DNA of 52,133 nucleotides from a virus (lineage: Duplodnaviria > Caudoviricetes), in IMG/VR virus record IMGVR_UViG_3300009509_000046, positions 1 through 52,133 of that record; one strand, 5' to 3'. The position numbers were made by a program, and so were the translations under genes. The notes below the pieces were generated by a model. It ran no database searches and had not been told where the DNA came from. It was given only the letters and a program-made list of their open reading frames with translations. Positions 1-52,133 of the stretch are shown piece after piece; position 1 is the stretch's first letter, and every line of letters begins with the position of its first letter.

Positions 1-369
1 GCATTATCGGACCTTATGCCTGCCCACCTTATAAACGTTATTCGCGTTTTGCAGGGACGTCCGATAAACGGTCCGAAAGTTTCACGTTTTGCCCAAAACC
101 TACTCGGAAATTTATCGGACGTTACGGTCGATGTTTGGATATGTAAAGCTTTCGGTATAGACCATAAAAGCTTGACAAAACGTCTATATGAGCGTATCGA
201 AAAGAAAATACAAAAGCTTGCGAAACAAGCTGGATATCGTCCGGCAGAATATCAAGCTATCATGTGGTATGCCGTCCGGCGGTTGTCCGGCAAAAAGCCG
301 AAAAGCTTTGTTTCGGTATATCGCTCGATATTTTGTGAAACTCCGTGTTTTGAATTTATGAAAGAATAA
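1..369 (+). CDS. Partial phage protein (5' end outside window), DUF7178-like / HhH-GPD glycosylase-like C-terminal region
   Basis: Frame is open from base 1. The motifs GPKVSRFAQNL, VTVDVW and PAEYQAIMW resemble a phage family related to HhH-GPD DNA glycosylases. Confidence 0.55.
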   Translation, partial: ALSDLMPAHLINVIRVLQGRPINGPKVSRFAQNLLGNLSDVTVDVWICKAFGIDHKSLTKRLYERIEKKIQKLAKQAGYRPAEYQAIMWYAVRRLSGKKPKSFVSVYRSIFCETPCFEFMKE

Positions 370-416
370 GTTAAATAAATAACAAACAAGTTTTTTTGGT
401 GTTTGGTGATTTTTCG

Positions 417-445
417 TTTTGCTTTTCTCTTTTATATGTTATACT
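417..445 (+). promoter_or_regulatory. Extended -10 sigma70-type promoter
   Basis: TGtTATACT at 437-445 in a T-rich intergenic gap; the -35 element is weak. Confidence 0.5.
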
Positions 446-490
446 ATATATAGAGGAAACGAAAACAGGGACAAAGTTAAGGGGACAAAA

Positions 491-646
491 ATGAACAAGA
501 GAATTTTGACATCAAGCGTAATTATCGTTATCGTTTTTGTTTGGACGTGCATTTTAGGTGTTAAGGCCTGCACGTTTGCAAGCAAAACAGCAAAAGCCGA
601 ACAGGATAGAATAAACGCCGCTTTTTCAATACTACAAGACAGATAG
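491..646 (+). CDS. Small membrane protein
   Basis: GGGGACAAAA leader before ATG 491; one hydrophobic segment. Confidence 0.6.
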   Translation: MNKRILTSSVIIVIVFVWTCILGVKACTFASKTAKAEQDRINAAFSILQDR

Positions 647-656
647 GGGACAAATT

Positions 657-767
657 ATGTTAAAAGTTGTGTATCATTCTTTTGAATGGACCGTGCTTGT
701 CGATAATGGATATATGACACTACACGTAAACGAGAATGGAATCGCTACAATGTTAAAAGTTTATTAG
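657..767 (+). CDS. 36-aa peptide (not in ORF track)
   Basis: GGGGGACAAATT-ATG leader like its neighbours. Reads MLKVVYHSFEWTVLVDNGYMTLHVNENGIATMLKVY and fills the gap exactly. Confidence 0.5.
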   Translation: MLKVVYHSFEWTVLVDNGYMTLHVNENGIATMLKVY

Positions 768-775
768 GGGACAAA

Positions 776-1270
776 ATGAATAATGTAGATCACGACAAAA
801 AGCTTTTTACATCGGATTCGTACGGCAATCTGTGTCCTGCGTCCGATAAGACGTATAAAGGATTCAAAATTGATATCGGACTTTCACATGTGAAAGTCTG
901 GGACAAATCCGATAACTTCGTCAGTGAATATCCTGATGAAAAATCGGCCAAACAAGCAATTGACGGTATGACAAAATCAATGCAATGGAAAATAATACAA
1001 ACGTCCGATAACGAAATTGAATGGCAAAAAGACGATTCTGGAATTTATAGTCTGATAACCTGGAATCCGTCCGATAACGTCAGATGCGATTTAATGTCCG
1101 ATAACCACGAGCCGATAGTGACGTTTGTCGGAAAGTCCGATAACGTCCGCAAGGCAATTTGCAAGTTTTGTTCCGATAACCAGATTCACTTATCGGACCA
1201 ACACGCAAGTTATATCGGACGTGAATTGACAAGAGCCGAATTCGAGACAACGTCCTATAACCAGGACTAA
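776..1270 (+). CDS. Hypothetical protein with C-terminal DUF4346-like motif
   Basis: GGGGACAAA-ATG leader. The C-terminus HASYIGRELTRAE...YNQD matches the HAxYLGRELxxAE...YxQD signature. Confidence 0.6.
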   Translation: MNNVDHDKKLFTSDSYGNLCPASDKTYKGFKIDIGLSHVKVWDKSDNFVSEYPDEKSAKQAIDGMTKSMQWKIIQTSDNEIEWQKDDSGIYSLITWNPSDNVRCDLMSDNHEPIVTFVGKSDNVRKAICKFCSDNQIHLSDQHASYIGRELTRAEFETTSYNQD

Positions 1271-1786
1271 TCACTTCGTCCGATAACCCGGTCGGACTTT
1301 CATTTCCCAAAGGCCGATAATGTTATGGGCATTATCGGTCCTTCCTTTTGTCCGGCTCCAAACATTATCGGACCTGGACCTCAGCTTAGCATTATCGGAC
1401 CTTCGAGCTGGCCGGAATTTATTATCGGACCCGCCGATTTTGACGTCCGATAACCTACGTCCGATAATTGGCGTTATGTGTCACTCAGTTATCGGACCTG
1501 CTCAAGTCCGATAATATCGACGTCCGATAACCTACGTCCGATAACGTGCTACCAAAACGTCCGATAATATCATGCAATAGATCGCAGAAAAGCCGACCAA
1601 CGTCCGATAATCATTTGCAAAGGGGCCTTTCCCCCAAGACATTATCGGACCGGCCAACGGCCCACCCCCGAAATGTCACTCTGCGGCTGCTTTATAATTT
1701 TAAAAATAGGCCCATCCCCAAAATAATCATCTAACAAATTCAAAAGTTGCATTTTTAAAAAACTGAAAATAAAAAGCAAAATTCCC

Positions 1787-1815
1787 TTGACCGGCGTCAA
1801 AGAATATGCTATACT
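1787..1815 (+). promoter_or_regulatory. Sigma70-type promoter with A-tracts upstream
   Basis: TTGACC-17 bp-TATACT with extended TG; the -35 lies within the palindrome TTGAC-N4-GTCAA. Confidence 0.75.
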
Positions 1816-1834
1816 TTACACAGAAAGGTATGAT

Positions 1835-2065
1835 ATGATAGTTAAGATACAAGATGACAATCAACAGGACAAACACATCATTGAGGCCGCGAGTATCCGG
1901 TGGAATTACAACTCTTTGAGCGATGGTTTCATTATCATTGAATTGTATGACTCACCCCACGTATTATCAAAGCAAGTTAGTGTCCGCCACGGCGACCGGG
2001 TCTTCATAATGAATGACCAGGGCAAAACGGTGGACTCCAAAAGAATCATTATAAATGAGGAGTAA
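1835..2065 (+). CDS. Hypothetical protein
   Basis: Start moved to ATG 1835, downstream of the promoter and an AAAGG RBS. Confidence 0.65.
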   Translation: MIVKIQDDNQQDKHIIEAASIRWNYNSLSDGFIIIELYDSPHVLSKQVSVRHGDRVFIMNDQGKTVDSKRIIINEE

Positions 2066-2070
2066 GACAA

Positions 2071-2640
2071 ATGAACCAAATCATGTCAATTGCAGTTGAT
2101 GTCCATAATGCAACCGCAGCATTGTACCTGGATGCACGTGATCTGAACCGCGTTCATGTAGATATCAGCGACTGTCTCGCCCAGGCAACCTACTGCGGAC
2201 GCAAAGAGGAATTCTCGGTCGAGAAGTTTCGATCAAAGATGTTGCTCGTGGCCGCGTACTGCTTGCTCGCCTCTGGAGACGATATCGATGTGGTGCTGCA
2301 AGAACGTCTCCGTCAAGACAAGATCTGGGGCGATGACTTCGACCGTATGAACACCGCGAACGATTGGCACGCCTATATCTCGCACTATTTGGCGAAGGCA
2401 TTGAGACCAAATCAAAATTATGCCGAGAACATGGTCAAGGCTTCCGGCATTGCCCAGGCTGCGATCCTTATGGTGGATCGTTACGGTGCTCCGGCCCCGC
2501 GTCACTATGAGAACCTTCCTGGTGCAGGAGCGACCTGCGAGAAGTGCGGCAGCCCCGAAGGAAAGAACCACGTATGCTGTTCGGCATGTCACTGTATCCA
2601 TCCAGAAGGAACAATTTGTCCACCGCACGAGGTTCGTTAA
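2071..2640 (+). CDS. MazG-like all-alpha NTP pyrophosphatase-related protein (possibly degenerate) with C-terminal Cys/His zinc finger
   Basis: ERLRQDKIWG...W...MVKASGIAQAAI pattern; CEKC...CCSACHC tail; GAGGAG RBS. Confidence 0.5.
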   Translation: MNQIMSIAVDVHNATAALYLDARDLNRVHVDISDCLAQATYCGRKEEFSVEKFRSKMLLVAAYCLLASGDDIDVVLQERLRQDKIWGDDFDRMNTANDWHAYISHYLAKALRPNQNYAENMVKASGIAQAAILMVDRYGAPAPRHYENLPGAGATCEKCGSPEGKNHVCCSACHCIHPEGTICPPHEVR

Positions 2641-2828
2641 TGCAACTATACACAGCGAAAGTCAAGAATGGAAGGGAAGTCATCGGCCAACACATAAACC
2701 TGAATGGGGTCGACTACATCGTGTCTGATACCACATTGTCTTCAACGAACATTACCGGCATGATCCGAATATGGGGAGCATACGAGATCGAACCCGAAAC
2801 ACTGAGGAGAATTGATGATAAATGTTGA
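2640..2828 (+). CDS. Small hypothetical protein (YopX-like ending)
   Basis: TAATG overlap with the upstream stop; YEIEPETL motif. Confidence 0.5.
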   Translation: MQLYTAKVKNGREVIGQHINLNGVDYIVSDTTLSSTNITGMIRIWGAYEIEPETLRRIDDKC

Positions 2829-3309
2829 CGCTATCAAATTTGTTGAAGCCGCTAAAGAAGCTGGTACGATTCCGAACGAGACCCAAGACATCCAAGACCC
2901 ATTGTATCGAGCCGAGTGTCTCACAGAAGCAATCTTGGCGGCTCAGCTCGCCTACTGTCCCTATAGCAAGTTTCATGTGGGTGCAGCGGTCATAACGAAC
3001 ATGGGACAGATCCACGCAGGCTGCAATGTAGAGAACGCGGCCTACGGCAGTACGATCTGTGCAGAGCGAAACGCGATCACGACGATGATTGCTCAGAACG
3101 GTCCGGCCACAAAGATACAGGAAGTGACAATCTGGTGCCAGACGACTGTGCCGGTCCCGCCGTGCGGTGCCTGCCGCCAAGTAATCCGCGAATTTGCGGA
3201 GAACCTGCAAATCAGAATCTGGAGTTACTGTGCCGACCCGACAGTGAAACCTTTGGGCCTAAGACTCGATGAGCTACTGCCCTTCTCGTTTGGGCCGGAG
3301 AATCTTTGA
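2812..3309 (+). CDS. cdd: Cytidine deaminase (homotetrameric type)
   Basis: AYCPYSKFHVGAAV, GCNVENAAYG, CAERNAI, PCGACRQ and LLPFSF motifs; zinc ligands and catalytic Glu intact. Confidence 0.95.
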   Translation: MMINVDAIKFVEAAKEAGTIPNETQDIQDPLYRAECLTEAILAAQLAYCPYSKFHVGAAVITNMGQIHAGCNVENAAYGSTICAERNAITTMIAQNGPATKIQEVTIWCQTTVPVPPCGACRQVIREFAENLQIRIWSYCADPTVKPLGLRLDELLPFSFGPENL

Positions 3310-3342
3310 CAAGTATCATACATGCAACACTGAGGAAAACTT

Positions 3343-3567
3343 ATGGATATAACTGTAATTGTGAACAATTTGAAAAAGGCTCTTAAAAATACGAAGATGC
3401 CTGAGAATGTCACTGTCTCCAAAGCATTTGAGTTGATTGAGCAGCATATCGACTCATTTTGCACGGCCTGCAAAGGCACAGGTAAAGTAAGAGTGTGGAT
3501 TGCTCAAGACGAGCTTGGGCCATCTGAGTCCTGTAAGAAGTGCAAAGGCACTGGTCGGAGAACCTGA
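3343..3567 (+). CDS. DnaJ-type CxxCxGxG zinc-finger protein
   Basis: CTACKGTG and CKKCKGTG. Confidence 0.7.
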   Translation: MDITVIVNNLKKALKNTKMPENVTVSKAFELIEQHIDSFCTACKGTGKVRVWIAQDELGPSESCKKCKGTGRRT

Positions 3568-3568
3568 T

Positions 3569-3736
3569 ATGATGAATTATTTGGCATTTGCAGCGTTATG
3601 TTGTATTGTCATGTGGTCTAATGTCTGGGGCTACCGACGATGGTGTGGGGGTAAATGGATTCAGGCGATGATATTTGCGTTCATTGGAGCATACGCGATT
3701 TGTTGTATAGCACTTAAATTGCAGGAGTGGCTGTGA
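3569..3736 (+). CDS. Small two-TM membrane protein
   Basis: Two hydrophobic segments; fits the gene packing. Confidence 0.5.
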   Translation: MMNYLAFAALCCIVMWSNVWGYRRWCGGKWIQAMIFAFIGAYAICCIALKLQEWL

Positions 3737-4350
3737 AACCTACAGCGTCGAACGTATTCGCAAAAGAGCTTGATTATTTCACGCTACACCATGTGAGAGA
3801 GTTTGTGCTACATGTCTTCGGTGAAATGTGCCCGCAATACTTCTGGTATATCCGAGCCAGCCAACGCGGTCATCACCACCCGCTGATGCGGACCTATGGT
3901 GGTTTGGTGCATCATGTCAAGTTGGCTTTTCGATTTGCGAATTCCTTCACGGAGATGCACCCGCACGCGACGATGAACGAGCGGACCTACAATCAGATAC
4001 TCGCGGCAGTGCTGCTGCACGACATGATGAAGCGTGGAGCTGAGAGAGATGAGCTGGTGACATTTGGCAATCATAAAATCGCCGCCAGGAGTCACGGTCG
4101 ATACTGTGCCGATGAAATCAAGACGCACATATTCGACGGCAAGATTGAAATAGAATGGCTTCCGATTGTTGAAGCTGTCCGGCTGCACATGGGACGCTGG
4201 ACCCATGAGGTCACTGATGACGAGCTGTTGCTTTTGCAAAACGATCCAGTCGTTTGGTATACTCATTTGGCCGACTACGCCGCGAGCCGCAGCCTGCACA
4301 AGTGGATTGGTGAAAGATACACCGACGAGAGCATGAGGTATTTGAGTTGA
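3727..4350 (+). CDS. HD-domain phosphohydrolase (YhaM/Cbf1-like HD)
   Basis: HH...GGLVHH...LLHD...HG...HMGRW...ADY. Confidence 0.85.
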   Translation: MAVKPTASNVFAKELDYFTLHHVREFVLHVFGEMCPQYFWYIRASQRGHHHPLMRTYGGLVHHVKLAFRFANSFTEMHPHATMNERTYNQILAAVLLHDMMKRGAERDELVTFGNHKIAARSHGRYCADEIKTHIFDGKIEIEWLPIVEAVRLHMGRWTHEVTDDELLLLQNDPVVWYTHLADYAASRSLHKWIGERYTDESMRYLS

Positions 4351-4375
4351 CAAAGCATATCATAAATGATATAAT
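4347..4375 (+). promoter_or_regulatory. Perfect consensus sigma70 promoter
   Basis: TTGACA-17 bp-TATAAT with extended TG. Confidence 0.85.
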
Positions 4376-4407
4376 ACGACTCAGATTAAGAAAAGGAGTC
4401 GTGAAAA

Positions 4408-4542
4408 ATGCCAGTGAGCAGAAGCGGCAAATGCCTATGGATGAAGAGAGCCGGAAAATGGTTCAAATTCAAATGCTACCGAACAGTGAAGGCAGCGAAA
4501 ATAGGTTACGCCCATTACAAGCGGAAATACGTCGGCCACTGA
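4408..4542 (+). CDS. 44-aa highly basic peptide (not in ORF track)
   Basis: AAGGAG RBS 9 nt before ATG. Reads MPVSRSGKCLWMKRAGKWFKFKCYRTVKAAKIGYAHYKRKYVGH. Its stop overlaps the next ATG (TGATG). Confidence 0.6.
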   Translation: MPVSRSGKCLWMKRAGKWFKFKCYRTVKAAKIGYAHYKRKYVGH

Positions 4543-5042
4543 TGGTTTTTAAGGCTCAAAAGGTTGAGCCTATTTATAAACCTGCGGTCAGAGCGTTGTG
4601 TTGTAAACGATACGCGGGGCATCCTTATGGCTGTCCCAACTTCGGCAAGCGACCAGACTGTCCGCCCGACGCTCCGCTGCTGCCGGAATTCTTCGACACA
4701 ACGCATCCCTTCTGGGCATTGTGGGTTGACTTTGACCTGGAACAGTGGGTCGCTACGATGCAGGCCGGGCACCCAGGGTGGAGCTACGGGCAATGTGCGA
4801 ACCTTAGATACTGGCAACCGAAGGCCAGGAAGTTTCTACGCGAGCACGCCGAGAAGTGGGCTGCAAATTACTCAGCTCGGTGGAAAGACTTAACCTGCGA
4901 ACAAGGCTTTGAGTTGGCAAGCAATCCCGAAGCAATGGGAATTGATGTCACTTCAACAATGAAACGTATCGGAGTGCACCTGGAGTGGCCCCCGAAGAAA
5001 ATCGTCCGAAAGATTTATCTATTAGGAGCACGGAAGAGATGA
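4542..5042 (+). CDS. DUF2284-like predicted metal-binding protein
   Basis: C...CPNFGKRPDCPP and PEAMGIDVxxT motifs; start revised from 4347. Confidence 0.7.
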   Translation: MVFKAQKVEPIYKPAVRALCCKRYAGHPYGCPNFGKRPDCPPDAPLLPEFFDTTHPFWALWVDFDLEQWVATMQAGHPGWSYGQCANLRYWQPKARKFLREHAEKWAANYSARWKDLTCEQGFELASNPEAMGIDVTSTMKRIGVHLEWPPKKIVRKIYLLGARKR

Positions 5043-5368
5043 AACTACCCGCCTGGACAAAGACAATGCCAAAGAGTGTTATCATCTGCGGTGTTCGCTA
5101 TAAGATAGCTTACAATATGTTAGGTGGAGCTTGTTTCAGTGGGGCTAACTGTAAAATACATGTTGGCTGTGGAGCTGGAAGAGACACTGCGGTCCAGTCA
5201 CTGATACATGAAATTTCAGAAGCTGCTCACATGATATTGTTGACGCGGTTCAACCGTGGCAGTTGGGAGAATGGTGACATGCGGTTCATTATGTCACACG
5301 ATGATTTTGAGCGACACAACAATGAGTTGGTTGCTGCGTTGAAACAGTGTAAGTTGCTTGGGAGATGA
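5039..5368 (+). CDS. Hypothetical protein, zincin-like HExxE motif
   Basis: PKSVIICGVRYKI...SLIHEISEA; ATGA overlap. Confidence 0.55.
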   Translation: MKLPAWTKTMPKSVIICGVRYKIAYNMLGGACFSGANCKIHVGCGAGRDTAVQSLIHEISEAAHMILLTRFNRGSWENGDMRFIMSHDDFERHNNELVAALKQCKLLGR

Positions 5369-5369
5369 T

Positions 5370-5774
5370 ATGAAATTAAGTAAAGAAGTCCAAAAGATGA
5401 AGCGTAACAAAAAGCAATTACGCACAAAACAAGTCCAGGCTGGAATGCCTGACGAGCTGGCGATTGAAAACGCAATACGTCGTCGTCACAGCACTGACTT
5501 TCCGAGAGTCATCCGTGAAATGATGACCCGCGTCCAGAACGTCAATCAGGTCTGGGGACAAATCATGCAGGCGATAATGATGTTTGAAGATTTTCGAGTG
5601 ACATACGCACGCGAAGGTCTCAACCTTGTCATTACACTCAGCTACAAGGGTGAAGTTGAGCAGCACACCCTTACACCAGAAGAAGTTGCTGACGCAGCAT
5701 CATACATCGAAGTCGTTGTGATGAATGTGCTGAGAAACTCACAGCTCCTTATTAAAGCGTATAAAGGTCTATGA
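5370..5774 (+). CDS. Hypothetical protein
   Basis: GGAG RBS; operon packing. Confidence 0.6.
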   Translation: MKLSKEVQKMKRNKKQLRTKQVQAGMPDELAIENAIRRRHSTDFPRVIREMMTRVQNVNQVWGQIMQAIMMFEDFRVTYAREGLNLVITLSYKGEVEQHTLTPEEVADAASYIEVVVMNVLRNSQLLIKAYKGL

Positions 5775-6067
5775 GCAAATTCGACTTCCTAACACCTGAG
5801 TTTGTCGCCGCCTGCAATAAGTGCGGCGTGCAATGTCACCTGGACGTCTTCCCGTGGAAGTATCTCGGCTGGTCTGATGAAGACTTCATGGCGGTCGAGC
5901 TGCACTTCACTGACGGCACGGTGATACCAAAGAGTCACCAAGAGAAGCTCCTGAGAGTAGTGCGTGCTCAGGAGCAAGTGCTAAAAGACCGATGGGCATT
6001 CGTGCAAAAGCGTGACACTGTCATGCCGAAACGACCGAAATTTGGAAAACAGTTGGAGATGTTCTGA
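5771..6067 (+). CDS. Hypothetical protein
   Basis: ATGA overlap coupling. Confidence 0.6.
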   Translation: MSKFDFLTPEFVAACNKCGVQCHLDVFPWKYLGWSDEDFMAVELHFTDGTVIPKSHQEKLLRVVRAQEQVLKDRWAFVQKRDTVMPKRPKFGKQLEMF

Positions 6068-6501
6068 TGGTAACAAAGCAAGAATTTCTGGAGACGTGGA
6101 GCAAACTCGGAGTGATGCTATCGGAGCTGATACCAAACAACATAAATGTAGTCTCGGCCCCGGAAAACAACACAGTTGTAGTAAACATGGATGAACCTGA
6201 CAAAATCTGTGGTCGGAGCAAGGCTGTTGCAGCTCCGGCAAAGGCCGAAGTGCCCACTCCCGGCCCGGTCCGGGACGGCGAAGGCCGCGTTGTGCGGATT
6301 TCCACCCAAAAAAGTGATGAGGGCTACGACCCAGAGATACACCTGAACCAGAACCTGCGAATCACCTGCGACGGCAAGTTGATACCGACAGCCCACACCG
6401 CCGACACACGCTTGGGCACTGTCTGGTACTATGAAAAGAACGCCAGGGGACGAATTGAGACCAAGACAGCCGTAGGAAAAGTAGAAATTCATGGAATGTA
6501 G
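6067..6501 (+). CDS. Hypothetical protein
   Basis: TGATG coupling; GGAG RBS. Confidence 0.65.
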   Translation: MVTKQEFLETWSKLGVMLSELIPNNINVVSAPENNTVVVNMDEPDKICGRSKAVAAPAKAEVPTPGPVRDGEGRVVRISTQKSDEGYDPEIHLNQNLRITCDGKLIPTAHTADTRLGTVWYYEKNARGRIETKTAVGKVEIHGM

Positions 6502-6512
6502 TGGATTTTAGC

Positions 6513-6541
6513 TTGACTTTTTAAGCGATATGTCCTATAAT
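6513..6541 (+). promoter_or_regulatory. Sigma70-type promoter of packaging genes
   Basis: TTGACT-17 bp-TATAAT; the motif variant GTCCTATAA overlaps the -10. Confidence 0.75.
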
Positions 6542-6550
6542 TGGGGCATA

Positions 6551-7087
6551 ATGAGCCGTGTGCCCGTTAAAATTGATGAGAACGCTAAATTACCGGCGTT
6601 GCCTGAGATTAGTGAGGCTCAGATAGAGCTGTACCTTGCTTATCTGGAGACATCCGGTCGAAAGAGATACTCTGCAATTATGGCGGGCGTAGATCCTGGT
6701 CGTATGGTGTACCGTATGAATAATGACTCGGATCTAAAAGAGCGTGAGATGTTTGCATTGCAAGGTTATGCGGAGCTTGTTGACGCCGCTGTCCATGATC
6801 GAGCTATCAATGGAGTGTCACGCGGTGTCTATTATAAAGGCGAGCGAATTGCAACTGAACGTCACTATAGTGACCAACTCCTCATCTTGCTCGCAAAGGC
6901 TACGAACCCGAAGTATCGGGAACATCTATCCGTTGACGCGAACGTCAAGGCAGGCGTTCTCGTTGTTCAAACTTCCTTGGACCCTGACGATTGGGAGAAA
7001 CAATATGGTGGAATGCGAATTGACCAAAGCCGGATTGACAGTGTATGTTCGGAGCCAAGTCAAGCCGAGCAGCAAAATGATGGCTGA
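6551..7087 (+). CDS. terS: Terminase small subunit
   Basis: N-terminal HTH-like region; RAINGV...YYKGE...YSDQLLILLAKATNPKYRE motif; lies upstream of TerL. Confidence 0.8.
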   Translation: MSRVPVKIDENAKLPALPEISEAQIELYLAYLETSGRKRYSAIMAGVDPGRMVYRMNNDSDLKEREMFALQGYAELVDAAVHDRAINGVSRGVYYKGERIATERHYSDQLLILLAKATNPKYREHLSVDANVKAGVLVVQTSLDPDDWEKQYGGMRIDQSRIDSVCSEPSQAEQQNDG

Positions 7088-7346
7088 GTGTGGTTTCAAG
7101 AAAGATTTGGCTATCGTGGCAGCGGGAACACTTGCCGAAGAATTGAATAAGAGGTTTGGTGACACACTGAGTCCAAGCTTGTGTGCGAAAGCTGTTGCGG
7201 CGTTCATTGCAAAGCCGATGGGTATTAACTGTGGCTCATGTGGTTGGCGAACAGCGGGAACAAAGCACTGTACGCAACGTGATTGTAAAACAAGTGACAC
7301 TGACCAGTGTGACCTTTATCGTCACCTACACAAGATGACAATATGA
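7077..7346 (+). CDS. Hypothetical protein with Cys-rich C-terminus
   Basis: CGSCGW...C...C...C; fills the terS-terL gap with overlaps. Confidence 0.55.
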   Translation: MMAECGFKKDLAIVAAGTLAEELNKRFGDTLSPSLCAKAVAAFIAKPMGINCGSCGWRTAGTKHCTQRDCKTSDTDQCDLYRHLHKMTI

Positions 7347-8851
7347 GTCAGAAGGTTGAATGGCGACTAAATGAGATGGGCGTACTTACCGCGTTTATCG
7401 ACGGGACGCCCGCGATATGGTTTCCTCAACCTGGAAGCCAAGAGGCATTGTTGCGTTGTCCTATTTTTGAATGTCTCTTGGCAGGCAACCGAGGCGGTGG
7501 AAAGACCGACGTGTTGTTGATGGACTTCGCACAACATATTGGCCGTGGCTTTGGTGAAGAATGGAAAGGTATTCTATTTCGGCGTACCTTCCCTGAGCTT
7601 GATGATGTGATTGGAAAGTCACTCAAATGGTTCAAGAAGATATGGCCTGGAGCGGACTACAATAAACAAGCGAAAACTTGGACGTGGCCGACTGGTGAGT
7701 CACTGAAATTCAGACACATCATTCGACCGAACGAGTATTGGAATTATCACGGCCACTCATATCCCTGGATAGGATTTGAAGAATTGACAACATGGCCTAA
7801 CTCAGAATGTTATACACCGCTGTTCTCGCTTAGCCGATCTACGCATCCGGTTGTGGCGAAGCTCTGTCGTGTTCGTGCCACTACAAATCCCTACGGCCCA
7901 GGGCATAACTGGGTAAAGAAACGGTTCAGATTACCGATGGCACCGGGCATGTTGATTGGCGAAGTCATAAAGGATCTCCGAACAGGTATCAGAGAAGATG
8001 AACGCGAGAAACCTCGCGTTGCTATTCGCAGCTCATTGGCTGAAAATAAGATTCTACTCTTGGCGGACCCAGGCTATGTCAACACACTTCGAGTTGCTGC
8101 CCGCAATCCGCAAGAGCTGGCGGCGTGGATTGAAGGCTCGTGGGACATTACCTCTGGTGGTATGTTTGACGACCTCTGGAGTGAAAAAATCCATGTTATC
8201 CCAAATATCCCATATTTCCTACTTAGGAAATCAGGCTGGTTTATGAATCGTGCGTATGACCACGGCCAGTCAAAACCGTTCGCTGTTGGATGGTGGGCTG
8301 AATCTAACGGAACGCCGATCCAGATTTTCGGCAAGCAATATGGTCAAGTCAGAGGTGATTTGTTCTTGTTTGATGAACTGTACGGCATGGGTAAAGAGGA
8401 TAATAAGGGCTTGAACATGACTGCTGGTCAAATTGCCCAGAGAATCCGAGAAAAAGAAGCTGATATGGGGTTACGTGGTAGAATTAAACGTGGTCCTGCT
8501 GATAATCAGATCTTCTCAAAATATGATGGTGTCAAGACTGTAGCAGGTGACATGAAAAAAGAAGGTGTCTATTGGGACACAGTTGATAAGTCGGCTGGAT
8601 CTCGTATTCAAGGCTGGCAGCAAATAAGAACACGACTCCAGGGAGCAATACCGGCGATAGAAGGTCCGCGAGAAACTCCAGGGATCTTTGTGTGTGAACG
8701 ATGTACCCATAACAGAAGAACGGTTCCTTGTCTGTCACGAGACGATAAGAATCTCGACGATGTCAACACAGAAGCAGAAGATCACTGTGGTGACATGTGG
8801 AGATATCGTTTAAGATGGACGCGGCGTTCAATTATTCAAAGGAAGTGGTGA
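7343..8851 (+). CDS. terL: Terminase large subunit
   Basis: Walker A GNRGGGKT, Walker B WIGFEEL, RATTNPYGPGHNWVK, nuclease motif EDHCGD. Confidence 0.95.
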   Translation: MSQKVEWRLNEMGVLTAFIDGTPAIWFPQPGSQEALLRCPIFECLLAGNRGGGKTDVLLMDFAQHIGRGFGEEWKGILFRRTFPELDDVIGKSLKWFKKIWPGADYNKQAKTWTWPTGESLKFRHIIRPNEYWNYHGHSYPWIGFEELTTWPNSECYTPLFSLSRSTHPVVAKLCRVRATTNPYGPGHNWVKKRFRLPMAPGMLIGEVIKDLRTGIREDEREKPRVAIRSSLAENKILLLADPGYVNTLRVAARNPQELAAWIEGSWDITSGGMFDDLWSEKIHVIPNIPYFLLRKSGWFMNRAYDHGQSKPFAVGWWAESNGTPIQIFGKQYGQVRGDLFLFDELYGMGKEDNKGLNMTAGQIAQRIREKEADMGLRGRIKRGPADNQIFSKYDGVKTVAGDMKKEGVYWDTVDKSAGSRIQGWQQIRTRLQGAIPAIEGPRETPGIFVCERCTHNRRTVPCLSRDDKNLDDVNTEAEDHCGDMWRYRLRWTRRSIIQRKW

Positions 8852-8852
8852 A

Positions 8853-10274
8853 ATGGCTAAATCAAAGGAAGCGACAGTAGCTACGACAAGCTTGGCTTAT
8901 CAAGCGATGGAGAATCGCTGGTGGAAGATGGAAACTCTACTCAACGGCACTGAGGCTATGCGAGAAGCTGGTGAAGATATGGCCCCAAAGCATGAGCACG
9001 AATCGCAAGTTAATTACGACGACCGGATCGGCAGCAATGTACTATTTAATATGACCGACCTTACGCTTAGAACGTGGGTTGGGCGACCGTTCGGTTCAAA
9101 GATCACATACACTGATGATTTTTCAGCTCATCTAAAACCATTGATGGAAGATGTTGATCTTAACGGAAATAACATGGACGTCTTTGCACGTCATTGGTTC
9201 CGTCAAGGTGTTGCGAAATCTTTCAGTCACGTGCTTGTCGAGTTTCCTCGTGTTGAAACAGCAGATTATATTCGCACGCTTGCTGATGATGAAGCTCAGA
9301 ACATTCGTCCCTACCTTGTCCACATTCAACCTGAACAGTTGATCTTTGCACTCGCTGATCGTGTAAATGGTAAGGAAGTATTGACACATATTCGTATTCA
9401 AGAAGATGTTGTGACACTTGCTGGATGGGAAGAAGTCATTACCACACAAATTCGAGTCCTTGAATTAGATATGGTGAACATTGGCTCTAATGAGGAGCCG
9501 AATTTTGTTCAGAAAGTGCGAGTTGACATCTATCAACAGGATGAAAAAGAAAACTGGATCGTCATGGAAACGTGGTGGATGGATATCGACTTTATTCCAC
9601 TCGTGACATTCTACGCTGACCGTCAAGCATTTATGATCGGAAGATCGCCACTGGATGATCTTGCTGATCTAAATATACGTCACTGGCAGTCTATGTCGGA
9701 TCAAATTTCGATCCTAACCGTTGCCCGGTTCCCAATGCTCGCTTGTTCTGGTGGTGATGATGAGGAAGGTCATCTTGTGATAGGGCCTAAAGAGTGGTTA
9801 TACACTCCCGACCCCCAGGCGAAGTTTTACTATGTTGAGCACAAAGGTGCTGCCATTGAAGCCGGAAGTAAAGATCTTGCAGACCTCGAAAAGAGGATGC
9901 AGTCTTACGGAGCTGAATTTACGAAGGATCGTCCTGACCGTGAATCTGCTTCTGCAAGAAATCTTGATACGACCGAAGCTACGTCACCGCTTCAGGATGT
10001 TGTTTATCGGTTCAATGATGCGATGAATTATGCGTTGTGGATGATGTCTGTTTGGATGAACAAAGACCACACAGGTAAAGCAGCCGTTCCTACCGAATTC
10101 ACATCACCCGAAGCGATGGAATTACAGACGCTATACAACACGTGGCAGATTGGAGGCATCGATACAAAAGACTATCTGAAAGAATTACAACGTCGTGGTG
10201 TACTGTCCGAGGAATTCGTAAATTTCTCGAACGCAACCCGTAACCCTGATAAGGAGCAAGAAGATGAAGTTTGA
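8853..10274 (+). CDS. Portal protein (DUF4055 type)
   Basis: Follows terL; 473 aa; IPLVTFYA...SPLDDLADLNIRHWQSMSD motif. Confidence 0.9.
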   Translation: MAKSKEATVATTSLAYQAMENRWWKMETLLNGTEAMREAGEDMAPKHEHESQVNYDDRIGSNVLFNMTDLTLRTWVGRPFGSKITYTDDFSAHLKPLMEDVDLNGNNMDVFARHWFRQGVAKSFSHVLVEFPRVETADYIRTLADDEAQNIRPYLVHIQPEQLIFALADRVNGKEVLTHIRIQEDVVTLAGWEEVITTQIRVLELDMVNIGSNEEPNFVQKVRVDIYQQDEKENWIVMETWWMDIDFIPLVTFYADRQAFMIGRSPLDDLADLNIRHWQSMSDQISILTVARFPMLACSGGDDEEGHLVIGPKEWLYTPDPQAKFYYVEHKGAAIEAGSKDLADLEKRMQSYGAEFTKDRPDRESASARNLDTTEATSPLQDVVYRFNDAMNYALWMMSVWMNKDHTGKAAVPTEFTSPEAMELQTLYNTWQIGGIDTKDYLKELQRRGVLSEEFVNFSNATRNPDKEQEDEV

Positions 10275-11073
10275 TTTTACCAAGAACAGGACAGTGGCAA
10301 CGCTTGACGGCGTGCCGGAAAACTTCCGAGCCTTCTACGAGCAAGCCGAAGGCGAGGATGGGTTCAATCTCAAGACTGACGCCGTCACCACCGCCGCCGT
10401 CGCCGCAATCTCTGGGCTTAACAGGTCACTGACAGCGGCAAGGGCCGATGTTGAAGCGGCCAAGAAGACCAACACTGCCGATCTTTCGGCTTTGAGTGCT
10501 TATGGCACGACAATCGAGGAGATTGCTGCCGGTGTTGAGAAAAAGGTCACTGAGTTGACCGAGCAGAAAGATTACAATCAGAGAAGTGTGTCCGAGCGGA
10601 TTTCGCAGATCCAAAAAGAGCACACTGCCGCGATCCAGAAGCTGACCACTGACAAGGATGCAGAGATCTCCGCGAAAGACGAGACTCTCCACAACTATAT
10701 GCTCGATCAGTCTGTGACCCAGGCGGCTCAGACGTGGCCCGGCCTCAATCCGGTCTTGGTTGCTCCGTTCGCACGGAAGCAGATGGCTGTCAAGCAAATT
10801 GACGACCAAGTTCGTGTGGTTGTGCTCGGCAACGACGGCGAGGCTCGCTATTCAAAGCTGCCAGAACGTGCCGGGGAACTGATGCGGCCTGATGAGTTGC
10901 TGGCAGAAATGTCAGAACAGGCCGATTACAAGCAGCTTTTCCCCTCAAAGCAGGCTGTTCAGGGCGGCGGAGCACAGACTGCCCGCGTGCCGGTAGGCGT
11001 CCGCAGGACCGACGCAACGGCGAAGATGACCCCAGCCCAGAAGATTACCGCTGGGCTGAACGCGAAAAAGTAG
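10264..11073 (+). CDS. Capsid scaffolding protein
   Basis: Coiled-coil, between portal and capsid; ends MTPAQKITAGL. Confidence 0.8.
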   Translation: MKFDFTKNRTVATLDGVPENFRAFYEQAEGEDGFNLKTDAVTTAAVAAISGLNRSLTAARADVEAAKKTNTADLSALSAYGTTIEEIAAGVEKKVTELTEQKDYNQRSVSERISQIQKEHTAAIQKLTTDKDAEISAKDETLHNYMLDQSVTQAAQTWPGLNPVLVAPFARKQMAVKQIDDQVRVVVLGNDGEARYSKLPERAGELMRPDELLAEMSEQADYKQLFPSKQAVQGGGAQTARVPVGVRRTDATAKMTPAQKITAGLNAKK

Positions 11074-11084
11074 AAAAATTTTTC

Positions 11085-11132
11085 ATCGGACCCGGATTTC
11101 TTATTGACTTCCGGGTCCGATAATGTTATAAT
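11085..11132 (+). promoter_or_regulatory. Major capsid promoter with an inverted-repeat operator containing the array motif
   Basis: TTGACT (11104)-17 bp-TATAAT (11127). ATCGGACCCGGA (11085-11096) and TCCGGGTCCGAT (11110-11121) flank the -35. GTCCGATAA at 11115. Confidence 0.85.
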
Positions 11133-11244
11133 ACCATAGTTGAAAAGTGAATAGCACTTGGCAAGAGCGACTCTTACCGGGACCGCGATGGTCTTCAAAT
11201 GTGCTGATTGAAGATGAAACGTAACCCGAAAAAGGAGACGAAAA

Positions 11245-12153
11245 ATGGCATCTGTTACTCTTGCTGAATCCGCAAAACTGGCTCAGGACACGCTTGTGTC
11301 GGGTCTGATTGAGTCCATCATCACTGTGAACCACATGTTCCAGTTGCTTCCGTTCGAGGGTATCGACGGCAACGCACTGGCCTACAACCGCGAGAACGCA
11401 CTTGGTGACATTCAGAGAGCTACCGTTGGTGATACAATCACCGCGAAGGCTGCTGCAACCTTCACCGCAGTGACCAGCTCCCTGACCAAAATCCTCGGCG
11501 ATGCTGAGGTCGATGGCTTGATTCAGGCCACTCGTTCGGCTGTCAACGATGTCCAGATCGCTTCAAAGGCGAAAAGTGCTGGTCGTGATTATCAGGATCA
11601 GCTCGTCAACGGCGACGGCACTGGTAATTCGTTCGAGGGGATGTTGTCCCTTTGTGCGACCGGTCAGTATGCCACGACTGGGGCGGACGGCTCGAACCTG
11701 AGCTTCACCATCTTGGACGAAATGCTTGATCTCGTGGTTGCCAAAGATGGCGACGTGGATTTCATCGTCATGCACGCTCGGACTATCCGGTCGTACAAAG
11801 TTCTGCTCAGGGCACTCGGCGGTGTCACGATGCAGGAAGTTTATGAGCTGCCCAGCGGCAAGAACGTTCCGGCGTACTCCGGTGTCCCGATTCTTCGGAA
11901 CGACTACATTCCGATCAATCAGACGAAGGGTGCTGGAACCAACTGCACCACGATCTTCGCCGGTTGCTTTGATGACGGCGATATGAAAACTGGCTTACTC
12001 GGCTTGACGGCCCGCAATGCCTACGGTCTGCACGTTGTTGATGTTGGTGAGAGCGAAGACAAAGACGAGCATATCTACCGCATAAAGTGGTACTGTGGCT
12101 TGGCTTTGTTCAGTGAGCTGGCCTTGGCCGGTGCTGACGGCATCCTCGACTAA
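11245..12153 (+). CDS. Major capsid protein
   Basis: MASVTLAESAKLAQD N-terminus recalls YuA/M6-like capsids; AAGGAG RBS; position in the head module. Confidence 0.92.
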   Translation: MASVTLAESAKLAQDTLVSGLIESIITVNHMFQLLPFEGIDGNALAYNRENALGDIQRATVGDTITAKAAATFTAVTSSLTKILGDAEVDGLIQATRSAVNDVQIASKAKSAGRDYQDQLVNGDGTGNSFEGMLSLCATGQYATTGADGSNLSFTILDEMLDLVVAKDGDVDFIVMHARTIRSYKVLLRALGGVTMQEVYELPSGKNVPAYSGVPILRNDYIPINQTKGAGTNCTTIFAGCFDDGDMKTGLLGLTARNAYGLHVVDVGESEDKDEHIYRIKWYCGLALFSELALAGADGILD

Positions 12154-12165
12154 GCTCGAATGAAA

Positions 12166-12203
12166 CAGGCTGAGGGAGTTTTCGGACTCCCTCGTCTGAT
12201 TTT
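12166..12203 (+). terminator. Hairpin terminator with UUCG loop after the capsid gene
   Basis: GAGGGAGTT-TTCG-GACTCCCTC followed by ATTTT. Confidence 0.7.
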
Positions 12204-12236
12204 ATCAATCTCTTATAAGTAAAGAAGGAGTTTTTC

Positions 12237-12800
12237 ATGTCTATTTATCATTGTGTTTTAGATGGTGCTGGCGGACACACACTTCGTAATGGCATCAATT
12301 CAGCTATCGTCGTTGCCAATTCGGTTGCCGACGCGAAGCAAGTCTTGAAAGCTGCGATGGGACTTCCTACCGATGGTGCTTGGTCTGGTGCTACTGTTAC
12401 AGCACTTACCGAGGGTACGGACCTTGAGGGTTGGCGTGCTCGTATTACCATTAAGGATACAAGTGGTGACGTTGTTGAACGAGTAACAGTTACTGGTGCG
12501 GCCAGTGCAGATTTCGATGCGATTGCTGCGTTGCTGGTTACGGCATTGAATGCTACCGCAAGCATTGCAGGTGCTGCGTATGCAACGCCGAATCTAACGA
12601 TTGCAGAGACCACCGATGGTCTTGGCGATCATACGGTCGAAGTCGCATTGTTACCACCGACGACTTGGGACAACCCCGCGATTGAGTTGGCGTCGTTGTT
12701 TGGCACGATCACGCATGAGGGTTCGTCTGGCGACGCTTTGGCTGTTGTTATGATTGATATCAGTATGCCGGAAGTGAAATACGAAATCGGCACCAAATAA
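12237..12800 (+). CDS. Virion structural protein (probable head decoration)
   Basis: Ala/Thr/Gly-rich; directly after the capsid gene; strong RBS. Confidence 0.65.
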   Translation: MSIYHCVLDGAGGHTLRNGINSAIVVANSVADAKQVLKAAMGLPTDGAWSGATVTALTEGTDLEGWRARITIKDTSGDVVERVTVTGAASADFDAIAALLVTALNATASIAGAAYATPNLTIAETTDGLGDHTVEVALLPPTTWDNPAIELASLFGTITHEGSSGDALAVVMIDISMPEVKYEIGTK

Positions 12801-12816
12801 CAAAGTTGATGATGGT

Positions 12817-12842
12817 ATGTCCGAGTGACATCCCTCGGACAT
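12817..12842. promoter_or_regulatory. Intergenic inverted repeat containing GTCCGA core half-sites
   Basis: ATGTCCGAG-N8-CTCGGACAT; could be a terminator or an operator. Confidence 0.5.
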
Positions 12843-12865
12843 ATCCTCTCTTTTAGGAGAACGCA

Positions 12866-13333
12866 ATGCAACTGCAAACAATCCGAATGACCCTGACAGG
12901 TGGACTTAAAGACAAGACGATTGTGTTGAACAAACGGCAATTCGTAGATGGAGTTTGCGAAATTTCCGTGCCTCCGGCTCAGCTCGGTGGATTGATTCGA
13001 TATTTTCAGCGAGGCTATCAAGTCCAGATCTCCGGCTTGGATACGCCAGTGCAAGCCGTGGTGGAACCAGAACGAAAAGACAACAACGCTATCCGCGAAG
13101 ATGACTCGGCGGTTATGACCAAGCAACAGGAAGTTGATGTTGAGGATGGTGTTGAAAAACCAAGTGATAGGCAGGCCGCAATCATAGCCGCTGTCAACTG
13201 CATCGACAAGGAAAAGTGGGTTGAGCAGGATACAAACCCACATCCAAAGGTAAAGGATGTGGCAACACTCATGGAAGATCCGACAATAACCAAAGACGAA
13301 ATTTGTGAGGTCATCGAGAAGTGGCTTTCGTAG
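12866..13333 (+). CDS. Hypothetical head-module protein
   Basis: AGGAG RBS; C-terminal W...PKVKDV small domain. Confidence 0.65.
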   Translation: MQLQTIRMTLTGGLKDKTIVLNKRQFVDGVCEISVPPAQLGGLIRYFQRGYQVQISGLDTPVQAVVEPERKDNNAIREDDSAVMTKQQEVDVEDGVEKPSDRQAAIIAAVNCIDKEKWVEQDTNPHPKVKDVATLMEDPTITKDEICEVIEKWLS

Positions 13334-13842
13334 TACAAGATCCTGATGCTCCTACAAGTGATGCTAACGCATATATCACTATACAGGAATTCAAAGATTA
13401 TCACGATGATCGAGGTAATGGGTACACCGCTACAGATACGGAAATCGAACAGGCGATTGTCAGGGCAACGGATTATATAGACACCAGATGGACGTTCGCG
13501 GGCAGTCGGCAGGACGCGGATCAATCCACTGAATGCCCGCGATCTGGTGTCTACGATCTGCAAACTGGCTGGGAAGTTTATGGCTACCCAGACGAGCTGA
13601 AAGAAGCTTGTGCTGAGTATGCAATGCCAGCACTGTCTGGCTCACTGTATCCGGTGTCAAACATCGACACTTCTGGGCAAAACGTCAAGAGGTATAGAAG
13701 AAAAGCCGATGTGATTGAACGAGAAATTGAGTTTTTTGCTGCGGGCAGTAAGATCGCGTGGTTGAAGTATCCTCTGGCCGATGGGAAAATGAAAGCAACG
13801 AAACTTTTAATGTCCCAAAGACGAACTTTGGGAAGGAGTTAA
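13321..13842 (+). CDS. Head-tail adaptor (DnaT-like ssDNA-binding family)
   Basis: ANAYITIQEFKDYH, RATDYID, GSR...Q...PR, ELKEACAEYA. Confidence 0.85.
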   Translation: MAFVVQDPDAPTSDANAYITIQEFKDYHDDRGNGYTATDTEIEQAIVRATDYIDTRWTFAGSRQDADQSTECPRSGVYDLQTGWEVYGYPDELKEACAEYAMPALSGSLYPVSNIDTSGQNVKRYRRKADVIEREIEFFAAGSKIAWLKYPLADGKMKATKLLMSQRRTLGRS

Positions 13843-13845
13843 ATT

Positions 13846-14241
13846 ATGGGAAGCTTTGGAAATTATTGGGAAGACGAGATTCTGGATCACGTGTTCAATA
13901 AGGGTGCCTACACAGCCCCGACGATCTACGTTGGTTTGAGCACCGCCGACCCTACCGATGACGGCACTGGCTTGGCTGAGCCTTCTGGCAACGGTTATGC
14001 TCGCGTCACGACCGCCGCAGTTGACTGGAATGCGTCCAGCGGTGGAGCTATCGACAATGCTAACGCGGTGACATTCCCCCAGGCCAGTGGCTCGTGGGGC
14101 ACAGTCAGTCACTTTGCGTTGTTCGATGCAAGCTCAGGCGGCAATATGCTCGCTCACGGCTCTCTGGGCACTCCCCAAGCAATCGTGGCAGGCAACACGC
14201 CGAGCTTCGCGGCTGGAGCACTTGACGTATCACTCGACTAA
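13846..14241 (+). CDS. Small fibre subunit (Gp80-like family), copy 1
   Basis: NYWEDEILDH...YVGLSTADP...GYARV...TFPQASGSWGTVSHFALFDA.SGGN. Confidence 0.75.
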   Translation: MGSFGNYWEDEILDHVFNKGAYTAPTIYVGLSTADPTDDGTGLAEPSGNGYARVTTAAVDWNASSGGAIDNANAVTFPQASGSWGTVSHFALFDASSGGNMLAHGSLGTPQAIVAGNTPSFAAGALDVSLD

Positions 14242-14268
14242 TCGCTGGGACAGATGTTTTGAAATTAA

Positions 14269-14300
14269 GGCTCCCGGCGTATATCGGGAGCCGTTTTCTT
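14269..14300 (+). terminator. Rho-independent terminator
   Basis: GGCTCCCGG-loop-TCGGGAGCC followed by GTTTTCTT. Confidence 0.7.
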
Positions 14301-14315
14301 ATCTGTGAGGTAATC

Positions 14316-14702
14316 ATGCCCCCGATTAGAGAGATAAATAAACAAGACGGCATATATATTCTTATGTCGAACGGCGTTATATTTTCAGAGTCAGCTCTTA
14401 ATATCCAGGGACGTCTTGCTGGTGTTTCTGGAAATCTTGCGAAGAAGGAAGCTAAATTTAATGAGTGGATTCAGGTACAACCACCGTTTGCATATACATT
14501 TCCTATTACAGATTATCCAGAGGATCATCCAGTCAATACTGATCCAGGTAATCTTCCATCCTGGCGATGGATAGCTGGTGATAATGTGATAGAAGTCACT
14601 ATGTGGATTGCAGTACATATTTACAGCGAAGCTCCATTAGATTTTACAGTAAAATGTCAAAATCGTGAACTTGGTCCCATTGTTGGAGACTGGTGGTTAT
14701 AA
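14316..14702 (+). CDS. Hypothetical protein
   Basis: GAGG RBS before ATG 14316; AT-rich. Confidence 0.6.
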   Translation: MPPIREINKQDGIYILMSNGVIFSESALNIQGRLAGVSGNLAKKEAKFNEWIQVQPPFAYTFPITDYPEDHPVNTDPGNLPSWRWIAGDNVIEVTMWIAVHIYSEAPLDFTVKCQNRELGPIVGDWWL

Positions 14703-14703
14703 T

Positions 14704-17436
14704 ATGGCATTAAACTTCCATGATGGTTTTGAAACTGGTGGAGCAGAAGCTTGGAGTTCTGTTACAGGGACACCAGCATTTAATGCTTCGTATGCAAACA
14801 CCGGAAACTATGGGATGCGGTGTAATGCTGCTGGTTCTGCTGTTTATGTTACTCCGCCATCCAATACTTATCATAGAATTTCTGTATGGATTTATATAAA
14901 TTCTATCACTAATGCTATTACTATTATTGGTGGTTCTTTATCTACAAATGAAGCCGCGTTAGAACTAACAAGTTCTCGATATTTAAGATTAGTATCTAAT
15001 TCTGGTGGTGATGATACTGGGCCAACTCAACTTAATACCGGTACGTGGTATAGGATTTCAGTTTCTGCCAGTTCCGCTTCTGGTTGTAAAGCTTACCTCA
15101 ATGGTGTTGAAGAATGTAGTTTTTCCAACAATGCTTCTGCTGGTATTGGTACTGGTGAGGTGGGTGCTTATGGTCCGGTAACGTGTGATATTTATTTTGA
15201 TGATTGTGCTTATGATGGAACAGACAGCACATCTGATCTCGGCAACATTCTCACTTTAGCTGCTCGTCCAACATCAAATGGTATAGATGTTGATCTCGGC
15301 AATAACATGTGGCAAGATCGTACTGGTGGTAGTGACAATGGAAATAATGCCAATTATGTGCGATTAACTGATGATCCACCAAGTACAGATGAAGGTGCCT
15401 GGGAAGAAGCTAACGGCACGGCTCATTATTTCAGTGTAGATTTAGATGATTGTGGTTCTGGCAACCTTGCTAACATTGGTGGATCTGATATAATACACGC
15501 CGTCAATTTTTTATTCTATTATGAAACTGATGGTGGTGGTACGGCAGCTTATTATATGTACGGTCGTGACACATCTGGTCGTAGCTCAACTGTTGAATTA
15601 GATGATTTAAAAGCACCGACTTGGATCACTCAATATCAGATTACCTCATGGGATGATGACGCATCAACATGGTCACAAACTGAATTTGATGACCAAGAAG
15701 TCGGTATGATGTGTCAAGATAATCTCAAGGATATGTGGTGGTACGAAGCCTATGTAATGGTCGCTTTTGAACCTGCTGCGGGGCCAATTGCACTTACTGG
15801 GACCATTACGGCTCAATCCGGTGTAAGTGGTGACATCGAAGTCACTAAAGAAATAACAGGCACTATTGACGCTCAATCCGGTGTAAGTGGTGACATCGAA
15901 GTTGCTAAAGAAATAACAGGCACTATTGACGCTCAATCCATTGTTGACGGTGATTTAGTTGTTACAGTGGCATTGACTGGGACCATTGCGGCTCAATCCG
16001 GTGTAAGTGGTGACATCGAAGTCACTAAAGAAGTCACTGGAACCATCGACGCTCAATCTGCGGTATCTGGTGACATCGAAGTTGAGAAACTTCTGACTGG
16101 TACAACCGACGCTCAGTCTGTCGTGTCCGGTGACATCGAAATTGAAAAATTACTTACAGGATCTTCGGCGGCTCAATCTATAGTTGATGGTGAACTTACT
16201 GTTCAAGTAGAAATAGATGGATCTATTGTAGCTCAATCAGATTTAACTGGCGAGCTATCTGTGTTGATTGCACTTACTGGATCTATTGCAGCTCAATCAG
16301 GTGTGTCTGGAGATATCGAAAAAGCCATATCGTTGGACGGAACCGTAAACGCAACAACTACAGTGGGTGGGGATATTGAAAAGGCTGTAGCATTAGATGG
16401 AACAATTGCCGCCCAATCAATTGCTGATGCTGACCTTGATGTTGAAAAACTTCTTACTGGTACGATTGATGCCCAGTCAACTGTTGATGGTGATATAACT
16501 CTCGATGTACAGCTCACTGGGACCATTGTGGCTCAATCCGGTGTAAGTGGTGACATCGAAGTCACTAAAGAAGTCACTGGTACGATTGATGCCCAGTCAA
16601 CTGTTGATGGTGATATCGAGAAAGCTGTAGCGTTGGATGGAACCATAACGGCTCAATCAACTGCTGACGGCGATCTTACCGTCGAAGGTGGAACAATTGA
16701 GCTAACTGGAGCTATCACTGCTCAATCCGGTATAAGCGGTGACATCGAAGTCACCAAACTGCTTACTGGAACTGTGGTAGCTCAGACCGCAATAGACGGT
16801 GATATCGTTGTCGCTAAGCTATTAACCGGAGCTGTAGCAGCTCAATCTGGAGCTAACGCTGAGCTAACAACCTTTGCGTTCTTGAACGGCTCGATTATAG
16901 CTACCTCGGCAGTCTCCTCTCCTGGGCTTGATGTGCTCAAGAAGTTGACCGGAAGTATTCAGGCGGCTGGATCTGTCGAAGGAAATATACTTGTCATAAA
17001 ATTACTCACTGGCACAGTGTCGGGAGTATCAACTTTAACAGGCGTCCTCACAGGAACAGGTGTGACGGAAGCCGACATTGATTTACCGGATGATTGGATG
17101 TGGATTGCAGAAATGATAAATGAGGATGGCAGAAATATGTGGATCACTGTTCCAGGTGATCCAATTGATCCTGCTGAACCCTGGCGTGGGAATGCTCCCG
17201 GAACCCCTGTTTCTGCCAAAGGGATCTTTGTCGGCCATGAGGCCAACAAGCTCTCTGGAGATCACATAAGACGCCAAGAACAAAGGCTGCTTGTGGCCCC
17301 GGCGAGCAACATTGAGATCCACAAAGGCACTAAAATCGTTGATACTATCGACGGATCGGACTGGTACGTCGAAAGTTTCAAAAAAATTACCGAAGAAACG
17401 GATATTTTGCTTTACATTTTGAAGGTAAAACAGTAA
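14704..17436 (+). CDS. Neck fibre: N-terminal ConA/LamG-like domain, ~21 x 20-aa repeats, C-terminal head-closure-like domain
   Basis: LNTGTWYRI...YLNG...IYFDD; LTGTIxAQSxVxGDIEV repeats; C-terminal EDGRNM...DPAEPWRG...LYILKVK. Confidence 0.7.
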   Translation: MALNFHDGFETGGAEAWSSVTGTPAFNASYANTGNYGMRCNAAGSAVYVTPPSNTYHRISVWIYINSITNAITIIGGSLSTNEAALELTSSRYLRLVSNSGGDDTGPTQLNTGTWYRISVSASSASGCKAYLNGVEECSFSNNASAGIGTGEVGAYGPVTCDIYFDDCAYDGTDSTSDLGNILTLAARPTSNGIDVDLGNNMWQDRTGGSDNGNNANYVRLTDDPPSTDEGAWEEANGTAHYFSVDLDDCGSGNLANIGGSDIIHAVNFLFYYETDGGGTAAYYMYGRDTSGRSSTVELDDLKAPTWITQYQITSWDDDASTWSQTEFDDQEVGMMCQDNLKDMWWYEAYVMVAFEPAAGPIALTGTITAQSGVSGDIEVTKEITGTIDAQSGVSGDIEVAKEITGTIDAQSIVDGDLVVTVALTGTIAAQSGVSGDIEVTKEVTGTIDAQSAVSGDIEVEKLLTGTTDAQSVVSGDIEIEKLLTGSSAAQSIVDGELTVQVEIDGSIVAQSDLTGELSVLIALTGSIAAQSGVSGDIEKAISLDGTVNATTTVGGDIEKAVALDGTIAAQSIADADLDVEKLLTGTIDAQSTVDGDITLDVQLTGTIVAQSGVSGDIEVTKEVTGTIDAQSTVDGDIEKAVALDGTITAQSTADGDLTVEGGTIELTGAITAQSGISGDIEVTKLLTGTVVAQTAIDGDIVVAKLLTGAVAAQSGANAELTTFAFLNGSIIATSAVSSPGLDVLKKLTGSIQAAGSVEGNILVIKLLTGTVSGVSTLTGVLTGTGVTEADIDLPDDWMWIAEMINEDGRNMWITVPGDPIDPAEPWRGNAPGTPVSAKGIFVGHEANKLSGDHIRRQEQRLLVAPASNIEIHKGTKIVDTIDGSDWYVESFKKITEETDILLYILKVKQ
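15793..17060 (+). repeat. Coding 60-bp tandem repeat (~21 units)
   Basis: GCTCAATCCGGTGTAAGTGGTGACATCGAAGT recurs exactly at least four times; 20-aa period in translation. Confidence 0.9.
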
Positions 17437-17439
17437 AAT
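17411..17439 (+). promoter_or_regulatory. Probable promoter giving a leaderless transcript
   Basis: TTTACA-17 bp-TAAAAT; ATG follows 7 nt later. Confidence 0.5.
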
Positions 17440-17446
17440 ATAGGGT

Positions 17447-17866
17447 ATGATAGCGTCGCGTACAGATGCACGAGATAGGATTCTTAGTCCGCTCAAAACC
17501 ATAGTGGACGCACAATCTCTCTATGCAATCTATGATGACACCCAATTGCAGCCCCCTGAAGACGGTGACACATCGTGGGTGCGAATTCAAGTGAGGCATA
17601 GAGCCGGTACGCGAGCTTCTCTTGGCCGCATGGACGGCACTGGAAAGCATACTCAGTATGGTTTTATCTTTGTGGAGATTCATACTCCGCGAGAAGATGG
17701 TTTGACAAAGAGTGACATCTACTCTGCGGCGTTCGCAGAGCAACTTCGGAAGTTTCCTGATGGTGACATCTGGATTTCAGAAGTAACAGCTAATGAAGTT
17801 GGTGATGATGGTAACTGGTATAGAGTAGACGTAATCGCTGAATTCGAGTACGACTTGATTCAATAA
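17447..17866 (+). CDS. Tail terminator protein
   Basis: PPEDGDTSWVRIQVRH...GFIFVEIHTP...WYRVDVIAEFEYD; lies before the tube gene. Confidence 0.8.
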   Translation: MIASRTDARDRILSPLKTIVDAQSLYAIYDDTQLQPPEDGDTSWVRIQVRHRAGTRASLGRMDGTGKHTQYGFIFVEIHTPREDGLTKSDIYSAAFAEQLRKFPDGDIWISEVTANEVGDDGNWYRVDVIAEFEYDLIQ

Positions 17867-17878
17867 GGAGTGTGTTAA

Positions 17879-19411
17879 ATGGCAGCGGTAAACAAAATCA
17901 ATTCAAATGTTGTGGAGACAGCGTATGCTGAGGAGCAGACGATTAAGACGCTGCCGGGTACTCCCGTATGGCGTCCTCTCGATGCGAACGAGTTCTCCGA
18001 CTTTGGTGGATCGATCAGCAAAGTCTCCCGTAACCCCTTCCGAACCGACAGACAGCTTCGCAAAGGTCAGACTGTTGACCTGGACGCTGCCGGATCGGTC
18101 AACCATGACCTTGTGCAGGCCGGTCTCCAGGATATCTTGCAGGGATTCTTCTTCGCCGATCTTCGACCAAAGGTAGAATTCGGTGGAGCTGGTGAGATCA
18201 CCAACGTTGATGGCACGGGCGAAGACTATGAAGCAGTGAGTGGGCTGGATGTGTTTTACGCAAACGATCTCGTGTTTGCTTCCGGCTTCTCCAACTCCGC
18301 CAACAACGGCCTCAAGAATGTTGTGTCGTCTGCGGCAACGTCACTGACGGTGAGTCAGGATCTTGTCGATGAGACTCCGCCTTCGGCGGCAAAGCTCGTG
18401 ACAGTAGGGTTTCAATTCACTTCCGGCGATCTCGTGGTCGATATGACCGGATCGCTTCCGAAGCTGACCACAACCACGAAGGATCTCACCGAGCTGGGTC
18501 TTATCCCCGGTGAATTCATCTACATTGGTGGTGACTCTGCGGCAACGCAGTTTGACACAAGCGGAATGGGTTTCGCTCGTGTGCGTTCAATCGCCCAGAA
18601 CGAGATTGTCATCGATAAGTGTCAGGCTGATATGGCTGCGGACACCGGCACCGGTAAAACGATCCAGATTTTCTTTGGTCGTGTTCTCAAAAACGAAGTC
18701 GGTACTGACATTGTTCGTCGGACCTACAATGTTGAGCGTCAGCTTGGTGCTCCTGATGATGCGTCTCCCACTGAGATTCAGAGCGAGTATCTCATCGGTG
18801 CAGTTCCCAATGAGTTGTCACTTAACATCCCGACCGCCGACAAAGCAATGGTCGATCTTGCGTTCGTCGCAATGGATGTAGAGTATCGGACAGGTGTTCA
18901 GGGTGTGAAGTCCGGCACCAGGATTTCGCTGATCGAGGAGTCTGCGTTCAACACTTCATCCAACGTTCCACTAATCAATTTAGCTATCATCAGTGACACG
19001 GATGAAAATCCGACGCCGCTGTTCGCTTATGCTGAGGAGCTGAGTATTGCGATCAACAACAACGTCTCACCGGACAAGGCCATTGGCGTACTCGGTGGGT
19101 TCGATGCAAGTCACGGCAACTTTGAAGTGACCGGCAATTTGACGGCCTACTTCCAAGATGTCGCTTCAATCGCCGCTGTCCGAGACAACAGTGATGTCAC
19201 TCTCGACATGCACCTTGTCAAAGAGAACGCTGGCATCACAGTCGATATTCCGCTGCTCGCCCTGGGCGATGGAAGACTCAATGTTGCCCAAAATGAGGCG
19301 ATTAGAATTCCGCTGTCGAAGGAAGCGGCAATCGGAACCGGAGCAATCACTGGCTACGATCACACGCTGTTGATGTCATTCTACGACTATCTGCCTGACG
19401 CTGCGGCGTAA
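17879..19411 (+). CDS. Major tail tube protein
   Basis: AYAEE...PGTPVW, RQLRKG, GNFEVTGNLTAYF; 510 aa with an inserted domain. Confidence 0.88.
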   Translation: MAAVNKINSNVVETAYAEEQTIKTLPGTPVWRPLDANEFSDFGGSISKVSRNPFRTDRQLRKGQTVDLDAAGSVNHDLVQAGLQDILQGFFFADLRPKVEFGGAGEITNVDGTGEDYEAVSGLDVFYANDLVFASGFSNSANNGLKNVVSSAATSLTVSQDLVDETPPSAAKLVTVGFQFTSGDLVVDMTGSLPKLTTTTKDLTELGLIPGEFIYIGGDSAATQFDTSGMGFARVRSIAQNEIVIDKCQADMAADTGTGKTIQIFFGRVLKNEVGTDIVRRTYNVERQLGAPDDASPTEIQSEYLIGAVPNELSLNIPTADKAMVDLAFVAMDVEYRTGVQGVKSGTRISLIEESAFNTSSNVPLINLAIISDTDENPTPLFAYAEELSIAINNNVSPDKAIGVLGGFDASHGNFEVTGNLTAYFQDVASIAAVRDNSDVTLDMHLVKENAGITVDIPLLALGDGRLNVAQNEAIRIPLSKEAAIGTGAITGYDHTLLMSFYDYLPDAAA

Positions 19412-19424
19412 CACAAAGAGCAAT

Positions 19425-19460
19425 AGGCCCTGGACGTCCCAGGGCCTTAACCTTTATTTT
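19425..19460 (+). terminator. Hairpin terminator/attenuator after the tube gene
   Basis: AGGCCCTGG-ACGTC-CCAGGGCCT followed by T-rich sequence. Confidence 0.65.
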
Positions 19461-19472
19461 GGAGAATAGAAG

Positions 19473-19907
19473 ATGAGCAATCCGTTGCGAAAGATGTTTG
19501 AGACTGACGAGTCTGTCGAAAAAGAAGGTGTCATAATCGAATACGCCCCAGGTATTGAGATAAAGGTTGCAAGAGCTGGCGGAGCAAACAAGAAGTTTGC
19601 AAAGATCATGTCCAGGCTTGCGAAACCTCATCGCAGAGCGATTCAGACTGAGGCCGTATCCGAAGAAACACTGAACCACATTTTCATCAAGGCGTATGCT
19701 GCGTCAATCATTCTTGATTGGAGTGGCATAACAAAAGATCTCATCACTCATAATGATGAGGATTCTGGTGTAGAATTAGCATTCAATCAGGAGAATGTCG
19801 AAGCTGTTTTGCGAGAACAGCCTAACCTGTTCGCGGATATCCAGAAGACCGCAGACAATATCTCGATCTTCCGAGCCGAAATCTTAGAGGCCGATTCGGG
19901 AAACTAA
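19473..19907 (+). CDS. Tail assembly chaperone (gpG-like)
   Basis: VARAGGANKKF, ILDWSGI; between tube and tape measure genes. Confidence 0.85.
   Translation: MSNPLRKMFETDESVEKEGVIIEYAPGIEIKVARAGGANKKFAKIMSRLAKPHRRAIQTEAVSEETLNHIFIKAYAASIILDWSGITKDLITHNDEDSGVELAFNQENVEAVLREQPNLFADIQKTADNISIFRAEILEADSGN
19898..19904 (+). other. -1 programmed frameshift slippery site G GGA AAC
   Basis: X XXY YYZ heptamer immediately before the stop; the -1 frame is open to 20239. Confidence 0.85.
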
Positions 19908-20239
19908 TTGATTGCCTGCTCTATTGGCTTGAATTGGGGCAGGTAGAACAGCGTATGATTGCTGATTGTTACCGTCGAAAGAGACCGCTCCCTGAACGCA
20001 TTCAGAACGCTCCAGACCTATTCGTGGGTCTGGAGCTATATTTTGACGCCTTCATAGAGCTGAATACATGCCGACAACAAGGTTGGGGGCCTGGACCGAT
20101 ACCTTGGTGGTGCATCCAGGAGCACGCCGAATTTCTGGGTCTTACTAATGAGGAGTCTGAAGATCTTCGATATCATATCAGAATGATGGATGAAGCATTT
20201 TTGAAGCATATTGCTCGAAAAACTGAAAAATCTGCTTGA
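19904..20239 (+). CDS. Frameshifted extension of the tail chaperone (gpT-like)
   Basis: The -1 frame reads KLIDCLLYWLELGQ...APDL...AFIELNTCR...GPIPW. Confidence 0.8.
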   Translation, partial: LIDCLLYWLELGQVEQRMIADCYRRKRPLPERIQNAPDLFVGLELYFDAFIELNTCRQQGWGPGPIPWWCIQEHAEFLGLTNEESEDLRYHIRMMDEAFLKHIARKTEKSA

Positions 20240-20264
20240 TTTCGCAGACATTATCGGGTATAAT
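20236..20264 (+). promoter_or_regulatory. Promoter with leaderless start; motif variant in the spacer
   Basis: TTGATT-17 bp-TATAAT, ATG 6 nt later; spacer contains CATTATCGG. Confidence 0.65.
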
Positions 20265-20270
20265 ATCAGC

Positions 20271-20702
20271 ATGGCACGAAGCTTTGGTAGTCGATTAGAA
20301 AGAATTGGAGACGTGCTGATGTACAACGTCTCTAAGACGATACGTGAAGCTGCAATGGCAGCGACGAGAGAGGTTGTGCTACGGACTCCGGTAAAGACAG
20401 GCCGTGCCAGGATAAATTGGCGAATTGGTCTTAATAAGCTCAGCTCAAAAGAGATAGATCCACCTGACACGCCCGACCGGGAGACAAATAGAAATGTTGC
20501 GTCCACTAAAGCTTTGATTGACGCTACAAACATCATTAAAAACTGGAAAGTAGGTAAAGGTAACATCTACATTATGAACCCAGTACCATATATAACAGAT
20601 TTGGATGATGGAACATCTGCTCAGGCACGAGCTGGCATGACTATTTTTGGTGTTGCTGCCGCTCGTGATATCCTGAGAAAGGGAAAGTTGTTACGTGGCT
20701 GA
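20271..20702 (+). CDS. Tail completion / neck protein (HK97 gp10-like)
   Basis: TPVKTGRARINW, NPVPYITDLDDGTSAQA. Confidence 0.8.
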   Translation: MARSFGSRLERIGDVLMYNVSKTIREAAMAATREVVLRTPVKTGRARINWRIGLNKLSSKEIDPPDTPDRETNRNVASTKALIDATNIIKNWKVGKGNIYIMNPVPYITDLDDGTSAQARAGMTIFGVAAARDILRKGKLLRG

Positions 20703-23169
20703 TAAGAAAGAATTACTGCTCATAGAAATTCGTGAAGACGGTGCCCGCGTCGTCAAGAAGAATATTACCGATCTTGGTGCTGCTGGTGACGCCACTACGA
20801 ATCAAATGAATAAACTCAAAGCAGTGCTCGGTGGATTAGTGTCTGCGAAAGTAATCAAAGACACGATCATGCTCGCCGACGCCTATGCAAATATGTTGAA
20901 CAGACTTCGTGTTGTTACTTCCGGCCAATATGAATTACGAGCAGCAATGGAATCTGTCTTTAAAATGAGTCGTGAAACTCGTACCTCTCTTGAAGCAAAT
21001 GTAGATATGTATGCCCGTATTGCGATCAATACACGGCAAATGGGTATGGGCATGGAGAAGGTGACAAAATTTGCAAAGCAGTTGAACCATGCAATTATTC
21101 TTTCAGGTGTGACCGCCCGCGAAGCTCAGTGGGGCATGGTTCAGTTTTCTCAAGCATTAGCTTCTAACGCACTTCGTGGCGACGAACTTCGTGCTACATT
21201 AGAGCAACTTCCTGTCGTCACCGACGTTATTTCAGAACATTTCGGAGTCACTCGTGGTGAATTGCGAGAGCTTGGTTTTCAGGGCCGAATAACAGCAAAA
21301 GAAATTATCGCCGCCTTCAATGAAGCTGAGGAAAGTTTAGCTGAGCGATTTGCGAAACGTATCCCAACTGTGGATCAAGGCATTACTGTTTTAAGATCCT
21401 CAATAGTTAGATTTGTTGGTGAAATGGATCAAGGATACCAAATAACGAGTAATTTTGCTCGTGCATTACTCTATGTTGCAGATCACATGGATCAATTTGG
21501 TCGTTTTGCAGCAATTGCAGGTGTTATACTTGGAACAGTGTATCTAAAGAATTTGATTTCAATTGTGGCTCAGATGAAGTTATTTAATTTATCCCTATTG
21601 AAGGCAAATATGTTGAAATCTATTCTTGCGGTTGGTGCAGTTGCGATGGTTGTCTATGCTGATAAGATCAAAATAGCAAGTGACTCATCAGCCACACTTG
21701 CTGATACATTCAAAGCTCTTGGTGAAAGAGCAAAAATAACGTATGCTCTTTTACGTGAGGGAATTTCAAATTTGATAAGTGGTAGTGACATCCACGCTGA
21801 TTTTAAAGTGACATTTGAAAGTATTCTTACAGATCTTTCGGCGTTTACCGATCATTTTCTTGGAGTTTTTGTTGGCATTGGTCAGGTCATTAAAAAAATC
21901 TTTGGTGATATTCCTGGCTATGCAAAATTAGCTTGGAATGGGATCATTTCTGGACTTGAGAAGATCCTTGATACAATAGTTGCCGTGTTTAAAACCGCAG
22001 GTGATATGTTCAAAATCTTTGGTCTTAACGTCAAGTCTGGGATGATTGCTTTGGCTGCTTCAATGGAGCAAGTTCTCGCAGGTAATATAGCTGTTGCGAA
22101 ACAATTTGCGGATCAGGCGGCACTGTCATTTGAGAACGCTGCTGGATTTAAGAATTTTGGGGCACTCCTAAGACAAAATTTGGAAGATGCTGCCAGTGAA
22201 GATTCATTGGCCGGAGCTAAATTTAAAATAAAAGCAGCAGGCGAAACTCTTGGTCAGGCATTTATGCGAGGCTTCGGAATGTCGAATTTGATTGAGACTG
22301 GAGTTACCGAATTATTTGAACGAGCAAAAGGTATAGCGGCCTCACGTGAAAGCGGTGTAATAACTGCACCAGTGGAGCAATGGTCTCCAACACCAATTCA
22401 GAGTCAACTTATTAAGGAAATGACTGGCAATGCTGGTGAGCTGGTAAACAAAATGGAACAACTGCGGGACATGTGGGATGTTGTGTCTCAGCGAGCACAA
22501 GATAAACAATTGTTTGATTTTGATATGTATTCTCGAAAGATGACTGAGTTAAGAATAAAGTCATTAGAAACAGCAACTGGTGTAGTTGATGGTTTCAAAC
22601 GTGGCTTTATGCAAATGACGCTTGAAATGAGCAACTTTGCAAATCAAGCAGAAAAAACTATTGTAAATGCATTTAGCCGAGCCGAAGACGCATTAGTGAA
22701 TTTTGTTAAAACGGGCAAAGTAGATTTCAAATCTCTTGTAGATTCAATGCTCGGTGATTTAACAAGATTACTTGCACGTCAAGCTCTTATGGGATTATTT
22801 AATCAATTCGCGGGGGCGGGCGGAATACTCGGATCATTTGCATCAGGGCCAACAGCGGCGGCTGCTCCGACGACCGTTTCTTCCGTAGTTAATTCACTAA
22901 TCGGCGGTGGAAAACAGCTCGGTGGGCATGTGTCCCCAGGGACATCTTATTTAGTTGGTGAAAAGAGACCTGAGATCTTCACACCCGCCCAGCCAGGGCA
23001 TGTTACTCCATCTGCCGCAGTAGTGCCACAAGCACCACCAAATGTTGTTGTTATAAATGTTGCTTCTGAGGAAGAAGCGAAAGCTGCTGCTGCTTCATAT
23101 TTGAATAGTTCCGAGGGTGACAGGCTCATCCAAAATACAATAAGAACCGCTCAGGATGGGAGCTACTAA
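20695..23169 (+). CDS. Tape measure protein
   Basis: QFSQALASNALRGDELRATLEQLP tape-measure domain; C-terminal YLVGEKRPEIFTP. Confidence 0.92.
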   Translation: MADKKELLLIEIREDGARVVKKNITDLGAAGDATTNQMNKLKAVLGGLVSAKVIKDTIMLADAYANMLNRLRVVTSGQYELRAAMESVFKMSRETRTSLEANVDMYARIAINTRQMGMGMEKVTKFAKQLNHAIILSGVTAREAQWGMVQFSQALASNALRGDELRATLEQLPVVTDVISEHFGVTRGELRELGFQGRITAKEIIAAFNEAEESLAERFAKRIPTVDQGITVLRSSIVRFVGEMDQGYQITSNFARALLYVADHMDQFGRFAAIAGVILGTVYLKNLISIVAQMKLFNLSLLKANMLKSILAVGAVAMVVYADKIKIASDSSATLADTFKALGERAKITYALLREGISNLISGSDIHADFKVTFESILTDLSAFTDHFLGVFVGIGQVIKKIFGDIPGYAKLAWNGIISGLEKILDTIVAVFKTAGDMFKIFGLNVKSGMIALAASMEQVLAGNIAVAKQFADQAALSFENAAGFKNFGALLRQNLEDAASEDSLAGAKFKIKAAGETLGQAFMRGFGMSNLIETGVTELFERAKGIAASRESGVITAPVEQWSPTPIQSQLIKEMTGNAGELVNKMEQLRDMWDVVSQRAQDKQLFDFDMYSRKMTELRIKSLETATGVVDGFKRGFMQMTLEMSNFANQAEKTIVNAFSRAEDALVNFVKTGKVDFKSLVDSMLGDLTRLLARQALMGLFNQFAGAGGILGSFASGPTAAAAPTTVSSVVNSLIGGGKQLGGHVSPGTSYLVGEKRPEIFTPAQPGHVTPSAAVVPQAPPNVVVINVASEEEAKAAAASYLNSSEGDRLIQNTIRTAQDGSY

Positions 23170-24929
23170 TGGCATGGTTTAAAGGATCAGCAACCGATTA
23201 TCAGGATTTTTTAGATACTTTAAAGAATTTGGCGAAGGATGACCACATTTCTGCGGCCACTATTTATGATGGTGGATTAAATTATGCAGTTGGTGACACA
23301 ATCACCCTGGCGGGTGGCACCAAAAACCATGAGCCTGAGATCGAAGTTCGGGGAGTATCTTCTGGGGATTATGCCAGTGGAGCAGCGGTAAACGCGGGTG
23401 GAACTGGCTATACCGTTGGGGATCTTTTAACTCCGACTACAGGAACATATATAGTCACGCCAATCATCGAAGTGCTAACAGTATCTGGCGGAGTAGTTAC
23501 AAGCGTACAGATTAACAATCCTGGCATCTGTACTTCTCAGCCGTCAAATCCGGTGACAATGACTGGCGGAACTGGATCAGGATGCACAATAGATTTCTCA
23601 TGGACAGCGGGCACTGGCATTATAACTGCAATACATATTTCAGACGCCGGAGTCTATACTGTGCAAGCATCAAACCCAGTAAGCCAGAATACGTCGAGCG
23701 GTTCAGGCACGGGGGCTAAATTCACGGCAACTTATACTGATACAGCGTGGGAAACAAAAGTTGATTATGAAGCTTATGAAGCCACTGGAACTGCGATTCA
23801 AGTCGCCGGTACTGGGTATACTCTGAATGATATTGTCACAGTAGTTGGCGGAACATTTACAGAAGCTTCAACTGTGAAGATTACCGCAGTATCCGGTGGA
23901 GTTCCAACATCTGTATCGGTACAAACTGGCGGGAACTACTCCACAACTCCAAGTAATCCCGCAGCCACATCGGGTGGAACAGGAACCGGACTAACTCTCA
24001 CGATGACTTGGACATTATCTGCTGATGAGTTGAAATATCTTATGCTCCACAATACTAATTCAGATCAGTATGTTGGATTTAAGTGTTTTAAAGTGACGTC
24101 CCCAGAAACTGCGTATCTTATACAAGTGGCAGGATTCACTGGATTCAATTCTCTATCAACACCCTGGGAAGATCAACCAGGAGCTACATGTGTTGAAGAT
24201 CAGAGCGATGATACCTATATTCCACTATCGGGTGGAGCGAGTCCTGCAACAGTTTATTATTGGATTTCGATTCAGGATGAACGCATCGTTGCAGCGTTTA
24301 AAGTGTCCTCGGTATATCCGAATATGTACGTCGGTGCACCAGATCCATTTATGACTGGTGGAGAGTATAATTATCCTCAGCTAATAATGGGCTGTATTGC
24401 GAGAAAGTCACCCTATACGTATGGCGGTATTGATTTTGCTGGAATGAATAACCCAGGGGCTGATACGGGTGGATCGACCGCGTATGCCGGACCGGGATGG
24501 TTGCGATCACCAAATGGTTCACTATTACAAGTGTTAAATTGGTTTCAAAGTGGGGGAGTGGCTACACCGTATGAGGGGGCACTCGGAATAACTCCATGTG
24601 GTCATGTGACAAACACTCCGCCTACAGATCCAAATAATTGGTATAGTGCTGTGCTGCATTGGAATCAACTGTTCAATGAAGATTCTGTAATACTTCCGGC
24701 TCAATTAGCTTTAAAACGAATCAATGATGAGTTTATTTTGATCCCATGTATGATCGTATCTGAGTCAACCGATAAAATGTATGGCACTATGCGAGGGGTA
24801 TTTTGTATCAATCCAGATGGTGTACTAAGCTCGGAAGATCGTATCTATATAGGGAGTGACATATATAGATGTTTTCAAAATTGCAATAAATCAAATAGAA
24901 ATTTCTTCTTTGTCCTAAAGGAGAATTAA
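23169..24929 (+). CDS. Tail virion protein with three inserted Gly/Thr-rich beta domains
   Basis: Three GxxYxxxD.IT..GGT...SNP...GGTG units. Confidence 0.7.
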   Translation: MAWFKGSATDYQDFLDTLKNLAKDDHISAATIYDGGLNYAVGDTITLAGGTKNHEPEIEVRGVSSGDYASGAAVNAGGTGYTVGDLLTPTTGTYIVTPIIEVLTVSGGVVTSVQINNPGICTSQPSNPVTMTGGTGSGCTIDFSWTAGTGIITAIHISDAGVYTVQASNPVSQNTSSGSGTGAKFTATYTDTAWETKVDYEAYEATGTAIQVAGTGYTLNDIVTVVGGTFTEASTVKITAVSGGVPTSVSVQTGGNYSTTPSNPAATSGGTGTGLTLTMTWTLSADELKYLMLHNTNSDQYVGFKCFKVTSPETAYLIQVAGFTGFNSLSTPWEDQPGATCVEDQSDDTYIPLSGGASPATVYYWISIQDERIVAAFKVSSVYPNMYVGAPDPFMTGGEYNYPQLIMGCIARKSPYTYGGIDFAGMNNPGADTGGSTAYAGPGWLRSPNGSLLQVLNWFQSGGVATPYEGALGITPCGHVTNTPPTDPNNWYSAVLHWNQLFNEDSVILPAQLALKRINDEFILIPCMIVSESTDKMYGTMRGVFCINPDGVLSSEDRIYIGSDIYRCFQNCNKSNRNFFFVLKEN

Positions 24930-24931
24930 CA

Positions 24932-25963
24932 ATGGCGTATCAAACAGGAACAGCTTCGGATCAAACTGATTTGATGAACAAACTTAGTACGTTTGCTCAG
25001 GCCAATGGCTATACCGAGGAATATTATAACGGCACAACGAAATTTCTATCGCTTAGCAGAAGTGTTGATAATCTATATGTGTCATTTGCATGGGACGCTA
25101 TTAACACTATAGCAATATATCAAGCGTTAGGATTTTCTGCGACGTATCAAGAGCAACCGTGGAACCAAGCCAATGATAGCGGCAATGGAAGTGATACAAT
25201 ACCGTCTCAAATAGAGTATGGTAGACAAGTATCGAAAATAGGAAATGGATCATTCACAGCATATCATTTCTTTGCTTATACAAATCCATATAATATTCAT
25301 GTCGTTCTTGAATTTGCCCCTGGACTTTATCGCCATTTTGGTTTTGGGAAAATAGATAAGGTAGGCACGTGGACGGGCGGTGCTTGGGCCGCAGGGCACC
25401 TTTGGAACTTTGCCAGTGCTTTTGCCGCCTATGACGAACCAAAACATAGCAGTCATTCGGTATTGGCAGATGGTTTATTACAAACAAATGTTTCTCCGTA
25501 TGATGTATATGCCGCAGATTCTGGGGCCACATTGTACTGTGAAAGTCTCCCTGGTCAAGTTGCAACAGGTAAATGGGGACATTCAGTTTACTACAATCTA
25601 AGCGATTCTGCGGTCGGCAATGATAGATCTTCTGTGCAGAGAATTAAAGTGAGCGGCGGCTGTCGATGTGGAATGAATTTACCGTTATTCGGTGGATTTT
25701 TGCCTGACCTTGCAAATGGGTTAATCCCGATAATCCCAATGGATGTTTTTTATTATAGAGGAGCATCTGGAGTTGACGGAATCTACTATCTGGGTAGAAT
25801 GCACAACATTGGGCATATTCACATGGAAGGAATTGACCCAGCACAGGAAATAACCGTTGGATCTGATGTGTGGATTGTTTTTCCGATGGTTCGCAAATCT
25901 GATATTGGAAATAATAATCAAGAGAGCGAAAACGCAGGAATCATTTACAAGAAGGTGACATGA
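24932..25963 (+). CDS. Tail virion structural protein
   Basis: MAYQTGTA..., YHFFA...YRHFGFG, EITVGSDVWIVFP; AAGGAG RBS. Confidence 0.7.
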   Translation: MAYQTGTASDQTDLMNKLSTFAQANGYTEEYYNGTTKFLSLSRSVDNLYVSFAWDAINTIAIYQALGFSATYQEQPWNQANDSGNGSDTIPSQIEYGRQVSKIGNGSFTAYHFFAYTNPYNIHVVLEFAPGLYRHFGFGKIDKVGTWTGGAWAAGHLWNFASAFAAYDEPKHSSHSVLADGLLQTNVSPYDVYAADSGATLYCESLPGQVATGKWGHSVYYNLSDSAVGNDRSSVQRIKVSGGCRCGMNLPLFGGFLPDLANGLIPIIPMDVFYYRGASGVDGIYYLGRMHNIGHIHMEGIDPAQEITVGSDVWIVFPMVRKSDIGNNNQESENAGIIYKKVT

Positions 25964-25964
25964 T

Positions 25965-26351
25965 ATGAGTCTTTCAAATTATTGCGAGAATTATTTGCTT
26001 GATTTACTATTCACGAACAAGACAGTGTATTGTGGATATGGAAGTGCCCACAGTGAGTCAAGTTTTACCGAGCTGTCTGGATCAGGTTATGCTCGTGTTG
26101 CATTTGGTTCGTGGACACTTACGAGTGTTGCTGTTGACGATCAATACGTATCCAACGATTCTGCCGTGACATGGCCGCAAGCCACTGGCAATCAAGGCAC
26201 TTGCTCACACATCGGGATCTTTGATGCTATTTCAGGCGGCAACTTCTTGGGCAGTGTGGCCCTCGCCGATTTGGGCCTGGAGAGTATCGAGGTTATCAAT
26301 GGCACTCAAATCAGTATTGCAGCCACAAAATTTCAAGTACACCTTGATTGA
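25965..26351 (+). CDS. Small fibre subunit (Gp80-like family), copy 2
   Basis: SNYCENYLLD...ELSGSGYARV...TWPQATG...SHIGIFDAISGGNFL; clear paralog of 13846. Confidence 0.7.
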   Translation: MSLSNYCENYLLDLLFTNKTVYCGYGSAHSESSFTELSGSGYARVAFGSWTLTSVAVDDQYVSNDSAVTWPQATGNQGTCSHIGIFDAISGGNFLGSVALADLGLESIEVINGTQISIAATKFQVHLD

Positions 26352-26362
26352 TAGGTAGCACT

Positions 26363-27619
26363 ATGAGTATAGCAGTAAACACAGATTGGGAAGTTCGCAC
26401 AACAGGATCTCCAACCAACGGCGGTGGGTTTAAAGATCTTAACCCAGGAACATCAGTTGATTATAGTCAGCAAGATTCAGCTCAACTTGCATTGACGGAC
26501 ATTGCGTCTAATGGTGCTGGTACTGGAATTTACTCTGCAACTGGCGGGTTTACTGCTGCGATGGAAGGTAATGTTTGTTATATTAGTGGCACTGGTTTTA
26601 CTACTGGTTGGTATCAGATTGTTGGATACACAGATACAAACAATATCACTATAGATCGAAGCTGTGGAGCGAGTGCTACTGGCGGAACTTGCAATATTGG
26701 TGGAGCGTGGGATCTTGATGCTACATTATGGACAACCTTTTTTAATACAACAAACAAATCAAACTATAATGTACTGCATGTAGCCGCAGGTACATATAGT
26801 TCGCTCGGCTCAAGTGTTTTAACAATCGGAGCTTCATATCTTAGGATCTTCGGCTACAATTCTACCAGGAATGATTGTCCAGAGGGCACCAATAGACCAT
26901 TGATTGATCTTGGCAATACTGCGGCGTATATAAACTGGACAGGTGGGTATGGCCGAGTAGAGTTTATACGAATTGATAATACCTACTCAAGTTCCAACTT
27001 AACCGCGATGTTTGCATCTGGTTTAAGCTTTGTCATGCGGGGATGTAAAATATCGAGATCAGGATATTCTGGAGCAACTGCGTTCGCTCCAAGCAGTACT
27101 CATGCAAAGATATTCCAATCAGAGTTTATTTGCACTGGGGGAACCGCCCTTAAATTGGCAAATTACGGAATGATCGTTCAACATTGTTGGGCACATGATT
27201 CAAGTTATGGGATTATGTACTCTGGTGCTGGTTCCTATAGCAGCATTCTTAATCACTGCATAGTGAGTAATTGTTCCACAACTGGTATTTCTCTTGTGTA
27301 TGGAAGTCATGTTGGTAATTGTGTAGTTTATAGCTGCGGTACCGGAGTGACATTCAGCACTCAAACAAGTTGTAGTATTATAAACACAATAATCCAAGAT
27401 TGTACGACAGGTCTTACGGCGGCAGAACATTGTTATGATGACAATAATATTTTATATAATAACACTACTCAGCGAAGTGGTGGAAATGTTGCTGGCCCAA
27501 ACAGTTTAACTTCAAATCCGCTATTGACAGATCCATCAAACGATGATTTTACGTTGGCAGCAACAAGCCCGGCATTTAATGCAGGTATAAAACTTGGCTC
27601 AGCAGTCGGACTTCCATAA
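26363..27619 (+). CDS. Right-handed beta-helix (pectin lyase-like) tailspike/RBP
   Basis: LHVAAGTY, repeated NCIV/NCVV/NTII turns, ending NPLLTDPSNDDFTLAATSPA. Confidence 0.7.
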   Translation: MSIAVNTDWEVRTTGSPTNGGGFKDLNPGTSVDYSQQDSAQLALTDIASNGAGTGIYSATGGFTAAMEGNVCYISGTGFTTGWYQIVGYTDTNNITIDRSCGASATGGTCNIGGAWDLDATLWTTFFNTTNKSNYNVLHVAAGTYSSLGSSVLTIGASYLRIFGYNSTRNDCPEGTNRPLIDLGNTAAYINWTGGYGRVEFIRIDNTYSSSNLTAMFASGLSFVMRGCKISRSGYSGATAFAPSSTHAKIFQSEFICTGGTALKLANYGMIVQHCWAHDSSYGIMYSGAGSYSSILNHCIVSNCSTTGISLVYGSHVGNCVVYSCGTGVTFSTQTSCSIINTIIQDCTTGLTAAEHCYDDNNILYNNTTQRSGGNVAGPNSLTSNPLLTDPSNDDFTLAATSPAFNAGIKLGSAVGLP

Positions 27620-29544
27620 TGGCTGACTATAAAATAAATATAGGTGCTTTTCAGAGTGACACAGACGATGGTGAGTGGCGATTTAACATCGGTGCATCTC
27701 AAACTGATCCAAAAAGTTTTGCCGCAACTGATATTATTATCTCAGGGGCTGGAAGCCTTGTTGTTTCTGATTTTAGTATTGATGTTGATACAGAAGCAGA
27801 TGTTTCTGGTGTAGGCTCAATAGAGATAAGTGATATAGATGTATCTAACACAGAAGAACATGGTCGAATTTTTGGAAATAATCTATCATTGATAATTCCA
27901 GGCTGGGACTCAGGATGCGATCAAGGTTCAGCGGATAATTGGAATAATCCACGACCTGAGATAGTGGTTGAATTGCTTGGTACTGGAGATTATACAAACG
28001 AAATTCAACAGTCTCAAGATAGCAATATGTTCGCTGTGGCTGGGAAAATAAATTCTTGGGAGTTTCACTGGTATGAGCTTGCTCATTTACTTCCGCGTGT
28101 TATTCAAGATCTTGGGAATTTGGTTTCAGATCAGGTCATTGACTGCGATCTATACAACGCAGACCGGAACAACGCTATCACAGTAACATCCATAACGAAC
28201 GATCTTGGGTATGGTATTGAGGTGTCTGGGGTTCCAGCAACGCCGTTTGATATTGAGTCACAAAAAAGTTTACTATTTTCACTAACAGTTAAAACTGTTG
28301 GAGATTTGCAGATAGATGCTTCGTACACTCTCCACACCACCGTTGGAGATTATACGATATATATCGTTGGATCTCGTATTGTTCTATTTCCAATACGACC
28401 AGAAGCACCACTTCGAGAACATTTGTTATTTAGTACAAAAATAATCGAAAAGGTGGACGGTTCAGAACAAAGAATAGCAAACAGAAAATATCCACGTACT
28501 ATGTTTGAGGCCACGTACAAAGATGGTCAGCAATTGATAGAGTTACTTTTATTCGACCGACAGGCTAAAGTTATAGCTTATCCAGCGTGGCATGAACCGG
28601 CGTTTTTGTCCAGTGCACACTCCGCTGGGGAAGTCACCGTGAATGTCAATACGACCGACTACGCTAATTTTTACGTCGGTGGATATGCCATAGTGATTGA
28701 TGATGAATATACGTATGATGCTTTAAAGATTGAGTCCATGACCGGGACTTCTATAACATTTGAATCAGAGCTGAGCCATAACTTCTCAGCTAAAGCACAG
28801 GTAATACCACTACTAACTGCCTATATCGAAGCAGCAACTGCCTCTCTAAAATACCCCATGAATCAACAATATTTCAACATGAGAATCCACGTGGACCCAG
28901 AAGTGAATGATATCGCCTCGGCTGCGGCCTGGAGCACATACAACGGTGAGCCGTTCATGGATGGTCCGAACCTTATGGAAGGTGGACAACTCGCGGAAGC
29001 AATCCGAACCAAAATCTTCGTCATTGACAACCTTACTGGGCTTCGTACGCAGGAATCTGCATGGGATCACGCTAAACGATTCAGTAAGAAGGGTTGGAAG
29101 ACCAATTCCAGGCAAGAGCTATGGGAATTAAGGCAACTTCTACACTATCTCAAGGGCAGACAAGTAGGATTCTATATTCCGACATTCTGGAAAGATTTGA
29201 CAGTCACTCAGAACTTACAGATTGGAACGTCGATAATGACGATACAGCGTGTTGGATATACGTTCAATGCAAGAAATCGTTGGCCTAAATCGACTATCCG
29301 AATTCATTTTACAGATGACTCAATCCTGGTAAGAACTATACAAAACAGTGCTGTTTTGAGTGAGATAGAGGAACAACTTACGTTAGATGATACGTGGCCC
29401 ACAACTTATACGCCTGATGATATAAAGCGTGTAGAATTTCTCGAAAAAGTCAGATTAGATGTTGACGACATCACTATAATACATTATAATGGGTTAGGTT
29501 GTGCTGAATGTATAGTGCCCTTGAAGGAAATAGATAACGTATGA
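27619..29544 (+). CDS. Tail tip/baseplate structural protein (distal-tail-like)
   Basis: DGSEQRIANRKYPR, YLKGRQVGFYIPTF, RLDVDDITI. Confidence 0.7.
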   Translation: MADYKINIGAFQSDTDDGEWRFNIGASQTDPKSFAATDIIISGAGSLVVSDFSIDVDTEADVSGVGSIEISDIDVSNTEEHGRIFGNNLSLIIPGWDSGCDQGSADNWNNPRPEIVVELLGTGDYTNEIQQSQDSNMFAVAGKINSWEFHWYELAHLLPRVIQDLGNLVSDQVIDCDLYNADRNNAITVTSITNDLGYGIEVSGVPATPFDIESQKSLLFSLTVKTVGDLQIDASYTLHTTVGDYTIYIVGSRIVLFPIRPEAPLREHLLFSTKIIEKVDGSEQRIANRKYPRTMFEATYKDGQQLIELLLFDRQAKVIAYPAWHEPAFLSSAHSAGEVTVNVNTTDYANFYVGGYAIVIDDEYTYDALKIESMTGTSITFESELSHNFSAKAQVIPLLTAYIEAATASLKYPMNQQYFNMRIHVDPEVNDIASAAAWSTYNGEPFMDGPNLMEGGQLAEAIRTKIFVIDNLTGLRTQESAWDHAKRFSKKGWKTNSRQELWELRQLLHYLKGRQVGFYIPTFWKDLTVTQNLQIGTSIMTIQRVGYTFNARNRWPKSTIRIHFTDDSILVRTIQNSAVLSEIEEQLTLDDTWPTTYTPDDIKRVEFLEKVRLDVDDITIIHYNGLGCAECIVPLKEIDNV

Positions 29545-30341
29545 GTTTTGAAACGTATGAAGAATCAATCGCTGGCGGCAGCAAAGTAGAGCTATATACT
29601 ATTACGCTTGGTAGTGTTGTATATAGAATGCACTCATCTTCCGAAGTGACTATCACTCATGCAGGTGATACATATTATCGTGCTAAGATACATCGAGGAA
29701 AAATAACTCTTGACCAAGAATACTTAGAAGTCTTTCTTCCAGGCGACCATGAATTTCCGCTATTATTCAAAGATATATCACCAGGAAAAACTGCCATATT
29801 AACCCTATACCAGTTTCATCGTGCCGATCCTGCTGATGTCCGATTTCTATATAAGGGAGCAATCAGATCTGTCGCATTCAGCAAAGACACAGCACAGGCT
29901 TCGCTCTCTGTAGTGCCGATCAGTAAAGCATTTAATAAATTGCTTCCAGATCGGACATTTCAATCAATGTGTAACAACGTGTTGTTTGATACAAAATGCC
30001 AAATTTCTGCTGGAGCATTTGTGTATACAGATACGGTTATAGCTGTAAGTTCAAACGTGGTCACAATCAGTGGGTTGGAGAGTTCAAAAGGGGATGGCTG
30101 GGCCACTGGTGGGTATGTATGCTTTGGAACTCTTGATTATAGACTCATTCTTGAACAAGACGGAAATGATCTTATCCTTGTACTCCCATTCCACGAAGAC
30201 GTTCTTGGTGAAGATGTATCAGTTTACGCCGGTTGCGATCACACAATTGCCACTTGCAATTCTAAGTTTAGTAACGAAATAAATTTTGGTGGATGTCCTT
30301 ACGTGCCAACAAAAAATATTTTTGTGACAGGAATAAGATAA
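29541..30341 (+). CDS. Tail assembly protein (DUF2163/BR0599, gpL-like Cys motif)
   Basis: CNNVLFDTKC, YAGCDHTIATC..KF.N..NFGGCPYVP. Confidence 0.88.
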   Translation: MSFETYEESIAGGSKVELYTITLGSVVYRMHSSSEVTITHAGDTYYRAKIHRGKITLDQEYLEVFLPGDHEFPLLFKDISPGKTAILTLYQFHRADPADVRFLYKGAIRSVAFSKDTAQASLSVVPISKAFNKLLPDRTFQSMCNNVLFDTKCQISAGAFVYTDTVIAVSSNVVTISGLESSKGDGWATGGYVCFGTLDYRLILEQDGNDLILVLPFHEDVLGEDVSVYAGCDHTIATCNSKFSNEINFGGCPYVPTKNIFVTGIR

Positions 30342-33112
30342 TGGCTTTCTTTTTGACACTCGCACTGTGGGTTGGCACTTTTGTGTTAAGTCAACTTCTC
30401 ACGCCTGATCCAGAGATTGAACATGCTCGACCAGCGTCCTTGAACGATTTTGATTTTCCAACAGCCACAGAAGGTCGTGTTATCCCTCTTCAATGGGGAA
30501 CTGATTTAATTAAAGGGCCAAACGTTATTTGGTATGGTGACTATCGAGCCTACCCCATAAAAAAGAAAATTCATGGTGGATTATTTCATAGTGACAAGTA
30601 CATGATTACTGGATGGCAATACTACATTGGATTTCAAATGGGAATTTGCCAGGGGCCTGCGGTCTTAAAGGCTATATATGTTGGAGAAAATTTAGTGTGG
30701 CAAGGCACACAAGCAACTGATGGTGAGATTGAGTTGAATAAATACGGGGTGAAGGGGACATTTCAATTTTACACCGGGTCAACTACACAATCACAAGATC
30801 CATATCTTGCGACACACCAAAGTCCCTGTCCGGCCTACCGTGGACTCTGTTACGGCGTTTGGAAGGGTGGGTATGTTGGCACCAGCACGAGAATATTACC
30901 CTGGTCATTTGAAGTCCAACGCATCCCCACTGGGCTTACTGCCGGAGCATACTCGGCAGTCAATATATTCGATTGTAACCCTATGGAACTTATGTATGAA
31001 GTGTTCACTAATACAGAGTGGGGCGATGGATACTCCACAAGTGAAATAGACACGGCAGACTGGATAACTGCGGCAATAACGCTATTCAATGAAGGCAATG
31101 GAATATCTCTTGTACTGGCTAACCAAACCAGTATAGTTAATATTAGGAAGGAAGTTGAAAAACAAATCAATGGACATTTCAGAGTAGACCCAGAAACGGG
31201 GAAGTGGAAATGTGTTTTGATACGTGGTGGGTATTCTACTTCTGGACTGAAAGTTGCTAATGAATCAACTGTTGTAGAAATGATTGAACTTTCACGAGGC
31301 AGTTGGGAGGGTACGATCAATTCTATCCGAATTCAATACAAGCGAAGATCGAACGATTATACTGATGGATTTGCTCAGGCTCAGGACGCGGCGAATATGC
31401 AGGTACAAGCACGACGTGTGCCTGCTATCTATAGTTATGTCGGCATTCGGGATGACTCTTTAGCCAATAAGATTGCCTGGAGAGAGTTGCGAGAGAGTAG
31501 TTATCCACTGGCAAAAGCAAGATTTAAGGCGGATAGATCATTCTGGGATTCGTACAGAGGAGAAGTATTTTTATTAACCTATACTTTTAAAAAATTCAGT
31601 GTCGCGGACATACCTTTTAGAATAACAAAGATTGATTTTGGTAGTATGGACGATCCTCACATACTGATAGATGCTGTGCAGGATATTTTTTCATGGCGAG
31701 CAGCATCGTTTTCTGATGCAGATATATCTCAGTGGAATGTTCCCGACACGGGCCTAACCCCGTTTCCGGCAACAGACCAATTTGCATTTGAACTTCCGTA
31801 CGCGATTCAGCGACGACAAGATGATAGCTCAGAAGGTCAAATTTTTGTGGCTGGAGAATCCCAAGGCCGTGAAGAAGCTGGTTTTGAATTACTTCATCGA
31901 AGTGCCGCCAGCTATCCGGTATCAGGAAATTATACATCTGCTGGTACTGTATCATCAGTGATATGGACAGGTTTTTTAGATGGTGATGTGGATCAAGATG
32001 ATACGCAGATAGATGTAATGACGGACGCCAATAGTGTTGATGCAGGATTTCTACTATCTATTCTCCCAGAGATAGGTGTCGGTGAGTATCTACTTAACTT
32101 ATTTATGATCGGCGATGAACTTATCGCCTGCTCTGGGGTCTCGATAATCACTGGTGGATTGCGATTCACTGGGTGTCTTCGCGGGCTATGTGATACAGCC
32201 CAAGCGGTGCATACGGATGGCGACAAGGTGTGGTTTCTATCGACAAAGAATGACGTCCCGACAATCTTCTTTGAGAATGATTATTACGTGGACATGAAAC
32301 TATTGCCATACGATCAATTCGGAAATCAGATTGCTGAGAACGATCCAGGAATTACAATCCTCGAACTTAAATTAGATTATCGTCCGAGACGACCATATCC
32401 GCCGACATTCATGGAGTGGAATTCTTCCGGCTACCCGACAAGTGTAGATATTACCTCAGATGTTGTGGTTACGTTCAATCGACGGGATTATCGTATTTTC
32501 AATGAGGAGTCTCAGCACTCTACTGACGCAAGCACCATCAACGGAGATTTTCCAGCAAATAACAATACTAAATACAGATTAAAACTGTGGGAAGGATCTA
32601 CTCTAAAATACACCGGCGATTGGAACGCCGGGGCTGCTACGGTGACAATGACATTAGAGAAGATATTACGTTACCTTGATGGACTTCCAACGTCACTAAC
32701 TATGTCACTTGATACAAAGCACACATACAATTCAGTAGATTACGACTCCACTCAGGAGGTCTTCCACACTGCCTCAGTTCAGGCATCTTCATTTGATGAC
32801 GATCACTGGTTTGGGGTGTGTAGCCCATCAACTGCTTGTCCATATACGTGGACAAATGTTCCTGACTCAGGTACTTACGCATTCTCCATCGGAACTGCAA
32901 CACTTTCTGGGGATGTTGAAGCTCGAATAAACGGCGGATCATGGCAACAAGTGATCGTAGCCGGAAATTCATCAGGAAATCTAACTGGCGTAACTGCGGG
33001 AGATAATATTGATGTTCGACACTTAGATTCCAGCTCCTCAGATGAAATTTTACTGACTGTGGATAGTCCAACAAGCAGTGAAAATGGCTTTGGAATTTTA
33101 ATTTTTGCTTGA
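30341..33112 (+). CDS. Central tail tip / host-specificity protein
   Basis: FPTATEGRVIPLQWGT, PNVIWYGD, PAYRGLC, LRGLCDT. Confidence 0.85.
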   Translation: MAFFLTLALWVGTFVLSQLLTPDPEIEHARPASLNDFDFPTATEGRVIPLQWGTDLIKGPNVIWYGDYRAYPIKKKIHGGLFHSDKYMITGWQYYIGFQMGICQGPAVLKAIYVGENLVWQGTQATDGEIELNKYGVKGTFQFYTGSTTQSQDPYLATHQSPCPAYRGLCYGVWKGGYVGTSTRILPWSFEVQRIPTGLTAGAYSAVNIFDCNPMELMYEVFTNTEWGDGYSTSEIDTADWITAAITLFNEGNGISLVLANQTSIVNIRKEVEKQINGHFRVDPETGKWKCVLIRGGYSTSGLKVANESTVVEMIELSRGSWEGTINSIRIQYKRRSNDYTDGFAQAQDAANMQVQARRVPAIYSYVGIRDDSLANKIAWRELRESSYPLAKARFKADRSFWDSYRGEVFLLTYTFKKFSVADIPFRITKIDFGSMDDPHILIDAVQDIFSWRAASFSDADISQWNVPDTGLTPFPATDQFAFELPYAIQRRQDDSSEGQIFVAGESQGREEAGFELLHRSAASYPVSGNYTSAGTVSSVIWTGFLDGDVDQDDTQIDVMTDANSVDAGFLLSILPEIGVGEYLLNLFMIGDELIACSGVSIITGGLRFTGCLRGLCDTAQAVHTDGDKVWFLSTKNDVPTIFFENDYYVDMKLLPYDQFGNQIAENDPGITILELKLDYRPRRPYPPTFMEWNSSGYPTSVDITSDVVVTFNRRDYRIFNEESQHSTDASTINGDFPANNNTKYRLKLWEGSTLKYTGDWNAGAATVTMTLEKILRYLDGLPTSLTMSLDTKHTYNSVDYDSTQEVFHTASVQASSFDDDHWFGVCSPSTACPYTWTNVPDSGTYAFSIGTATLSGDVEARINGGSWQQVIVAGNSSGNLTGVTAGDNIDVRHLDSSSSDEILLTVDSPTSSENGFGILIFA

Positions 33113-33137
33113 CAAAAGGTGCTCAAAAGTGTATACT
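33109..33137 (+). promoter_or_regulatory. Sigma70-type promoter
   Basis: TTGACA-17 bp-TATACT. Confidence 0.8.
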
Positions 33138-33178
33138 TTATAATATGTTGAAATGAAGGAACAAAGGTAAGGTGTTGA

Positions 33179-33415
33179 ATGATGGACGATAAAGAAAAAC
33201 AGATGATTGAGCAAGCCGTGGAATGCACCCTGACGAAACTTGGTTTTGATTTATCGGACCCAATCTCTGCCCAAGAAGATATGCACTTCTTGCGTTCTCT
33301 TCGTCATTTGACACAAGCCTGCGGAACAAAAGCCGTGATGACCATGATAGGTTTAATTACGATAGCAGTCGCTGGGGGAGTCCTGCTGGCTATCGGAAAG
33401 GCTATCGGCAAGTAA
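33179..33415 (+). CDS. Small single-TM membrane protein (holin candidate)
   Basis: C-terminal hydrophobic helix; directly after the tail module. Confidence 0.55.
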   Translation: MMDDKEKQMIEQAVECTLTKLGFDLSDPISAQEDMHFLRSLRHLTQACGTKAVMTMIGLITIAVAGGVLLAIGKAIGK

Positions 33416-33514
33416 CAGACAATTAGGAGAGTGAGTGAGAGTGAAAGCCAAAGTGTTGACACCACAGACCGCAATCGTTGCGGACATATTCTATACTCTC
33501 TGAGAGGAACGTGA

Positions 33515-34279
33515 ATGAAAAAGAAAAGTAAGAAAACAGAAATGGTGAAAGCTACGAACCCGAAAGACGCTATCGGCATAAAGAAAGTGCCGATGAGCTG
33601 CCTCAGTAGTCACTCGGTCGCGTTGGTTGCTCTGGCAATGCAGGACGAAGGTCTTGATGATTGTCACGAATGCAATGTTCATGCAAGTGTACACTTCGAC
33701 GCAGCCATAGCGAACCTGATGCTGTTCTGGGAAGGAATCGGAGACGACGACAGTACTCCAAAGTTAGCTCGTGCAATGGCTCACGGAGTTGTGTTACGTC
33801 ACGCTGAGCTTGAGCATAGGTTGGTGGACGACCGCGTCGGCATCGAAGGTCTTCACGTCAAAAAGCTGAATGTATTCGCAGAACAAATCATTGAAAAGCT
33901 GCCGAAGTGCGTAGAGCCTTACACGCAGCTACCGGCAGGCACAGTCGGCTTCCAAGTACCAATCACCATTGATGCCGAGATACCCTTCCACATTCTGCCC
34001 TGGCAAGTTATCCTCGAAATAGCTCTGGGTATGATGGAGGGTGGTCGCAAGTATGGCCGACACAACTACCGAGCTGTTGGGGTCAGAGCAGCCGTGTACT
34101 ATGATGCAACGATCCGACATTTTGGTGACTTCATTGAAGGAACGCAGGTGGACAAGGATAGTGGTCTATCTCACTTGACGAAGGCGTTGTCGAGTATGCA
34201 AGTGCTGCTCGATTGTCAGGTCATGGGTAATTGGATTGATGACCGTCCGCTTCGTGTGCCCGGCTGTATCCAGTCGTAG
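33515..34279 (+). CDS. Tandem dATP/dGTP diphosphohydrolase (DUF5664-type), first copy degenerate
   Basis: TNPKDAIGIKK; second copy EGGRKYGRHNYR...YYDATIRH...DKDSGLSHL...DDRP. Confidence 0.85.
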   Translation: MKKKSKKTEMVKATNPKDAIGIKKVPMSCLSSHSVALVALAMQDEGLDDCHECNVHASVHFDAAIANLMLFWEGIGDDDSTPKLARAMAHGVVLRHAELEHRLVDDRVGIEGLHVKKLNVFAEQIIEKLPKCVEPYTQLPAGTVGFQVPITIDAEIPFHILPWQVILEIALGMMEGGRKYGRHNYRAVGVRAAVYYDATIRHFGDFIEGTQVDKDSGLSHLTKALSSMQVLLDCQVMGNWIDDRPLRVPGCIQS

Positions 34280-34290
34280 TAGGAGAGGAT

Positions 34291-34896
34291 ATGAGAAAAC
34301 ACATAGTATATCTCGATTGTGACCAAGTGCTAACCGATTTCGTCGCTGGGATTTGTAAGAAAGTAGGCTACGATTATCCTGGCACATATAATTGGCCGGA
34401 AGGCTGGACATACGACATGTTTGAAGCCGCAGGGACTTCCAGAGAAGAAGCAGATAAACTTTGTGACATCAACTTCTGGGCTAATTTGGATTGGATGGAA
34501 GATGGTCGTGACATTCTAAAGGCTGTGTTGGACCGATTCAAACCACACGAAATAGTTGTCCTAACTAAGCCAATGCGTAATAGTGGGGCCTATACCGGCA
34601 AAATGATTTGGTTTGAGAATAATATTCCCCAACTCTATGACCGAGTAGTGCCGTCACTTGTGCCCAAAGAAGTCTTTGCGGTGGATTTTAATACATTGCT
34701 TGTTGATGATTGCCAAGAAAACATCGAACAATTTATCAGAGCTGGTGGAGCTGGTATTCTTGTCCCTCGACCTTGGAATAAGCAAGACCAGTTATTCTAT
34801 AGCGGTAAGGCTGTTTCCTATGTGGCCCGTATGCTTGATAAGTGGATTAGAATAGCAAATCACCCAGCGAGAAGTAGAAAGGAGCAACATGTCTAA
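34291..34896 (+). CDS. 5'(3')-deoxyribonucleotidase, HAD NT5C family
   Basis: YLDCDQVLTDF, FWANL, LTKP, LLVDD...NI..F..AGG.GIL. Confidence 0.85.
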   Translation: MRKHIVYLDCDQVLTDFVAGICKKVGYDYPGTYNWPEGWTYDMFEAAGTSREEADKLCDINFWANLDWMEDGRDILKAVLDRFKPHEIVVLTKPMRNSGAYTGKMIWFENNIPQLYDRVVPSLVPKEVFAVDFNTLLVDDCQENIEQFIRAGGAGILVPRPWNKQDQLFYSGKAVSYVARMLDKWIRIANHPARSRKEQHV

Positions 34897-36499
34897 AGTA
34901 ACGACGGAACACGTAGTTGCCGCGTATCAAAATTATGGCGGTAACATCGGAAAGACGGCCAAGAGCTTAGGCGTCGGCAGAGCTGCAATCTACCACCACC
35001 TAAAGAAAGCAGGAATCGACCGGACCAAAAAGTTAGCTGATGGAAGTGTCCACGGAATTAAAGCGGTAGTGTGTTCGCGGCCCAAAGCGGGTGAGATAAA
35101 GCGATATATTCTGACCTCAGCTCAGAACAACACGCACGTCCACACTCCGGTGTGGAGCAGCCTATTGGCCTTGGCGGACTACTATGATGCTCAGCTCATG
35201 GTGGGGACATTCACCTACAATCAGAACGCCTTCGGCAAGCTATCTGTCAAGCGAGGCAAAGCCAAAAGCAAACAGACTACACTCTGGTACGACCAAAAAG
35301 TTGTGCCGTACATTGTGGACAAACGTCACCTTATCGCTAACAATCTGTATTGGTGCGGTGAGATGAACATTCTTCCTACGGCGGTTCGACCGCTGACTGG
35401 CTTCGAGTCTTACACGGGCCGGTCCAGTGCTATCTTTCCGCAAGTTAAGATGGCGATGGAGTCTATTCCGACCGGACGAAAAGAAAACACGAAATTCAAC
35501 TACACAACCGGGACTATCACTCAACGGAATTACATTCAAAAGCGTGAGGGACTCAAGGCCGAATTTCATCACTGCTACGGTGCCGTGATTGTCGAAGTTG
35601 ATAGCAACGGCAACTGGTGGTTACGCCAATTGAATGCCACAAACGACGGCACAATCTACGATCTTGATGTAGTTGTTGAGGGCGGCATCGTGTATGAGAA
35701 TGATCGTGTCGAGGCTATTACATGGGGTGATTCTCACGCCTTAATGCTCCTGGATGAAAGTGTCAATAAATGCTCTCAGCGTATGTTGGATGAGCTACGC
35801 CCCAAATTTCAATTCGTCCACGACATAATGGCTGGGTCGGTGACAAACCGATGGATTCGGAAGTCACTACATCAGCGGTTTCGCAACCATATCCGGTCTG
35901 GTGGGTGGAATGACCTCAAGAAAGAATTCTCGGAATGTAACCTACATCTTCGCAGCATGTATCGTGACTTTTGTAAAACCTACGTAATAGACTCTAACCA
36001 CGACCGGCCCTGGGTCGAGCGTTGGTTGGACAACCGCGAAGGGTTGGACGATCCGAAGAACGCTTTGATTTGGCTGAAACTCAACGCCGCTCTGTACGAA
36101 GCTATGGAGCGTAACCCGTTCTGTCGAGAATTTCATGTCCTGGAGTATGCTTGCCAGATGTTAGGTCTTGAAGATCACGTGGCAACATTCCTGCGTGAAG
36201 ATGAAAGTATGTTGATTACAGACGCCAAGATCGAGTGTGGTATGCACGGCTCTCTCGGCCCTGATGGAGCAAGAGGCAATCCATCTAACCTAAGTAAGAT
36301 GGGACGCAAAGCCAACGTCGGTCATTTACATAAAGCTGGAATCTATGATGGTCTTTACGTTGCCGGTGTATCGTGTGACATTAAGTCTGATGTCTGGTAC
36401 ACCAGAGGGCCGTCAAGTTGGTCACACTCGCACATCGTGACATATCCCAACGGCAAGCGTACTATTATCACCGTCTGGAAAGGAAAGTACAGAGCATGA
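34889..36499 (+). CDS. T5 A1-like protein: N-terminal HTH plus calcineurin-like metallophosphoesterase/nuclease
   Basis: GNIGKTAKSLGVGRAAIY HTH; ILTSAQNNT, NILPTA, KAEFHH; GDSH, HD, SNHD, HG, GHLH. Confidence 0.75.
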   Translation: MSKVTTEHVVAAYQNYGGNIGKTAKSLGVGRAAIYHHLKKAGIDRTKKLADGSVHGIKAVVCSRPKAGEIKRYILTSAQNNTHVHTPVWSSLLALADYYDAQLMVGTFTYNQNAFGKLSVKRGKAKSKQTTLWYDQKVVPYIVDKRHLIANNLYWCGEMNILPTAVRPLTGFESYTGRSSAIFPQVKMAMESIPTGRKENTKFNYTTGTITQRNYIQKREGLKAEFHHCYGAVIVEVDSNGNWWLRQLNATNDGTIYDLDVVVEGGIVYENDRVEAITWGDSHALMLLDESVNKCSQRMLDELRPKFQFVHDIMAGSVTNRWIRKSLHQRFRNHIRSGGWNDLKKEFSECNLHLRSMYRDFCKTYVIDSNHDRPWVERWLDNREGLDDPKNALIWLKLNAALYEAMERNPFCREFHVLEYACQMLGLEDHVATFLREDESMLITDAKIECGMHGSLGPDGARGNPSNLSKMGRKANVGHLHKAGIYDGLYVAGVSCDIKSDVWYTRGPSSWSHSHIVTYPNGKRTIITVWKGKYRA

Positions 36500-36690
36500 G
36501 GCGGCAAACAGACTACGGCAAGGGTGACGCAACCCGGCCAAGCGGTATTCCTTGGGAAGTCAGAGGTCTCAGGTTTGACCGCTCCTTGGGTCTCATCACT
36601 CCACGACAATACAACGCTCGGATTCAAACTGCTTGGGCAAGTGCACGAAAGCGAGGCTGGAATGGACCGAAAGACCCAGAAGAGAAGTGA
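36496..36690 (+). CDS. Small basic hypothetical protein
   Basis: ATGA overlap; GKGDxxRP motif. Confidence 0.55.
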   Translation: MRRQTDYGKGDATRPSGIPWEVRGLRFDRSLGLITPRQYNARIQTAWASARKRGWNGPKDPEEK

Positions 36691-36943
36691 CAAAATCAAC
36701 AGTGGGTTCGAGATATTGGGTGGGTTCTTTACTCTGTTTCATATTGCCCGCATCGTTCAGGATAAGTCGGTTGCCGGAGTGTCACCACTAACGGTAGCCT
36801 TCTTTACGCTGTGGGGTTACTGGAACCTATACTACTATAGGTCAATTCAACAGCGTTGGAGCTTGCGTGCAACCTACTTCATCACCGCGATGAATTCTGT
36901 ATGGTTGATATTGTTACTCTACTATTCCTTGAAAGGAGCTTAA
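36662..36943 (+). CDS. PQ-loop / SemiSWEET-like three-TM membrane protein
   Basis: DKSVAGVS...FFTLWGYWNLYYY; three hydrophobic helices in 93 aa. Confidence 0.65.
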   Translation: MDRKTQKRSDKINSGFEILGGFFTLFHIARIVQDKSVAGVSPLTVAFFTLWGYWNLYYYRSIQQRWSLRATYFITAMNSVWLILLLYYSLKGA

Positions 36944-36945
36944 AA

Positions 36946-37332
36946 ATGGAGAAGTGGAAAGTTGGGGACACTGTGCCCTTTAGCTCCAGGATCAGCGGCG
37001 ATCCTGCAAGTGATAACCCGATTGCAATTATTTATGATGAGGCAAACGCTATTGAGTCCACACTAACTATCGGGTCCGGCCTGACTCAGATTTTCGGAAC
37101 AAAGATTGTGGTGGGTTCGTTTGTACCTGATGTGGCAGGCACGTGGCGAGTCCAATTTCTTGATGACGCCGGACTGGATATCACAAAACAATTCATCATC
37201 GGCAGTCACTCAGTCGAATCAGTCGGCGGCGTCCTCGGCGTCATCGACGGCAAGATAGATGCTCAAGACCTTGTCTTGGCAGCAATCTTGGCAAACACAG
37301 CCACAATCGGTGGTGGGGGACATTTTGGATAA
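36946..37332 (+). CDS. Hypothetical beta-rich (Ig-like) protein
   Basis: AAGGAG RBS; FVPDVAGTWRV. Confidence 0.55.
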   Translation: MEKWKVGDTVPFSSRISGDPASDNPIAIIYDEANAIESTLTIGSGLTQIFGTKIVVGSFVPDVAGTWRVQFLDDAGLDITKQFIIGSHSVESVGGVLGVIDGKIDAQDLVLAAILANTATIGGGGHFG

Positions 37333-37598
37333 TGAAGTTTCTCCGCGATACGTACAGGCCGGGGCCTGATAAGTTAGCTTATGCCGCCATAGACCCAGAC
37401 GCCGCGTCGGTTGTGACGCGGGTCTATGGTCCCCGGCACTCTGCGACCCACGCCGATGTCATTACCTTGCCGCTGTTCAAGTTAGAAGATGGTGTATTTG
37501 CCTTGCCTTTTGATTTCAGAGAGCTGGGCAATTACATCTTCGTAGTAGAGGAAGATGGAACAGTGCAGACAATCCTAAATGCAAAGGTGTACGCATGA
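37332..37598 (+). CDS. Hypothetical beta-rich protein
   Basis: TAATG coupling; FDFRELGNYIFVV. Confidence 0.55.
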   Translation: MKFLRDTYRPGPDKLAYAAIDPDAASVVTRVYGPRHSATHADVITLPLFKLEDGVFALPFDFRELGNYIFVVEEDGTVQTILNAKVYA

Positions 37599-39082
37599 AA
37601 ACGACTCCATTACATATCAAACAAAAAGAAGAATTGGAGCAACACGCTCACGACCGAATTCGAGCAATTCATTGGGAGCAAGGAACTGGCAAAACATGGC
37701 TGGCCTTGGCAACGGCGGAGGAACTATATAAAGCAGGCAAGATCGATGCCCTATTCGTCGTCGCCCCGCCTGGGCTTCACACCAACTGGGTCAATTATGA
37801 GATACCGGACCACTTCAACCTACCTCATGCTCCGATTGCTTTTAGTACGAAGCGAGCAAAAACAAAAAAGCACCAAGCTGAATGTGCTGCGGTGTTGAAT
37901 GCAGGTTCAGGTTACATGCCGATTCTCACAATGTCATACCCAGGAATCAAGACCGATGCTGGAAAGAAGCTGGCGAAACAATTCTTGACAAAGCGGAAAT
38001 GTCTCTATGTCGGTGACGAGTCGAACCGATTCAAGACACCTTCGGCGAAAATTACCAGGACAATTCTCGCATCCGGCGATTATGCGGAATATAAACGAAC
38101 ATTGTGTGGTACACCCATCACCAATACGCCGTTCGACATCTATACTCAGCTCCGATTTCTGAATAAGAAGTTTTGGAGTGACACGCCGTATGGTCTCGGT
38201 AGCTTTCAGTGCTTCAAGACCTTTTTCGGCATTTGGGAAAAAGGTTATAACGGAAAACAGGATCGTGAGTATGATGTGTGTGTCGGCTACAAGAACCTGG
38301 AAATTTTGACGCAGTTGGTCGAGATGATTTCTTCACGAGTGTTGAAGGAAGATGTGTTGGACCTTCCGGCAAAGTTATATTCATACGCTGGCTTTGAGAT
38401 GACGCCGAAGCAGTGGCAACTCTATAAAGAGATTGAAGACGATTTCTTCACCTGCTTCAATGAAGAGATGGTCTTCACGCCGCTGGCAATCACACGGCTT
38501 CTCCGTCTCCAGCAAATCGCCTGTGGGTATCTGCCGACTGGCGATGAGAATGAGTGTGTTATGATTGAAGACAAAAACCCACGTCTCCAGGCACTCGGTG
38601 AAATCACCCAAGACTTGCCTCACAAAGCAATCATCTGGGCAAGATTCATCAAAGATATTGACCTGATTTGCGACATGCTGAACGAGAGAAAAGGCAAGTA
38701 CAATCTCGGTGGAGCTGTCCGGTGGGATGGTACAGTCGATGAAGATGAACGCGAAGAGAACAAACTGAAATTCAAGAAAGACCCTATCGATAAAACGCAA
38801 TTCATTGTTGCCACACCTGAGAGTATGGGTGAGGGACATACGCTGAATGAGGCGAAGACGACAATTTATTATAGCAACAGCTACAAGATGAAAGAGCGTC
38901 ACCAGAGCGAAGACCGCAATCACCGAGCTGGGCAAGAAGACCACGTACACTATATCGACCTCGTGGCGGACGGCACAAAAGATGTTGACATCATAGATGC
39001 CCTGCGGTTCAAGTTTGACAACGCCTCGAAAGTGATCGATGGTAGGATCAGAAAGTGGCTTGAGTCCTATAATGTTATTTGA
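37595..39082 (+). CDS. SNF2-family helicase
   Basis: EQGTGKT, DESN, LCGTP, LLRLQQIACG, QSEDRNHRAGQ. Confidence 0.93.
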   Translation: MKTTPLHIKQKEELEQHAHDRIRAIHWEQGTGKTWLALATAEELYKAGKIDALFVVAPPGLHTNWVNYEIPDHFNLPHAPIAFSTKRAKTKKHQAECAAVLNAGSGYMPILTMSYPGIKTDAGKKLAKQFLTKRKCLYVGDESNRFKTPSAKITRTILASGDYAEYKRTLCGTPITNTPFDIYTQLRFLNKKFWSDTPYGLGSFQCFKTFFGIWEKGYNGKQDREYDVCVGYKNLEILTQLVEMISSRVLKEDVLDLPAKLYSYAGFEMTPKQWQLYKEIEDDFFTCFNEEMVFTPLAITRLLRLQQIACGYLPTGDENECVMIEDKNPRLQALGEITQDLPHKAIIWARFIKDIDLICDMLNERKGKYNLGGAVRWDGTVDEDEREENKLKFKKDPIDKTQFIVATPESMGEGHTLNEAKTTIYYSNSYKMKERHQSEDRNHRAGQEDHVHYIDLVADGTKDVDIIDALRFKFDNASKVIDGRIRKWLESYNVI

Positions 39083-39101
39083 AAAAATTTCGATTTTCCT
39101 A

Positions 39102-39130
39102 TTGACTTCGATCTCATAATATAGTATACT
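39102..39130 (+). promoter_or_regulatory. Sigma70-type promoter of the replication operon
   Basis: TTGACT-17 bp-TATACT. Confidence 0.8.
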
Positions 39131-39164
39131 TTACATATATTATGAGAGTTGAGGAGATATAAAG

Positions 39165-39725
39165 ATGAGCAAAGCACCGTATGATTATTCAGCATTCGAG
39201 GAAGACGCAGCCACAAATCAAGAGGATGTGCTTGGTAAGATTTCAAAGCTTGCTGATGAAATGCACAACCTTAATAAGCAGATAGCTAAACAAGAGCTGA
39301 AACTAAAAAAACTCAAAGAAAATCACAGACAAATCGCTGAGGAACAACTGCCTGAGTTGTTCAATGAAGTAGGCATGTCTGAGCTAAGAACAAAAAGCGG
39401 ACTTCCTTTGAAAATGAAGAACCGCGTACACACAAATATCTCGAAGGATCGTAAGCCCAAAGCAATCGCATGGCTTGATGAGAATGGTCAAGGTGGAATG
39501 GTCAAGCGTTGTGTCATCATCGACTTCGACAAGACCAAAGAAGAAAAAGTGAGAGCACTTCTCCGGCTAATCGGAAAAGGTTGGCCGAATAACCGCGTAG
39601 AGTTGGACGTCCACGCTTCAACCGTAAAGGCGTTCGTCAAAAAGCGATTAGAAGATGGAGAGGAAATACCTCTGGACATTTTCGGCGTACATTGTGTAGA
39701 TGTAGTCGAAATCTCAAGCAAATAG
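39165..39725 (+). CDS. Conserved phage replication-module protein
   Basis: LPELFNEVGMSEL, AIAWLDENG, VHASTVKAFVK. Confidence 0.75.
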   Translation: MSKAPYDYSAFEEDAATNQEDVLGKISKLADEMHNLNKQIAKQELKLKKLKENHRQIAEEQLPELFNEVGMSELRTKSGLPLKMKNRVHTNISKDRKPKAIAWLDENGQGGMVKRCVIIDFDKTKEEKVRALLRLIGKGWPNNRVELDVHASTVKAFVKKRLEDGEEIPLDIFGVHCVDVVEISSK

Positions 39726-39764
39726 CGGTACGTACCTATTATCATTTTTTGAGGAGCACAGAAT

Positions 39765-40601
39765 ATGGCAAACAAGAAAGACAAGACCGAAACAGACTTG
39801 GCCGTCAAGAACGAAGGCCAAACCGCTCTCGCTGGTCGCTTCGACTATGGCGACATGGCTGGTGACGGCTGGGACAACACGGGACAGGATGATTTTACGA
39901 TCCCGTTCTTGGCAATCGTCCAAGCGATGTCCCCGCAGGTCCAAGAGACCGAGGCGGAGTATATCGAAGGTGCAAAAGCTGGCAATCTTCTCAACACAGC
40001 CTCGAAGGAGCTGTTCGACGGCAGGGAAGGCATCACGTTTGTGCCCTGCTACACTCAGCACTTGTTTGTTGAGTGGAAAAATCGTCAGCTCGATGGTGGT
40101 GGCTTCGTCGCTATCCATGAGTGTGATAGTGACATCGTCATGGAAGCAAAGGCTGCATCCAAAGAGTTTGGCAAGTACACTGTGCCTGTAGATAGCGGGC
40201 ATCCTCACGACTTGGTCGAGACGTTCTACATCTATGGCCTTATCGTGAACGAAGGAGAAATTGTAACGCCTTGCATGATTTCTTTCAACAGCACCAAAAT
40301 AAAGGCATACAAGGCAATTATGACGCCTATGCGTCAAGTCAAGGGCCGTCCACCGATGTTCGCATTCCTTCTCAAGATTAGCACCGTTAGTGAGAAGAAC
40401 GCGAAGGGCACCTATCACAATTTCAAGCTCAGCTTCGCCAATGGCTCAGCGGCAGATTCTCTCCTACCCCCAGACCACGTCTTTGTCCTGGCGGGCAAGG
40501 AATTCAAGGATCAGGTAGCCGAGGGTAAGGCGAAGATCGATCACAGTGGTGCCAATATGGGCGGCGAAAGCTATGACAGCGACGAAGATGCCCCGTTCTA
40601 A
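39765..40601 (+). CDS. ssDNA-binding/annealing protein
   Basis: IPFLAIVQAMSPQV...GAKAG; acidic tail ending DEDAPF. Confidence 0.7.
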   Translation: MANKKDKTETDLAVKNEGQTALAGRFDYGDMAGDGWDNTGQDDFTIPFLAIVQAMSPQVQETEAEYIEGAKAGNLLNTASKELFDGREGITFVPCYTQHLFVEWKNRQLDGGGFVAIHECDSDIVMEAKAASKEFGKYTVPVDSGHPHDLVETFYIYGLIVNEGEIVTPCMISFNSTKIKAYKAIMTPMRQVKGRPPMFAFLLKISTVSEKNAKGTYHNFKLSFANGSAADSLLPPDHVFVLAGKEFKDQVAEGKAKIDHSGANMGGESYDSDEDAPF

Positions 40602-40626
40602 GACTCTCTCACTCTCCTCTGACGGT

Positions 40627-40650
40627 GGGCTGGGGCTTCGGCCCCAGCTC
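40627..40650 (+). terminator. GC-rich hairpin with cUUCGg loop (terminator or mRNA stabiliser)
   Basis: GGGCTGGGGC-TTCG-GCCCCAGCTC; weak U tract. Confidence 0.65.
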
Positions 40651-40674
40651 ATTCGCTTACTATGAGTAAGTGAT

Positions 40675-41844
40675 ATGAACCTATCGCACCAACAACAAGA
40701 GGCTGTAGATGCCATTAGCCGGTGGATGAAATCCGACCAACAACTATTCAGATTATTTGGTTATGCCGGTACAGGTAAAACTACCTTGGCGAAATACGTC
40801 GCGGCAGGGCCTACCCTTTTCTGTGCGTTTACAGGCAAAGCCGCATACGTCCTGCGGCAAAAGGGCTGCGAAGCATTCACCATACATCAGTTGATTTACT
40901 GCCCGAAGGTGCGAAGCCGGGCTAAATTGACAGAGTTAGAGCTGGAGCTGGCAAATACCGACGATAAAGATGAGATCGAAAAATTGGAGAAGCAGATCGA
41001 ATTCGAGCACAAAAAGCTCAATTCTCCAAAGTTCGTTCTCAATCCAGACAGCCCAGTTCAAACTGCCGATCTTGTCGTGGTCGATGAATGTTCTATGGTG
41101 AACGAGCAAATGGCGAAAGACCTGATGAGCTTCGGAACGAAGATCCTTGTGCTGGGCGATCCAGCACAATTGCCGCCTGTGTATGGCACTGGGTATTTCA
41201 TCAAAGCTCAGCCCGACTTCATGCTGACCGAAATCCACCGTCAGGCAAAAGACAATCCTATCATCGGACTTGCAACACGTGTTCGACAACGTGAGTATCT
41301 ACAGCCTGACGGTGGAATGGTCATTCCTTGGGGAAGTGTCACTCCAGAAGAAGTCTTGGAGTACGACCAAATCCTCGTGGGACGAAACAAAACTCGGAAA
41401 GCCACAAACCACAAAATACGTGGACTTCTCAAACGCTATAGTAATATCCCAGTGACAGGTGATAGGCTCGTCTGTCTGCGAAACGATCACGAAGTGGGTT
41501 TACTTAACGGCGGAATTTGGGAAGTCGAATCATGTTGTGATATTGGCGATGAATTTCTCGATCTCATTATAAAAGATCCAGAAACAAACTCCGGCTTCCT
41601 GGCGGTCGAAGCTCATCGTCATTACTTCATGGATCAAGACGATAAGCCATTGCCCTGGTGGATTAGAAAAGAAGCTCAGGAGTTTGACTACGGCTACGCA
41701 TTGACAGTCCATAAGTCACAAGGATCACAGTGGGATCGTGTTCTGATCTTCGATGAGAGTGGCTCCTTTGGGCGTGACGCCCATAAATGGATGTATACCG
41801 CCGTGACACGAGCAGCCCAGGAAGTGAGGGTGGTTGTGCGGTGA
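40675..41844 (+). CDS. RecD/Dda-like SF1B helicase
   Basis: GYAGTGKTT, DECSMV, GDPAQLPPV, YALTVHKSQGS, YTAVTRA. Confidence 0.93.
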   Translation: MNLSHQQQEAVDAISRWMKSDQQLFRLFGYAGTGKTTLAKYVAAGPTLFCAFTGKAAYVLRQKGCEAFTIHQLIYCPKVRSRAKLTELELELANTDDKDEIEKLEKQIEFEHKKLNSPKFVLNPDSPVQTADLVVVDECSMVNEQMAKDLMSFGTKILVLGDPAQLPPVYGTGYFIKAQPDFMLTEIHRQAKDNPIIGLATRVRQREYLQPDGGMVIPWGSVTPEEVLEYDQILVGRNKTRKATNHKIRGLLKRYSNIPVTGDRLVCLRNDHEVGLLNGGIWEVESCCDIGDEFLDLIIKDPETNSGFLAVEAHRHYFMDQDDKPLPWWIRKEAQEFDYGYALTVHKSQGSQWDRVLIFDESGSFGRDAHKWMYTAVTRAAQEVRVVVR

Positions 41845-42212
41845 AAATAGATCCGAAGAAAAAGAAGATGATACGGATGATGATACGCGAAGCTATCAAA
41901 TTTCAGAATCATCAAACATTATTCTCATGTGAGCACTGCATGTTCTATGATGAGGGACATTGCGAGGCAGACTTCGATGACCAAATAACACACAATCTTG
42001 TGCAGCCTTATAGTTTACCTCAATGCTTCACATTTAACTCAATTGACTCAGCGTATGCCGGTGTGCTGGAGCTGTTCGCCAGCATGAAAATTGACTTTAG
42101 ACATGCGGAGTATGGGTGGGCTACAATCGTTGGACGAATTATAAGTCGCTGCAATCGCTATGGTTATCTTCCTAAAGTGAATAAAACGAACCTGAACAAA
42201 TATGATGGGTAG
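41841..42212 (+). CDS. Hypothetical Cys-containing protein
   Basis: GTGA overlap; CEHC...C...C. Confidence 0.55.
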   Translation: MKIDPKKKKMIRMMIREAIKFQNHQTLFSCEHCMFYDEGHCEADFDDQITHNLVQPYSLPQCFTFNSIDSAYAGVLELFASMKIDFRHAEYGWATIVGRIISRCNRYGYLPKVNKTNLNKYDG

Positions 42213-44154
42213 GGGTCGAAAAAACAGAAACTACGAGGGTCAAATGCCGATGTTCAAACCGGACTGTGACTGGCGTCCGCCGTCACTGAGTGACCTTCCT
42301 ACGTCTTGGGACGGAGCTGGCCGCGTCGGTATTGACTGCGAGACTAAAGACGTTGACCTAAAGAGACTCGGTCCAGGCGTCCGGCGTAAAGACAGCTATA
42401 TTGTCGGAATCAGTTTTGCTATTGAAGACGGTCCATCGTTCTATCTGCCAATGCGTCACAGGGGTGGTGACAATATGGATGCGGCAAAGGTCATCCAATA
42501 TCTAAAAGACCGAGCCAAAACATTCACCGGAACACTCTGCGGAGCAAACATCGGATACGATCTTGACTGGCTGGCCGAAGAAGGCATCGTGTTCCGACAA
42601 GCTTCGTTCAAAGACATACAAGTTGCTGAGCCGCTGATAGATGAGAATCAATTCTCTTATAGCCTGGAGACACTTGCTGAGAAGTATGGCTTTCCAGGCA
42701 AAGACGAGACAATGCTGCGTGACGCGGCCTCGGCTTACGGCCTTGACCCAAAGAAAGATTTGTGGCAACTCCCTGGGCGTTACGTTGGAGCATACGGAGC
42801 ACACGACTCTGAGCTGCCGCTGGCAATCCTACGGAAACAAGAGAAGATCATTGATGATGTCGATCTCTGGAAGATCTACGATCTTGAGTGTCAAGTGACA
42901 CCTGTCCTTGTGAAGATGAGACGACGTGGAATTCGCATCGACTTCGATCAACTTTCTAAGGTAGAGAAGTTTACCATTGAAAAGGAACAAGAATTTCTAC
43001 AGGTGATCTATGATAAAACCGGAGTAAGAATTCAAGTCGATGAGATCAATAAAACAAAGTTAGTCATTAAGGCTTGTAATGTAGCACAAATTCCTTACGG
43101 CTGGACCGAACCATCAGACAAATTCCCAGATGGACAGCCGTCAGTCAAAAAGGAATTCTTACTTCCTAACGCCGATCATCCTGTAGTCAATTCGATACTC
43201 GAAGCTCGTGCGTATAATAAGGTTCGCAACACGTTTGTGAGGTCGATCAGAGATCACGCGGTCAACGGTCGAATTCATTGTACATTCAATCAGCTCCGGC
43301 GTCAAGATGATAATAGTGACGAGGTCAAAGGTGCTGGGCCTGGGCGTCTTTCATCTTGTGATCCCAACCTACAACAGCAACCATCACGTCACCCAGTGCT
43401 GGGCAAAATGTGGCGGGCGATCTATCTGCCGGACGAAGGTGGAAGGTGGGCTGCTTGTGATTACTCACAACAAGAGCCTCGGCTGTTCGTTCACTTTGCA
43501 CACATAGCCGGATGTCCAGGAACGCAAGCGGCCATCGACAAATTTTTCGCCGGTTATGATTGGCATGATATGACAACCGAAATGGCGTTCGGTATTAAGA
43601 AAGACGATGACCCAGAGAAGTTTGCAAAGCTTCGTAAGCGGGCAAAAGCTGTTTTTCTGGGGCTGACTTATGGTATGGGACAGGCAAAAATGTGTCGGTC
43701 TTGTGGCTTCGCAACAGAAATAATTAACATACGTGGAGCTGAGCGAGAAGTGGCCGGTCCCGAAGGCCGGGCTTTTCTGGAAGAATTCAATCGCAAGGTT
43801 CCGTTCTTGAATGACATTAAGGAAAGAGTTGAACGAGTCGCCTGGAATCGTCGTTATATTCGGACATTACTTGGTCGGCATATCCACTATCCCCCCGGCC
43901 TTAACATGGAACGAAAGGCACTGAATAACTTAATCCAAGGGTCCGCAGCAGATCAAACAAAACTGGCAATGGTGCTTCTGGATAAAGAAAATTTCAGATT
44001 TCAGTTGCAAATTCACGACGAAATTGATATAACTGTATATGATGAGAAAACAGCAAAGGATATGGCTGAGATTATGACAAACTGTGTGCCTCTGGTCGTG
44101 CCGTCAAAGGTGGATGTCGAGATCGGGGCCAATTGGGGAGATAGCATGGAATGA
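42202..44154 (+). CDS. polA: Family A DNA polymerase with 3'-5' exonuclease
   Basis: Exonuclease DCET/YD/D; motif A DYSQQEPR, motif B RKRAKAVFLGLTYG, motif C IHDE. Confidence 0.95.
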   Translation: MMGRGRKNRNYEGQMPMFKPDCDWRPPSLSDLPTSWDGAGRVGIDCETKDVDLKRLGPGVRRKDSYIVGISFAIEDGPSFYLPMRHRGGDNMDAAKVIQYLKDRAKTFTGTLCGANIGYDLDWLAEEGIVFRQASFKDIQVAEPLIDENQFSYSLETLAEKYGFPGKDETMLRDAASAYGLDPKKDLWQLPGRYVGAYGAHDSELPLAILRKQEKIIDDVDLWKIYDLECQVTPVLVKMRRRGIRIDFDQLSKVEKFTIEKEQEFLQVIYDKTGVRIQVDEINKTKLVIKACNVAQIPYGWTEPSDKFPDGQPSVKKEFLLPNADHPVVNSILEARAYNKVRNTFVRSIRDHAVNGRIHCTFNQLRRQDDNSDEVKGAGPGRLSSCDPNLQQQPSRHPVLGKMWRAIYLPDEGGRWAACDYSQQEPRLFVHFAHIAGCPGTQAAIDKFFAGYDWHDMTTEMAFGIKKDDDPEKFAKLRKRAKAVFLGLTYGMGQAKMCRSCGFATEIINIRGAEREVAGPEGRAFLEEFNRKVPFLNDIKERVERVAWNRRYIRTLLGRHIHYPPGLNMERKALNNLIQGSAADQTKLAMVLLDKENFRFQLQIHDEIDITVYDEKTAKDMAEIMTNCVPLVVPSKVDVEIGANWGDSME

Positions 44155-44531
44155 GAACACTACTGTTCAAAAACAATGTTCACCAAACAGAGAAGGCGGA
44201 CATCCCTGGACATGATCCGGTCGCCGTCAATCTCACTGTCCGCAAGGGTCTCAAATGGGCCGATGTTAAGATCGGCGAAACTGTGATCGTTGCTGAAACT
44301 GGAGCAGAGATTGTCGAAGGTCAAGAAGTGTTCGCTGAGATCTTTGATGTCAAAGTGATGACCTTTGCCAGCCTCGTCAACTATGGTCACTTACTCAAAC
44401 TGGAGCATGACCCAGCATGTCAAACCTTCAAAGGTCTCTTCGAGACGATGAAGAAAGTCTATGACGGCTTCCTTCTTCACGAATTAGTGACACTCGTGTT
44501 CTACGAAGTTTTAGAGGAGACTCCTGGATAA
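44151..44531 (+). CDS. ASCH/PUA-like protein
   Basis: NLTVRKG...VKIGETV...MKKVY...VTLVFY. Confidence 0.5.
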   Translation: MRTLLFKNNVHQTEKADIPGHDPVAVNLTVRKGLKWADVKIGETVIVAETGAEIVEGQEVFAEIFDVKVMTFASLVNYGHLLKLEHDPACQTFKGLFETMKKVYDGFLLHELVTLVFYEVLEETPG

Positions 44532-44821
44532 TGAGATTAGGAACTCACTTAACCATTTGGGATGATGACCATTCACTATGCGAGAAAGTGTGGTTTGATT
44601 TCGAGATTCGATTTCTCTGGTGGAAATTTCATTTCCGAATTAGTCGGTCACTGACATCCGGCCATCTCGGATATGATAGACGACCTTACATTAGATTTTT
44701 TCTCGGATCACCTACAAAACACATTAGGTTAATAACAACAAGTGTTGTTGTTAATAGATTCAATCTTGATGGAAGTTGTCGGCTAAAAACAATCTATATG
44801 TGGAAGTGGAGATTTCGTTAG
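44531..44821 (+). CDS. Hypothetical basic/aromatic protein
   Basis: TAATG and TAGTG couplings at both ends. Confidence 0.5.
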   Translation: MRLGTHLTIWDDDHSLCEKVWFDFEIRFLWWKFHFRISRSLTSGHLGYDRRPYIRFFLGSPTKHIRLITTSVVVNRFNLDGSCRLKTIYMWKWRFR

Positions 44822-45258
44822 TGGAACAACAGCAACGACAATTTTTGGTGAAGGCCCTGACTAAGGCGGGACTCGATGCAACAAGCGTCGAAAATCCCGC
44901 CTATCCAGGGACACCAGACATTCAATTCATCGACGGATGGATAGAGTGTAAGTACTTGGAAGACTGGCCGAAGAAAGAAGAAACAACTGTACGCATTCCA
45001 CACTTCACGCAGCAACAACGAGTTTGGTTACTACGCCGATGGTTAGAAGTCACCAAGAAAGCAACGCTTAGAAAAATCTATGGGGCTGGCTGGCTTGTGC
45101 TTTATGTTGCAAGTACAAAAGACTGGCTTGTGTTCAATGGCGAAATAGCAGCAAGGCATGTGGCGAAGGATGGAGTGAATAAAGCTAAGCTTTTTGAGCT
45201 TGCTTGTCTAACAACGAATAATGTACAGGATGTAATTGATTATGTCACTATCTCTTGA
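44821..45258 (+). CDS. PD-(D/E)xK nuclease (VRR-NUC / Holliday junction resolvase-like)
   Basis: VENPAYPGTPDI...WIECK...QQRVWL. Confidence 0.8.
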   Translation: MEQQQRQFLVKALTKAGLDATSVENPAYPGTPDIQFIDGWIECKYLEDWPKKEETTVRIPHFTQQQRVWLLRRWLEVTKKATLRKIYGAGWLVLYVASTKDWLVFNGEIAARHVAKDGVNKAKLFELACLTTNNVQDVIDYVTIS

Positions 45259-47602
45259 ATTCCTAAAACAATTTAGGCCGGACGGACCCTGGACGCTCAC
45301 GGCAATTCCGGTAGACGGCGGAAAGCTTAACACCGTGACATTCACGGACGAACTTGAAGACAAACTGGAAGACTGGCTTGTCAAGAACGGTGAAGGTCAT
45401 AATATATACTTCTCTGTCAATCCTTGCCGCGAATCTATTAGTAAAAAGGCTTCTCGTGAAGATATCCAGTCAGTCGAATATCTACATGTCGATGTGGACC
45501 CACGTGCCGGGGAGAGCCTGAAGCTTGAACAAAAAAGAATCCTCGACAAAATCCGAGCATTCAAGCCTACTCCTACGTGTGTCATATTCTCTGGGGGCGG
45601 GTATCAAGCATTCTGGCGGCTCGAAGAACCAATCATCATAGATGGTGACATTGCCAAAGCCGAATCAGCGAAACGCTACAACATGCAACTTGAGCTACTT
45701 TTGGGCGGAGACAACTGTCATAACATCGACCGGATTATGAGATTGCCGGGAACGATGAACCGGCCAAACGCTAAGAAGCGTAAGAAGGGCCGCAAAGAAA
45801 TCCTGGCCGAAACGGTCCACTTGGATACAAAGATATCATATCCTATTAGCCAATTCACAGCGGCTCAGAAGGTCCAATCATCAGCTTCTGCTGGGTTTTC
45901 TGGTGGTCGATCTGATCTTACACCCAAAGTGGATACGGCCAACATTCGGCGGATAGAGGATCTCTCCGAGCTGGGCGATAGTGTGAAAGATTGGGTCAAA
46001 GTGCTGATTGCCCAAGGGCGTGATCCTGATGAGCCTCATCGGTTCAAATCCCGCAGTGAGGCATTGTTCTGTGTATGCTGCGAATTAGTCCGAGCCGGTA
46101 TTGATGATGAGACTATCTTCTCAATCATCACCGACAAAGACTTCGGCATTGCTGAGTCGGTTGTGCAGCTCGGATCAAGAGCAGAAGCCTACGCCCTGCG
46201 GCAGATCGAGCGAGCCAAAGAAAATGCGGTAGATCCAGCTCTCCGCGAGCTGAATGAAAAGCACGCCGTGATCTCCAGCATCGGCGGCAAGTGTCGCGTG
46301 ATTGCAGAAGAATTCGATCACTCATTCGGCAGACCTAAAATAGAATTGCAAACCTTCCAAGACTTTTCAAATCGGTATATGCACCGCAAAGTAAAAGTTG
46401 GTGAAGACAAGAACGGTGCTGCCGTATTCATGCCGCTCGGCAAGTGGTGGTTGCAACATAAGAACAGACGTCAATTCGACCAAATGATTTTCGTACCGGC
46501 CCAAGAAGTTGACGGAGCGTTCAATCTGTGGCGTGGCTTCAATTGCGAAGCTATACCGGGAGCATGTGACCTGTTCCTCAATCACCTGAAAGATAACGTG
46601 TGCTGCGGCAACGCCGAATACTATCAGTATCTCATGGCGTGGCTGGCCGCTGCCGTACAGAACCCCGGCAAGCCTGCTGGGACCGCCGTCGTTATGCGTG
46701 GTAAGCAAGGGACAGGAAAATCGTTCTTTGCGAAAGCAGTTGGCAAGCTGTTCGGCCAACACTTCTTGCATATCAGCAACTCGAAACATCTGGTCGGTTC
46801 CTTCAATGCTCACCTGCGTGACTGCGTCCTATTGTTCGCCGATGAAGCATTCTACGCCGGTGACAAAAAGAGTGAAGGCATCTTGAAAGCACTCATCACC
46901 GAAGAACATATCGTCATCGAAAAGAAGGGCATCGACTCCGAAGCACAACCAAATTACATTCACCTAATCATGGCCTCTAACAGCGACTGGGTCGTGCCGG
47001 TAGCTATGGATGATCGTCGTTTCTTCGTTCTGGATATGGGCGAAACACATCGACGTGACTCTCAATACTTTGGTGACATCATGGCTCAGCTCGAAAACGG
47101 TGGGTATGAAGCTCTACTCCACCACCTGATGTCACTTGATATCACGAAAATAGATCTGCGGATTCCACCAAACACTGAGGCGCTTGCTGAACAGAAGCAG
47201 CTCAATTTGAGTCCCGAACAAGCTTGGTGGTATGATAAGCTCCACGAAGGTCGTGTCCTGGCAAGACATGAAGGCTGGGAAACAACAATCTGTAAAGAAG
47301 AATTGCTGTTCGATTTGGAGAGATTTGTCAAGCGTTACGCGGGCAATTATATGAACCGAATTTCTATGACCCGGCTTGGTCGATTTCTAAGTCGAATAAT
47401 GCCTGCGGGCTTACCTCAAACAACAACCCAGCGAGTCAGCCCAGATCCGAAGGCACCTTATGACACTGGATTGAACTTCAACACAAATCCAAAGTGCTAC
47501 AAGATAGGGACATTGATAGACTGCCGGAAGTGCTGGGACGACATCCAGGGCTTCAAAACAAAATGGCAGGATGCAATCACCGATGAACAACCGCCGTTTT
47601 AG
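45242..47602 (+). CDS. Primase-helicase (RepB-type AEP primase plus SF3/DUF5906 helicase)
   Basis: NIYFSVN, HVDVD, SGGGYQAFW, RIMRLPGT; GKQGTGKS, FADE, ASN, DDRRF. Confidence 0.92.
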   Translation: MSLSLEFLKQFRPDGPWTLTAIPVDGGKLNTVTFTDELEDKLEDWLVKNGEGHNIYFSVNPCRESISKKASREDIQSVEYLHVDVDPRAGESLKLEQKRILDKIRAFKPTPTCVIFSGGGYQAFWRLEEPIIIDGDIAKAESAKRYNMQLELLLGGDNCHNIDRIMRLPGTMNRPNAKKRKKGRKEILAETVHLDTKISYPISQFTAAQKVQSSASAGFSGGRSDLTPKVDTANIRRIEDLSELGDSVKDWVKVLIAQGRDPDEPHRFKSRSEALFCVCCELVRAGIDDETIFSIITDKDFGIAESVVQLGSRAEAYALRQIERAKENAVDPALRELNEKHAVISSIGGKCRVIAEEFDHSFGRPKIELQTFQDFSNRYMHRKVKVGEDKNGAAVFMPLGKWWLQHKNRRQFDQMIFVPAQEVDGAFNLWRGFNCEAIPGACDLFLNHLKDNVCCGNAEYYQYLMAWLAAAVQNPGKPAGTAVVMRGKQGTGKSFFAKAVGKLFGQHFLHISNSKHLVGSFNAHLRDCVLLFADEAFYAGDKKSEGILKALITEEHIVIEKKGIDSEAQPNYIHLIMASNSDWVVPVAMDDRRFFVLDMGETHRRDSQYFGDIMAQLENGGYEALLHHLMSLDITKIDLRIPPNTEALAEQKQLNLSPEQAWWYDKLHEGRVLARHEGWETTICKEELLFDLERFVKRYAGNYMNRISMTRLGRFLSRIMPAGLPQTTTQRVSPDPKAPYDTGLNFNTNPKCYKIGTLIDCRKCWDDIQGFKTKWQDAITDEQPPF

Positions 47603-47610
47603 GAGACATC

Positions 47611-47838
47611 ATGGCAATACCAGGAGACGACAGATTAAGATGTAGATCATGTGAAGGGTTCTTATGTGCTCCAACAAAAGTTAATCCTGCGGATTATGGT
47701 CTTATTGAAAATAAACATGGTGCAGTAACGAGGAAGTGTCTTAACCCAAAATGTGAGCAACATTGGATAGTATACGCTCAGGAGCTGCCAAAAGGATCGT
47801 TCAAAATTATCCTAAAAATGATTGACAAACTGGAGTAA
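47611..47838 (+). CDS. Zinc-ribbon protein
   Basis: CRSC...CLNPKC; AGGAG RBS. Confidence 0.6.
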   Translation: MAIPGDDRLRCRSCEGFLCAPTKVNPADYGLIENKHGAVTRKCLNPKCEQHWIVYAQELPKGSFKIILKMIDKLE

Positions 47839-47850
47839 ATTTGGTATAGT
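47822..47850 (+). promoter_or_regulatory. Sigma70-type promoter
   Basis: TTGACA-17 bp-TATAGT with extended TG. Confidence 0.7.
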
Positions 47851-47859
47851 GAGGTTATT

Positions 47860-48078
47860 ATGAATATCACAACTGCTATCGTATTCGTGAAGGGCACCGC
47901 GATGACTCGCGTCGAAGGTGAGTATATCGTAAAGTGTGCTGTTGAGGGACAAGACGGAGGGGCCGACATCGACTACAATCGTCAGATCTTAGAGCAAGCG
48001 TTCATTGAGATCTACGGCACCCAAGACGTCGAAGTCTTATTCCCTGAGCTTGGAGAGTGCTTAGATGATACCGATTAA
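47860..48078 (+). CDS. Hypothetical acidic protein
   Basis: Downstream of a promoter; GAGG before ATG. Confidence 0.55.
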   Translation: MNITTAIVFVKGTAMTRVEGEYIVKCAVEGQDGGADIDYNRQILEQAFIEIYGTQDVEVLFPELGECLDDTD

Positions 48079-48535
48079 GGTGATTTTCAAATCAGGTAAG
48101 TCGATCACAGCATGGTCAACTAACCCAGATGAATTCGCTCAGTCGATTGCAAACATATCCCCACCTGAGATCGCTGGCCTGGACTACTCTTGGACAGACA
48201 ATGGACAGATGCCGCCTGAGTTGCAGGAAGTGACAATCAATCTCAAGAGTGGGTCGGTTCTCATGTGCGAAGTGACCAAGAGTGAGCTGACATCCTTGGC
48301 GAAGATCGAAGACATCCTCGGCTATGAGAATAGCAACCTAATCGCATACGCTCGACTTCGCAAAGAGGAAGACGTCCTGGACGCACGATTCGCAGCGACC
48401 GCCGCCGTCATAAACAACGTCCCGGATCTTGATATTCGGCTGTATTGCCATAAAAGATATTTGAAATGTAAGGCTGCGTACATCGCAGCTCTCGAATCAA
48501 TTGTAGATGGTATTTTTAGGAGACCGGACGAATGA
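48065..48535 (+). CDS. Hypothetical protein
   Basis: GGAG RBS; internal repeat KVIFKSG / VTINLKSG. Confidence 0.6.
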   Translation: MIPIKVIFKSGKSITAWSTNPDEFAQSIANISPPEIAGLDYSWTDNGQMPPELQEVTINLKSGSVLMCEVTKSELTSLAKIEDILGYENSNLIAYARLRKEEDVLDARFAATAAVINNVPDLDIRLYCHKRYLKCKAAYIAALESIVDGIFRRPDE

Positions 48536-49176
48536 AAAAGGTAGTAGCGTATATTTTACTGGCGATTGTTCTAATCGGCAGTGGCTGCATCGGCACTGTC
48601 TCGGAGCACTTTACGCCTGGGACGATCAACGAGAAGATCGTGAAATACAATGAGGAAGCTGGAACAGGAAAGAAGGAAGATTATAAAGGTTTCCTTTTCC
48701 CAAGTCTCGCGGAGCTGCGAAAATTGAATCAAGACTTTGAAGCCGCCGTCGCTCTGACTAATCAGGAATTGAGACAATTGGCTGAACAGAAAAAGCTCGA
48801 AGAAGATATCCTGAGAGGCATACTTGCGAAAGATACAAAGTTGGCAGAAGACCGCGAGGAGTTTCTATGGAATCCGACGACTGGAGCAATTGCTTTGGGA
48901 CTGTCACTACTCGGAGTAGGTGCTGGCGGGTATCTGGGCTTAATGAGAAAACGACCACAAGATTACACAGAAGCTGATCTGCAAAAAGCTATGACCGAAG
49001 TCAAGGGCGAGTTGACCGACAAAGATCGCAAGCTGGTCTCTATTGTGAAAAGCATCCAGAACGTGATCGACGCGGAAGGCGAACCTGCAAAACAGGCGGC
49101 AATAATTAAGATATTGAAAGACAGTCAGTCGCCCGAAGCAAGGCAGGCCGTGAAGGAAGCAAAAGCAGTTATCTGA
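48532..49176 (+). CDS. Putative lipoprotein with an internal TM helix and coiled coils
   Basis: MKK-hydrophobic-GSGC lipobox-like signal; AIALGLSLLGVGAGGYLGL. Confidence 0.65.
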   Translation: MKKVVAYILLAIVLIGSGCIGTVSEHFTPGTINEKIVKYNEEAGTGKKEDYKGFLFPSLAELRKLNQDFEAAVALTNQELRQLAEQKKLEEDILRGILAKDTKLAEDREEFLWNPTTGAIALGLSLLGVGAGGYLGLMRKRPQDYTEADLQKAMTEVKGELTDKDRKLVSIVKSIQNVIDAEGEPAKQAAIIKILKDSQSPEARQAVKEAKAVI

Positions 49177-49203
49177 CAACTTACTTTATTCAGGAGAAAT
49201 CAA

Positions 49204-49497
49204 ATGGGATATATCATAGCAGCTCTGATAATCGCAGTGCTGATCGTAGCGATCAAAAACATCCCTGGCAGCGTTCACAGCTATGAACAATATGAGCATT
49301 ATGGAGTAACCGTGTGGGTTCGCTCTGACCTGAAAGGAAAGCACCGGGATTATTGTCTGTGCTGGAAATGCGATCAGTTTCACCCAGGACAGGTGACGAA
49401 TTGCCCGATTGCTCAGATACTCTATCAAAATTGCGTTACCTTTGATATAGTGACACCCGTATGGGAGTGTCCCAAGTTCAGCCTTGTACAGAAGTGA
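49204..49497 (+). CDS. Membrane-anchored Cys-rich protein
   Basis: N-terminal TM; CLCWKC...CPIA...C...WECP. Confidence 0.6.
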   Translation: MGYIIAALIIAVLIVAIKNIPGSVHSYEQYEHYGVTVWVRSDLKGKHRDYCLCWKCDQFHPGQVTNCPIAQILYQNCVTFDIVTPVWECPKFSLVQK

Positions 49498-49516
49498 AAC
49501 TGAGGAAGGAATCACC

Positions 49517-50281
49517 ATGAAGAATTTATTGATTGTGTTGTTGCTTGGATGTATTTCGTTTATGACGTATGTCCAAGAAGATGACTGCATAACATTGAAG
49601 CAGCGAACGCTCGCACATGCCGGTGGGTTGATGTCCAATCATGCACGGTTACGGCGGATCGAAGGTGGGTTGTCGGTGGGTTACAAATTAGATGAGCTAA
49701 GATCCTGCTCCGCAATATTATCTCTAAAGAAACAAGATAAAGAGGGACTCTTTAGGATCTTCATCAGCGGCAAAGAGCAACCACAACCGCCGCGTGACTC
49801 AGGTGGGTCGGGTGTCTTTATATCGCCGACAGCTCTATTGACCGCAAAGCATGTTATCGAAGGTTTAGTTGGTGACATAACAGTGATGACCGTCGATGGT
49901 TTAACCTTCAAGTCTAAAGAAATAATTAAAGACAAAGACGATGATATTGCTTTGGTGATAATTGACAAGCCGTACGGCCCATTCATGCAAATAGACACTC
50001 GGCCAATGCAGCTTGGGGATGGGTTGGTCTGTATAGGCAATCCATTCAACTCAAAGACCGATAATCGATTACTGGTGACTTTTGCAAGAGTAGCAAACGA
50101 ACGGCACAACAATGAATTCGTATATGACGGATTTTGTTGGCATGGTTACAGCGGCGGGCCGGTAATAAGAAACAACAGACTTGTCGGCATAACGTTTGCC
50201 CGACATTATGGTGGAAATTACTTGGGATTTGCCACTCCGGTTGATAGAATAGACGACGAAATACTTAGTCGATTTCGATAA
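49517..50281 (+). CDS. Secreted/anchored trypsin-like serine protease
   Basis: GSGVFI, LTAKHV, DIAL, IGNPF, GYSGGPV triad; N-terminal signal. Confidence 0.85.
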   Translation: MKNLLIVLLLGCISFMTYVQEDDCITLKQRTLAHAGGLMSNHARLRRIEGGLSVGYKLDELRSCSAILSLKKQDKEGLFRIFISGKEQPQPPRDSGGSGVFISPTALLTAKHVIEGLVGDITVMTVDGLTFKSKEIIKDKDDDIALVIIDKPYGPFMQIDTRPMQLGDGLVCIGNPFNSKTDNRLLVTFARVANERHNNEFVYDGFCWHGYSGGPVIRNNRLVGITFARHYGGNYLGFATPVDRIDDEILSRFR

Positions 50282-50312
50282 AAACCCCTCTCTCATCCCC
50301 TCTCCTCCAGCT

Positions 50313-50346
50313 CCAGGGAGTCTTCGGACTCCCTGGCAGTTTTTTT
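50313..50346 (+). terminator. Rho-independent terminator
   Basis: CCAGGGAGTC-TTCG-GACTCCCTGG then T7. Confidence 0.85.
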
Positions 50347-50356
50347 GATTTTTCAT

Positions 50357-50385
50357 TTGCATTCCGAAAGCTTTTGTGTTATACT
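50357..50385 (+). promoter_or_regulatory. Sigma70-type promoter
   Basis: TTGCAT-17 bp-TATACT with extended TG. Confidence 0.7.
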
Positions 50386-50425
50386 TTACTTAGTGAGAGA
50401 CATTAAATAAATGAGGAGATTCAAA

Positions 50426-50788
50426 ATGGCATCATTCGTAGAAGGCAATATCAATGGCGATTATGGAGCAAAGCTTTTGGCTCTGGCCGAGAAGCTGGAA
50501 GCCCAGCAGATTGAGCAGCTCCACGCCCGCAACGTAGCTTGTGAAGCGAACATCGACAACGCCCGCACCTGGATAAGGATCGGCAACAAATACGACAAGA
50601 TCGACGTCGGTCGCAGTGGCAAGCTGATGATAGTCCGCGAGACTGGCGAGATCTTCGGCATCAAGGGCTATGGAAAGATCCACAAGGGCCATGCCTATGG
50701 CACCCTGGACACTATCGAAGATTGGTACTGGGGACACTACTACCCCGAAAAGCATGAGAAGCGAATTCAGATACGACTAAAAGGATAA
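50426..50788 (+). CDS. Conserved phage hypothetical protein
   Basis: GAGGAG RBS; KYDKID...TGEIF...K..YG motif seen in phage early proteins. Confidence 0.7.
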   Translation: MASFVEGNINGDYGAKLLALAEKLEAQQIEQLHARNVACEANIDNARTWIRIGNKYDKIDVGRSGKLMIVRETGEIFGIKGYGKIHKGHAYGTLDTIEDWYWGHYYPEKHEKRIQIRLKG

Positions 50789-50790
50789 TC

Positions 50791-51087
50791 ATGGCGTCAC
50801 AACACACAAAAGCTCTATCAGATCGTTTCTTGAACAAACGTGTAAAGCGTAGCTGGAGAAGTCTTCGCACACTTTGGGATCGTTATCATTCATGTGGAAC
50901 ACTAAGCCGGAAAAATGCATTGAAAGCAGAATTCGACAAACAATCAGCCGAACGTGGCACAGTTGTGAAGATTCTCGAAGAAAATCCACAACGCGGCGTA
51001 TGTGCTGGCCTGGAGATCAATTGGGATGCCGGATACGTTAGCAAATGCCTTCCTTATATGGTAGATATTGATATTGAGGAGATTTAA
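50791..51087 (+). CDS. Hypothetical protein
   Basis: AAGGA RBS; ERGTVV...INWD pattern. Confidence 0.55.
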   Translation: MASQHTKALSDRFLNKRVKRSWRSLRTLWDRYHSCGTLSRKNALKAEFDKQSAERGTVVKILEENPQRGVCAGLEINWDAGYVSKCLPYMVDIDIEEI

Positions 51088-51088
51088 A

Positions 51089-51292
51089 ATGTGTTGTTGT
51101 AATGATGGCCGCGAGGCCGAACGTGATGAAGCCCTGGCCGAAGCACACGGCCAATTTCACCGAGTGACAATCCGCGTCACCGTAGAGCATACTGTTTACG
51201 TCCCCGGTCCTGACCATGAAACGGCGGACCTGGAAGACTTCATCGGTGACGTGCACGAGAACGGCGAGGTTGTTGACTGGGAAGAGGTCTGA
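51089..51292 (+). CDS. Hypothetical acidic protein
   Basis: GAGGAGATTTAAAATG leader, nearly identical to that of 50426. Confidence 0.6.
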   Translation: MCCCNDGREAERDEALAEAHGQFHRVTIRVTVEHTVYVPGPDHETADLEDFIGDVHENGEVVDWEEV

Positions 51293-51714
51293 TGAGAGAA
51301 AAATTTCCGATATACCATATCGACTTCACACTATACGCCGGGGAAAATGAACTGGCAAGTTGTGAACAAGATATGATGACCGTCGAGGAGTTTATAGATC
51401 ACGACGCGGCCCTACTATCATTGTATAGAATTGTCACAAGCCTTGCAAAAGAGCTTGGCGTCACTGATACGGTGACATCGTGGGTCGGATCTATAGCCCT
51501 GGTAAGGCATGACTCGTGGTGTTATCACTGGCATAGTCATTATACCTACCAATACTTTTCATCTGAGGCCGACGCCCTGGCCGATTTTCTATGTTGGGCC
51601 AAAGAACAGCCCGGAGATTGGGCCGGACTCGATTGTCAAATGTGTTACTGTGAAACCTGCAAGTCACTGAGACGCACAATGATACTTCATTCAGGAGAAT
51701 CGACATGTGGATAA
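51292..51714 (+). CDS. Hypothetical protein
   Basis: TGATG coupling; C-terminal CxCxxC. Confidence 0.6.
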   Translation: MREKFPIYHIDFTLYAGENELASCEQDMMTVEEFIDHDAALLSLYRIVTSLAKELGVTDTVTSWVGSIALVRHDSWCYHWHSHYTYQYFSSEADALADFLCWAKEQPGDWAGLDCQMCYCETCKSLRRTMILHSGESTCG

Positions 51715-51980
51715 TTTTAGCGTTAGCCATATTCTTGCTGCTCTGCACCGACGCCTTTTGTCGTCAGGTGATATGGCAAGTTATAGCCCCAATCTCAGAC
51801 ATAGTCGTCTGCGTTGTGTTCATCATTCTACTGGCCGTGTTGCTGGTCTGCGAGATAGCGATGATGGTAATCGCTCCAGTGGCTTTGATCCTCGGCTATG
51901 ATAGTAGCAAGTGGCATATCGAGCTTGCACGAAAAATCATGTTGACAAAAGTTTTTGGGAGTGATGAGAGTGGATCTTAA
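51705..51980 (+). CDS. Hydrophobic membrane protein
   Basis: AGGAG RBS; long hydrophobic stretches. Confidence 0.55.
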   Translation: MWIILALAIFLLLCTDAFCRQVIWQVIAPISDIVVCVVFIILLAVLLVCEIAMMVIAPVALILGYDSSKWHIELARKIMLTKVFGSDESGS

Positions 51981-52133
51981 AGAGCTATTCGAGCTGCAAG
52001 GTCAACTTAACGGCAAAGTTGGATTTGACCATAAGAAGTTTGCCAACGTCTTCGCACGAAGTTGTACGAGAGAAGACGTACTCATCGAGGCCGGGCAGTG
52101 GATTGATGATTTTCTCAAAGCAATGAGCAGCGA
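51964..52133 (+). CDS. Partial ORF, probable dimeric (all-alpha) dUTPase N-terminus
   Basis: MRVDLKELFELQGQLN...WIDDFLKAMSS, then a truncated GA- codon (Glu or Asp) at the window edge; LF..Q..LN and AM..E pattern. Confidence 0.55.
   Translation, partial: MRVDLKELFELQGQLNGKVGFDHKKFANVFARSCTREDVLIEAGQWIDDFLKAMSS

What the first reader, a model, noticed from the sequence alone, without database searches (positions are those of the whole stretch)
4..1650. Dense bidirectional array of a 9-bp motif (GTCCGATAA): candidate undescribed protein-binding, packaging or origin locus
Seen: about 22 exact copies and about 8 one-mismatch copies in 1.65 kb. A 9-mer is expected roughly 0.4 times in the whole window, and I noticed only two exact copies elsewhere (11115, ~33251). 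Density peaks in the non-coding stretch 1270-1650. Forward copies tend to read ACGTCCGATAAC and reverse copies CATTATCGGACC. Four reverse copies are spaced 33/27/30 bp apart, and a 26-bp doublet is duplicated (1442, 1519). Spacers are irregular, so this is neither CRISPR nor a simple tandem repeat. Inference: a multi-site nucleoprotein platform. Options are terminase/pac or terminal-repeat signals (compare the short-repeat arrays beside T7 termini), an iteron-type origin, an injection-stop-like signal, or a sponge titrating a phage or host DNA-binding protein.
Basis: partly seen in the sequence, partly recalled or inferred. Interest (0 to 1): 0.9.

Follow-up and report, generated by a model that had tools for sequence, protein, structure and literature searches.

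The report
Phage array mimicking host dif arm
A phage genome from marine sediment carries about thirty copies of a 9-base motif that matches one arm of the chromosome-resolution site (dif) of sediment bacteria; several unrelated phages have similar arrays, and their purpose is not yet known.

Summary
In detail: 22 exact and 8 one-mismatch copies of GTCCGATAA lie in bases 4-1650, against 0.37 expected in the whole window. They are on both strands, irregularly spaced and not a tandem repeat.

New findings:
1. The window is an 82%-complete, apparently virulent siphovirus. Its complete relatives have two such non-coding clusters around a small cassette that holds a glycosylase-like gene.
2. Irregular arrays of the same 9-mer occur in at least four other phage groups. 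I found no phage protein shared by all groups. Four control 9-mers and one 10-mer give only background.
3. The extended motif ACGTCCGATAA is identical to the XerC-binding arm of dif in Desulfobacterota and Myxococcota. GTCCGATAA-N6-TTATG matched 58 of 401 genomes of that phylum, nearly always once.
4. Each close relative keeps one dif-like core (arm, 6 bp, TTATGT) inside the array.
5. The motif also lies inside two conserved late promoters, upstream of TerS and of the capsid gene.

Best reading (about 0.4): a multi-site platform for the host's dif-binding Xer recombinase. Main rival (about 0.3): sites for a dedicated regulator. A terminus or packaging role and an origin role stay open. A Chi-like role is unlikely. 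No binding or physical end could be tested.

The parts
1..369 (+). 3' part of a DUF7178 gene (5' end cut by the window edge). The predicted fold resembles an HhH-GPD DNA glycosylase. It contains three motif copies (4-, 59+, 112-).
   Evidence: Pfam PF23802 and phrog_3842. Full-length 206-aa homologues occur in relatives. AlphaFold model pLDDT 89.3. Best Foldseek match 3knt_C (M. jannaschii 8-oxoguanine glycosylase), TM 0.53, probability 1.00, but E = 0.14 and no match at E <= 0.001. G108, K110 and D128 are invariant in 25 homologues.
776..1270 (+). ORF of 164 aa that runs through 6 exact and 6 one-mismatch motif copies. 8 of 9 forward copies are read in one frame as S-D/Y-N/K. Only the first ~65 aa have homologues in relatives.
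   Evidence: Homology: 41.5% over 65 aa to a 91-aa ORF of G006 and 36% over 44 aa to an ORF of G008.
1278..1650 (.). Non-coding core array (cluster A): 13 exact and 2 one-mismatch copies. Order on the + strand: + (+ -) - - - + + - + + + + + -, where brackets mark the one-mismatch pair at 1312/1332. The same block order is found in relatives.
   Evidence: The orientation pattern of window and G007 was compared.
1278..1340 (+). Two terminator-like hairpins built from motif copies (1278-1297; 1312-1340 with a 13-bp stem and a T-rich tail), just after the stop codon of ORF 776-1270.
1457..1484 (+). dif-like core: ACGTCCGATAA, then TTGGCG, then TTATGTGTCAC. That is an XerC-type arm, a 6-bp centre and the inner half of an XerD-type arm; the outer half is not canonical. 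A second arm lies 5 bp upstream (1445) and an inverted arm 21 bp downstream (1489).
   Evidence: Conserved with a varying centre in W, L051, G006/G010, G008, G007 and L015.
1442..1544 (+). Two identical 26-bp doublets (1442-1467 and 1519-1544), each made of two arms 5 bp apart.
1602..1650 (.). Inverted motif pair (1602+, 1642-) around a G/C hairpin, GGGGCCTTTCCCCC (1622-1635). The element is present in all five relatives compared. A 45-base assembly unit here has about 8 times the depth of its flanks.
1686..1815 (+). AT-rich stretch (1686-1786, 26.7% G+C against 46.3% for the window), followed by a sigma-70-type promoter TTGACC-17-TATACT (1787-1815) that reads into the downstream genes.
6513..6541 (+). 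Promoter TTGACT-17-TATAAT upstream of the putative small-terminase gene. The T variant of the motif (GTCCTATAA, 6532-6540) overlaps the -10 hexamer.
   Evidence: The same 'ATGTCCTATAA(T)' is seen in W, L051 and G008 (3 of 4 examined; my print of G006 was cut off). The gene's role is inferred from its position; it has no Pfam hit.
11085..11132 (+). Capsid-gene promoter TTGACT-17-TATAAT (11104-11132) with the motif (11115-11123) in its spacer. An inverted repeat (11085-11096 with 11110-11121) brackets the -35 hexamer and shows compensatory changes among relatives.
33251..33259 (-). Isolated copy inside a 78-aa ORF (33179-33415), read as L-S-D. Not studied further.

Best explanation
The array is a dense set of double-stranded binding sites for one sequence-specific protein that the phage does not encode itself. 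The most likely protein is the host's dif-binding tyrosine recombinase (XerC type), because the motif copies the XerC arm of the host-type dif site.

Shown:
1. The motif with its preferred flanks equals that arm.
2. The array is conserved in architecture among relatives. It is built around one dif-like core and sits between a variable gene cassette and an AT-rich stretch with a strong promoter.
3. The same 9-mer forms arrays in several phage groups, and I found no protein shared by all of them.
4. The motif also occupies two late promoters.

Inferred:
1. Xer recombinase molecules load on the roughly 30 arms.
2. This concentrates the enzyme at the core, so that it can exchange strands there. 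That could cyclise or resolve replicated phage DNA, or swap the cassette.
3. Alternatively or in addition, the array soaks up the protein as phage DNA multiplies and frees the two late promoters that carry the same site.

Which of these outputs is real is not known.
For: 1. Reality and specificity. 24 exact copies against 0.37 expected. A scan of viral contigs for three copies within about 90 bp gave 85 loci. 55 are irregular, 39 of those have copies on both strands, and 32 are irregular with 6 or more sites. The reversed word gave 20 loci, none two-stranded.

2. Identity with a dif arm. Predicted dif of Anaeromyxobacter is ACGTCCGATAA-TATGGA-TTATGGTAACT and of Myxococcus AGGTCCGATAA-CATGCG-TTATGTAAACT (passage of PMC2731167). 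GTCCGATAA-N6-TTATG matched 58 of 401 genomes of the phylum of a 'Deltaproteobacteria' MAG, nearly always once. The commonest centre is GATATA. The reversed-pattern control rang in 8 genomes by my count. One such site reads ACGTCCGATAA-GATATA-TTATGTAAACT. The window's + copies prefer AC and its - copies prefer G before the motif.

3. dif-like core. 15 hits of motif-N6-TTATG among 967 sites, against about 0.9 expected. They represent 9 distinct loci, 6 of them close relatives, each with one such site at the same place in cluster A.

4. No common phage protein. All-against-all blastp and phmmer of ORFs from the window, three relatives, four whole genomes of other groups and 15 array loci found no family shared by all groups. 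No tyrosine recombinase was found in 4 of 5 complete array-bearing genomes.

5. Rare in candidate hosts. The 9-mer has 3-7 copies in four of five genomes whose dif carries it, so the phage array would outnumber host sites.

6. Habitat fits. Near-identical contigs occur in marine-sediment, estuary and mangrove runs.

7. Function at single sites. The motif is invariant in the spacer of the capsid promoter in 13 aligned genomes. In 3 more distant loci it is flipped but still in the spacer.
Against: 1. No binding was tested, and the host is unknown.
2. In E. coli, XerC alone binds its half-site poorly (KD > 100 nM) and does not block FtsK. Only XerD or the XerC-XerD pair binds tightly (PMC2800217, section 11). 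The arrays have no canonical XerD arms.
3. The phenomenon is not general. Arm words of other clades give background only: E. coli type 0 loci, Frankia type 17 loci with 0 two-stranded, B. subtilis type 17 loci with 0 two-stranded.
4. Array-bearing loci range from 33 to 64% G+C. One large-phage relative sits in a scaffolded Heimdallarchaeota MAG. One common host clade is therefore not assured.
5. The phage looks virulent. No integrase or repressor was seen among the ORFs scanned. No close prophage was found in 401 genomes of the phylum; 2 of 401 matched, at only 34-36% identity. An integration role therefore has no support.
6. A low-abundance recombinase is an odd choice as a repressor of two strong promoters.
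7. A small shared phage protein could have been missed. ORFs under 40 aa were not considered, and the greedy ORF choice can lose genes.
Confidence: 0.4

Rival explanations
1. The sites bind a dedicated transcription regulator, either phage-encoded and missed here or a host protein other than Xer. The regulator represses the late TerS and capsid promoters. The array acts as a high-capacity sink or operator bank that sets the timing. The likeness to the dif arm is then coincidence.
For: The motif lies in the spacer of a near-consensus capsid promoter and stays invariant while the neighbouring spacer bases vary. In 3 distant relatives its orientation is flipped but it is still in the spacer. The T variant overlaps the -10 of the TerS promoter in 3 of 4 genomes examined. 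The other sigma-70-like promoters scoring 10 or more of 12 outside the array do not contain the motif. Arm words of other clades form no phage arrays, which weakens a Xer-specific reading.
Against: No protein family is shared by all array-bearing groups. Two whole podovirus genomes (G016, G022) have no exact copy outside their arrays, so a promoter role is not general. The match to the dif arm runs to 11 bases, and TTATGT follows at +6 in a conserved site.
Confidence: 0.3
2. The array is a packaging or terminus signal. It marks or flanks the place where terminase starts or ends packaging, or the edge of a terminal repeat, like the short-repeat arrays beside the T7 terminal repeats.
For: In four related podovirus records the array lies directly after the TerL gene, at or near the contig end (G016, G022, G024, G025). 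The first and last 428 bases of G016 are 96.7% identical. Many 'linear' records have their array within a few kb of an end. In two of three runs that cover both sides of cluster A (X5, X10), the cassette to its left has about 1.7-1.9 times the depth of the right side. That is what a terminal repeat would give.
Against: Only assembled contigs were on hand, and they cannot show molecule ends. Repeats break assemblies: the assembly units stop at 1272-1309 and 1592-1636, so a bias towards contig ends may be an artefact. The third run shows no depth step (25.1 against 29.2). Orientation relative to the nearest end is inconsistent: of 11 records, 5 left ends are mostly +, 2 are mixed, 2 right ends are mostly - and 2 are mostly +. 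TerL proteins of the groups did not cluster together at the thresholds used, yet the motif is the same.
Confidence: 0.12
3. The array is an iteron-type replication origin, bound by the phage's primase-helicase (45236-47602) or another initiator. The adjacent AT-rich stretch would be the unwinding element.
For: Short repeats on both strands lie next to a 100-bp stretch of 26.7% G+C and a strong promoter. The window encodes a RepB-primase/DUF5906 helicase and a family A polymerase. By recall, phage P4 uses an 8-bp repeat in both orientations at ori and crr.
Against: The same 9-mer is used by groups whose replication proteins, other than a family A polymerase, did not cluster with the window's. 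The spacing is irregular. There are two clusters per genome, and further copies lie in coding DNA and in promoters.
Confidence: 0.08
4. The motif is a Chi-like or other polar signal that a host DNA translocase (RecBCD/AddAB or FtsK type) reads from a DNA end.
For: Several arrays have nearly all copies in one orientation, for example G020 with 23 of 24 in the array, G022 with 8 of 8 and G025 with 9 of 9.
Against: The motif is not over-represented in five genomes whose dif carries it: 3-7 copies in four, and 48 against 67 for the control in the fifth. Those may not be the hosts. The arrays of the window and its relatives are two-stranded. Orientation relative to contig ends is inconsistent. The site in the promoter works in either orientation.
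Confidence: 0.03

Closest known systems
dif, the XerC/XerD chromosome-dimer resolution site
   Same: The 11-base arm ACGTCCGATAA is identical to the XerC arm of predicted dif sites of Myxococcota and of sites found here in a Desulfobacterota-type phylum. One site per relative has the 6-bp spacing and the TTATGT start of the second arm.
   Different: There are about 30 arms instead of one site, and nearly all are lone half-sites. The second arm of the core lacks the canonical outer half. The array lies in a phage, and binding by Xer proteins is untested.
attP sites of elements that exploit Xer for integration (IMEX: CTX, TLC and VGJ phages of Vibrio)
   Same: Both are phage-borne dif-like sites in genomes without their own recombinase. 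By recall, the TLC phage also has a degenerate XerD arm. I saw only the abstract of one preprint on IMEX, in the listing.
   Different: Known IMEX are filamentous phages and small elements; recent work adds double jelly-roll phages (listing). This is a ~60-kb tailed phage with its own replication genes and no lysogeny gene seen. No close integrated copy was found in 401 genomes. No hybrid junction was found in one metagenome scan, but that scan had little power: only 5 cores were found at all. IMEX also have no arrays of arms.
XerD-binding sites that unload SMC complexes at the Bacillus subtilis terminus
   Same: A Xer recombinase bound at sites outside recombination has a structural role on DNA. 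I saw only passages that cite Karaboja 2021, in PMC12322038; the paper itself is not held.
   Different: That system involves XerD, not the XerC arm. By recall, the sites are a few dispersed chromosomal ones. No phage is involved.
Short-repeat arrays beside the T7 terminal repeats, and the hexamer sets around the P1 pac site (both recalled, not checked in a paper here)
   Same: Short repeats cluster next to genome ends or the packaging site. In the podovirus group the array follows the TerL gene near the contig end.
   Different: By recall, those repeats are private to each phage. Here one 9-mer is shared by groups with no common protein found, and it matches a host site.
Operator/centromere arrays of short repeats, such as the 7-bp heptads bound by the omega protein of plasmid pSM19035, and iteron origins such as P4 ori/crr (recalled)
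   Same: A short motif in direct and inverted orientation forms arrays and also sits at promoters.
   Different: By recall, heptads are contiguous and are bound by a protein encoded beside them. Here the spacing is irregular (5 to about 80 bp between copies), and no cognate gene common to all groups was found.

Membership tests
dif / Xer core recombination site | An 11-bp XerC-type arm matching that of a host clade | tested here: met
   ACGTCCGATAA equals the arm in predicted dif of Anaeromyxobacter and in a site of genome G161. 58 of 401 genomes of that phylum carry GTCCGATAA-N6-TTATG.
dif / Xer core recombination site | A 6-8 bp centre followed by a canonical XerD arm (TTATGTNAANT) | tested here: inconclusive
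   One site per close relative has N6 plus TTATGT. No site in any array reaches the full arm; the outer half varies (GTCAC, TCGCT, GTCGC, TGTGC, CACGC).
dif / Xer core recombination site | One site per replicon | tested here: not met
   22 exact copies in 1.65 kb and 12-44 per relative genome. The array as a whole is therefore not a dif site.
dif / Xer core recombination site | Bound and cut by XerC/XerD | not testable with these tools
   No protein-DNA tool is available. In E. coli, XerC alone binds its half-site weakly.
IMEX (integration at dif by host Xer) | Integrated copies flanked by hybrid dif sites in host chromosomes | tested here: not met
   The TerL search in 401 genomes gave 2 hits at 34-36% identity. 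The hybrid pattern gave 0 hits in metagenome contigs, but only 5 cores were found at all, so power is low.
IMEX (integration at dif by host Xer) | No recombinase of its own | tested here: met
   PF00589 is absent from the complete relatives G006 and G008.
Iteron-type replication origin | Repeats next to an AT-rich unwinding stretch | tested here: met
   1686-1786 has 26.7% G+C. A similar A/T-rich stretch follows cluster A in the four relatives printed.
Iteron-type replication origin | Repeats specific to the replicon's own initiator | tested here: not met
   The same 9-mer occurs in groups whose replication proteins, apart from a family A polymerase, did not cluster with the window's.
Chi / polar translocase signal | Strong over-representation in the host chromosome | tested here: not met
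   3-7 copies in four candidate genomes, and 48 against 67 for the control in a fifth. The true host is unknown, so this is not final.
Packaging site / sub-terminal repeats | Position at the physical ends or at the first terminase cut | tested here: inconclusive
   The position after TerL near contig ends in the podovirus group is suggestive. No raw reads were on hand.
CRISPR array or simple tandem repeat | Evenly spaced direct repeats | tested here: not met
   No tandem repeat was found. Copies lie on both strands with irregular gaps.
Promoter operator | A site overlapping the core promoter and conserved more than its surroundings | tested here: met
   The motif and the base after it (columns G66-T75) are invariant in 13 aligned capsid promoters, while spacer bases beside it vary. 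3 distant loci keep it in the spacer, flipped. The binding protein is unknown.

The most novel reading that the evidence does not exclude
Several unrelated tailed phages of sediment bacteria have each acquired arrays of the host's dif XerC arm to capture the host Xer recombinase for a purpose other than integration. One possibility is a row of protein roadblocks or SMC-unloading sites that shields phage DNA from host DNA motors or SMC-type defences. Another is a replication-coupled sink that releases late promoters carrying the same site. Either would be a DNA-encoded hijack of a universal housekeeping enzyme by virulent phages.
Probability: 0.15. Interest if true: 0.9.

Novelty: new variant of a known kind. 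Interest (0 to 1): 0.75.

Why it matters
If the arrays bind the host Xer recombinase, virulent tailed phages exploit the chromosome-resolution machinery through DNA sites alone. Until now that is known for small integrating elements. It would also give a sequence-only marker that links uncultured phages to host clades through the host's dif arm.

Even if the binder is another protein, the finding has value. One 9-mer is shared by phage groups with no common protein found, it forms arrays of up to about 40 copies, and it sits in late promoters. This points to one host factor with a central role in infection, and pull-down can test that directly.

The work also gives a likely fold (HhH-GPD glycosylase-like) to the DUF7178 family that the arrays flank.

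Tried and rejected
Similarity searches.
- Bases 1-2000 against cultured phages gave no match.
- The densest 137 bases against cultured phages at E <= 10 gave only chance 24-27-base hits. Against plasmids they gave nothing.
- No tRNA was found and no Rfam family.

DUF7178 as the binder: not supported.
- The Pfam model found nothing in five records of other groups. The controls rang nowhere either, so that search says little.
- My own profile found the family only in the window's group, G022 and G026. tblastn added a 32% hit in L077.
- It was not found in the whole genomes G016, G011 and G027.

A phage recombinase as the binder: rejected for most groups.

Bacterial genomes.
- The three-copy scan stopped at 120 loci.
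- By inspection of the gap lists, nearly all are evenly spaced one-strand repeats. 9 of 120 have any copy on the other strand.
- Only L224 (14 sites) and L217 (7 sites) look like the viral arrays. Both hold phage-like genes.

Host assignment.
- L217 is a 6.4-kb contig of a Bdellovibrionales MAG. L224 lies in a Heimdallarchaeota MAG joined by 100-N gaps. Membership of a bin is weak evidence, so I draw no host from it.
- Two extra dif-like sites in genome G161 lie among ordinary bacterial genes, one next to a Tn3 transposase. They show no link to the phage.

Sequencing runs.
- Only assembled contigs were served, so ends, starts and true coverage could not be read.

Literature.
- Searches for the two 9-mers, for dif + XerC + CCGATAA, for Xer + dif + tailed phage + integrase and for XerC + half-site + bacteriophage + array showed no description of such arrays among the listed papers.
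- I read only listings, two abstracts and the passages named.

Full report
**What is there.** The window is a whole IMG/VR virus record of 52,133 bases, classed linear and 82% complete.
- GTCCGATAA occurs 24 times exactly, against 0.37 expected.
- 22 copies lie in 4-1650, 14 on + and 8 on -. Eight more one-mismatch copies lie in the same stretch.
- There is no tandem periodicity.
- The densest part, 1278-1650, is non-coding.
- Twelve further copies lie in ORF 776-1270. 8 of its 9 forward copies are read in one frame as S-D/Y-N/K. Only the first ~65 residues of that ORF have homologues in relatives.
- Three copies lie in the 3' part of a DUF7178 gene that the window edge cuts.

**The genome.** Nearly all ORFs are on the + strand.
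- Pfam shows a portal, a capsid protein, a tail tube and a tape measure at 8.8-23 kb.
- It also shows a family A polymerase, an SF1 helicase, an SNF2 helicase, a RepB-primase/DUF5906 helicase and several nucleotide-metabolism enzymes.
- TerL (7343-8851) has no Pfam hit. Its role rests on gene order and on many relatives.
- No integrase, repressor or partition gene was seen among the ORFs scanned. Not every ORF was scanned.

**Relatives.** A TerL search gave 79 loci. Three relatives are complete (G006 60,247 bp, G008 63,855 bp, G007 97,868 bp) and carry 12, 21 and 44 motif copies; the reversed word has none.
- In all three, two non-coding clusters flank a cassette of 3.5-4.5 kb. It holds the DUF7178 gene, a homologue of ORF 776 and varying extra genes.
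- The window's array is the downstream cluster (A). The upstream cluster (B) must lie just beyond base 1.
- Cluster A has one architecture in the window, L051, G006, G008 and G007. In order it has:
  - a block of reverse copies;
  - a doublet of forward copies 5 bp apart;
  - six bases and then TTATGT;
  - a reverse copy 21-22 bp after the doublet;
  - a block of forward copies;
  - an inverted pair around a G/C hairpin;
  - an A/T-rich stretch (printed for four relatives) and a sigma-70-type promoter.
- The orientation of cluster B is not conserved.

**Beyond the relatives.** The three-copy scan of viral contigs gave 85 loci. 55 are irregular, 39 of those are two-stranded, and 32 are irregular with 6 or more sites. 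Only about ten loci share genes with the window. The other groups are:
- A podovirus group (G016, G022, G024, G025). It has a T7-type portal, and its array lies right after TerL.
- A group with a 3,740-aa ORF (G011, L007 and others), which by recall resembles N4-like phages. It has four sites in a non-coding gap.
- A group of 165-180 kb with 24-38 copies over about 5 kb, nearly all in one orientation.
- Several further records.

Control words gave 20, 14, 17 and 17 loci, and a 10-base word gave none. Control loci were essentially one-strand, regular repeats. The exception is three GTCCCATAA loci, two of which mix in the G form. In bacterial genomes the motif scan returned regular coding-type repeats, except for two loci that hold phage-like genes.

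All-against-all comparison of ORFs found no family common to all the groups. Four of five complete array-bearing genomes lack a tyrosine recombinase. This points to a host factor.

**What the motif matches.** A text search for the 9-mer led to a table of predicted dif sites. There, ACGTCCGATAA (Anaeromyxobacter) and AGGTCCGATAA (Myxococcus) are the XerC arms, and Geobacter, Desulfovibrio and Syntrophus have one-base variants (passage of PMC2731167).
- I tested this on genomes. GTCCGATAA-N6-TTATG matched 58 of 401 genomes of the phylum of a 'Deltaproteobacteria' MAG, nearly always once, with dif-like centres. GATATA is the commonest centre, in about 20 of 61 listed matches counted by eye.
- The reversed control rang in 8 genomes by my count.
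- One site reads ACGTCCGATAA-GATATA-TTATGTAAACT.
- The window's flank preferences fit these arms.
- In the phage arrays, motif-N6-TTATG occurs 15 times against about 0.9 expected. That makes 9 distinct loci, 6 of them the window's group, always at the same place in cluster A.
- The outer half of that second arm is not canonical.
- The 9-mer is rare in genomes whose dif carries it. This argues against a Chi- or KOPS-like word.
- Near-identical phage contigs come from marine-sediment, estuary and mangrove runs, a habitat where such bacteria are common (established knowledge).

**Single sites.** The copy at 11115 lies in the spacer of TTGACT-17-TATAAT upstream of the capsid gene.
- In 13 aligned genomes the motif is invariant while neighbouring spacer bases vary.
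- In 3 of 17 relatives' loci it is flipped, still in the spacer, with a second copy upstream of the -35.
- An inverted repeat that includes the motif brackets the -35. Of its 15 pairs, 93.5% of cells are paired and 5 pairs have changes on both sides. None of 500 shuffles reached this, and slid controls reached at most 56.5%. A hairpin in DNA or in read-through RNA is therefore under selection there.
- The T variant of the motif overlaps the -10 of the promoter before the putative TerS gene in 3 of 4 genomes examined.
- The other promoter-like sites scoring 10 or more of 12 outside the array do not contain the motif.

**Ends.** Many linear records have their array close to a contig end, and the ends of G016 repeat over 428 bases at 96.7% identity. 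Three points weaken this.
- The ends of G022 overlap by only 48 bases, which looks like a circular assembly.
- Assembly units break at 1272-1309 and 1592-1636, where depth is about 8 times that of the flanks.
- Orientation relative to the ends is inconsistent.

The cassette to the left of cluster A has 1.9 and 1.7 times the depth of the right side in two runs, but 0.86 in a third. No raw reads were available, so a terminal role stays open.

**Weighing.** The dif-arm identity, the conserved core and the lack of a common phage protein make host Xer recombinase the best single candidate (about 0.4). Three points count against it.
- E. coli XerC binds a lone half-site weakly.
- Arm words of three other clades (E. 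coli, Frankia and B. subtilis types) form no arrays.
- The loci span 33-64% G+C.

A dedicated regulator (0.3) explains the promoter sites best, but it lacks a candidate gene. Packaging (0.12), origin (0.08) and Chi-like (0.03) readings are ranked below.

**Side result.** DUF7178 has 101 homologues and was modelled at pLDDT 89.3. Its closest solved structures are archaeal and human 8-oxoguanine glycosylases, MutY and endonuclease III; the best match has TM 0.53, with no match at E <= 0.001. An invariant Lys and an Asp lie 18 residues apart, as in bifunctional HhH-GPD enzymes (the spacing comparison is recalled).

Noticed in passing
window 1-369; full length in L286:10910-11530: DUF7178 (PF23802) folds like an HhH-GPD DNA glycosylase. 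The best Foldseek match is M. jannaschii Ogg (TM 0.53, E = 0.14). A Gly-Pro-Lys hairpin and an Asp 18 residues later are invariant. The family would then be a phage glycosylase/lyase. It is also present in podovirus G022 and in G026.
   Followed up: partly
window 11085-11121 and 13 relatives (alignment A2): An inverted repeat brackets the -35 of the capsid promoter and shows compensatory changes (5 of 15 pairs changed on both sides; 0 of 500 shuffles reach this). It could be a hairpin in DNA or in read-through RNA.
   Followed up: partly
window about 11140-11244: The leader between the capsid promoter and the capsid start codon is highly conserved at the DNA level among relatives (GCACTTGGCA...GACCGCGATGGTC). 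It may be a structured 5' leader. Rfam has no match.
   Followed up: no
window 2812-4350 and 33515-34896: A set of nucleotide-metabolism genes is present: a dCMP/cytidine deaminase, an HD phosphohydrolase-like protein, a MazZ-like dATP/dGTP diphosphohydrolase domain and an NT5C nucleotidase. Pam3 gp33/gp34-like proteins lie at 39165-40601. These genes may point to a modified DNA base.
   Followed up: no
window 1272-1309, 1592-1636 and 3739-3772: Short assembly units of 34-45 bases have 2.5 to 8 times the depth of their flanks in the two runs where they were listed as separate units. These words are shared by several co-occurring genomes or repeated in the missing part of this one.
   Followed up: no
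L224 (G038:C1, about 78.6-93.8 kb): A segment like the 165-180 kb phage group, with a 14-copy array, lies in a Heimdallarchaeota MAG 'chromosome'. That sequence is scaffolded with 100-N gaps, so the link to that organism is weak.
   Followed up: partly
G161 contigs C71, C207 and C517 (L310-L312): One MAG has three dif-like sites with the same XerC arm. One has the usual centre GATATA. Two have TCTAGG or TATAGG, one of them beside a Tn3 transposase. They may be different strains or the remains of Xer-dependent elements.
   Followed up: partly
L286:3482-4648 (relative G006): The part of the genome missing from the window encodes, in the relative, an RtcB RNA ligase and a dUTPase-like protein.
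   Followed up: no
L341 and L345: Two viral loci mix GTCCGATAA and GTCCCATAA copies in one irregular array. The binder therefore seems to accept G or C at position 5, as the dif arms of the phylum do.
   Followed up: no
window 4347-4375: A perfect TTGACA-17-TATAAT promoter lies at the start of ORF 4347-5042. It contains no motif copy.
   Followed up: no
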